From Pocillopora damicornis (lineage: Eukaryota), in contig NW_020843829.1 in NCBI RefSeq assembly GCF_003704095.1, forward strand, positions 558,001 through 622,000: a DNA stretch of 64,000 nucleotides. Reading direction: 5' to 3'. The translations under genes and the position numbers were made by a program. Under the pieces are notes generated by a model, which saw nothing but the letters and a program-made list of their open reading frames with translations, made no database searches and was not told the DNA's origin. This document shows positions 1 through 64,000 of the stretch, piece after piece. Position 1 is the stretch's first letter, and the number at the start of each line of letters is the position of its first letter.

Positions 1-831
1 CTGAATACAGGCTCTATCAAATAATCACAAGAGGCACCGAAAGAAAAAAAAAACAAAGAACAAAAGGAAACAACAACAAAAACATACAGGCGGCTCTTTT
101 GCGCAGGCACACTTATAGGATAATAAAGTTAAATTACTTCTTCCATATAAAAACCTGTTTCTTTTTTCCGAGCGAAACGGGTTCTCACATTTCAGGACAT
201 TAAATGCTAAATTTGAAAATGCAGCTTCCTAATCCACTAGGTTCTTGTTTGTGGGTGTTTACTGAGGTGTTTACTGTACTACAAATATGTCTACCCGCTT
301 TTCCTAAAATATGGCTAACACAGTCTCTTGCAATCTCTCCTTTTACATATGAAACAAGAGGACGAATCAAAGAAACTGGCTCCCTCTTCTGGCATTAGAG
401 TGCACTTCGATAGTGTAAGACAAACAGCAAAGTAATCACAATAGCGGATGAGAGGACAGAAGGCATCCCAGGGGGACTTTCTGAGCCAAGTCAAGATTTC
501 AAATACACAAAGTTTTTAAAAAGCACGAGCAGAACTTCCACTTTCATTTGTTTCAACACGTTCTTAGTCGTCTTCGTCCTTATTTAAGTAGGATCTCTCA
601 AGTTTCAAGCAACTCGCATGTAACCTTAATGTTCTGGTTATTTTCAGATTCTCTTTAGATTCCCGAAAACGAGAGAGATCTATAAATAACTGAGAGAAAT
701 GAACACAAAAAATGAGGCGTGAAATAAGAAAGAGAATGGTAGCGTGACCATCTTGACGTACAAGAAATATAAGTAAAATAGTACAGTTAATTGTTAGTAA
801 ACGTGGGACTAAATTAGCCCCATTTCTTGCT

Positions 832-3800
832 CTATCGCGAGTAGAACTTGAGATGACGATCAAGACCAACAGACGCAACGAATGAGGCGTGTTTGCCAAA
901 TTTCACTCCTGTCGTCACATCAGAGTGTTCTGTAAAAGAAAAAAAACAAAATACTGCGATCACCTCAGATATAGATGGAGTTCGTAGAATGCTTTTCGAT
1001 TAGCTTCTGAAAAGCAGAAGCAAAGCCATCACAACGGCCGGTAGTTCTACTCAGAACATGGGAAAATATCACAAAGGGCCAATGGGAAACAAGATTCTTT
1101 TCTTAGCTCTGTGATTGGTCATGAAAACTCATGCCACCCTATCAACCAATCAAATGCAAAACTAAAATCAGCTGCTACTAAATCACACGCGTTCTTCCCC
1201 GCTAAAAGCCGTTTACACGAACTGTCGGAGCGAATGGGAAAGGACTAACGCTCGAAAAGTCAGCTTTAGAAACTCTATACGAAGGCCAAAATACATCATC
1301 GATTTAGTTGTTTTAAAAACCAAATTATCATGTTATAGCCCCACCGACGCAGCACTTCAGTTTATTTGGAAACTTACCCCCTTTATTCTTACCCAGATTG
1401 GATAGAATGGGTAATATACTGAGCCACAATTTGATTGAAAGGTTATGTTAGAACCTTCAATAACAGGTTTTTTTTGTTTCCGTTTTACCTATCCTTTTAC
1501 ATTGAATGAAAGGAAGACACACAGAAAATCTACCTGCAAATGACTTTATCATCTCCCATTGTTTGACGAGGTAGATCCTAAAAAAAAATACAAAAAATGA
1601 AATAAAAAAACAAAATTGAATGCTTGTCGCCAATCTTGAGACAATCGAATGTCTTGGTTGAAGTGACAAGCACAAGATGACATGAGATGAATTACAGTCA
1701 GTTAAAATTACTTGAGCAAAGCAAGACAAAACTAACATTCCTAATATCTGAAGTGTACATAAATAGCATCAACAAACTCTATTTTAAAAAATTAGCTGAA
1801 TTATATGCGAATTTTAATTGTTCTCCCTTGTGATTTTTTAATTGTTCTCACTTGTGATCTTTTGATCTTTAATTCGTTTCTTTATCATATAAAACAAATA
1901 GATTGCAATCTGCAATGGGTTTGTGCAGTAATACGTCACGATGACGTCAAAATGTGGGAGGAACATCAGAGACACAATCGGCTGCGCCTCGTGTTCTCAC
2001 CACATCTTGATGTAATCCGTTATATTTTTACTGAATGGACACACAGCAGGATTTGTATTTTTGTAATAAACATATTCGACTTACTGAACTTCGGAACCAC
2101 CCACGGCTAAATATGTACCACTCTGATCAAAACTGAGTGTTTTAACCTGTAAAATAAAGACACAGACATCACTTCAAGGATTCAAAATACTTAGTTTTAT
2201 CACTCTTAGCTGTCTCACTCAAGTTGGATTGTCTCGCGGGAGATCGCAAAAAATCACACCCCAGGTTTCCCGAGGAACCGATGGTACTTTTTTTCCACAG
2301 AACGGCCTCAGTCCCGGCGCTCTTCATTCGCCTGAAAGAGCTGATTCTTGCTTGTGGTTAAGGTCCAGTGAGTTATACCCTTCCACGTGTTATCAATTCC
2401 TTCATCAACAATATCGTTAGGCACTCAAAATCCCAACACACTTCTTGAGTATTTTACACGAAAAAGTGAAAACCGACTGCCCTTTTTCATAGAAAAGGAC
2501 CAGAGTGTCCAGAACTAGTTCAATCTGTTTCCATAAATTATCTTTTCCGTGTTCTGTTACGACCAGGATGGTCCAATTTTTTTGCCCCTTGTGAGAAATA
2601 AAATGGGGCTTAACTGCATTTACTCTATTTATACCTCAAATCTATCTTCAAGCGTTATGGTTTTGAAGTTTTTCAGTTTGCGCAAATCCCACAGTTTTAC
2701 AACTGAGTCGTCCGCAGATGTAGCTAGGTAGTAACTGCAATACAACAGACAGCTGTTAAAACAACCAAAAAAAAGCACAAAAAGGAAACTGAAGACAAAA
2801 CTAAAGACGAACAAACAAAGCGAAATTTTGAATATCTACCCATTTTCAGAGAAGGAAATGTCAGTAATTGGTCCGGAATGTCCTGGAAATTTAGCTACAT
2901 TAGCACCTTCCTTGAGATCCCAGATCTTTATCACACTGTTAGCAAAAGAGAACAAAAAGTCAGCAAATATTGTGACAACAACACTGACCAGAAGTTTGGC
3001 TTTACTGTTTTAAAAATAATAAAAGAAAGTTGTCATGATCACTTTTCCCTCGCATCATACATACATGACCATACATTCTGCTTTACATTTCCCCCTTAAT
3101 ATTTTACTTATCCTCTTGATGCGTTCATAATGTAAGAAGAAATGAGACATTAATCACAAACCTGTCAGTGGTTCCAGTACCAAAAATAAGACCGTCAGGA
3201 TGAAACTGAGCACATGTCAATCCTGAGGTTAGTAGAAATACAACATGTTAATAACTCCTAGGGAAGGTTTATGGGAAGTCACTTGTGGTATTACTAGAGG
3301 TATGAAAAAAAAAACCCAAAGCAAAGAGAATCAAACACAATTAAAAATCTTGTAATTACCTTGATTGATGTTAGGATCTGATAAACACCTGGTGAGGACA
3401 TGGCCAGTTCTAAGATCAGAGAAAGCCCAATACTGATCTGTTGAGCAGCTAAGGAGGTAGTCACCTAAAGAAAAAAAAATAAGGCACATTGGTGATAGTG
3501 TTTGAGTAATTTTAATAAACCATGTGCACTTTAAGTGATTACAATTGTCAAGAAAATATACTCTTATTATTTTGAGTCACGATGAAGAAACAAATCAGGC
3601 CTGAAAAGGTTTATTTACTCAATAGAGCAATTTTCAATTGAATGTCAAAAGTAATTTGGAATTGTTTTAGTTTTGCTCTACTTTGCTCTGTGATTAGTCC
3701 AGAAAACTAGCATCACTTTCTCAACCAATCAGATGTAAAACTAAAACCAATCAAGCCTTAGTTTCCCACATTTCTCCTTGCACTTCAGGCTGTTAGTTTT

Positions 3801-6800
3801 TTTTTTTTTAACCCTTTAACTCCCATGAGTGACCAAGACTGAATTTCTCCTTACAATACCTATACAAAATGAAGCAGAAAAGTGATGAGAACAAAGAAAA
3901 ATATCAATTTGGGGGTTGTAAGTTGATCCAATACCAAATTCTCCAAACTGACATCACAAGAACTGTATGGCAGACAGTAAGGAGGATTACTAATGAGATC
4001 TTGGGAGTTAAAGGGTTATTTTGAAATCTCATTGGCTCTTAGAGGTAGTTTCCTTTCTTCTGATTGATTTACTTTGGTTTTGGTTTTAAACACTCAATTG
4101 AAAAATACTCAGTACTAAAAAATCTAGTATGTATACTTAGTCTAACATAATCAACAGATTTTACGGCAAGTAACAAATGAAAGATACCTGTTGCATGGAG
4201 ACTAAGCCCAGTAACAGCTTGATCATGTGCCTGAAAAAAAAAACCAGAATACTAAGTGTCCAGGATGGAATTCTTCACTCCAAAAGGGCAAACAAAGTGA
4301 TGAACATTCTAGATTTACCAAGTGGTTTTATGAGACTGGTTATTATAGAATGACAGTTAAGTCTGACATTTACAGTGGACAGGATCCTTTTACTAGCTTA
4401 GGGTTACTTTTAAAAAAACATGATAGGGAAAATTTCAAGAATATTATCAGCACAACTACTATTAGCTCATGCAGTTGAACAAATCAGTTTTTTTTTTACT
4501 TTAGTACCTTAACAGGTACATTAGTACCTTAACAGTGTGTAAGCATGAAGCCTGTGGAATGGACCACACCCTGATGGTCGTATCTGCCGATCCAGTGAAA
4601 CCAAGATCCTGAAACAAATATTGACATCATTTTCAAAGTCACATAGAGCATGAAATAACCAAAAATATCAGATTCTTTATGGATAGAGATTCATCACTCT
4701 GCATGGAATTGACTGGCAAACACCCATCTCACCTCATGTGGATGATACACAACATTTGTAACCTTCTTCGTGTGGCCTTTGAGAGTTGCAATGACCTAAA
4801 GACAAGATGGTAATTGAAAAGATTATGATTGTTGTTGTCAGGTTGGTGGGAGTCTTACCCATTTGGTTGCATCATTGTTGGAAATTACAGTTGCATTGAT
4901 GAAAAATTGAGTTAAGGATGTTTTGTAGAGGGTTGTATTTAATGTTTATGTCAAGGTTATACCTAAACAGATTCAAATTGTACCTGTTCTGAGTCACGAT
5001 AGAACACCACTGCATTTTTGTCCAGGCCACCTGATGAAAGAGAAAATAGTGACACACTTGTCAACAGCTGTTTCTGTTATTTAATACCTGAAATCTTCAC
5101 TTTCATTACCCTTTCCATCTAGATATGATTAATATAAAACTTCCCCTTACATTATCAACATATTGTGACAATACCTGATGATTAGAAGAAAAGCAATCCC
5201 CAACTGGGGGAAAACAAATCAATCCAACACAAACTTTTCTAAACCAACATTCAAGTTTCATTGAAAAATTCAATACAGACCTGTAATGACTCTGGATGTA
5301 TCTGCAGCAAATAAATCCAAAGCTAAGATTCCAGGATTGCTTGCACTGTGTAAGCCCTAAAATATGTATTGAAGCCATAATGTTAAAAATAATATATCAC
5401 CTACTGCACATATTTTCCAGTAACTTATATGAGTAGAAGGCTTTAGGCAGAGTCAATGGGCTGTCTCACAGCCTTACATAATAACTTGGATTACACCACA
5501 TGAAACCAAAGTATGTTTTTTATTGTGTTTGTGGGGGGAAGAAAATTTTAAGTAGCCTTATCATTGCTTGGTCTAAAAAAACTGTTACAAGCTTCTCAAT
5601 GGATGCCAGTTTAAAAACCAGTTCTGAATTTTCTCCATATTTGAAACAAGTTTCAAGAAACAGCTTTGATTTCTGGGCTTTCTGCATCATTTATCATTGT
5701 TCTTCTTTGTCCTGATTGGCTGATATAATTACTAATAGGTTTTGGCTAATTGTTAAGTATGCTTTAAGTACTTTGGTTTAAGTACATTATCTTTCTATTT
5801 TCTCACTCTTTTATTCTATAAAAAAAGGTGTCAATTTGAATGCCAACTTACTGCATGTGAGGAGATTGGTTTGTAAGATTGTATCTCATCTGTTGTACTC
5901 AAGTCCTCTGGAACCTTCTTGCCTCTCTGAATAGGATAACAGAGAACACAAAATGAGATAACCACTTCACCAAAGTAGTTGACAGCACTTGTCTACATAT
6001 CACTGATAGTCACCACACAAAATTTGCTAGAGAAGCATTTCATGACAGCGTTTTCTTAGGAAGGTGATTTCTACTGATAGGTAGATGGTAATGGATTTCA
6101 ACTTTGTCCTTCAATCTGTACAATCTTCTTGGCTACATAGTCATGCTATACCATTCCTTGATTCCTCATATCCCAACCTTTGTCTCTAGAGTTTAGTAAC
6201 TATATGATTGTCAGAACAGCCACAAAGCTCATACCTTCTTACGTTCAGCTGTGAGGAGAGTGGCTTTGTCTTGCAACTAAAATGAGAACAATAACACAAA
6301 ATTTATGGTGTCATTTCATAATGCTCAGGGCAGTAATACTTTCGAGGCCTTATCTGTCTATTGAAAAGCTTAAGATTACTATAACACATAATCAAAATGC
6401 ATAACTAACCAACACAAGTTTAAATAGATCATTTTTTGCTGCTTTTGGCACATTAACAAATTACCCACCCAGTTTCTCCATCTTTCATGTCATTAAGCTT
6501 GAAAAATATTATCCAGGCCCAATCGTAAAACATTTACAATAACTTACTTTCTGCAGGACTTCTTCTGTCATTCCTTCTTCTTCACCAGGCTGAAGAGAAA
6601 AATTCTAGGCTTAGCTAATAAATGGTTCTTGCAATCAGTTTACAGGGAAATGTGTGGCTGCTAGAGGGTAGGATTAACGATCAGATCTTGGGAGTCAGAG
6701 GGTTAAGAGTTTAAAATCTTAAAAATGAAAAGAGATTTCATGCACACATATCTTGAAAGTTTGAGTTTGACTTACCTGAGCCGATACATCCATAGCTTCC

Positions 6801-9071
6801 TCCATCTGAAACAAAAGGCAAAATATGTGTTATCAGTTTAGTTAAAGTTCTAAATAGACACATGCTTGCTTGTTTTTCCACGGAAAAAAAGTTATTGAAA
6901 AATCTCTGACTGGATTTGCTCTCTACAATACCTGCACTGGAACAGCTGAAGGAACAGCCACAGCCATACCAGCTTGTGGTTTGAGAGTTGCCAAAGCTGG
7001 AGACAAAAGGAGCAGAGTAAGTAACAATGCATTACAATTTTTCTAAATCAATAATTGTAAGATGTATTAGTGGAATACCTTCACGAGCTGCAGTGACTTC
7101 CTTTGTCAATCGAGCAATGACACGACAAGCAGCATCATGCTGGTAGAGAGCATGAGACAACTCTGGAACAAACATTAAAAAATCATGTCAATGAAAACAG
7201 TTATCTGCAATTCATGCCAAGCTCATTCTGAGAAATCACAGGCCACAATAATCTGACCACTCACAAATGCCACCTTTTTCCCATACTTACCATCCATTGT
7301 TTCATAGTATAGAAGTATGAAGTAACAGTTACCTTGTCGGGCAGTCTGAAGTTGCTGACGTAATGTAAAACTTTGCAACATGCAGGCATCCTAGAAACAA
7401 AAAAAAAGAACATGAATTTGAGGTGTAAATTTTATTTTGAAGATGTTTTCTTTTGTGATGTTTCACCAAGTACTGACTTAAACAGTGTATTTAGGATGCA
7501 GTTATACATTTCAGTATTTCTAATCACCAAGAAGGCTATGTGTATAGCAATACAATAACTCTTCAGAACACACAACTTTTACTGTAAAAGGGAATAATTG
7601 CAAGCTCTTTATGATAATCTAAAGATTCACTAACGAATGAATTAATGAACCCAAAAGATTTTCAGTCTGTTACAGTTAAACTTATTTTCTTTACCATTGT
7701 CAGTATCTGTAAGGGAATTTGATAAAGAAAAGATCCTCTGACTCATGATGCACTTAACGGGTGCACCAGACATGGGTGATTACCACCTCTGAGCATTCAA
7801 GTTTAATGCATTTTGCTGAAATTCTTCCTTCCTTACCCATTCATCCTGAAGTGCTTTCAGAATAGCAGGAATACTTGTTGCTGATGGTGGTCTAGGTTTG
7901 ATCAATGAATTGACTGAAACAAAATTACAAGGTAAGCAAGATAAAATAATACAATATACTATTAAATTTAAAATTTAAGACCTTTTGAGCAAAACAATCA
8001 TAACACAAGTATTCTTACAGCATTGTGGAAAAAAGTACACCATAGTAAAACCCCAGCTGAATGAAACTTCTCAAAGAATCAAACAGTTTTACATAATGAG
8101 GTTACGAAAGTGGAAACTAAATAAGTGGAAAAATCTTCCTCCGTGAAATGATGTTACTTTAATATGTCGTAAATTACCTTTTATATCAATCAGCTGCTCT
8201 TCTGAAAGCTGTTCACCACTTATTGGATCAGTGCCATTTTCCGCAATATACTTTTCAATAAGCCTCCTCTCAAACACGCAGTTAGAAGATGGTGACACAC
8301 ATGGGTGATCAGGAACTTCATTGCTGACTACAAATTGGCAAGGTTCATATAACATTTACTTCTTTAACTTCACTTCAACAAGACTGCAAGTTGTGTTTAA
8401 TGAAGATTACAAAGAAAAATTCTGCAATCTACAGTGACTTATCTCACAACTTTGTTTGCCTGTTTTAAAATTACTAAGAGGCCGTTTTCGACATACCCTT
8501 CGGTAGTAACAAGCAAAAAAAGGATATAGAGGTAAAATTATCATAATATTTTATGGGACTGATCATCAAGTTAAACCTTGATCGCAATCTAGACTAAGAA
8601 ATTTTTTCATTCAAATAAGTAGTAAGTTATTATAGCCTCCTTTGCATTAACTGGGTACAAAGTTAATCAACTTTAAGAAGATTATCAGATTTCTGACAGT
8701 ACGTACAGAAAGGATCAAATTAGCTAGGGCTCACTTCGCACGATCGAGCTTTAACAAGACTCTGAATCCGACAAGCTGACAGTGTAGTGCCGTGAAAACG
8801 TGGATTTAAGTGCTTGTGCCTTAACGTTACATCCGAAAACGACATTTCATTCAATCCACGCTAAGCAAAATTACTACGAGTACACCGACGAAAACAAACA
8901 TGACATTAGTTTGAATTTCGACATAGCACATCATAACGCACAATAATCAAGGTATAATGCAAAGATAATCAATTAATGTATGTTTGGGAAGTAGGAATTT
9001 TAAGATCGAATACGTTTTAAAGCGGTTTTCTAAGGGATTAAGAGAAACTTACTTGAACAGAAGAGCGCCAT
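832..9071 (-). CDS. PRPF19: Pre-mRNA-processing factor 19 (U-box E3 ligase, coiled coil, WD40); about 20 exons
   Basis: Exon 1 9053-9071 MALFCS; exon 8178-8327 [35 protein letters not shown] (U-box); later exons [83 protein letters not shown]; last exon ...[11 protein letters not shown] (stop 832-834). GT-AG boundaries keep frame where checked. Confidence 0.97.
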
Positions 9072-10466
9072 CTTGTTTCCTTGCAAGCATGTGCAACACC
9101 AAAGGACTATGGGATATTACTTAGTCGCCCCAGTCGCGCCAGAGTACACAGGCAGCATATCTCATCTCTCACGATGTTGGAAGGAATACCACCATTAATC
9201 AAAGTTGGTGATCCTTTCTAAATTTTTAAAAACATTTTGTTGAGTCCTCAGGTTCCCCATAAATCTTAAGAGTCCTATTTTCATGAAACAAGATTACCAG
9301 GTACATCATTCTTTCTCAAATAGTACATAGGTTCAGCACTCCCTAAGTTCTTTCAAGTAGAAGCCTGCAGTGTGAGCAGTAATTGAATGTTTTTCTCCTA
9401 GCTTTAATGTGAATCTTAACATCAGAATGTCTCAAGTTACATATTCTTAACAGTGGATCAAGAGTCTGTGTACCAATCCAAAATCACGATTTTCCTGACT
9501 TTTTGTGAAAGGCCTGATAGGCGTGGCTGAAGTCACAAACATATTTGACTGATGACAAGAAATTAGTTAATATGGGAGACCAATTTCCAAGAAAACTCTC
9601 CAAATCAGATTCTCATTTTCATGTTTTATAATAATGAGAATAGTATCTGACTTATTCTACAGCCTATTTTGACCTGATTTTTTGATAAAATGAAAATAAA
9701 TCTACTTCTCAAAGTGATAACCTTATTTATATTTTGTCAAAAATAAATTTTGCCTTTGGTCTCCAAATCTTGGACAGTTTTTAATAAAAATGCTAAGAAA
9801 TTTGTGTCCTTCACAGAATTCCTCACCACCTAACAGAGGAAAAAAAGAACTTCACAAACCAGTCAGATAAAGAAGCAGTGTCTTTATTCCTTTAATACAA
9901 CATCAAGCAGGTAAGGATGTCAACATCCTCATCCCCTCAAGTTGTTCATATTCTCACCACAAAATTCAAGTCATATTTTCAGTTTTGATATCATAACAGT
10001 TTTATGCTATAAGTGTATTCACAGTTTCTATCTATAATGTAATTAACAATTATCTATGTTGGCTATCATCCCTGTATACACATAACTGTACATCTGTACA
10101 TTTAAGATTTTTACAATCCTTTGCTAAAAAGCTAAAAACTTTTGGCAAGTGACAAGAAAACCTTTACATGAAAAATAAGAACAATCTAAAGTACACATTT
10201 AATCACTCTGTCCCTATCATTGGAGACATGCGTCAACTCCTCAATCCTCTATTATATATTATTGAACCATATAATATTATCTCTCAACAAATCATAAGAC
10301 TACTTCACTTAAAACATTATAACAACAGAAAAGGGCTCATAGAATTGAAACATATACACACTATTTACATTAAAATGTACATGCTATTTGTCAAAACAAA
10401 TGACTTGAGGCTTGTCATGTTGATAAAAAAATGGTGATATATACAAATATAATACAGTTGAATTAT

Positions 10467-12414
10467 TTATTCTGGTCCATTTTGTTGAGATTGCTGCTTA
10501 TGCCGCCACCCTTTTTCAGGTGAACTCAATGGTGACACAATAATTTTTCCTACATCCTCTACTGCTGTAGACCCATCTGTGTAAATTGTTGCAGGAACCC
10601 CCTGGGAGGAATGCCCCCTGTTCATTTGGACCCTTCCTGTGTAAGGAGTCTTGGGTGTTGTAGCTAGTCTTTCGTTTGCAGAAATCGGTGGTAAGGGTTC
10701 TGGTGCAGCCCTAACCACTACCTGTGGGTCTGGTCTTGTTCCAGTTCTCAGGAACTCTACATAATCATCAGGAAACGGTCTTTCCCTTCCTGCAGAACGC
10801 TGCAAACCTTTTGAAATTCCTAGTCCTGGTCTTGAAGGAGAAGAAGCTCGCTTTGGACGCAAGGGCATGCCTTTGGTTGATTTCACAGGTGCTACATTCA
10901 GTTGGATTTCATTTGGTGAGGCTTGGATTCCAACAGCTCTTGAAGTCTTCATCTTAGTGCCTAATGACTGAGGAACAGGAGACGTAGTAGACCTGCGATA
11001 TCTTCGCTGAACATTGGAAGGAGTACCCTCTCTTGGTGGAACAGGTGTTCTTGAAGATGTTCCACTTGAGATATCTGTGTGGGATGATCCATTTTCCACT
11101 GCAGTATTACCTTCTATTCTTGCTTCTCGTGACTCCTTAGAGACTTCGGTGATGTTTTTCCCAGTTGAAGGCTGATTTTGATGATTTCTTCCAGACTGTC
11201 GTATTTTGCTATTGTGAAGTTGAGAGGTCAGATATGCTATAGTGTCTGATTTCTTTTCAAGTTCCTTTAACACAGCAATTAGATTAGATTCTTTTTCAGA
11301 TAAATCCTTGACATACTTTTGATCCAGTGTTTTCAGCTGAGCTTCCAGAACCACAATTCTTTTGTTCTTCTTTTCAATAATTCCCTTTAACTCAATGTTC
11401 TCAGTCTTGAACTCAGCCAGTACTTTTTGTGACTCATCTACAGTGTGTTTTACTTGAGCTGCAAAATTAAGTAAAGGAAAAAATATAAACACGTTTTTTC
11501 CCACCTTTCCTGAATCTCTGAGAGGAAAGAAATTATATTGGTGAAATGATTATACACAATGTTAGTCTTGAATTTCCCTGTGGCAAACCACCTTTGAACC
11601 CAAAAGATTTAGTGGCATGACAGGTACAACTGCAAGTATGAGATGATGTCAAACACTACTGATTCTCAAAGATTGGGCATTTGCCCAATAAAGGGGTGAA
11701 ATTTGCAACCCATGGTAGAATCCAATTTTAAACCAAATTTTCGCATACTTTCAAAGCCTACCTTTTAAAAAATAACAAATAATAAGGAACTTCACCATAT
11801 TGCTGGTATTTTATCGACAGAAGATCAAAACTGGGTGAGATTATAAACTAGAAAGAAATGGCATAATAATGAAGCAAAATAATAAAAGACAGAGCCATCG
11901 GTGACAAATTTACCGGCAAATCTGTCAATTTACAGAGTCTCGTATCTGACCTTACCAACAGAAACAGAGAAATGTCACATAACAAGTGTTGCAAATATTA
12001 ATTCAACCAATGAGATGAGATTATGCGGTAAAATTAACAGGGTAATTTCTTACAAAAGTAGTTTTCACTCAAAAATAATTATAAGACCAAGCGAAGAGAA
12101 AACATCTGTTCTGTTCTATATAAACACAGACGACTGTTAGTTGGATAGAATATTACATACCTTCCTCGTCATTTGCAGTTGTAGCGTTCATAGCCAGTTT
12201 GAAAGTTAGTTCTGTAAAAAAATAAAATGTTATTCCCACGAAATCATGTGCTAACTTTACCATATTAACGATATCTACCTCCACATTTCTTTTGAAGCTT
12301 ATTGATCTCCGCATAGAGTCCCTGTAATGTTTTTGCGTGTTCTTGTTGCATAAAAAGGAGAGAACTTTCAGCATTTTGAAGCTGTACACGAGCCTGAGCT
12401 AGCGTCCCAGTCAT
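10467..12414 (-). CDS. CCDC92: Coiled-coil domain-containing protein 92; 3 coding exons (~12279-12414, ~12160-12211, 10467-11459)
   Basis: Spliced translation MTGTLAQARVQLQNAESSLLFMQQEHAKTLQGLYAEINKLQKKCG|ELTFKL... and ELEKKSDTIAYLTSQLH match CCDC92 motifs (LLFLQREHASTLKGLH; TIAYLTSQLH); Ser/Pro/Arg-rich C-terminus with PEPLPPI. Confidence 0.88.
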
Positions 12415-12786
12415 TCCTATAGTCCTGTCGGTGTTTAGCTGCGATCAAACGGATATAACAGCACGTCAATCCACCCTTTCACTTTCGTTGACCATCAATT
12501 CCAAGATGGCTGCTTCCCCGTTGCCACGAGCAGCAGAACAAATATTTCCTGACAAAACCGGTTTGGTTTCGTCACAAATATTCTTACGTCATGGGTCAAT
12601 AAAAGACCTGACTTCATTGGCTATCAAGATGTAAGCTGAGCCAATCAAAGATACTAATCCATTGTAAAGGAATAATTGAGTCGCGATTCCCAAACTAACA
12701 GTTTGGTAGCGCGAAAAGAAGAACTAGATTTATTTCGATTTTTAATATATTCAAATCTGTCCTAAACTCTCTGTTTGTTTTGTGGG
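12415..12786. promoter_or_regulatory. Probable bidirectional promoter CCDC92 / Deltex
   Basis: Head-to-head start codons 372 bp apart; CAAGATGGC and CCAAT/ATTGG boxes in between. Confidence 0.55.
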
Positions 12787-17889
<5,103 letters not shown>

Positions 17890-19156
17890 TACTAAGTAAC
17901 ATACTACAAATTGTGTGTGTAGTCTTGTCAAACTTTGATTTTCTTAATATAAACAAATAATTGTTGTTGGAAAAATAGCTGTGTTCTGGTTATGAATCAA
18001 TTTTTTCCCTCTGTTTTGTTGCTAATATTGTTATAACTATCAGTGATAGGTAATATATTAACTGATTTTGTAACCAATCTATGGGTAACAGGGTAAGTTA
18101 GTATCATCAACAGAGTTGATAACAAAATTGGCCTCTGTAAAGAGTTTTAAAGCTGTGAGATAGTTTTTAGTAATTTGGGTGGAATTAACCTTGGAAAAAA
18201 AACATAACTTTCGAGGGACAGAGATAGCCCACTCATTTTGCAGGAAGTTAATGTTATGATTTTATTATGGTTTAACCCTTTCTATCTTAACATCAGTATA
18301 CATATTCTCCATACCGTTCTTTATACATTTCCTATGGTGCTGACAAGGAGAATTTGTTTAACAATCAAAAGCTTCTACAGATGGAGATCATTTCATTTAT
18401 TCCATGACTATACTGTTTGATTCAGGAGTGATATTGTAGGAAGAAATTAGATGCTAGTCACTCTTAGGTGTCAACTGGTTAACATCTTTGAAAACAATTT
18501 CATTTTATTTTTCTCTGATTTATATTTATTAGCATAATTGCAAAATACATAATACACTTTAAACATTTTTATATCAATAAGGTATTAGAACCACGACATA
18601 TAGTATTCCCTTTGTGACTGGTAAGAATGAAAAAGGATGTTTGTCTACTAATCATGACTACAGATTTGAGCCTTACTTTTTTGGTATTTTCTTAAAATGA
18701 ATCAGTCATGCATATAGCACCTGGGAAAGATTGAGTAATTTATTTGAAGTAGGAAATAATAATTATAGTGGAAATAGGTAACAAACATAATACCAAATTG
18801 AAAAAACATATTGTCAAGTTTTACTATATTGTGTCTTTTTTTCCCCTTGGAACACTATGGAAAACACTACATACCAAAGAAATAAAATTCTGGTTGAGAC
18901 AATTTCAGTCATCAATTTTTTTTCTGAGGTGTATTCTCAATATCAGCTCAAAGGGACTGAGAAAGTCGGACCTTTTGAAAGGAAATACCTCTGGTTAAAA
19001 CTTCATTTAAAAGACTAAAGAAAACCAGTAGTGTACCACTCCAAAATAGAGTTGCAGATTAATTGATGCTCCTAATTTAAACATGGAAACTTAATTTTTT
19101 AATGGCCCTTTCGGTATTTCATTTTAAATGAAACCAACAATTGTGACGTGGAAAAG

Positions 19157-20134
19157 TTATGGTATGTCTGCAACGTGTGAACGTGGTGGGAACATGAATG
19201 CAAGTGCTTCCTTTTCCACTGCTGTGATCTCTGGATGCCATAGGTCTACCATGAGAACAACTCTTTCACTGTCCACGCCTTTGTGCCACGCTTCATGAAG
19301 AAAAGAATCGTCAAACAGCAAAAGTTCTCTTTCATTCCACATTCTTTCTTGGCCGTTCACACACAAGCGACAATTGTTCGGAACATAGAGAGGCAAATGA
19401 CACCTTATCCTGCAATTTGTTGGGCCGTAGTGAGCAGTTATGTGTGTTCCAGCTCGAACAACTGAAAACAATGCATTACCAAATGAGCAAGCTTCTATAA
19501 TCAATTCTACGGATTCGATGATCTCTACGCTTAGCGGGCACTTCCTGCAGTTGTTAACAACTCTTTCCCCTTGATTTATCAAGTGATATACTAACCAGTC
19601 CCCTTCGGGTGTTGAATTCTTTACCCATCCCTCATCACTTGCGTTAAATCGGATTTGGTTGAATTCTGACCGTATCATTTCAAAGTTCTCGGAGCAGACC
19701 AAAGTTGTTAGTTGATCTGAGAGGAAGTCATGCCAAGGTCTGCCAGACAATCCGTATAGATAAAACACTGTGGGTTTTTGTGCAGATGAGAAATTATTCC
19801 TCTTCTTTTGTGTCCTGTTGTATTCGATTGCTTTGTACAGGCGATCAAGTTCACCCTTGTCCGATTTTACCCGTGCAAACTCGTCCAGTTTTGTCAACAA
19901 TAGTTCAGCTGTTTCCGACGGCGATTTTGTTAACTTGTGAGAGCATCGGAGGCATTCCGAAGATCGACAAAAATTTGTATCAACTAAGTTTGATATATGG
20001 CTATCCCTTTCGTAACTGAAAAATTTGGTCAAAATTGTTGCAGTAAATAGCACAGCTACAGCTACCAGTCCTTTAAAGATAAAATTGAATACAAAGGAAG
20101 AGATTTGCCAAAGATGCTCTTCTTCGTCCGCCAT
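19157..20134 (-). CDS. ASPHD2: Aspartate beta-hydroxylase domain-containing protein (Fe(II)/2OG dioxygenase fold), single coding exon
   Basis: 325-aa ORF with N-terminal hydrophobic helix, CRSSECLRC, HYGPTNCRIRCHLPL, FDDSFLHEAWH, RVVLMVDLWHP, typical of ASPHD1/2. Confidence 0.9.
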   Translation of the reverse strand: MADEEEHLWQISSFVFNFIFKGLVAVAVLFTATILTKFFSYERDSHISNLVDTNFCRSSECLRCSHKLTKSPSETAELLLTKLDEFARVKSDKGELDRLYKAIEYNRTQKKRNNFSSAQKPTVFYLYGLSGRPWHDFLSDQLTTLVCSENFEMIRSEFNQIRFNASDEGWVKNSTPEGDWLVYHLINQGERVVNNCRKCPLSVEIIESVELIIEACSFGNALFSVVRAGTHITAHYGPTNCRIRCHLPLYVPNNCRLCVNGQERMWNERELLLFDDSFLHEAWHKGVDSERVVLMVDLWHPEITAVEKEALAFMFPPRSHVADIP

Positions 20135-20683
20135 GTTTGTTTTGAAAGAAGTATAGTACCAGTCTCTTCGCTGAAATCAATTGACCAACGCATTTACGCA
20201 TTTGGCAAGTTAACATCACAACTCTTGCGATCTGTGGTTCCACATGTTTAAGATTTATTTCGATGGACCTTAAAATAAATGTGTGAGACCTTCCCTATTT
20301 TTTATAATCGCTCTGTAACAAAAGATTCCTAATCGCAAGTATTTATCTTGCGCTCAACTGCTCAGTTTCTCCGTTTCTTTAACGGCGAGCGATTGGAAAG
20401 GCAGATCCAACCATTGAATTGGGAGGCCACTTATTGTCATCTCAAACTATGCGGTTAAGACTCGAAGTAAGTGCTCAGAGAAATATTCTCCAGTTGCAGC
20501 TGCCATAACCATCACAAAATGTTATTACCTGTAACTCCCTAATTAGCAAAAAGCGCGCGCATTTAGGGTCATTTATTACGTCGTTAATAAGAAGCGAAAT
20601 CTCCAATGATTTAGAGGTTGTCACCATGACATATTATCAACAATTTGTTTGACGGCGAGCTGAATTCGAGTTACTTTAAACCC
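20135..20683. promoter_or_regulatory. Probable bidirectional promoter ASPHD / FBXL
   Basis: Head-to-head start codons ~550 bp apart. Confidence 0.5.
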
Positions 20684-22063
20684 ATGGATGAAGGTCATAC
20701 GTCTTTTGTGCTCCATGATATGCCAGATTCCATAATATTACAGATATTCTGTCAATTTACGATCAAAGAACGCCTTTTGTTGCGACGAGTATGTTGGAGG
20801 TGGCACCACCTTTTGAAGGACTACAGCGTGTGGAGGAGTATCGATCTTAGTGAGGACTGCTCCCTATCGAGTAAGGTCAATAAAACCATCCTGGAAGGTT
20901 GGATCACAGCCTGGGGTAAGACTATTCAGCATATGGATGTTAGCGACTGCAGGTGGCTTACAGATCTCGTTATTCAAAAAGTCGCGCAAAATTGTGCGGA
21001 TCTCCGTGACTTAAACGTGGAAGGCTGCTTCCAAGTATCCGACACAGGAATGAACGCGATAGCCTCAAACTGCAAGCGCTTAAAGAAGCTAAACGTTTTT
21101 CTTAGCGGGGTGTCGGAACAAGGCTTTGAGAGATTTTTAAAGCAGTGCCCAAACTTAGAGGATGTTAAGTTGGGGAGTAGAGGAAATTGCAATCGTATGA
21201 TAGTGTCTGTGTGTAGTAGTGTGAAAGATTTAAAAGCAATCTCCATTCATGATGTTATCCCGTTTGACGAGGGCGAACCAGTGGTAGATGACCTTTCGCT
21301 GTGGAGGCTATGCACTTGTTTCCCAGGGTTGACAGCCATTGATCTTACGTGGTGTTGTTTCATCACTGATGATGCTTTATTTGCACTTCCGTTTTGCTGT
21401 CCAAATCTCAAGTCTCTCACTATTCGGGAATGTCATCAAATTTCAGACCGCGGAGTTCGTGCCGTGTTCCAAATTTGCCATTTAACCTTGTCAAAAGTAC
21501 ACCTGGAACGTCTTTACAGCATCACAGACGTTCTTACTCTCTCACCGGAAGACCTTAAACCTTTTCCTAATCTGTCATACCTTAAACTGATCGACACATC
21601 TATTTCCGACATCGGCGTCGCGAAGATTGCCGAGAAAAGCCCGAACTTACAAACTCTCATTGTTGGAGAGCATTGTTTTAATCCATACAACATCCATGGT
21701 GGTTTTATTCCCACCATCGCAGAAACTTGTCAAAAGTTGAGACGATTCAAATTATATTCAGGAAGAATGAAGGACAATTATTTGATTGCTATTGGCGAAA
21801 ATATACCTTTTATAACCGACCTCTATCTCGGCGATTGTCGTGACTGTACATCTCAAGGGTTAGAGAGGATAATTTTGCGCTGCCGCTGGTTGCAAATATT
21901 GCACATTCTAAACTGTTCCCATGTAACCAATAAGACACTGGTTCTTATCTCGCGGAACTTGACGGATCTCAGAGAATTAGAGATTCTAAATTGTAGGAGT
22001 ATCACCACATTAGATGTTCTAGGACTCAAACAAAAGTTACCAAGGTGCGACGTCCGGTATTAA
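20684..22063 (+). CDS. F-box/leucine-rich-repeat protein (FBXL family), single coding exon
   Basis: F-box LHDMPDSIILQIFCQFTIKERLLLRRVCWRWHHLLKDYSVWRSIDLS followed by Cys-containing LRRs (LRDLNVEGCFQVSD, LTAIDLTWCCFITD, LKSLTIRECHQISD). First in-frame ATG at 20684. Confidence 0.92.
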   Translation: MDEGHTSFVLHDMPDSIILQIFCQFTIKERLLLRRVCWRWHHLLKDYSVWRSIDLSEDCSLSSKVNKTILEGWITAWGKTIQHMDVSDCRWLTDLVIQKVAQNCADLRDLNVEGCFQVSDTGMNAIASNCKRLKKLNVFLSGVSEQGFERFLKQCPNLEDVKLGSRGNCNRMIVSVCSSVKDLKAISIHDVIPFDEGEPVVDDLSLWRLCTCFPGLTAIDLTWCCFITDDALFALPFCCPNLKSLTIRECHQISDRGVRAVFQICHLTLSKVHLERLYSITDVLTLSPEDLKPFPNLSYLKLIDTSISDIGVAKIAEKSPNLQTLIVGEHCFNPYNIHGGFIPTIAETCQKLRRFKLYSGRMKDNYLIAIGENIPFITDLYLGDCRDCTSQGLERIILRCRWLQILHILNCSHVTNKTLVLISRNLTDLRELEILNCRSITTLDVLGLKQKLPRCDVRY

Positions 22064-23033
22064 CTGTGAGTGGATAGCACTAAACTCCAAAGATGAATGC
22101 TTCGTATTTGCCTCTTATTCATTCGAAGAAGATTTGCAAGGAATATTTTGGGTTCCATCGAAGCATTCTTTGTCACCCAAGTTAACACTCTTGTGTTGCG
22201 CGTGTGAGTGAAACAATATCCTAATTCATCCAAGAAGCGGCCCAGAAGAGTTGTACGTCGAATACAGTGTGTGGAAGAGATATCGAGAATCATGTACCCT
22301 CAGATTTTCTGAGTTAATGCATTGTCATGGTAAACTACGAACAGTTTTCTAAGAGTAAATAAGAAATGGCAAGATTTTCATCAGGGGTATGCGCCTTAAG
22401 TCTTTCTTTGTTCTAAAGATATCACTTCCCTTTATATTGGAAGCAAACGACCCAATTTGAAAGACTTCATCGAACTAAAGCTATACTTCACTTCTATAAT
22501 TAAACTTTTTTGGCCGTCTCAGTCTTAGTTACCGGACCGACCTCTACTATGTGGTTTTAAGAATGGACAGCTACTCCCAAGATCTGAAGCTGACTAATTC
22601 TCCATTCGGAAGTTCAATCGCTTTCAGTGGACCTTATTCAGGCATCAAATACAAGCATGATATATTTTCAATTATAATGACTTTTATTAAATATTTGCTT
22701 CCAATTCCACAATAAAAAATATATTACAGATTTCTTTGAAATTGTCATATTTATAATTATTCTATAAATTATTATGTTAAATATACAATGTACACACGAA
22801 TTTCTCTATTCAGTCAAAACGCTCTTATCTCAAAGCTAATTCAGTCATCACTCGTGGCCTATCCGCTCTTGAGATAACATATTTTCAAAGCTTTGAAGAT
22901 AATAAATTGATAAAGAAAATGTACAATGTACAAGTAAAATTTTCAATTCATTCAGGTGATTCAAGACATGTCTCCAACAAGGAGTTTAAAATGAGGTCAT
23001 AAATTACAAAAACAGAAAAAGATGAAAAAAGGT

Positions 23034-24896
23034 TCAAAGCTTTGAAAGATAAATCTGTGGCCTTTTAAAAACACGATCCACCATAGCACTGGCTTCAATA
23101 GCACAGCCCCATGAGAAAGTCACACCTGAGCCCCCATGTCCATAGTTGTGCAGAAGAGAAGGACACACAGGATCCCACTCCAGACGAACGTTACCATGAC
23201 GAGCAGGACGCAGGCCTACCAACACTTCCTCTACATCATCGTCTCCATAGTTACGGAGGGGTGGATAGAACTCCTTTACTTTCTCAAACATCTTTCTGAT
23301 TGGTGGATAATCAAGTGTCNNNNNNNNNNNNNNNNNNNNNNNNNNNNNNNNNNNNNNNNNNNNNNNNNNNNNNNNNNNNNNNNNNNNNNNNNNNNNNNNN
23401 NNNNNNNNNNNNNNNNNNNAAAAAAAAATATTGAGAATAGTGAGAGAATGTTTGCTATGATCTAACTTACCAGTTTCATCGATGAGTTTGGCGTCATGGC
23501 GAAATCCTGGCAAATGATTGAGCTCATTCATCTTTTCTAACTGTTGAGGCAGATTATTCACCTAAAGAAAGAGAGAGAAAGAGTAAGATCGAGAGAACTA
23601 TTCAGATTTTCAGAGTCTAATAGTAACAATAATAACAAGACGATACGACGGATAAGAATATGCGGCAAATGTGGAGTTACCTTGTCCTTAAAGTAGAATA
23701 TAGATTGTCTGAGGAAAGCTCCAGTTTCCTTCGAGTTCATAGCCAACTCCATGAACTTGGCATAGCCATCCATGCACCAAGCCTTGGCTCTCTCCAGTGA
23801 CTTTTCATTTGTGTGTCGCCCACAGACCGCTGGAGGCCACTCCCATAGAGCGCCAGCGATCTCAGAAGTGATGCGTTTACCAGAGGAGACAGGGGAGGCG
23901 TACTCCTTTGCTAAAACTGTCACTTTGTACCTATGAACGATGAATGATTTAACAACATTAAAGAACATTTTCATTGCATCTTTATTTAAAAAAAGCCGCC
24001 TAAAGAATCGTCCCTATTTACTGTCTAAGAGTGGACAGGTTTAAAACCAAATTCTGTTTGTATAAAATGGGGATTTACTTAATTTTTTTTCCACTATGAG
24101 AATTCTTTGCAAGAAATGGAATGGCAGTATTTCGTAATCGGATTTGAACGCTGGCTTTTTTCCACTTGAAAATTAACTGTAGCCGTATTCACCAGCCTGT
24201 TTTGAGATCTTAGAAATCATCCTAAATAGCTGTGCGAATTGCACAAAGCCAGTAGCATTTATAAATATTTTTCTTTTTCTGAGCTCTGTGCTTCATGTTG
24301 TCAGTGATGGCTGCAGATTTTTGCAAATTTTGTCGCGTTTTTGCCGAAAAATCAGGAACCAAGCTTTCGTAACATGAAAGCCGCAAAAGTTCGCGGAAAT
24401 GTCGCATATGCCTCGCATGATTGGGCTTTCACTTTCCGCTTTTGTCGCTGATCTTGTATAATCTTTTAATAGCCGGAAAAAATTTAGTCTAATTTTCAAC
24501 TTACCCTTTATTCAACAACTGCAGAGCACTGGTCATTCCAACAACTCCGCCTCCAATAATTAACACACGAGGAGCTTTCTGAGAGTTCTAGAATCCAAGG
24601 GAGAAAATTCAGAAAATAGTTTCTTTCTTTATCTCCGTCAGGGCGGGATGTCTCGGTGGTTGATGTACATTTTCAATGTAAAAAGTATTAATCTGATATG
24701 TTCTCCTAAATTTTCTTCATTTTTATCGAGTATTGACTAAGAACAATCATTTACCCTAATACAAAACAGTTGCTCGAAAAAATCAGATCACATACAGGTA
24801 ATTCATCTTTTTTCCCGTAAATTCGTGCTCATATGTTAGAATCCTTACCTTGAGTTTCCTTGTGTTGTCTAAAGTTCTTCCAAACTGGAGAGCCAT
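23034..24896 (-). CDS. D-amino-acid-oxidase-family flavoenzyme, copy A (middle exons lost in the N gap 23320-23419)
   Basis: Exons 24849-24896 (MALQFGRTLDNTRKLK), 24505-24587 (APRVLIIGGGVVGMTSAL, FAD-binding GxGxxG), ~23681-23930 (ITSEIAGALWEWPPAVCGRHT), ~23471-23561, then 23034-23319 (VGLRPARHGNVRLE, HNYGHGGSGVTFSWGCA, ends SKL). Confidence 0.85.
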
Positions 24897-25009
24897 TGTC
24901 TTAAAGGTTGCTCCTAGAAGTTAAGATTACTTCTCAGGTATGTCTTCAGTGCTTTCTGTTTTCTAGAGTCTTCAAGCTAATGTTGTCCCTTTTGCCGACA
25001 TTTTTCCCA

Positions 25010-25165
25010 TTTTATAGCCATTTCAAACAAGGTGATATTAAAAATTCGGAAACAGGACAATTGTTCTTCCTTAATGACTGACGTCAATGGTTCATGGGGA
25101 ATATTTGATGGGCAACATGTACTGAACTGACGCAAACTAACTCACGCGACAGTCACGTTCACTAA
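25010..25165 (-). promoter_or_regulatory. Promoter of DAO copy A: TATA box plus palindromic CRE
   Basis: CTATAAAA (minus strand, ~25010-25017) and TGACGTCA (25079-25086); same elements in same order upstream of copy B. Confidence 0.55.
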
Positions 25166-25410
25166 GGAAAAATTACCTCTATCGTTTTTTCGCGCTCGTT
25201 AACGTCTGGGCGCAATTTTAAGTCGCTTTAGATGACAGATTCTTCTGATCAAATCATAGATGATGTACATAACGTGTTTGTATTTGCGAAATTCATGTTA
25301 GCCAAAATCGGCGAATCCACACGTATTCCGTCAAAGCATGTCTTGGACAGTTTGACAATTAATCCCCCCTTGATGGATGATAAAATGTTTATCTCTGTAT
25401 CCGATGCATT

Positions 25411-27284
25411 ATTTCCTCTCACAAACTGCTAAGCAAACGCAGTGGAAGAACGTGACTGACCGACTGGCCGGTTTTTCCTAATTGCCACGTCCATGGCAAC
25501 AGACGTGACAGTCACACAGCACAGAGGTCACGGATTGCAAGTCACGTAATCAAGTATTACCTACAACGTCAGAAACGAGTTCTTTTGCTTAAAATTTTTG
25601 TTTTTCATTCCACTTTATACAGCCTTAGACCCTTTAAAAGAAGGAAAATACCGAACAAGATCACATCGAGAGTTCAAACTATTCAAAGCTTTCAAGTTGA
25701 AGTTGGTGACTTGAGCCAAAAGCAGAACAAATTGATTTAGTATTCGTGATTGAGTGATAAATTTCCGGCTGATTGACGGCAAAACGTGTTCATAGATTTT
25801 TCCTCCGGCAATCTATCGTTCGCAAAAAGGTACACATTGCGTATTTTTTTTTCTACCCTAAAAAAAGAAAATTAACAGTCCGGATATAGAAGGAAACTTT
25901 ATTCACTCTTTGTTGTTGTCCTTTCAAAAAATCTTTAATTATTTTGACATCTTTACATACTATTGTCACCGGGTGACGTGAGTGTTATCACAGCTTAACT
26001 TGCCTCATATAAATGACAAAGCAGTATGATGTTTTTATTTTTTTCTGTCTCTAAGAGATTGGATAAATTCCTCCATCGCTATATGTGACGTTTAATATTC
26101 TGATTGTAAGAGAAATAGCTCATTGGAACATCCTGATATTAATTAAGTTNNNNNNNNNNNNNNNNNNNNNNNNNNNNNNNNNNNNNNNNNNNNNNNNNNN
26201 NNNNNNNNNNNNNNNNNNNNNNNNNNNNNNNNNNNNNNNNNNNNNNNNNCAAAAGCGGATAATTGTTATATTGTAAGTGGCTCCGTGTTCGGGCGTGAAA
26301 ATGCTTTAAACAAGTAGCATTTGGAAAGATTTGAAACTACGTCAGAGTCTTAACTTAACAGCAAAGACAAATATTCTGACTCTTTTAGCTGGACCAACCC
26401 GGGCCTCAATTGGAATTACCTAAAAAGCTTTTCGGTCCCTGAATTAAGTTACGGCTTTTTCAAATTGTTAAAAAAATTGTGTTCTAAGCTATTCGCTACT
26501 CCATGCTGGGAGCTTCACAGCTACCCAACTCGGGGCCATTTGTTAAGGGAAAGAGTTGACGAGACGCATGCAAAAATAAAATAGATCAGAATGCCAACTT
26601 AATTAATATCAGGATGTTCCAATGAGCTATTTCTCTTACAATCAGAATACTAAACGTCACATATAGCGACTGAGGAATTTATTCGATCTTTTAGAAACTT
26701 GATGATCAAAACATCAAACTGCCTTTTCATTTGTATGAGGCGAGTTTAGTTGTGATAACACTCACGTCACTCGGTGACAATGGTAAAGATGTCAAAATAA
26801 TTTAAGATTTTTTGAAAGGACAACAATAAAGAGTGAATGAAGTTTCCTTGTATATCCGAACTGTTAATTTTCTTTTATTAAGGTAGGTAAAAAAAAAAAG
26901 GTACACGCAACGTGTACCTTTTTGCGAAAGATAGATTGCCGGAGGAAAAATCTATGAACACGTTTTGCCGTCAATCAGCCGGAAATTTATCACTCAATCA
27001 CGAATACTAAATCAATTTGTTCTGCTTTTGGCTCAAGTCACTAACTTCAACTTAAAAGCTTTGAAAAGTTTGAACTCTCGACGTGATCTTGTTCGGTACT
27101 TTCCTTCTTTTAAAGGGTCTAAGGCTGTATAAAGTGGAATGAAAAACAAAAATTTTAAGCAAAAGAACTCGTTTCTGACACTATAAGTAATACTTGATTA
27201 CGTGACTTGCAATCCGTGACCTATGTGCTGTGTATATCAGTCACGTTCTTCCACTGCGTTTGCTTAGAAGTTTGTGAGAGGAAG
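25411..27284. repeat. ~700-bp inverted repeat pair (25411-26149 / 26596-27284) around an N gap
   Basis: E.g. AGTCACGTAATCAAGTATTAC (25540) vs GTAATACTTGATTACGTGACT (~27187); roughly 90% identity by eye. Confidence 0.9.
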
Positions 27285-28041
27285 TACATTTCAGCCCGCC
27301 AAACTCTCCATTTAAGTCCACAAAGTGCTCTGTAATGCTCGACAAAGTGATAATAGGTCCCCATTTTGATCGTTACATTATTCTTTTAAATAATTCAGAA
27401 TTTGATGTTTCATCATGACCAAACCCTCCTCCAGGCGCGAAGCGGTGATGTATATCCACCGCTTCTTAGCTGTTTTCGTGAACACTAAGATAGTGAAATA
27501 ATAGGACACCAAAAGATGATTTCAACTAATTTATTCCTGCAACGATTGAAATATTTTCAGGTGCAAATTCCGTGCGGATCGTCGGAGTATCAGAAGCCAA
27601 TCAAAGCCCTCCACGCTATCCACTGTTTATCGATAAATATATCTAAAATTTAAATATTCCCATAATCTGCATGCTAAGTTATGTTTGAAATTGTGCTCAG
27701 GAGTTACATGTTGGTCAATTCCGACAGTTCGAGTCGTAATGGAACTCATTGGGGTCTGCTCCGGCCATGCGGCAAAATAAAGAAATAAATAATTTACAAA
27801 AAATAATCTTTATTCAATATTCGCTTCGCACACTATTTCATACAGTATTATACAAATTTCGTTTGAATAATAATATAACTTTTGTTTTGTTTTTTTTTTT
27901 ATAAATAAAATGTACAATGCACAAGTAACATTCTCAATTCATTCAATAGCCTTCGATCACACAGCTGATTCAAGACCTGTCTCCTACAAGGAGTTCAAAA
28001 TGAGCTCATAAATTACGAAAACAGGAAAAGGTGAAAAAAGG

Positions 28042-30097
28042 TTATAGCTTTGAAAGGTAAATCTGTGGTCTTTTAAAAACACGATCCACCATAGCACTGG
28101 CTTCAATAGCACAGCCCCATGAGAAAGTCACACCCGAGCCCCCATGTCCATAGTTGTGCAGAAGAGAAGGACACACAGGATCCCACTCCAGACGAACGTT
28201 ACCATGACGAGCAGGACGCAGGCCTACCAAAACTTCTTCTACATCATCGTCTCCATAGTTACGAAGAGGTGGGTAGAACTCCTTTACTTTCTCAAACATC
28301 TTTCTGATTGGTGGATAATCAAGTGTCAGATCTCTGTCCCACTGATGAGGTTGTACCATTCCACCCAGCCACAATTTGTCGTCACCTCTCGGTAGAATGA
28401 ACACGAAGCTTTGTCCTTCTTTATCTGACTCGTCGAACTCCTTGATTATAGAGATGCACATGGAGTGATTGAGTTTTGGCATCAAACTTCCGTCGTTTCT
28501 CACTTTAAGAATCACTCCTGGAATGCAAAATGGAAAGAGAGATCGGTAATCAAGGCCAACTCAATTTGTTACAATTGGCACACATAGGATGCCCAACATA
28601 TATGATTTAGTAGGACATACACAAGTTATTTACCTCTTAGGGGATAGACATCTTCATCTCCTGCCAGTTCTTTGGCGCTAAGTCCAGAGCAGTTGAAGAT
28701 CAGCTGAGCTTTGTATTTCTTTTTCAAGTCTTCTGCCTGATCTCTCAACAACCCGTGAATCTCATCGTGTACAAAGCGACAGCCTTTGTCACGACACTGT
28801 TTGTAAAGCCACTGCATGTAGGTGACTGTGTCAACCATGGGAGCCATATGTTGATATGCGTCCACAACACCAGTGTCTGTGTTCACACCTGAAGGAGAAG
28901 AAATTAGCAATATTCCTTATTTATTTAGCTGTCAATTGGAGAGCTTCGTAGTTAGCGAAGCGTTCAAACGGGAATCCTTTTTCTCAGTGTGGACGCTTTT
29001 CAGCGAAAATTATTCATTGTTCAGCAAAATATTGAAAAGGGGAAAGCCCCTTTTTTTTTCTTTTTTACTATGATCAAACTTACCAGTTTCTTCGATGAGT
29101 TTGGCGTCATGACGGAATCCTGGCAAATGATTCAGTTCGTTCATCTTTTCCAACTGTTGAGGAAGATTGTTCACCTGAAGAAAGAAAGAGCAAGAGTTTG
29201 GTGTTAAATTGAAAACTTTTTTGACATTTGAGAGATAAATTCAATACTACAGATGACTTACAGGACACAGGACAAAACGATTACCCCGATAAAATGTTCT
29301 GCAAATGAAGAATTACCTTGTCTTTAAAGTAGAAGATAGATTGTCTGAGGAAAGCTCCAGTTTCCTTCGAGTTCATAGCCAACTCCATGAACTTGGCATA
29401 GCCATCCATGCACCAAACCTTGGCTCTCTCCAGTGACTTTTCGTTTGTGTGTCGCCCACAGACCGCTGGAGGCCACTCCCACAGAGCGCCAGCGATCTCA
29501 GAAGTGATACGTTTACCGGAGGAGACTGGGGAGGCGTACTCCTTCGCTAAGACTGTCACTTTGTACCTAAAACAAGGGTGATATTTGAGGGACAAATGAG
29601 ACTGGGCACCAACAAATGATCTAAGACGTCAAAACCTTTATGTTTCTCTCGATTTTTTTTCACTTCTTTCCAAACTTTTTTTTATATATAGAAAAATAAG
29701 TCAGTGACAAACTTACCCTTTATTCAACAACTGTAAAGCACTGGTCATTCCAACAACTCCGCCACCAATAATCAATACACGAGGAGCTTTCTGAGCGTTC
29801 TAGGATGAAACGAAAAAAGTATGTTCAGTTCCTCTATGTGTAAGTTGTTCCTTTCTTTCATAAATTTTTCCCTCACTATATTTCAAGTTGTAATTTGAGT
29901 TTTTCCAAGTCGGTATTAAGCTGTCTCTCAGTTTTCGCTATCTTGTCAGTGTCGGAAACTTTACTGAGAACCAACAATCACAAATGACACTGAAAGCTTG
30001 ATTAAAATATTTTCCATTGTGAGTTAACAATATTAAGAATTCTTACTTTTAGTTTTTTGGAGGTGTCCAAGGTTGTTCCAAACTGTAAAACAGGCAT
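28042..30097 (-). CDS. D-amino-acid-oxidase-family flavoenzyme, copy B; complete, 6 coding exons, ~400 aa, PTS1 SKL
   Basis: Exons 30047-30097, 29717-29799, 29317-29566, 29084-29174, 28634-28888, 28042-28517; GT-AG and in frame; motifs GGGVVG, FNCSGLSAKEL, YPLRG, GLRP, HNYGHGGSG, C-terminal IYLSKL. Confidence 0.92.
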
Positions 30098-30114
30098 GTT
30101 TTCGGTGGAAATTT

Positions 30115-30188
30115 AGTCTTCAAGCCCTTATAGTTCTGTTCCTTGAGTCTTCAAGCCCTTATAGTTCTGTTGCGTGAGTCTTCAAGCT
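30115..30188. repeat. 31-bp tandem duplication in the presumed 5' UTR of DAO copy B
   Basis: AGTCTTCAAGCCCTTATAGTTCTGTT twice plus a third AGTCTTCAAGC; copy A has a single GAGTCTTCAAGCT. Confidence 0.85.
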
Positions 30189-30218
30189 GATCTGATTCAC
30201 TTGCAAATGTATTCTCCG

Positions 30219-30365
30219 TTTTATAGACATGTCACATAAGGGGGCATCGAAAAATTCGGAAATAGAACAATCCTTTCTCTATGAACGCGTGACGTCAATA
30301 TGCATGACTGGGCAACATGTGCTGACGCAGACAAACTCATATAATAGGTTAAGTCACGTTTACTG
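30219..30365 (-). promoter_or_regulatory. Promoter of DAO copy B: TATA box plus palindromic CRE
   Basis: CTATAAAA (minus, 30219-30226), TGACGTCA (30290-30297), GGGCAACATGT, CTGACGCA and AGTCACGTT blocks shared with copy A. Confidence 0.55.
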
Positions 30366-32314
30366 TACACACATTAAAAAAAGTTGGAAAAAAAGGTCAA
30401 AAAGTACATGTATTGATGTAAGCTGTTTCTTGTGGGAAAGAGGTTCGGTGTCTATCGGAGGTATTTTGAATTAAGTTGTATATAAAGCTGTTGCTGTTGT
30501 TTTTTCTTTTTAGGGGGGGGAGGGGAGAGAGGGGACTGTCTGACAGCTAAAATCTTCAAAGCCGCAGGTATCTAATACGTGACTTTTTCGCAAAGAAGCC
30601 TTAGGCAACTACCGACACATTAACGACTCAGTCTCTCTGGATTGGGGACGAAATTATCATCTATATATATTCTTTCGATATGTTACTTTCACTCAAAAAT
30701 TCTCAGAAAACGTTAATTTGAGAACGTGACTTACTGACAGACCCGTCATTTCCACGTGGACTCCTCGAAGACGCTATTCGCCCATAGCAACAGACTTGTT
30801 GTCACACAATACACCAGTCACATATTTATGCATTACGCATGACATTAGGCACCTAGCACGAACGTTGCGTGATAACCTGGAGCAAAGGCTGTCCGGCTGC
30901 GACAGCTTTCCGGGCAATGAGTTTTTAAGTATTCCTGTGTTGGGGAAAGATTTGGAGGGGCGTAATGAAAATGCCTATCAAGTTTGAGGCAAATTTGATC
31001 GAAGATGGCTCGCAATCAAATCGTTAGATACAGCTCGTTTTGCCTCAATGAATCTGGCCCATATCGATCAAAAGTAAACGTGTCGTCAAACTGCTAATTT
31101 AAATCATCGGAAGTAAACCCACCCAACAAGAGGCGGTGAGTCAAACGACCTTAAATTGACATATCAGGTATACTCGACTCAGAGCNNNNNNNNNNNNNNN
31201 NNNNNNNNNNNNNNNNNNNNNNNNNNNNNNNNNNNNNNNNNNNNNNNNNNNNNNNNNNNNNNNNNNNNNNNNNNNNNNNNNNNNNCAGATTCATTGAGGC
31301 AAAACAAGCTATATCGAACGGTTTGATTGCGAGCCATCGTAAATCAAATTTGCCTCAAACTTGATAGGCATTTTGATTACGTCCCTCAAAAACTTTTCCT
31401 AACACAGGAATACTGAAAACTCATTGTCCGGAAAGCTGTCGCAGCCGAACAGNNNNNNNNNNNNNNNNNNNNNNNNNNNNNNNNNNNNNNNNNNNNNNNN
31501 NNNNNNNNNNNNNNNNNNNNNNNNNNNNNNNNNNNNNNNNNNNNNNNNNNNNNNNNNNNNNNNNNNNNNNNNNNNNNNNNNNNNNNNNNNNNNNNNNNNN
31601 NNNNNNNNNNNNNNNNNNNNNNNNNNNNNNNNNNNNNNNNNNNNNNNNNNNNNNNNNNNNNNNNNNNNNNNNNNNNNNNNNNNNNNNNNNNNNNNNNNNN
31701 NNNNNNNNNNNNNNNNNNNNNNNNNNNNNNNNNNNNNNNNNNNNNNNNNNNNNNNNNNNNNNNNNNNNNNNNNNNNNNNNNNNNNNNNNNNNNNNNNNNN
31801 NNNNNNNNNNNNNNNNNNNNNNNNNNNNNNNNNNNNNNNNNNNNNNNNNNNNNNNNNNNNNNNNNNNNNNNNNNNNNNNNNNNNNNNNNNNNNNNNNNNA
31901 CAACAACAGCTTTATATATGACTTGATTCAAAATACCTCCGATAGACACTGAACCTCTCTCCCACAAGAAACAGCGTACATCAATACATGTACTTGTTGA
32001 TCCTTTTTTTCAATTTTTTTAAAATATGTGTACAGTAAACGTGACCTTTGGCTATTGTATGAGTTTGTCTGCGTAGGTACATGTTGTCTAGTCATGGTAG
32101 ATTCCTCAGGAATATTGGCGTCACGCGTTAATTTTTTTAATTCACGCGAATTTTTCGATGCGAATTTTTCAAGGGCTAACGTGTTTTTCTATTAAAAAAA
32201 AAAAGTTTAGAGAGAAGCGAAGAAAAATAAGGAGAAACATAAAGGTTTTGACGTTATTAGATCATTTGTTGGTGCCCAGTCTTATTTTTTTCATAAATAT
32301 CCCCCTCGTTTTAG

Positions 32315-32512
32315 GTACAAAGTGACAGTTTTAGCAAAGGAGTACGCCTCCCCAGTCTCCTCCGGTAAACGTATCACTTCTGAGATCGCTTGCGCTCTGT
32401 GGGAGTGGCCTCCAGCGGTCTGTGGGCGACACACAAACGAAAAGTCACTGGATAGAGCCAAGGTTTGGTGCATGGATGGCTATGCCAAGTTCATGGAGTT
32501 CGCTATGAACTC
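32315..32512 (+). pseudogene. DAO-family copy C: isolated, truncated exon-3 fragment from an inverted duplicate of copy B
   Basis: YKVTVLAKEYASPVSSGKRITSEIACALWEWPPAVCG...AMNS then breaks into non-coding sequence; upstream intron and promoter pieces match copy B in reverse complement; exons 1-2 and 4-6 absent. Confidence 0.85.
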
Positions 32513-35500
32513 AACGCTGAAAATATTTCAATCGTTGCAGGAATAAATGAGTTGAAATCATCTTTTAGTGTCCTATTATTTCATCTAAGTGTTCACCATA
32601 ACAGCCAACAAGCGGTGGATATACATCACCGCTTTGCGCCTCGGTTAATGTATCCCCCACAAGTCACCTTCCCTTCGGTGAACAGTAGTTAGTTAGGTAT
32701 ATCAAGTGGAGGGTTTGGTCATGATGAAACATCAAATTCTGAATTATTTAAAAGAATTATGTAACGATCAAAATGGGGACTTATTAGCACTTTGTCGGGC
32801 ATTGTAGAGCACTTTGAGGACTTAAATGGAGTTTTTGGCGGGCTGAAATGTATTTGATGCCGCTTGCACGCTCGTGTGATTGTTCAGATCGTTTTGTTGT
32901 CATTTTTTTAAATGTTTATTTTATCAATGCCCTCCAAAGTACTAAAATGACTCTGATTCGGGCCCAAAATATATTTATGCCCGCGAACATAAACTCTATT
33001 AAAATGTTTTGTTTCTTAAGTTAATTATATTGACGTGATTAACTTACACACATCTGTGACTTTACAATAAAAACTGGAAAAATTCACTGGTTTTTGTTCA
33101 CTTTCTAGCAACTTCCGAAAGAACACACGGAACAAATTTATACACCACCATTAAACTGACTTCTGTTCATAACCCGCACCAACTCTTGTTTTATCTTCGT
33201 TGGCATACAATGTTAAAAGAAAAATATTTCGTAATATTACATTTTTCCGCTTATGTGCTTTTATTAATGGAACTTGCACTTACGAAGATCACGTTCAAAC
33301 TGTAATGTTTTCATTCAAATACGTAACAAGAAAATGACTAAGGGGAATTTTTCCGTAGGAGCACGTCATATACCGAAAATGATGAGATACAACGGAATTG
33401 ATTGATCAATAGGACGAAAAAATATGTAATAAAATACATCATGATAGGCAATACATCCCATGGTATCCACAAAATATTTTTCCTGACCGCCTTCGAATGA
33501 GTTAAATGAGCGTTCTGTTTGATTCAGTTCGAACAGAAGTCGTGTTCCTGCTCATATGATTGGAATTTTTTCCGAGGTTTCCTAGAAACAACGGCTGACA
33601 ATCTTTGAGAGGTGGAGCTCAATATAACCACCCAGGATAAAACGGAAATACTTATTTATAAGTATTTTAAAATTTTACGAAGTTTTGTTTTAATGTGAGC
33701 CAAGAAAATTTCATCACTTGGTCTTGTCTGGCTTTGGGTCGTTCCTCTGTGCGTGATCATGATGGTTCAAAAAATTTATTTTGACAAGAGCCAGTTTCTG
33801 ATTTATCATGCTATATCACCCTTTCTGACGCCCGAAATCAAGAGGAAAGAAATTTTCACCTCTTCCGCCTCTTTTCCTTGTTCTCTTTCATTGTCAAAAT
33901 TTACCATTGCGAAAACAGGAAAATTACGCTAAATGCAACATTTTAAAGCTAAGGAAGTTGAAAGCCATAAAACAACCTTGAAAACTTGTCCTTGATCCCT
34001 TTGGAAATAAAGAGTATATTAGGGCCCACGTTTTGAGGATTTTACCTTAGCGTAAGACGGACCTGAGGGAAAATGTATAAACATTAAAACTTTCTGCAAA
34101 GCTACCAAACCAAATCGAAACATTTTGGCTATTCAGTCCTCGGTTAGCTTAATCGTGCTTTGAACAACGCAGCCCAGTTTGGAACCTGCGTCAACTCAAA
34201 AAATGTCGAGAAGGTGAAGTGATACCAGCGGTCATCTTTGATACTGCGCCAAATAATTAAAAATACACTACTGAACGTGTCTGAGATCTGCATGACATGA
34301 AACACGGGGAGTGAGTTTATAATGTTCAACTCCGTAGTTTTACCAGAATATTCCCCTGTCGTATTTAGTTTAGGCACTCACGGAGCTTTTTGAATGGTGT
34401 GTGCCTAATACCATAACGCATTTTCTTTAGAATGGCTGACAAGTTTTTTTTCGCGCTGAAAGCAAAATTGAGGTGAATCGTTTGGCCGCTCTAAGTAATT
34501 GAGAGAGGTGAGAACAGCCTGAAAACACAGAAAAAATTCGAATTATAAAATGATTTTGCATTACCGAAGAGATATAACTGTGAGTATTAGGTTGAATGAG
34601 CCAATTTAGACATATTCTGCGAAAACATTACTTTCAAATCCACTCGGCCTTGAAATCTCTGTCATTAAATCTTATTCAAGGATGATTTGATTTTCTTTTC
34701 GACGAAAATACCGATAATCACAAAATTGCTCAGTTAGTATTTTCTCAAATTCAATAAATTTTATAATTTGTTTTGCATCACTGACGTGCAGCTCACTTCA
34801 GGATCAGAAGGGGGCAACAGTTGAAGAGAGTCGGACTCAATTGACATGCAGCTGTTTTCTTGAAAACTCATTTTTTAGATTTCTACTCTTACCGTAAGAA
34901 TCTTTTATTGTATCTTTAGTAACGTTTATTTTTAGTTACCTTTGTACTTTACCGTGCATTGATTTAAAAATGATATAGCTCGACCTGGTGAACCGTTAAT
35001 CAAACAGTCAGTTCTCAGATCTCAGCCAGACACGTAAACGGAAAATTGTGATACGATAGGTCACGCTTGGTTAAACAGGAGAGCGAAACGGTGAATGACT
35101 TCCTTGTTTTGATTTTTCTGGGTAAGTTTAAAACGCATAATTTTCTCACTTTGATGTTGACAAGTGATCAAAATAAATGATTGCAAAGCTGTATCTTTTA
35201 AAGACATGCTTGACTGAAGCTGCCGCTCAAGAAATCAAAGCGGATAGGTTACGGTTGATCTTATCCATGCTTAATCGCACGCAAGAACGTGACTTGACAT
35301 TGATATTGAAATTAAAAGAAGAAAAAAACCCTTTCGATAGGTAAGGGTCTTTGGCATTTAGGAATCTTTAGGCACTGCATACATGGCTATATACAAAACA
35401 TGTAGATCTGCACGTGTTTTTTCGGCCCTAGAAATATAAATGCGAATTCTGAGCATGTTCGGGTTCATCTGTTAATTGCTATTGGTTATGAACAAGTCAA

Positions 35501-35556
35501 TAAGTACTCGACGCTGAAGAATATTGGAGTGGAGGGCTTTTAAACAACTATTGAGA

Positions 35557-37962
35557 ATGCCGATACAGTTTCCACAGTCAAAAACCTCAGGTTCTCGATC
35601 CACTAAGGTAAAACTGGCTTTTGCCATTTCAGAAATTTCTGTACTCGTCTTAATTCTTAGGTTATAAAGTGAGTGTCACACTTTTTCGTCAACTTGAGCG
35701 CTGTGCACATAAAAACTTGTACTCCTATTACCTTCATGACGTACAACACATAAACGGAAAATGAAAATTCATTTTTAAAAATCAAACAATTTTATCTATA
35801 CAGAAAAATGAAACAAAACGAGTACTCCTGGAAACATTTCTCCATGATCGCCATAATTTACGTCTCTCTGTTAACAAGTATCAAATTATTCAAAGGATAG
35901 ATGAAAACATCATTTTATTTTCATCAACACCCATCTTAATGTTTCCGTCTCTTCTGCGGAATTGATTTTCCATCTAGCATTTTTCCTGTGTGAATTTTGC
36001 TTTAACTAAAGTCCTGTCTTGTACAGAGGTCTTCGCGCGCTCCACGCGTGTTGGTGATTGGGGGCGGAGTCGTAGGTATGACGTCAGCATTACAGCTTCT
36101 GCAGAAAGGTTGCAAGGTAACAGTTTTAGCCAAAGAGTTCGCCTCCCCAGTCTCCTCTGGTAAACGCATCACTTCTGAGATCGCTGGCGCTTTATGGGAG
36201 TGGCCTCCAGCGGTCTGTGGGCGACATACAAATGAAGAGTCACTGGAGAGAGCCAAGGTTTGGTGCATGGACAGCTATGCCAAATTCATGGAGTTGGCTA
36301 TGAACTCAAAGGAAACTGGAGCTTTCCTCAGACAATCTATCTTCTACTTTAAGGACAAGGTAAATGCCCAGCCTGTTAGTTGCATTGCTTGCGTGTAAAC
36401 TTGTAAACGAGCCATTTGGAAGTGAAGAGGCCTGATAAAGACTTTTCTTGCATGAGCTTGAATGGGAATTTGGTGCCCGCTTACCTAAGGGAGGAGTGGA
36501 GAGGGGAAGGGGGGGGAGGGAGGGGGTACCGAGTCCGATAAATTTTAAGATAGACTGAACTTTTTTTTTTAATTTCTAATGGGCCTCTGATCTCTTTTTT
36601 TCTCTAAAAATCGAAGGTTAAAGATCTTCCTCAACAGTTGGAAAAGATGAATGAACTGAACCATTTGCCAGGATTCCGTCATGACGCCAAACTCATCGAA
36701 GAAACTGGTACAGTTGCAACCTTTTCACAATAAACTTAAGAATTTTAACAGTAGAATGTGAATAGAATGTGCTCGCGAGTTCTCTTCACCTTCGGCTCAT
36801 TCCTATCTCTTTGGTATTTGCCTTCCCCGTCACATAACAAATTAACCACAATTTGATTGATACATAATTGTTGATTCGAATCGCCGGTAGCTTCTAGTGA
36901 CCCAAAACTGAGCGAATCAACCATCTCCGTCCTAAGGCCGAAGATTATTTCCTGTCTTAGAGCGCTTTTACAGACTGAAAAATGCGGAAGTTCCCTTTAA
37001 CTCCCCTTCCATTATTGAAAGGTGCAATGTGTCTTAAACGTTTGTGTGACTTACCAAATGACCTGCCATTGATAACGTTTTCTTTCCATTTAGCTGTAAA
37101 CACAGACACTGGTGTTGTGGACGCATATCAACATATGGCTCCCATGGTTGACACAGTCACCTACATGCAGTGGCTTTACAAACAGTGTCGTGACAAAGGC
37201 TGTCGCTTTGTACACGATGAGATTCACGGATTGTTGAGAGATCAGGCTGAAGACTTGAAAAAGAAATACAAAGCTCAGCTGATCTTCAACTGCTCTGGAC
37301 TCAACGCCAAAGAACTGGCAGGAGATGAAGATGTCTATCCTCTGAGAGGTAAATAAAACTCGTGAAACGTGCAAGCTGAGATCAGTTCAGTTGTGATATG
37401 TTTAACAGAATTACGTCTCTTCCTTGATTGTGAAAAGAAAGGTGTTGAATCCGTATCCTTGTCCTTCAAAATCTCTCTCATTGCAGGGGTGATTCTTAAA
37501 GTGAGGAACGACGGAAGTTTAATGCCAAAACTCAATCACTCCATGTGCATATCTATAATCAAGGAGTTCGATGAGTCAGATAAAGAAGGACAAAGCTTCG
37601 TGTTCATTTTGCCTCGAGGTGACGACAAACTATGGCTGGGTGGAATGGTACAACCTCACCAGTGGGACAGAGATCTAACGCTCAATTATCCACCTATCAG
37701 AAAGATGTTTGAGAAAGTAAAGGAGTTCTATCCACCCCTTCGTAACTACGGAGACGATGATGTAGAGGAAGTGTTGGTAGGCCTGCGTCCTGCTCGCCAT
37801 GGCAACGTTCGTCTGGAGTGGGATCCTGTGTGTCCTTCTCTTCTGCACAACTATGGACATGGGGGCTCGGGTGTGACTTTCTCATGGGGCTGTGCTATTG
37901 AAGCCAGTGCTATGGTGGATCGTGTTCTTAAAAGGCCACAGATTTTGTATTCAAAACTTTGA
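35557..37962 (+). CDS. D-amino-acid-oxidase-family flavoenzyme, copy D; complete, 5 coding exons, PTS1 SKL
   Basis: Exons 35557-35607 (MPIQFPQSKTSGSRSTK), 36027-36359, 36617-36707, 37094-37348, 37487-37962 (ends ILYSKL); TATAAA at ~35436. Confidence 0.92.
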
Positions 37963-38249
37963 TCCTTCCAACACTCCAAAATAGAAAAAAATCCTTTGTA
38001 ATAGTCCATAAAATGTATTTGATTAAAAAAATGACATATATCATAGTTGAGTAAACAGAGAAAGTATCAATTGTTATATTTATTAATAAGCCATGTGTAG
38101 ACATAATTATGGAGAAGTCTGGTGTCACACAAATTATTATTTTATTTAGACTGGCAACAATTCGATGTCTATGGAGGAAATAGCAAACAACGATACCATG
38201 ATTTTTTTGATATTCTATTGCAATAATTATTATCTTATAGATATCTTGG

Positions 38250-38383
38250 TTGTATATCAGCAGCTGGGCAACTGCCCACCTACCCCTCCCCTAACCCAAC
38301 ATTAACCCTAACTTGTTATCAATTGATTGTTGTTGGGTTAGGGGAGGGGTAGGTGGGCAGTCGCCCAGATACTGATATTGATC
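38250..38383. mobile_element. Palindromic (foldback) MITE
   Basis: CTGGGCAACTGCCCACCTACCCCTCCCCTAACCCAAC ... GTTGGGTTAGGGGAGGGGTAGGTGGGCAGTCGCCCAG, near-perfect ~37-bp arms; degenerate copies at ~62560-62670 and ~63815-63945. Confidence 0.8.
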
Positions 38384-39474
38384 GAGCTTTTGTTATATCC
38401 TGTGTGCAGCTCTGGCCTCCTAAGTTTGAACTGCAAAATTGATTATCTTTCTCGAGGATTCAGAGTCGATAATTTGACTATGCTTTAAATTTTGCAACGT
38501 CAAAAGCCCTTAAATTACCAGTCATATGAAAACATGTTAAGATTTTCTAAATATTGTATTAATTCATCATATAGAATCTACATTTAACCACGAGAGTTTT
38601 TGTGCTCGTGTTGCTTCATCAAGATACTAATTGTACTTTAATTTTGAATCCGATTTATTCAAAAATAAAATATTGTTTATCTTAACAGATTAACAGTGTC
38701 TTCAATACGATGCGAAAATTTTGCTGACCTCAACATTTTTACTGAGTCTCAACATTCTTGAATTTTTCCTGCGATGAAATGGAGAAATAAGACCCTCCCT
38801 ATGGATTTTTTGAAGTCACGCCCAAACCAGCTTCATTCGCCTTTCGGTGGCTTTTCTTTTCCCTGGATATCTATCCCTTCGCAAAATATCCTTTGCCTCC
38901 TTCCGAATATTCCGAGACCGAATATCTTGCCAAGCTAGTTTCGAGTGCTCTGGCGATGATCTGTGCATCAGAACCTGACAGGAAGGTTCCCCCGAATTTT
39001 CTTTCTAAGGGGGGGCTGACTCCTTTTGCCAACCCCTGTTCCGTTGCCTATTATATCAAATTAACATGCTCTGTTACAGAGTGAGAGTAAGAGCTAGTAC
39101 AAACACAAATAAGAAATATCGAATATTGTCTTGTAGGGCGCTCTAAATTCCCCTTTCTCCGAGTTTACTTGAGTTTTTGGCCCTGGCTTCTTACGGTCTT
39201 AATAGCCCTCTTCTTTAGCAAGGCTTCACGCTCTGGGAAGACTGAGAACTGGCGCAGAGCCATAACATTCCTCACCTCCGGTCCCTAGGGGCCCAACTGC
39301 AAGTTGCAGGGCCAAATCTCTTTCAAAGCTTTCTGACCAAATCAGGAGATAGTAAAATTGCTTCAGTAAGTAGCTATGAAAAACTTATCCAATTTCTAAA
39401 GTCATTGAATGATTCCTGTCTTCTTCTGTCATTGGTCTAAAATTGTGAGCGATAAGTTTGCCCTTTTCACTAAC

Positions 39475-39488
39475 GTTGTCATAGTAAC
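39475..39488. promoter_or_regulatory. RFX X-box-like motif upstream of DNAH10
   Basis: GTTGTC AT AGTAAC fits GTTNYC-AT-RGYAAC, ~155 bp before the ATG of a motile-cilia gene; AAGATGGCG (YY1-like) follows at ~39501. Confidence 0.6.
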
Positions 39489-39641
39489 AAATCCTTGGCG
39501 AAGATGGCGACGATAACTATGCGAATAAGAGGAGCAAAGTAATCGGTAGCGAGGAAGTTTTAAGCCCAGATGGCTAAATTGCTCGCGTATTGGAATAATT
39601 AATAGAAATATTTATTTGAAAGTGATTCAAGCTTCGCCAAT

Positions 39642-42600
39642 ATGGATGACACACGCATTGAGTGGATGAGAAACAAGGTATACCTCGGACTTGGAATTAC
39701 AGACCCTGAGGTGTTCGACGATTTGTTGTCTCGAGAAGATGGACAATTTGAAAACGAAATCTTAAAATTTCTCAATGAAACTCCCAAGGAAGGATGCACT
39801 ATTTTATTTTATTCTATGCTGAAGGAAGAAGAGGAGGAAATTGAAGTTGAAGCGGGTTAGTAATTGAAGATAATCTTATGATAGTATACTTACAATTGCG
39901 CGCCATTTAATTTTGTATCACAACAAGACGTTGAAAGGGCTCTGTTATTGCTAGCGATTAGCGACTTTTTGAGATCCCTGACAATTCTTCTTCTCAAAGA
40001 AATGAAACTTAATGAATAAAGGGTGTTTGTAACAGCTGTTTAGGTCTCCATTCCAACGGTTATTCGAGGTCGTTCTCACTGATAATCCCGCCGTAATGAA
40101 ATATAAGTTGACACTGTTTGTCAAAGATTGACCTTCATGACAATTAGGCATAATTTCTGGAAGATGAAAGAGTCCTACAACTTCATACTTTCTGATATGA
40201 AATCTGTTTATTTTACCCAACCATAATTAAGCTGCTTGATTTATCACACGTTAATAATGTTGTTTGACAAAGTCGGTATTTATATTTGAGTAATCACAAA
40301 GATCACCCCCAGAGAAGGGGGGTTTGGGGTTGTTGATGAGATGACTCGGTTTTACTTGTGTTGACAATGTAAAAGGCCACTTTAAAAAGTTTCAAAAGCT
40401 GACATATTCAGCGCTACCCCTTCATCAGAGGGAATAGAATGATGAGCGAACTTCTCCGAAGTGATCCTTTGTTGTCATTTTTGATCTGTCTGTCATTGAC
40501 TAAAGCTCTGATCAAAAAAGATTACAGTTAAAGTGAAACTATATTGATAAATTACAGAATTTTACTTTAAATTATGTCATTAGAACCAGAATTACCAGAA
40601 ATAACAGCTGATGGTGATGAAGAAGTTGAGAAGACCTCAATAAATGGTGCTGAAGGGACTGCTGAGGGTGATGATTTGATCATGGAGAGAGTTCCATCTG
40701 CAAATTCAAAGGCTGCAGAGGAAGTTTCTGTCAAGGATGGTTCACAGGCTGCAGAACCAGCCCAGACCAATCCAGAGACTGGGGAGGAGGTTGCAACAGC
40801 CTCAGGTGAGGGAGGAGAAGGTGATGAAGCAGAGCTAGGAGAGGAGAATCATGCCACACCTCTACCACCCAGGACAGTAAGTTTGCTTTGGATATCTTGT
40901 TGTTGAAAATTAATTTCATGTGAAAATGATTTGAAACTATGTACTAATTTGATATGATTTCTCCTTTGTTGCAAGTGTTATCCAAATATAAAGCTTAGAA
41001 CAAAGTTTGACCAACAAACAAGTACATTTTCTGAATGAACAATAGACAGTCAATCAACATCTTTTAATTAATTGCAGAAAATCATTATACAAAAAGTTCT
41101 GAGGACAGTCATGTATGTTTGCTATGAACACCTTCCTGAAGAGTTTGCGGATGAAAATGCCTTCTACTTTTTACGGAATACCACTGGCCCTGTTCCTCTG
41201 CCATCAACGCTTGAGGAAGCAGAAGAAATTCTCCCTCCCTTATTTCAGTTTGGATCACATTACGGACCCTCGCTACAGATGCTGGAGCACCTTTTAACAC
41301 TGGTGTATATACCCCTTTTGTCACACAATGGTCAGCGGAATGAGTCCTCTTCAGATAGTGGGAGTCACAAGAGTAGTGCTCATACTGGTGATGAACAGGG
41401 ATCAGAGGAAAGTCGATCAAGGGTTATCTTAAGAGATGAATTTCTAATGAACATGCAGAAATTTTCTACGCACATCAGCCGAACAATTCACCAGTTGGAG
41501 GGTGATATTCGATTGGAGATGCCTGAAGTCATTCTTGGTGATGACATTACAGAGATGGTAAAAGATTCAGAACTAGTAACAATGCTAGAGGAAACCCTGC
41601 ACAACTGGGAAGTGACAATTTCATCAGCCCTGGAGATCCAGTTAAAGAAAACACCCCAAGGAAATGGGCCTTTGGCTGAGATTGATTTCTGGAGAGAGAG
41701 AAATGCTACACTGAGTGCAATTACTGAGCAGTTAAAACTGCCGACTGTTAACAAAGTTGTGGCTATTTTAACAAATGTTCACTCTGAAAGCCTTGCCAGT
41801 TTTGAGTATCACCGAGCAGAACTCACGAAATATTATACAGAAGCTAAAGACAATGTGCGATTTCTTTCTACCCTTGAGAGACATTTTAAGAACTTGGCAC
41901 ATGGTGCAAGTTTTAACATAGTCCTTGAAACAATACCTTCAATGATGAATGCCTTGAGGATGGTGTGGATTATATCGCGACATTACAACAGAGATGAGAG
42001 AATGGTGCCGTTAATGGAGAGAATTGCTTGGGAACTTAGTGAGCGAGTGGCCAAGATTGTCAATGTTCGCACTATTTTCAAGTGAGTATGATTACTGTAT
42101 GTAATCATTAGAAAGTGCATTATCATTATTGGTTAAAAAAAGTGAAGGGTGTAGGGGGGTGGCAAGGGCAGTTGCTTCCATCACTGAATATGCTTGATAC
42201 TCCTTTGCTCAGAGGGGAACTGAAAACTGTTCCCCTCTGAGCAAAGATAAGGAGCATTGTGATGTGAGGTCAGCAACTACAGCATACAACTTCTTTCAAA
42301 GTGGCCATAACTGAAATCTCTCCTTTTAGAGAACCACCCTACCTCATGAAGCAAAAAACCTCAGAGGCCAAGAAGACCTTGGAAACATGGAAGGAGTCTT
42401 ACTTTGATGTGAGAGCCAAGATAGAAGCTTCAGGGAGAGATGCCAGATGGGAGTTTGACAGAAAGCGTTTGTTTGAGAGAACAGATCATATGGCTTCAAT
42501 CTGTGAAGATTTGAAGGAGGTTGCAACAGTGATGGAAGAGTTTTATAATATCTTTGGACCTGAACTGAAGGCAGTGACGGGAGATCCTAAACGTATCGAG

Positions 42601-45600
42601 GATGTGTTGAAGCGGGTTGATGGACTAGTGAAACCCATTGAAAATGTAAGATTTATTCTGCTTTGAGATTTTGTGTCTGCTTTCAAGTTTTCCCTTGAGT
42701 TTTGTATATTGGTCCTTGATGACTTTGTAGTGAGAGGGAAGGGGGAACTTGAGGTCACTTAAGTGGATAAATTAGCCTACTTTTCAGGGTGTACTGACAG
42801 CCAAAATGCTGTTTAGACACTTTTTGCCTGAGTGTTGCAAAAATTAAGACCCAATATTGGCCAGTACGCATTGTGCGCTTCTGTTTTTGTTATGGTTTTC
42901 ACAAGAGCAAGGCTTGTATTTTTTTCTTGAAGCTTCTGGAATAAATTCAACATCAAGTCAATGGTTGTCGATGGCCAATGTTACATGTAATGCGTACTGG
43001 TCAAAACTGGGTCTTTAAAACCAATTGAAAGTAATAACAATAGCTAACCACAACAATGGTAATTATCACCTGGAGGCAAAGAGAACTCAAGAAGGCACAG
43101 ATCAATGGCCTTAAATATTAAAAAATCAAGTCATACTTGCTGTTGGACTTGCATCTGATTAGTTGAGAGGTTGATCTTGGACCAAAAGGAAAGAAAAACC
43201 TTTGAAACTTCTTCATTAGATTTTGATTTTTTTTTTACCTAATTAACAATTAAATTAATTTTGTACGTTATGAATATTTAGGTATTAAGATATATGGTCT
43301 CACTGATGACAGAATTTATATTAAATTTACTGGAATCACTATAGATAGCCCTTTGCATAAGCCCTGTAGAGTTCCCTAGTCTACATTGCCTCTCTGATTT
43401 TTTACTAATAAATTATTCTTTTAATTTGTATATTTGTAGCAAACTAATGAAGCAAATTCAACTGAAATTTCCCTAAAAATTTGAGAGAGTTAAGAGGTTG
43501 TTTATATTTTTTAGGTTGGATTTGATGCCTTCAGCCTTAGACATGCTGCAAGTTGGCGAAATGTGATGGACTGGTTCCACAGAGAAGTTACAGCCATTGA
43601 AAATGAAGCTAGACACTTCATTGATGACTCGTTTAAGACACTGAGGTCTGCTGAGGGAGCCTTTGACATGCTTTTGAATTTCAGACACATTAGATCACGG
43701 GAAGCTATCAACTCACAAATGATGAAGAAGTTCAACGACATCTTGGTGCAGTTTGGAAAAGAGGTACATACATTTTTATGAGTGCATAATTGTATTTAGC
43801 CTGTTAACTCTTTAGAGTGACTAGCATCTAAATTCTCCTTACAATATCACCCCTGAATCAAACATATATGAAGGTCATAAGAATGAATGAAATGATCACC
43901 AACTAAAGCAGCTTTTGATCTTAAAACAAATTTTCCTTGTCAGCACCTTAGAAAATGTATAGAGAACAGTTTGGAGAATATGCATACTGATGTTGGGTTG
44001 CAAGGGTGAAGATGCAGCATGAAAGATACTGATATGAGACAGGTTCTACCTTTTAATCTATCTAGAATCTTTTTTTTTATTTTGGCTTTGAAATTTATCC
44101 AGAAGTACAGGGATTATCACTACCCATTTAGATTCTGGATCATGTTGTCTTGACTCAAATCCTTGTTGGAGTTTCAGAAGTCATAACTAACTGCCCATTT
44201 TGAAAGGAGTACTCATCATAGTGACCCAGTGAGTACTATGCTTAAGATTTGTGTTTTCTATTCCAAGGTGGATGCTATGTATGCACTGTTCAAAGCCAAC
44301 GCAGACAAACCTCCAATCTTCAAGAATCAACCTCCTGTGGCGGGAGCCATCAGCTGGGAACGTTCTCTCTTTCTTCGCATAAAGCACACCATCTTGAGAT
44401 TTCAAGAGATGGAGGACATGCTGAATTCAGAGCAAGGAAAATTGGTAAGACTTGGCAATGAGATAGTCAGCAAAGGTTTTTCACAAAATTGTTTGAAGGT
44501 AAAGTGTGCCATTGCATTGTGGGGGACTCCTTGATGGACTGATTAAGGCACTGGTCCCTGGATGGAAAGGTCAAACACTTAACCCTTTAACTCCCATGAA
44601 TGACCAAGACAAAAATTCTCCTTACAATTTAAATACAATATATAGCAGATAAATTATGAGAATTAAGAAAAATATCAATTAGGGGGGATTCTTCCAAATT
44701 CTTAGAACTATTGTTGTAAGAATTGTGTAGAGATTTTGATTTAAGAGAGGATTTGGGGAGTGAAAGGGTTAATTCTCTTCCCTCAAAAGTGCAAATGGGC
44801 ACCAGCAAAATGTGAAAATCAAAAATCTGAAAGAAAGCTGGGAAAGGTAAAGGGGGGAACCTTGTGCTGGAGTGGCATCTCATCTCCAGTGGGAGGGGAG
44901 GGGAGGGGAGTAGCAGTGCTTCCAGTCACTTCACACTACTGAAACTGGGTTAAGTTGTGGCAGGATGGACTTACTGGCTTGTAAGCTGGTTGAAGTGTAA
45001 TTACATTTGCCACCTGGTTGCTGACCCATCTTTTAAATGTCTTAGCAGAAAGTCCAGGCTATTAACACTTTTTCTCCCTTACATCATAAAAATATAGCTC
45101 AAGAATCTGATCATTCATCCATCAAATCAACGTTTGTCGTTCAGCAGTGGTCGCTATTGACACAGGGTTTTACTTCATGTCTTAAATCACATTCAAGAAT
45201 CCTTGCAATCCATTGGTTTCCCTTCCTCATTATTGTTTACTTCTTGTTTCCAGGCAAGCAAAAAGTATCTTAGTGTGGCACGGCAGATGAAAGAATATGA
45301 AGACAGAAAATATGAAGCATGGAAAGAACAGGTTGAAGCAAATCTCTTGATCTACCTTAAGAAAAATCTGTTGATCAAGCCCTCAGCAAGCTCTGCAACC
45401 ACACACAGAAGTGCTGCTGATGAAGGAAACTCTGAGGATGCATCTGGAAGCCTAGCTGCAGCAGTGCAGGCTCAAGGTAACATTGTTGTTTTTTTTTAAA
45501 TTTTTTTTTCCTGCTGTAGGTGTCTAAGCATGTAGACTTTGTGTGCTCTCACAGAGTCTACATGCCGCTAGTTACTCTTTCAGAGGTAAAAGTCTTCAAG

Positions 45601-48600
45601 TGTATGGTGATTTCTCTAAGATTTCTGGAACCAAAATGTACATCTCTTATTTTGATACATTATACAGTGCCAGTAACAAGGTTACAACCAGTCTCTGATT
45701 CTAGAAGATGATGCTGTTTCCTTTACTAAATTAGATTTAAACCAATTTGAATTTGAATTTCAATGTTTTATGTTTCAAAAGGAGTAAGAGAAAGGGGTAA
45801 AGAGAAATGATTGGGCTGGGATTACAGCAAAATGAATTGTGGAATACATTGTAAAGATTACTTTCAGATATTACAAATGAAAATAAACTTGTGGAATCTT
45901 TAAAAATCACTTTGCCAGGTGAAGCAAAACCCAGGCAATCTGCAAATGGTTTTGACACTTGCTTGAAAATTGGCTTTATTTCTCATTTTCAATTATATAT
46001 AGATGGACATTGAATTTTGAATTTTGTACAGCTGAGATGAATCCTGGCAAGTTCTAAGTTTGTTGTTGGTATTTATTTCAGCCTCTCATCCCAACCTACA
46101 GTATGTGGCAGATTTTGCACCAGAGTTAGGTTTAATCATTATGGAGACAAAGTACTTAGAGCAGCTAGGATTCCAGGTTCCTGAGCTGGCCAGAAATGTT
46201 GCTTTGCAGGTATTTTGTCAAATAATGTCACTGAACTCTGTTTGAAATGAATATGCATGTACATGGATGTGATGTTTCTGTACAATCATGTATATCAATA
46301 AATTTTGTGATGATCACAAAAACATTCCTATTTTTAGCAGTCTTTACAAGTGACCTTGACAAGCTGTCTCTGAGTCCCACTAATAAGCCCCTCTCTTAAA
46401 CTTTAAGTTTCTAATAAACCCCTAATTCTGATAAGCTCTTTCTCCATTAAGTCCTCATCTCTATAAAGTCTCTCTTTCATAAGCCATCTCTCTTATGAGC
46501 TCTTCTCTTTAACCCTTTAACTCCTAAGAGTGATAAGCATATAATTTCTCCCAACAGTATCACCCCTAAATCAAACATTAAGTTCATGAGAATAAGGGTA
46601 ATGATCAGAAACTTAAGAAGCACTTGATTTTTAGAAAAGTTCTCCTTGCAAGCACCATAGGAAATGTAAAGGGAAAGGAATGGAGAACTTGCATACTGAT
46701 GTTAGGGTGTAAAGAGTTAATGAGCCCTTCTCTCTGACTTGCCCCCCACATCCTTTCTTAAAAACTCTTCAACAGTAGGTTTTTTTTATGTGATTTAGCT
46801 ATAGTAAGTGTTACAGTGTGAATTATACTTGCAATTAAAAGCTTATGTCAGTGTCTGTTTTATGAAATATGTAAGCATGTGCTTATTGAATGAGTGGAAG
46901 GGCTAGACTGGAAAATATTTGGCTGTAGTTCATGATGTACGGATGATGTCGTTTTTGGTGGTCAATAAAACCGGCCGATAAATTCATTGTATAGAAAAGT
47001 GACTCGTAATTTCCTCAAAGATGAAGGTAGTTTTGTTTTTCATAGAAAATGACTCCAGGTACAGTGAGGTTTTTTTTTTTTTAAGTGCTCAAATAAACAT
47101 CATCGATTTATGTGATAATTCATGTTAACAGGAAGAGAAGTACTTGAAATATGTGGATGGCCTGAAGCTTATGTTGGACAGATACCACACTGTTCTTGGA
47201 AGTCTCAATGTTGCAGAGGTAACTTTATATTTGAGTACATTAAGTCAAGTTCCTTGTATAAGTTCAAACTATAGCTACCTGTGACCTTACAGTATGGGGA
47301 AGAGTTATTGCTTGATTCTAACTAAGACAGGTTTGAATTAGTCATGTTTTCACTGGTTCTTCGACGTAAAATTAGGTTCAAAGAACGTCAGTTATTAATT
47401 TCGTAGACATAAACACTTCACCTGCACATTCCCAGGGGGGGCTTGCTGTATAGCTATGCATGAGTAAGTTTATATTTCTTTCTCTTTTTTCACCAGACAC
47501 AACTTCTAGAAGATCACATCAAAGAGTTAAAACGTGTTCTAAAGCCAGGGGCAAAACGATTAAACTGGAACTCGCTTGGAATAAGTGACTACATCACGAG
47601 ATGTGGACAGGTAACACGTGAAATATTGAAGCACTTAATCATGTTAATCATCGTTTATCATCGTTAATCTTGAAGTGTCGTAAAACCCGAAACAAAGTTA
47701 TATCAACGACCAATCAGAAGAAATCAAACTAAAACCAAGCAAACTGCTTAGAGCGCGGGGAAACGCGGGTGATCAACTCGTGATTGGTTTTAGTTTTGCA
47801 TCTGATTGGTTAAATAAGTGGCGCAAGTTTTTTGGACCAATCACAGAGAGAAGTAAAGAAAAACAAAGAAATCCTGTATTACTTTGGACACTCGGTTGAA
47901 GATTATCCCCGAGGAAAGCTATATAAAAGTTTCAAAGCAAGCCAAAAGATTCAGATTTTCTATTTGAATGCTAACTTATGCAGTACTGAAATATCGCTAA
48001 TATTTGTATTCACAGGCCATCAGCAAATTTGAATCACTTGTGAATCAAATCCAGAAAAATGCCAAAGACATCAACAGCCGCCTGGAGTTGATGGAGAACA
48101 CAGTGTTATTCAAACAGCCACCGCCTAAAATAGGAGGAGCACTTCCTGATGCAAAGGTTATTAGACTTCTTTACCAAATTCATGTTGACTTTCTAGTTTG
48201 CTCATGTTTTGCTCTCGAAATTATGCAATGTAATCGCTTTGATTTTTTGCAAAATTCTTGCAGGAGTTCTTTGAATATCTTGAAAAAGCTCGAGCGGTGG
48301 AGCTTGAAAACTTGGCCAGAAGATACAGAGCCGTTGGACCGCTTCTTACGAAGATGGAAGGACTTGTCGTTCATACAAACACTGGCAGATCGACCAAACT
48401 ACAACCTTACTATGCCTACTGGGAGAATGCAGTCTATGAAGCCCTCACAAAGGTACTTACTTACCGTAACCTAGTTTAACAACTTAGTTTAGCAACTGAA
48501 GGTGTAGCCAAAGTCGCCCATCCACGACTTATAAACGGTAGTCATGTGACGAGCTGTGACGTTTTTCTTATATGAAGTTTGTGGTCTAAAGTTAAACTGA

Positions 48601-51600
48601 GACATACATTTGTGTAAGTTATCATTATTCGTTGTCATTTCCCCCCCAAAAATTTGCGCCTTTGCTCTTGATTGTTCAAGTACTAAGTTCTGGAATGTCC
48701 CGTGAAATTAAAAAATTGATTTTCAGCTTTTCTTTTCCTTTTTTTTTGTGGCAACTTATCTTTTATTTCTGGCGACCATTTTATGATTTTAGACCGCCAT
48801 CTTGGCGACTTTGAAAAAAGTTGAGTTTGGAGCTGTGTTTTTTCAGATGGTGACCAAAAACCTGCAGCAGTTTAACCAGCAACTTCACGCCCGCCAGCCA
48901 TTGTTCCAGATCGAAACAGTGTTGTCTGCGCCAGAGATTGTCTTATCTCCTCCGGCAAATGAGATCTACAAATTAATCATGCAGTCAATTAGAGACATGG
49001 TGGAGGGGTAAGTTTAAAAGATAACATGGATCTTCTCAGTAGTTTTAAACTTGTGTAGTTTTACTTGTGTCTGTACAGATCTTGTCGATCGTAAAGTCTG
49101 ATCGTTCAGGTGAGATTATTCTTCGAAAGGACTGTTGTCGGCCACAGTTACTGACGTTTTGACAACCTGAGCTAAAGTCATCACCAGAGTCAAGTGAAAG
49201 GTTGTTTTTCAGGGGATCATGTCTCTATTAATAGCACTAAGTGGGATTACTCCTTGTTTAAACGTTTGATTCCCTAGAAATGCTTGATCAGTTGGTTTTT
49301 GTGCTCAGATCTGGTTTCTATAACGCCTGATGGGTCCTTTGTTCATGATGACCCTTCTTTTTGCTGTTTTCTCACTGGTCAACACATCACCGCCAAACTA
49401 GTGTGTAGAATGAATACTTACCCAAAATGTTGGAGGAAAGGAGAGGAGTGAAGCTAAAAGTTTCATTGAAGGAACTGGTAATGCCCCTGCAAACTTCCCT
49501 GGAGCCCCTCACATCACATTGGCGAAACCGTCGCACTGACTTAACCTGGCCTAAATTACATTTAGCCCAGGAGTCATTGGCATAACAAGACGCTTTTGTG
49601 CAAGCTATACATATTTGATTTCAATGTTGCATTGGTTTCCTTCACAGAACCAGAATGTTTGTTCGCTGGATGAACGGTACGTGCATCGAGACTCCGCCCC
49701 AGCACGCTGAGGGTGAGGACGAGCCAGTAGTGTTTAGTTTCTTCACAGATATCTCGGCCAATCCTGCCATCATAGACCTGGTGACTACTCTGTCGAAAAG
49801 TGTGCAGAACACTCTGGGAAACTTGAACAAACACCTGACTCGCTGGCGGAGGTACAGGTTGCTATGGAAACTTGACAAGGTTTGTAATGATGTCTGAATA
49901 TAAATGTTACATTTCTATCAGTGAAAATCGGTCAATTTACCAACAGGAATGCGCCAATCGGATTGACTGAGCTTCTCATCTGGTATTAACCATTTAGGTG
50001 CCTTCTCGTTCGTTTTTCTGAAGCTTTTTTTGGACAAAATATATTTTTTCTATGAAACATGTAAGTTTTATTACGTGTTATAGTAATTTCTGATGCGGTT
50101 GCTTGTTTTAGAGTGCATTTCGATTGAGTGTAGTGGAACAAAAACGAAAGTAATCCCAATAGCCAATCAGGACAACAGATAATATCACAAGGTGCCAATG
50201 AGAACTCAAAGTTAGAACAAGCAAACCGCCTAAAGCGCGGGAAAACGCGGTCGACCAAGTGAGGATTGGCTTTAGTTTCTCATTGGTTGAGAAAGTGGCG
50301 CAAGTTTTCTGGATCACCCAGCGAATCACAGCGAAACCAAAGCAATTCCAAATTACTTTTGACACTTAATCAAAAAATTGCTCTACGACTTTTATCTTAA
50401 AGGAACCTCGAATTAAAAATCTAGATGTTTTTCATACGTTTCTTACATGTGCATATACTTTTTCGCTCGAGAGTTTCAAGTGTGTGGCTATTTGCGTAGT
50501 GTCTATCGACATAACCACTCAGTGTTTATTTATTTTGCACATTTTTGTTATCATAACTGATTTGTTTGTTTGTTGTCCACAAAACAGAGTAACATGGTGG
50601 AGAAGTTTGCACAGAAGAAACCAACGTGTATTGCTTATGACGAAAAGTTACAGTTCTACTCAAATCTGGTCATTGAGGTATTAAGATAGATCTGCTTTTT
50701 GCAAAGTATACTCTTAGGTTAACGTCACAGTTCTTATAGTCAGCGATCATTCAAGGAAACAGAGGTGAATATCGGTGGATATTTACTTAACAATCAAGCA
50801 AGTAGTAAGAGGTTCACTGAGGTAAACAATTGTTTTTATGTCACACAGGTTGAACAGTTAGCGCACCCAACAATTTCATCCTTTCTGACATTATGTCGAC
50901 ACATGGTCGGAAATTAAACCGGTGAAAATCTTGCCGCGCGTTACTCCTTCGCGATTAGGGATTCTTACTACAGTGATTGTAATAACTTTATGATATTTAC
51001 CAGGTTGGAAACCAGGTCATGACAAAAGACATTGATTTTGTTCGTCTCAACTTGGACCCTCTGGCAACGACTATTCAGGCCAATGCGAGGGCCTGGGTCA
51101 AGGAGCTGGGCAAGTTTTTGAACGAATCGGCAAGGGAAGATCTGAATGCTCTCAAGGCAGAAATTGAGGTTTGTTTCAAGAGGATAGCTTGATTTGCCTT
51201 CCTATCTTTTATAAAACCCGTTAACGATATCATGGATAATTTGTACTGTTTTCGCTCTAACTTTTCCGGTAAATCATTTGGCACAATGTCATCCGCTACT
51301 TAGTTCGTTACTTTGTCGTGACTTGTCATTGGTAATGATCGCTGTTGAGGAGCCCCGAGAAACGATTGCACAAACTAACTTTTGGAGAATTTAGCGAATG
51401 AAAAACTTAGTAGGAAAAAAGAACCAACGAATGAAAGATAAAAAGGGTGAATGATAAAGGCGACAGAGTAAATAACAGGCAAATTAAGTGAACAACTGAC
51501 AGATGAATGATCGAACTAAATAGCGAACGAACTACTTGTTTACCGGATATTTTTCGTGTCGCAGCATTAGTTGAGAAGTTTTTTTTTGACTGTTTTGTTA

Positions 51601-54600
51601 CAGGGTTTAACAGATGATCTCAAGCGAGAACCAGACACGCTAGAAGACTTGAAGTTTGTCCTGCGCGTAATTGCAGACATCAGAGACAAGTCTCTTGATG
51701 TAGAGCTTCGCTATGTCGACATTCAGGAAAGATACCGAACCATTCTGATGTATGATATTGAGGTAAGAAATAAAATAATTATATCCCAAAGTCAGCTAAA
51801 TTGTCCGTGTCTCAAGCTTCATTGTATGATCAGGGTTGCCAATAAGTTTAAGAGAAGAAGGCAGTTAAAAAAAAAAAAAAGGTAGTCAGCCATAGTTCAT
51901 CTCATAAACTGTGAAATGACTGCACTAAAATTATCTTGGATGGTCTTTCAGTGATTGTATGACTGTTTATCTGCACTTATGGTAAAATGTGGTGAAAGTC
52001 GCCGGCTATAGATGGCAGACTAAGCAGCTATTGTTTAGCTACTGCATGGCTCTTATCGACAGCTCTCATTTGTTCATGTCTGTATTGCACTTCTTTCTTA
52101 TTGAAAGGTTCCCGAGAGCGAGCTGGAGCTGGCCACCAACATCACCCAAGCGTGGGATGACCTGTTCCTGGAATCTCGCACAGTGGACGCAAGTTTGGTC
52201 TCTGTTAAGAAGAAATTCACTGAGGTTAGTTTTGAGAACACATTTGTTGAAGAAGAGATGATACAATATTGTAATACATGGGTACCCAGGACTTGCATGT
52301 ATTATCAACGTTGTTCTTAACTCTTTGATCTCAAGGAGTAACCAGCATCTAATTTCTCCTCACAGTATAACCGCTGAATCAAGCATTAAGGTCACGAGAA
52401 AAAAGGAAATGATCAGTGACCGAAGAAGTTCTTGATTGTGAAAGAAATTCTCTTTGTTAGCACCTTAGGAAATGCTTAGAGAACAGTATGGAGAATATGG
52501 ATACTGATTTTAGGGTGTAAAGGGTTAGATCCATGTATGTCTGAACTTGGCTTTTAAGAGATGCAAAACAAAGTTATGCTCTTAGAAAAGTGGAAGCGTG
52601 AAGGCTCTCGTCTCCGAAATCTTGGGTGCCCTGTTCGAAAATACTTCCGTAAAAGCAAAGTTATACGAATTGCCTAAAGACAGAACCTTTTAGAACCTAG
52701 TTACCCGTGACACTCGCGCTCTGCTTGAGCACAGCCCTGGAAAAGGTTCAAAACTTACCCAATTTCCACACACAACTTTACATAATTTAATTTAACTCTA
52801 CATGATGTAACACAAGTGAGCAATGAGTAAATCGCGTGTCATCTTTAGGTGATAAAAATGGATAACATTTATATTTCCTCATCAATATATCTATTTTGTA
52901 GATCACGCAAGATCAAGTTTCCGACTTCTCCAAAGACATTTCAAAGTTTAAAGAAAGCTTCATCAATGAAGGTCCAAGCTCTATTGGCACTGATCTTGAA
53001 GCAGGTAAATTTACGAAGCTTGATGTAAGGTTTTCTCAACTTTTCAACACCTATATAAAATCGAGATGAGAAGTATGATTTAATTTTCGATCTGCACTCG
53101 ACTGTATTTTTTTCTTAGGTGTGGAACTGTTAAAGAAATTCAAAGAAGAGTTTGCAAACTTTGAAAAGGAGCGTCAAGAATTGGCGAATGCTGAAAAACT
53201 CTTTGGTCTTCAGATCACTCTTTACCCTGAACTACTGGACATGGAGAAAGAGCTGAAGGGATTGGATCAGATCTTTTCTATTTATGAGAATCAAAAGGCA
53301 AGTTGAGTGAAAAGTTATTCGAAAGATTTGCGCTTAAATGGAAGCAAGCCAAGTGTCAAATGTTTAGGGCGTCAGTGTTGCGGTAAATTCCCACAACAGA
53401 AATGGTGGGGCCAAACAAATGAAGCTGGCTTGTGCAAAGTTGCTCCAACCTCTCCATAGAATTTTCAAGACGTTTGTTTATCCCTAGCGATTCATTTTTC
53501 TTTGTCGTTTTTGCTGTGGTTGATAATTGTGATCACCTTACCTGAAGATTCAGACCAATTTTCTTTTGAATGTCGATATTATTCCAAGAATGCAATGGTC
53601 TTGCTTGATTTTGGTCTGTCTCTCTGGTCTAAAAATTTCGTACCACCCTCTAAACCAATCAGATGCAAAACAAAAGCCAATTGCGACTTGTACATCCGCG
53701 TTTTCCCGCGCTTCATACAGTTTGGTCCTTTTCACTATAAGAGTTTTCATTGGCTCCTGGTGATAGTTTCTGTCCCTCTGATTGGCCGTTTAATTAATTA
53801 CTTATTACGTGTATGTTCCTGTCCATCAGGCGGCTCGCGATGAATGGGCCAACACGCTATGGGCCAACCTTGATGTGTCAGTGTTATCAGAGGGTATTGA
53901 CGGGTTTATTAAACAACTCAAGAGACTTCCAAGAGAGGTGAAAGCCCTACCGCTGTGCCATATTCTGGAGGAGAAGATGAAGGAGTTTAAGAATTCCATT
54001 CCACTCTTTTCTGATCTGAAAAACGAGGCTTTGCGAGAACGGTAGGCAATGGGTCGTTGATTGTTGAACAAATTCTCCTTGCCAGTACCAGAAGAAAACT
54101 GATATTACTTTTAAAAAGTTTGGTTAATTGTGTTCTTTAATTTTTTCAACCGAAAAGGACGACAAAACGATAAAACTATGTAAATGTATAGCAATACAAA
54201 CATAATTCAATTCTGTTGGATCGTTCAATTCCTTGTCATATCTTTTAAAAATTTTTTATTAACAAAATAGCATACAATGTATTCTTACCCTGTATAAAAA
54301 ACCTTTTATTCATAGTCGGAAGGAAAAAGAAGGCCAATATGAAAAAAAGAGTACATTAATTCTGTAATTTTGACTTCTTTACCGAACAGCCATTGGAAGA
54401 AATTGATGGAAATGACAGGTATGAAGTTCGATCTCAATCCGGACACCTTCACACTTCAGAACATGTTTGCTATGGAGCTACACAAGTTCCAGGAGGTCAT
54501 CGGTGACATCACGGCTAGCGCCACAAAAGAGCTTGGGATCGAGAAAGGTATCAGTGAAGTGGGTGATACGTGGGGCGCTATGAAATTCACTGTGTCCAAG

Positions 54601-57600
54601 TTTATGAAAGGAACCCAAGAGAGAGGCTTTATTTTGGGAGCTGTTGATGAAATCCTGCAAATACTGGATGACAATGCCATGAATTTGCAGAGTATGTCCG
54701 CCTCGCGGTTTGTGGGGCCGTTTTTGGAAACTGTTAACAAGTGGGAGAAGAGTTTGTCACACATTGGAGAGGTTGTTGAGGTAAGTGTCTGAGCAATAGT
54801 AAACTGAGTGTCGAAAGTAATTAAATTACATGTTCTATGATTTTGCTTTACCTCGCACTGTGATTGGTCCAGATTGGTCTGTGATTGGTCCAGATTGGTC
54901 TGTGATTGGTCCAGATTGGTCTGTGGCTAGTCTAGTGCTACTTTTTCATCCAATCAGGTTTAAATCTGAAATCATTCGCGACTTGGTCACCTATGTTTCC
55001 CGCGCTTCTTGCAGTTTGTTTGTTTTTACTTTCGGTTCTCATTGGCTCATTATGTTATTTCCTTTCTTCCGATTGTCTGTCGTAATTATTTGGTTTTGGA
55101 CTTACGACGCTCAATCGAAATGTGCTCTAAAATTGCTTAAACAAGGTTAAATTTGGAAACCAACAGATAGGTACTTTGTCCTAAAAGGGCAACTAAACAT
55201 CAAAACCACTCAATATGAAACTGCGAAGGAAATCTGTACCAGTCCCCATGGTAAGCCTTACTTGAGTTGGAATCTCGAAAAACCATCAACGTCTTAAGGA
55301 AACAGCTATGTCATGTAGCGTTGCAAATAATATCTGATATCCACTGTCTGGGATCGTTTTTTTTTCTAATCCTCCTCAGGTGTGGATGGTTGTGCAAAGA
55401 AAGTGGATGTATCTTGAGAGCATCTTCATCGGCGGAGACATCAGAGCTCAGCTTCCAGAGGAGGCCAAGAAATTCGATGACATCGATAAGACATTCAAGA
55501 AGGTTTGTAGCATGTTACGCTTCTGTGTTGCACGTGAAGGTGTGTGTGCTAAAGAATTAGTGATCGGGAGGAGGGGGGGTGGTGGCAGAGAGCAAGGGTT
55601 CTTGTCCAGACGTTTGGATACATCAGTTTCATTAATAACCAGTCCAACATCTAATTTCTCTCCACAATAACACTGCCGGATCATCCATTAAGACCATGAA
55701 AATAAAGGGAATGATCGCCAGTCAAAGAAGCTTTGATTGTTAAACGAATTTTCCTTTTCTCTTGGAAGAAAATTCAGAAGAAATCTGGGAAAACACCCTT
55801 CGTTCATCTCTAAATTTAACTATGAATTTTTCAGGGAAAAGCACGTCCCAGTTAACACCACAAATATCCCGCTCTGCTCTCTCATCTTTTCTTAGTTCGG
55901 CTCCCGTTAAGAGCACATTTTCTCCAATATCTGTGTCACTTGAATAATTCATCTTGCACTTTATGGTCTTCACCTTGTTTCTGTCTTCAGATCATGAGTG
56001 ACACTGCAAAGAATCCAAAAGTGTTAGAAGCTTGTCACGCCGCCAGTCGTCTGGAGCAGCTGCAGATGTTGGTAGCTGGTTTGGAGAAGTGTCAGAAGAG
56101 TTTAAATGATTACCTGGACTCCAAGAGAAACGCCTTCCCAAGGTTCTTCTTTATTTCTGACGACGAACTGCTCTCTATTCTCGGCAGCCATGATCCACAG
56201 TGCGTGCAAGAACATATGATCAAGGTAACTGAGTACGACGCAATCAGGGCCAATTTTATTGCTTAATGGCGAGTGGCAAATTTACCTCTGATTTTGCTTA
56301 CTTTTCCTCTAATTGTTTATTAGAGCCAGTTGACAACAATGACAAATACTTCAATTTCACGTGCGCAAACATTTTAACCCTTCTACCACCAAGAGTGACT
56401 AGCATCTAATTTCTCCTTAAAATATCCCTCCTTAATCACACACTAAAGTCATGAGAATGAAGGAAATGATCACCAACACCTTAGGAAATGTATAGAGAAC
56501 AATAAGGAGAATTTGCATACTGATGTTAGGGTGTAATGGCTTAAGGCAGTCAGTAAATTTTGCCTTTGTTGTTTGCGCACATGTGGTTCTAAAATCTTTA
56601 TAGTTAACCTCTTTGGGACATACAATAAGTAGGTTATATGCTGTTTCTATCTGGCTCTGAAGACAAGACTTGATGAGCCCTTACAACTTCTAAAGATTAG
56701 CAAAGGCATGTTCTGTCCACTGCTGTGGTGATTTCTTAATGATAAAGAGAGGAAGCGCATAGAGAGGGAAAGAGCGAAACGGAGCGTTCATTTTCTTTTA
56801 CTCTAACAACCCCTCGCGTTCATGTTCGTTAAATCCCTGGCGGCTCCTATTTCGCGCGCGCTGTGGGCGATGATCTTAGAGAGAATACAAGGATTGTCAA
56901 CACATCATCTGAAGCATGGGCTTGGCATTATCTCTAACCTGTTTTAAACGCAGTTATCACCAAGTAATCGCAACTTGTATGCGGCGCAGCTTCCTTCAAA
57001 AGCTAATCATTTACTTTCTAATTTTATTGGTTCTCGTCTTTTACAGATGTTTGACAACATTGCTAAGTTGCGTTTCGAAGAAGGAACTGGTGAAGAGATG
57101 TTGGCCACTGCCATGCTCAGTAGCGAGGCTGAAGTGATGGAGTTCAGGCAGCCAGTGGCGGCTGAGGGACGAGTGGAAGACTGGATGACAAACGTGCTGA
57201 ATGAAATGAGAAGGACTAACAGACTCATTACGAAAGAGGCCATCTTTAAATATGGCGGCGAACTGTCCAGGTATAAGTTCTTTCTTTACCTTACCATTAA
57301 ATCTCTACGAGCGACCAGCATCTAATTTCTCCTCGCAATATCACCCTGGATCACACCTTAAGGAAACGATCACCAACTTTAGAAGCTCTTGATTTTTAAA
57401 TAAATTCTCCTTTTGATAACCATAGGAATGTATAGAGAACAGTACAGAGAATATGCGTCCTGATGTTAGGTTGTAAAGGGTTAAGCTTTAATGATCTGTG
57501 GCTAAGGTTGTGTTTGCTTTAGCATTACGATTTTGTTGTTAAAAAATTGTTTCCTTAGCGTCCCAGACAGTTTTGAAGAAATTAAAAAAAAAAAAAACAG

Positions 57601-60600
57601 GTGTTCTAAGCCTTCGTCTGCCTTGCTTGTTGCGTAAATGTAAGGTCTTTTTTTCGCACAGTGGTCAGTTGAAACGAAAATTTGAAAGAGTGTCGTAAAA
57701 AAGCGTGGGAAAACGTGGGTGACCAAGTCACGATTAGTTTTAGTTTTGAATCTGATTGGCTAGGAAAGTTGACCAATCATGTAGGGACGTAAGGCAAAAC
57801 CTTTTGGAAACTGCTCTTTTAAGTTTATGTTACTGTCTGGTAACATTTTAGATGTCTTTGTTTTTTTTTTCTCTAGAATTGACTGGATGATGGAGTATCA
57901 AGGAATGGTGGTACTGGCTGGAAACCAAGTTTGGTGGACATGGGAAGTTGAGGATGTGTTTAGAAAAGTGAAGAAAGGAGACAAGATGGGAATGAAAAAC
58001 TACGCTAAAAAGATGCACAAACAAATCAGCGACCTTGTTGAAAAGGTATTTTGACACTGGCTTTTGGTCAGTTAAATAGATTAATAAAAAAATGAATTAA
58101 TAGATAAATGATTTCAGAAGCAGTTAAGATAAATTACATAAAAAAGTGGCAATGTGTGGAGAACTATTTTGCTTATTAGAAACGCTTAAACTGTTTATGC
58201 GCATATAAATAGCGTGAGGAAATAAGAAGTAAAGATTATGTTATATTTCTAATCTAACAATTTGATATGAAAACGTACAATCCCAGTCTGTTGCCATGAA
58301 ATCAAAATTACCATCGTCCGAGACAATATTTTATCTTCTATGGAAGTTTTGCGTAACGTGACTCGCTTCATGAAGTAAGCTGTTTACACTTTTTTCTTTT
58401 ATGTAAAGCTTGTGGTATTTTTTTTTCAGGTTCGTGAGCCAAACCTGACCAAAAATGATCGCAAGAAGTTCAACACAGTGCTGATCATTGAAGTTCACGC
58501 CAGAGACATTATTGACAGTTTTGTTCGAGACAGGTGAGAATAGTGACACGAACTAACCAGGGGTTTCTATAAAAGCCATTTATTGGTCTACCGCCGCCTA
58601 GAGGACCTCTTACCGCTGCGTACGTCCCCTTTTCCGTACACAGCTGCCAATTACACCATCGGAAGCCGCTTATGGATAAAGTAATTGAAACCGCTGGGGC
58701 TAACTAGTCATAAAATGTTTTGCTGCTTTATTTTTAGCTAATTTATTTTGTCTCAGACAATCAGATGCAGATCTATCATCAATCACAACTAAGTCGCACA
58801 TGCTTTCCTTTGCATAAGGTTGGCGGTTTGTTTGTCTTTATATACCTTGAGCTCTCAATGAGTCTTCATTGGGTCAGATTGAGCTCTAGGAAGGAGGGAA
58901 AATGTTGAGGCTCTTGTTAACTAAAGTTGAGAATGATCATAATTCCCCCTGTTTTCCTGACAGCATCATGGACACGCGTGAGTTCGAGTGGGAGAGTCAA
59001 TTAAGGTTCTACTGGGATCAGTTACCAGATGAGTTGATGGTGCGTCAGTGTACAGGCGAGTTTGGTTATGGATACGAGTACATGGGACTAAATGGACGCC
59101 TGGTCATCACCCCCCTGACAGACAGAATATACCTGACTATCTCTCAGGTGATGTGTTTAAGTGTGTAACAAATTTAAAGGGGGGGGGGAGGCAGTGTAGT
59201 TATTAGATGAACGTTTGGTGTTTTATAATCCTACTGAATTGTAGTTTTACGCCTCTTTTCCCTTCTTTTTGTAGGCCTTGTCCATGTACCTCGGTGGTGC
59301 CCCCGCAGGGCCGGCCGGCACTGGAAAAACCGAGACAGTGAAGGATCTGGCTAAAGCTCTGGGATTACTGTGTGTTGTAACTAACTGTGGAGAGGGTATG
59401 GACTACAAGGTGAGCTAAACAGGTTTTGTGGATGTCATGTGATATAGGTAATTTGCGTCACGCTTACGCCTCTCGCAATTGAGTGAGAGCTATGGCTTCG
59501 ACGACCTGCATAGAGTGGCAGTCAAACCCTTGCTGTTTGACAGAATGTCTTTACATTTTTGACCAGCTACTTAATTTTAAAAGTTATGTTTGTCGTTGCT
59601 AGCCACCCTTTAGAGTGTGTGACTCGAAACTGAGGGAGTCGAATTTGTTGCAATATTTTCACATATCAGTCTACAAACGCATGAGTTTCTTACTTTTTTC
59701 TCCTCTAGTCCATCGGCAAGATCTTCTCAGGCCTGGCGCAGTGTGGTGCCTGGGGTTGTTTTGACGAGTTCAACCGTATTGACGTGTCTGTACTATCAGT
59801 TGTCTCAACACAGATTAAAACACTGCAAAACTCACTCAGCAACCATCTTAAGAGACTACAGGTGAACTCACGTCTACCTTATCTAAATCTTGACTTAATT
59901 TGCATGAAGAAAAATGGTAAACGTAATAACAAACCCGTCTCAAGCGTTACAAACTATAGACAGTTTAGGGCAATTAAGTTTCGTAAATAATCTGAGATTA
60001 CCTTAGTTTTTTTTAACCCTCTACGCTCTTACATTACCTTTAATATTCTCCGTACTGTTCTCTGTACATTTACTAAGATGCTGACAAGGAGAATTTGCAC
60101 CGCCCTCTCAAACAATTAGATGTAAAAACAGAAACAAAGTTTCCTTAGTCATTCGCGTTTTCCCGCGCTTTATGTGACTTGCTTGTCTTTGCTTTTAGTC
60201 TCGTTGGTGAATTGATCTAATTGGTCGCTTTGATTATCTTTGGTTGTGGTTTTTCGTAGTAGTCGAAAACTGCTCTAAAGAAAGACGTAAGACTTTGTCA
60301 AGAATGTGAGACAAAAGGAAATCCAAGGTCTCCGTGAGGATACAGACTATAGCTATTCCTTCTAGTTATTCTACCAACTGGTCCACAGAGATATCTATAG
60401 GGAGCACTTGTTAACCAAATTGTAAACTAATTTCTTCTCCTTGAACAGTTTGAAGGTACAGAGATAGCATTGGATGGTCGTATGGGGATTTTCATTACCA
60501 TGAACCCTGGCTATGCAGGTCGTACAGAACTTCCTGAGAGTGTCAAAGCTCTGTTCAGACCTGTTATGTGTATTGTGCCAGACCTGCAACAAATCTGCGA

Positions 60601-63600
60601 GATCATGCTTTTCTCCGAAGGGTTTTTATTGGCCAAGGTAAGACAGACGAAAAAGAAAATACGATTTAGAGATCGTCTGAATTTAGGGTCAATAGTAATC
60701 AGGAATTGTTTTTCTTGGCTTTTATGATTGGCGTTAGAAACTTACGTCGCTTACCCAAACTATCAAATGCAAAACTTAAGTCGATCGTGACTTGGTCGCC
60801 TGCTTTATCTTGCGCTTAAGGATGGAGACATTTATTTACCTGGATAATAAACATTTATTCTGCTTTGCTGATCTGAATATTTTGGGTTAAGTTTCACGAC
60901 ACTCACTCACTCACTCACCCGGGATAGAAGGGGATGGACGCTTTTTCGAGGCTGGGTGCTTATCAACTTTTCCTACCAACAGGGTCGGCGCTTAATCGAG
61001 ATGGGCGCTTTTCCGGGGTTGGACGCTTAATCGATGAAATACGGTTCACGCATGGCATGCATCTAGTTAAACATTATTGTAAATTCCTACTTTTTACAAA
61101 GGTTCTTGCCAAGAAGATGACAGTACTTTACAAACTTGCGTCAGGACAGCTCTCCAAACAATCTCATTACGACTTTGGGCTTCGTGCACTGAAGGCTGTA
61201 CTTGTGATGGCAGGAGAACTGAAGAGAGGTTCTCCTGATCTGAGCGAGGTCAGTTTCAGTTCGTGTTTGAAACGGAGAAACGATTACACAAGTATCTATA
61301 GAAATACTCAGGTTGTAAATCTAGTGAAACACTGTTCCACTGTCAAGGTTTAGGCGTTCGACTTTAATACCTTAACTTCTCTGAACCATTTCTTTTCTTA
61401 ACCGTTCAATAGTTTTTCTCTTGTCCAGGTCGCATGTCGCTAGGAAGCTTAGTACATTCAGGGTAAAAACGCCTAGCATCTCCAGTAGTGTTAAGTTCAG
61501 AAGAGAGAGTCACTCGAGACCAATTTTCCAGTAAATGTAGAAACATATTTGTTGTTTGTTGACGTTTGCTAACCCCCTACATATTTCTTTCACTGCCTTT
61601 ACCTACGTTAACTCTGAAACAGAGGTCACGGTTCAAAGGTACCCACTGCTATCTCAACTTCTCTATTGAATTTTTATTTCTTTCAGGATGTAGTGTTAAT
61701 GCGTGCGTTGCGTGACATGAACTTGCCAAAGTTTGTGTTTGAAGACGTACCACTCTTCCTCGGTCTCATAGCGGACTTGTTTCCAGGCCTTGATTGTCCA
61801 AGGGTACGGTACCCAAATTTCAACGACGCAGTTGAAGCAGTGTTACAGGACAATAAATACATTTTACTTCCACATCAGGTAAAGCATAATTCATAACGTC
61901 TCATTTCGAGAGGGAATTTTTCTCAGGATCCAGCGAATACAATTTAAGGGCGCGTTCCATTTGACTGGAAAATATTTTTACTGCACCTTTTGAGGGTAGT
62001 ATCCGGAACGTGCAAACTGTCTGGCTCTGAGAGAAAAGGGGGAAATCTTTTGGGAAAATTGTCTTCTTTTCGAGTCACCTTTTTTTCATTTACATTGGCT
62101 TCCTAGAAGTTTCGACATCATATCGCTCTTTTAATGTTTAGCTTGAGGTAGTTGAAAGATTTGTAGTTCAACTAATATACATGCTGTCTCTACGTAACAG
62201 GCCGATAAAGTTGTTCAAATGTACGAGACCATGTTGACACGACATACAACCATGATCGTGGGCCCCACTGGAGGAGGAAAGACTGTTGTTATTAACACAT
62301 TAGCGCAGGCGCAGACACGGTAAGATGAATTCTTCACCTACGTCAATTGCTTGCGAGTAGGCCCTCATTTTTTGCGTCTAACCGCTATCAGGGAGACACA
62401 GGCCTAAGGCACTTCAAACCTGAATATGTGTTTAGGCTTTCCTTTCTGCAATTGAATTTACTCCAGCGGATCTTTTCATTACTCACCATTCTGAGGTCAA
62501 ATGTGACTTAGCGGTTATCAAATGAATTTGGAAATGTAAGGGCTACGGAATGAATGTTAGCATCTGAGCAACTACCCCTCCCCTAGCCCACTTTAGACTT
62601 AACTTGTTATCAGTTGACTGTTGTTGGGTTAGGGGAGGGGTAGGTTCGCAGTTGATACTGACATCGATACGGCCATCATCTTCTGGCGCAACTAGTCTTC
62701 CGTTTTACTGACCTAACTTTTGTTTAATCTCAAGTCTGGGCATAACTACAAAGATGCATATTATGAATGCCAAGGCATGCACAGTGGTGGAACTGTACGG
62801 AACGCTGGATCCTGTCACTAGGGACTGGACTGATGGATTACTGTCCAACATCTTCCGTGAGATAAACAAACCCACTGATAAAAACGAACGTAAGTACATC
62901 GTGTTTGACAGCGATGTGGACGCCCTGTGGGTAGAGAACATGAACTCTGTGATGGACGACAACAGACTGTTGACTTTGGCTAATGGCGAGAGGATTCGGC
63001 TTCAGAAACACTGCGCCTTGCTGTTTGAGGTAACTTCAGTTTAAAATATTGACCAATGCACGCTCTTCCCATTTGAAACCTCCTTTTTCATATTGGTGCA
63101 TTGTTGACTCCGTTGAATTGGGTGATCATATTGCATGTGGCTGTAACGAATTGTTGGTTAAAAATTACTTTTGAAAAAAAAATGTTGCTCATCTAAGGTC
63201 TTTGTAAATTTTCCACCAGGTAATTTTATTTGGAAAATTGACTTCTCATAATTTGTACGTTAAAAACTCTGCGACGAGAAGAAGAGAAAATTTTTAACCT
63301 TATTAAGAAACTAAAATATCGCAATTCCCAACTCAGGTTTCAGATCTTCGTTACGCTTCTCCGGCCACTGTGTCCCGTTGCGGAATGGTGTACGTGGATC
63401 CTAAGAATCTGGGCTACAATCCTTACTGGCAGAAATGGTGCAATGCTCGAGGAAATGACAAGGAACGAGAAGAGCTCAACAGACTCTTTGAAAAATATGT
63501 GCCTCCTTGCATCGATTTGATTCTGGAAGGAATCATCGAAGGAAAAATCGGAAAGAAGTTGAAGACGATTATTCCTCTGACTAATCTTAACATGGTAGGT

Positions 63601-64000
63601 GATGGTTCTGTTCAGAAAAATGTTTGCTAACTAATTATCAAAAAGCTACGTGTGGAGTGACGTGGTGCACCAGCTTACTAGGTGGACTCTGGATGTACAG
63701 GGCCTGGTTCGAGTCCTGGCCAGTTTTTTTTTTTTCGAGAAAGAGATTTTACTGTCCCTATGCTTCTCTCTGGCAATGAGTAAAAACTAACATCGACGTG
63801 CTGATACGAAAAATATGGGATCAATGTCATTTTTTGAGCAACTGCACACCTGCCCCTCCTCTAACCCGATTTTGCTATCAATTTACTTATGTTGGGTTTG
63901 GGGATGGGTTGGTGCGTCGTCGCTCCGATACTGACATTGATCAAAAATATGTTGGTAGAGGATGATGAAAAGTGTTTCATTTCATGATCTGTCGTCACAT
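39642..64000 (+). CDS. DNAH10: Axonemal dynein heavy chain 10 (inner-arm I1/f alpha); 5' part, many exons, continues beyond window (last exon seen ~63337-63594)
   Basis: Start [34 protein letters not shown] resembles DNAH10; tail motifs [40 protein letters not shown]; AAA1 GPAGTGKT at 59308-59331, [25 protein letters not shown]; AAA2 GPTGGGKT at 62261-62284. Confidence 0.95.
46509..46720. mobile_element. ~210-bp MITE with TTAA-CCCT...AGGG-TTAA ends (piggyBac-like); representative copy
   Basis: TTAACCCTTTAACTCC...GATGTTAGGGTGTAAAGAGTTAA; related copies at ~3808-4019, 14167-14350, 15516-15690, 17065-17283, 18272-18482, 43805-44008, 44579-44772, 52317-52528, 56374-56544, 57290-57484, plus fragments. 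Confidence 0.8.
50109..50385. mobile_element. ~280-bp MITE with TAGAG..TTTCGATTGAGTGT-type terminal inverted repeats; representative copy
   Basis: Ends TAGAGTGCATTTCGATTGAGTGT / ACACTTAATCAAAAAATTGCTCTA; internal CCAATCAG and GCGCGGGAAAACGCG; related copies at ~1090-1215, 3623-4110, 47670-47905, 53550-53800, 54795-55128, 57690-57800, 60100-60277, 60680-60900. Confidence 0.75.
54848..54925 (+). repeat. 21-bp tandem repeat (CTGTGATTGGTCCAGATTGGT) x3 plus partial, inside a MITE
   Basis: Directly visible; produces the spurious VIGPDWS repeat ORF. Confidence 0.9.
63655..63790 (+). mobile_element. Degenerate tRNA-derived SINE head
   Basis: B-box-like GGTTCGAGTCC at ~63705-63715 after a TGGTG A-box-like segment; no cloverleaf; possible SINE body fragments at ~44790-44985 and ~14358-14435. 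Confidence 0.45.

Follow-up and report, generated by a model that had tools for sequence, protein, structure and literature searches.

The stony coral Pocillopora damicornis carries a cluster of genes for flavoproteins of the D-amino acid oxidase (DAO) family whose motifs look microbial, and the locus raises the question of whether these genes were taken up from microbes or belong to an old animal lineage. The window analysed here (64,000 nucleotides of contig NW_020843829.1) contains three genes (copies A, B and D) and one relic (fragment C), encoding PF01266 flavoproteins of approximately 401 amino acids. Their features are as follows.

24849..24896, minus strand: copy A exon 1, with ATG, 16 codons and donor GTAAGG
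24505..24587, minus strand: copy A exon 2, with the GxGxxG FAD-binding start
23681..23930, minus strand: copy A exon 3, with the AGALWEWPPAVCG signature
23471..23561, minus strand: copy A exon 4
23320..23419, no strand: assembly gap within copy A
23034..23318, minus strand: copy A exon 6, final 285 bases and stop, with GLRPAR, HNYGHGGSG and SKL
30047..30097, minus strand: copy B exon 1, with ATG and 17 codons
29717..29799, minus strand: copy B exon 2, with GxGxxG
29317..29566, minus strand: copy B exon 3
29084..29174, minus strand: copy B exon 4
28634..28888, minus strand: copy B exon 5
28042..28517, minus strand: copy B exon 6 and stop
32176..32512, plus strand: fragment C, in inverted orientation, exon part from about 32312
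35557..35607, plus strand: copy D exon 1, with ATG and 17 codons; the joint from 35607 to 36027 occurs in RNA-run contigs
36027..36359, plus strand: copy D exon 2, equivalent to exons 2 and 3 of copies A and B fused (intron lost)
36617..36707, plus strand: copy D exon 3
37094..37348, plus strand: copy D exon 4
37487..37962, plus strand: copy D exon 5 and stop, ending YSKL

Copy B (minus strand, 30097-28042) consists of six exons separated by five GT-AG introns. In copy D (plus strand, 35557-37962) there are five exons and four introns, the intron found after 'LLNKG' in copies A and B being absent; both copies encode 401 residues with a C-terminal SKL. Copy A (minus strand, 24896-23034) is visible as exons 1-4 and the final 285 bases of exon 6, all of them open and with intact splice sites. 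Fragment C (plus strand, 32176-32512) consists of intron 2 and most of exon 3 and is B-like; it is considered a relic because it has lost exons 1-2 by deletion and has no exons 4-6. Every sizeable exon matches Pfam DAO, and the motifs GxGxxG, ITSEIAGALWEWPPAVCGRHT, GLRPAR and HNYGHGGSG were all found in the cluster proteins. The original prediction had described three genes, one of them left incomplete by a gap, together with a fragment, these motifs, SKL ends and four to five introns, and all of this was recovered, positions included.

The upper flank of the gap at 23320-23419 is intron 4 of copy A and its lower flank begins 190 bases into exon 6, with no continuous coding sequence between them. 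An open reading frame of 175 amino acids spanning the gap was accordingly rejected as artefactual. About 756 bases of copy B have no counterpart at this point, namely what remains of intron 4, all of exon 5 and intron 5, and the first part of exon 6. The remaining three assembly gaps, among them gaps at 26150-26249 and 31186-31899, are intergenic, and no exon of copy B or D is broken.

The joined gene models of copies A, B and D were used for local alignment, for dN/dS and for trees. The database protein P0170 and the copy B model are 99.5% identical by local alignment. An RNA-derived contig (L011) contains an uninterrupted 401-residue reading frame that encodes P0170, with 98.9% nucleotide identity to copy B, and all four splice joints of copy D, each GT..AG, are present in RNA-run contigs from three studies. 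The value of dS is 0.31-0.37 between copies B and D and 0.23 between copies A and B, while dN/dS among the copies is 0.02-0.16. These values mark the copies as true paralogues that evolve under purifying selection. It could be argued that the cluster is an artefact, either contaminating microbial DNA or haplotype copies misassembled as paralogues, given that the region contains four assembly gaps, one of which is surrounded by an inverted repeat; however, this is hardly credible. Spliceosomal introns and spliced transcripts were found for these genes, and the genes beside them are of animal or eukaryotic type, namely F-box/LRR, Asp/Asn beta-hydroxylase and dynein heavy chain, in agreement with the original prediction, which had argued against contamination. 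Furthermore, synonymous divergence of 0.23-0.37 between copies far exceeds allelic levels, the intron set of copy D differs, and a Stylophora sequence clusters with copy B to the exclusion of copy D.

P0170 matches the Pfam profile PF01266 (DAO), whose gathering cut-off is 27.9 bits, with a score of 122.6 bits (E 3.5e-35), over profile positions 1-350 of 353. The AlphaFold2 model has a pLDDT of 89, and the PDB entries that match it best are those of fungal, human and pig DAO and D-aspartate oxidase (DDO), at 21-26% identity, with a Foldseek E value of 1e-28 and a TM score of up to 0.85 on the target. The coral protein thus has its Pfam family and fold in common with canonical DAO (EC 1.4.3.3; human, pig, Rhodotorula and Rasamsonia) and with DDO, and it shares with them the GxGxxG start, the carboxylate arginine, the HNYGHGG glycine motif and a C-terminal peroxisomal targeting signal (PTS1). 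The GxGxxG sequence reads IIGGGVVGMT in copies A, B and D and is invariant across an alignment of 51 subfamily sequences. Arg344 of GLRPAR aligns with human DAO Arg283, which contacts the substrate alpha-carboxylate, and is kept in at least 90% of the 51 members. In the same alignment W74 and P77 are invariant, and conservation reaches at least 90% at E75, P78, C81, G82 and H84.

There are also differences from the canonical enzymes. The coral protein is about 50 residues longer; the carboxylate-arginine motif is GLRPAR rather than GFRPVR; and AGALWEWPPAVCG stands at the position of the canonical AAGLWQPY. In the HMMER alignment, as distinct from a superposed structure, Phe283 lies opposite human Tyr228 and a Gln lies opposite the lid residue Tyr224. 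The lid loop of the active site is longer than in canonical DAO/DDO and has low pLDDT. With Phe at the Tyr228 position and a longer lid modelled at low confidence, D-amino-acid specificity should not be assumed. Glycine oxidase ThiO, from the same superfamily, gave the best NCBIfam match and a second-tier structural match; membership of ThiO was rejected, as the score of 67 bits is far under the model cut-off of 250.8 and the identity is 15-16%.

SKL forms the C-terminus of copies A, B and D and of the proteins from the crinoid and Actinia, and the two Nematostella proteins have AKL or ARL there, so that the cluster proteins are probably peroxisomal, judging from their C-terminal sequences. 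Together these features suggest how the enzyme may work. SKL would direct the protein to the peroxisome, where FAD, bound at the GxGxxG Rossmann start, would oxidise the C-N bond of an alpha-amino acid whose carboxylate is held by Arg344 of GLRPAR, the equivalent of human DAO Arg283. The reduced flavin would then be re-oxidised by O2, giving H2O2 inside the peroxisome.

The coral proteins belong to a distinct and large subfamily, unnamed and biochemically uncharacterised, which is recognised by the signature AGALWEWPPAVCG.H. Among the matches listed, its members come from numerous bacteria and fungi and also from a liverwort and an oomycete. The bacterial and fungal ones go under 'FAD-dependent oxidoreductase / amino acid oxidase'; examples are Priestia, the Bacillus cereus group, Calothrix and Ktedonobacteraceae, and the fungi Apophysomyces, Xylaria and Mycena. 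The likeness to a microbial subfamily stated in the original prediction is supported, the subfamily being abundant in both bacteria and fungi. Bacterial and fungal members are 37-51% identical to the coral protein over full length, have the signature motif in common with it, and form the nearest clades in the tree. The bacterial members differ in having neither introns nor PTS1 and in being 360-380 residues long. Measured against bacterial members, the coral and crinoid proteins show 48-51% identity, compared with 37-46% against fungal ones.

The subfamily is an unstudied branch of the DAO family, and membership supplies a name and no function. No curated NCBIfam model scored above its cut-off for any subfamily member, and a family name was not obtained in this way; searches of the literature on the signature motif and on transfer of coral DAO found no description of the clade. 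Around the bacterial members, the neighbourhoods at five loci are variable and no conserved gene partner was found among them. An MFS transporter lies downstream at two of the five; RidA and a GntR/aminotransferase-type regulator are near one, a catalase-like gene is at one, and one lies within a probable secondary-metabolite cluster. Apart from the MFS transporter, these surroundings offered no hint of the substrate. A Protein Atlas search returned fungal and cyanobacterial clusters alone, which we treat as a lead and not as a test, and cluster look-ups for 10 further high-scoring fragments gave metagenome or Logan entries alone.

The distribution in animals was analysed by word-based protein searches, using single exons and then P0170 as queries. 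These listed 120 matches of thousands and were not exhaustive, and they missed Actinia and Oculina sequences that are present in the query profile. Among the matches listed, animal orthologues were found only in hexacorals (other stony corals and two sea anemones) and in a crinoid, a very patchy distribution. Seven intron positions, in the same phase, are common to Nematostella and Actinia; of these seven, the crinoid Anneissia has five and this coral four. The sharing of intron positions between cnidarians and a crinoid indicates that the gene already contained introns before the split between cnidarians and bilaterians.

In a maximum-likelihood tree computed under a site-heterogeneous model, the subfamily is separated from the canonical DAO/DDO clade, represented by a Clavelina DDO and a Nucella homologue, with support of 100/100. 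The proposal that the cluster proteins are non-canonical is thereby upheld, and a grouping with canonical metazoan DAO/DDO was not found. The same coral genome has a canonical DAO/DDO-type locus on another contig (C4099) and a divergent paralogue on a further one (C2478). Monophyly of the animal sequences has support of 100/100, and the crinoid branches outside the cnidarians. The sampled eukaryotes all fall into a single clade (97/91) that joins animals with fungi, and its SH-aLRT support is 97 after addition of an oomycete and more bacteria. The whole eukaryote clade lies inside bacterial diversity, and among the bacteria no lineage stands as a specific sister group to the animals. The gene from Marchantia lacks introns and clusters with fungi; the protein from Pythium shares 63% identity with one from a mucoromycete.

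We consider it likely that the cluster arose by tandem and inverted duplications, specific to the lineage, of an old animal gene for a predicted peroxisomal FAD oxidase, which has the DAO fold and belongs to a distinct subfamily. The original prediction was right about the PTS1, the introns and the local amplification; its suggestion that the genes were perhaps acquired from microbes is not supported for corals, and the role that it proposed at a host-microbe interface is at most a candidate one. A recent transfer from a microbe into corals, followed by gain of introns and amplification, would account for the motif-level likeness to bacterial and fungal proteins; however, sea anemones and a crinoid have orthologues too, as do other stony corals, the animals are monophyletic with full support, and four to seven intron positions and phases are common to these animals. 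Unless the shared intron positions are an artefact of alignment, they refute a recent coral transfer, and we give it next to no credence. Nor do the animal sequences nest inside any bacterial lineage.

What is left of horizontal transfer is a weaker and much older form, in which an early animal, living before cnidarians and bilaterians parted, took up a bacterial gene independently of the fungal lineage; the gene would then have gained introns and PTS1 and disappeared from most animals. We regard this as unlikely. The patchy occurrence in animals, their higher identity to bacterial than to fungal members, and the position of the eukaryote clade within bacterial diversity are all consistent with it, and other eukaryotic members, such as those of Marchantia and Pythium, look transferred. 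Moreover, a tree uniting the animals and the core bacteria was not rejected in an AU test (p = 0.20, delta lnL 13.8), and for this reason the monophyly of the eukaryotes is not statistically secure. Against it, the best tree unites animals and fungi, also when more taxa are included, and the animals are without a specific bacterial sister lineage. The union of animals and fungi in one eukaryote clade favours descent of the gene from an early eukaryote or opisthokont. The most likely history is that the animal gene goes back to one common to animals and fungi, and that most other animals have lost it. In a survey of transfers of enzymes of D-amino-acid metabolism, the events in the DAO family concerned fungi and oomycetes only (PMC5169069).

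A more speculative extension, which we think rather improbable, is that these proteins are a third, bacterial-type animal lineage of DAO-family peroxisomal oxidases, which animals would have obtained from bacteria before cnidarians and bilaterians diverged, and of which hexacorals and crinoids would be the only remaining bearers. With Phe in place of Tyr228, the near-invariant Glu of WEWPP and the longer lid, its altered active site might then accept substrates unlike those of DAO/DDO, for example basic or bacterial-derived D-amino acids, and this lineage, in place of the canonical one, could be the 'D-amino acid oxidase' of the Acropora studies cited below.

Returning to the old animal gene that we prefer, the introns shared with sea anemones and a sea lily make it clear that the transfer story has to be corrected: this is an old animal gene and not a recent microbial import. 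Microbial-looking motifs and best hits can belong to an old animal gene that has been kept in few lineages. Studies of Acropora have reported a 'D-amino acid oxidase' to be the hub of an immune module and a stress-induced gene (PMC7580945, PMC9622859), and these reports do not separate the non-canonical branch from the canonical enzyme. The presence of two unrelated-looking DAO types in one coral therefore matters, both for the reading of immune and stress data and for the choice of protein to assay. The analysis also draws attention to a large and unstudied branch of the DAO family, whose members in corals are duplicated, conserved, expressed and, as their sequences suggest, probably peroxisomal.

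The original prediction of three genes and one fragment with a microbial look was a correct observation. Using six-frame ORFs, BLASTN self-comparison and direct reading, we identified four related units at 23034-37962, listed here with two ORFs from the upstream flank.

Features of the oxidase cluster and its upstream flank
19157-20134, minus strand: single-exon ORF, Asp/Asn beta-hydroxylase-domain protein, 325 aa
20645-22063, plus strand: single-exon ORF, F-box/LRR protein, 472 aa
24896-24849, minus strand: copy A, exon 1
24587-24505, minus strand: copy A, exon 2
23930-23681, minus strand: copy A, exon 3
23561-23471, minus strand: copy A, exon 4
23318-23034, minus strand: copy A, exon 6, last 285 bases
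30097-30047, 29799-29717, 29566-29317, 29174-29084, 28888-28634, 28517-28042, minus strand: copy B, exons, complete
32176-32512, plus strand: fragment C, B-like intron 2 and most of exon 3, in inverted orientation
35557-35607, 36027-36359, 36617-36707, 37094-37348, 37487-37962, plus strand: copy D, exons

Copy B has six exons and five GT-AG introns and copy D has five exons; both encode proteins of 401 residues with a C-terminal SKL. D lacks the intron found between LLNKG and YKV in A and B. On the minus strand at about 30115-30190, just upstream of the start codon of copy B, a unit of approximately 31 bases recurs about 2.4 times. Every visible exon of copy A is open, with good splice sites. 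The gap at 23320-23419 is flanked on one side by intron 4 and on the other by sequence beginning 190 bases into exon 6, and about 756 bases of copy B around it have no counterpart in copy A; either the gap conceals exon 5 together with the beginning of exon 6, or it marks where these have been deleted. A 175-residue ORF running through it was rejected as an artefact, the two flanks not being continuous coding sequence. In fragment C, intron 2 is preceded by a piece of the upstream region of B; because exons 1 and 2 are deleted and the later exons are absent, we regard it as a relic. Locally, the history is one of ordinary gene duplication, in which D has lost one intron and one copy, C, has decayed.

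The remaining gaps (26150-26249, 31186-31285 and 31453-31899) are all intergenic. The first lies at the exact centre of an inverted repeat between A and B (25514-26149 against 27233-26596, 91% identical), which may represent a genuine palindrome, two paired transposons or a fault in the assembly. The cluster is flanked by F-box/LRR, Asp/Asn beta-hydroxylase and dynein heavy chain genes, excluding contamination, as had been argued originally; the two long single-exon ORFs upstream adjoin each other.

Copies B and D show a synonymous divergence of 0.31-0.37, and A and B one of 0.23; dN/dS among the copies is 0.02-0.16. On these sequence comparisons the copies are old paralogues under purifying selection, and not haplotypes. 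In the tree described below, the Stylophora protein clusters with B and leaves D outside, so that the B/D duplication appears to be older than the divergence from Stylophora. The entire 401-residue ORF is found uninterrupted in a contig of 1459 bases assembled from a public run, at 98.9% DNA identity to spliced copy B, and all four predicted joints of D, each GT..AG, are present in contigs from four RNA-type runs in three studies. Intron 1 of D is left unspliced in some contigs: those of two polyA RNA runs read straight across it (35534-36179), and it is spliced in other runs. These unspliced contigs could reflect intron retention, transcription from an internal start or carried-over DNA. The cluster is real, expressed and conserved.

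Searches used individual exons and, at full length, a database protein (P0170) that is 99.5% identical to the copy B model in a local alignment. It matches Pfam DAO (PF01266) over its full length, and none of the NCBIfam models attains its cut-off. The AlphaFold model, built from a 51-sequence alignment, has a mean pLDDT of 89, and its best matches among solved structures are the Rasamsonia, human and pig D-amino-acid oxidases and D-aspartate oxidase (Foldseek E about 1e-28), in agreement with PDB sequence searches, at only 21-26% identity. In the comparison with human DAO, Arg344 of GLRPAR takes the position of the carboxylate-binding Arg283, and the motif HNYGHGG is retained. Tyr228 is aligned opposite Phe283, the stretch AAGLWQPY corresponds to AGALWEWPPAVCG, and the active-site loop is longer and poorly predicted in the model. 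The protein would be an FAD-dependent oxidase acting on an alpha-amino acid in peroxisomes and yielding H2O2. Because the pocket is altered, D-amino-acid specificity should not be assumed. Bacterial gene neighbourhoods gave no firm functional clue. Some relatives of 700-800 residues (P0254, P0037, P0031, P0023 and P0220) have the oxidase domain fused to another module, a beta-eliminating lyase (PF01212) in P0254 and an ATP-grasp domain in P0037, and these modules may hint at the substrate class.

The best full-length relatives are from Stylophora, Desmophyllum and Montipora (84-91% identity). When exon 6 was used in an exhaustive HMMER search, 2314 proteins matched at E up to 0.001, only 17 of them at E up to 1e-30. 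Among the matches listed, animal relatives come from stony corals (the three genera named and an Oculina paralogue), sea anemones (two genes in Nematostella, and Actinia) and the crinoid Anneissia, whose protein is 49% identical and ends in SKL. Fungal relatives extend from chytrids and Mucoromycota through to Dikarya; the liverwort Marchantia and the oomycete Pythium also have one, and bacterial relatives number in the thousands across many phyla (45-51% identity). Elsewhere in the coral genome, contig C2478 (258426-262612) carries a divergent paralogue belonging to this subfamily. It shares 35-39% identity with the copies of the cluster, ends in AKL and has HNYGHYRWG in place of HNYGHGGSG; exon by exon, it is 64-75% identical to an Oculina protein, which clusters with the Nematostella genes in the tree. 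Contig C4099 (7828-21336) carries a gene of the canonical DAO/DDO type whose N- and C-terminal exons are 53-55% identical to a mollusc homologue, so that both enzyme types are present in the coral.

A tree of 72 sequences was calculated with IQ-TREE (LG+C20+F+G4 by PMSF; supports are ultrafast bootstrap/SH-aLRT) and rooted on a clade containing a tunicate DDO and a mollusc homologue. The ingroup is separated from canonical DAO/DDO at 100/100. The description of the protein as microbial-looking is right: it is of a bacterial and fungal DAO-like type, apart from the canonical animal enzymes. Animals form one clade (100/100), with the crinoid outside the cnidarians (89/70); Marchantia groups with fungi (99/95), and the core bacterial sister clade is supported at 95/83. 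Bacteria that have diverged further, a planctomycete among them, branch outside. When Pythium and eight further bacteria were added, the eukaryote clade persisted, with an SH-aLRT of 97, and Pythium was placed beside chytrid and mucoromycete sequences. The Pythium protein (P0400), which branches with early fungi, is 63% identical to a mucoromycete protein; together with the intronless genes of Marchantia and Apophysomyces, this suggests fungus-to-plant and fungus-to-oomycete transfers inside the subfamily.

We found no support for the proposal that corals domesticated a transferred gene. Working from genomic loci, we reconstructed exactly the exon chains of the genes in the crinoid, Nematostella and Actinia, and mapped every intron position on one protein alignment. 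The two anemones have seven positions in common, identical in phase, of which five occur in the crinoid and four in coral copy B; a single position (phase 1, before GVILKV) is common to all five genes. Introns common to a deuterostome and cnidarians imply that the gene was already intron-bearing in their common ancestor; it dates back to the cnidarian-bilaterian split or earlier, and recent horizontal transfer is refuted. The best tree unites animals with fungi and holds all eukaryotes together (97/91), a topology that favours descent from a gene of an early opisthokont or eukaryote, later lost in most animals. A far more ancient transfer, from bacteria into an early animal, runs against this topology; placing the animals with the core bacteria was nevertheless not rejected by the AU test (delta lnL 13.8, p = 0.20), and we consider such a transfer unlikely but by no means negligible. 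Vertical inheritance remains our preferred reading.

We found no description of this animal clade in the literature searched; a survey of D-amino-acid enzyme transfers reports DAO-family events in fungi and oomycetes only (PMC5169069). In Acropora, a "D-amino acid oxidase" has been reported in two studies, as an immune-module hub and as deoxygenation-induced (PMC7580945, PMC9622859). It could be either gene type, as the reports do not say which was measured. The cluster adds a new member to a known enzyme family, within a subfamily that is unstudied and, among the matches listed, patchily distributed in animals.
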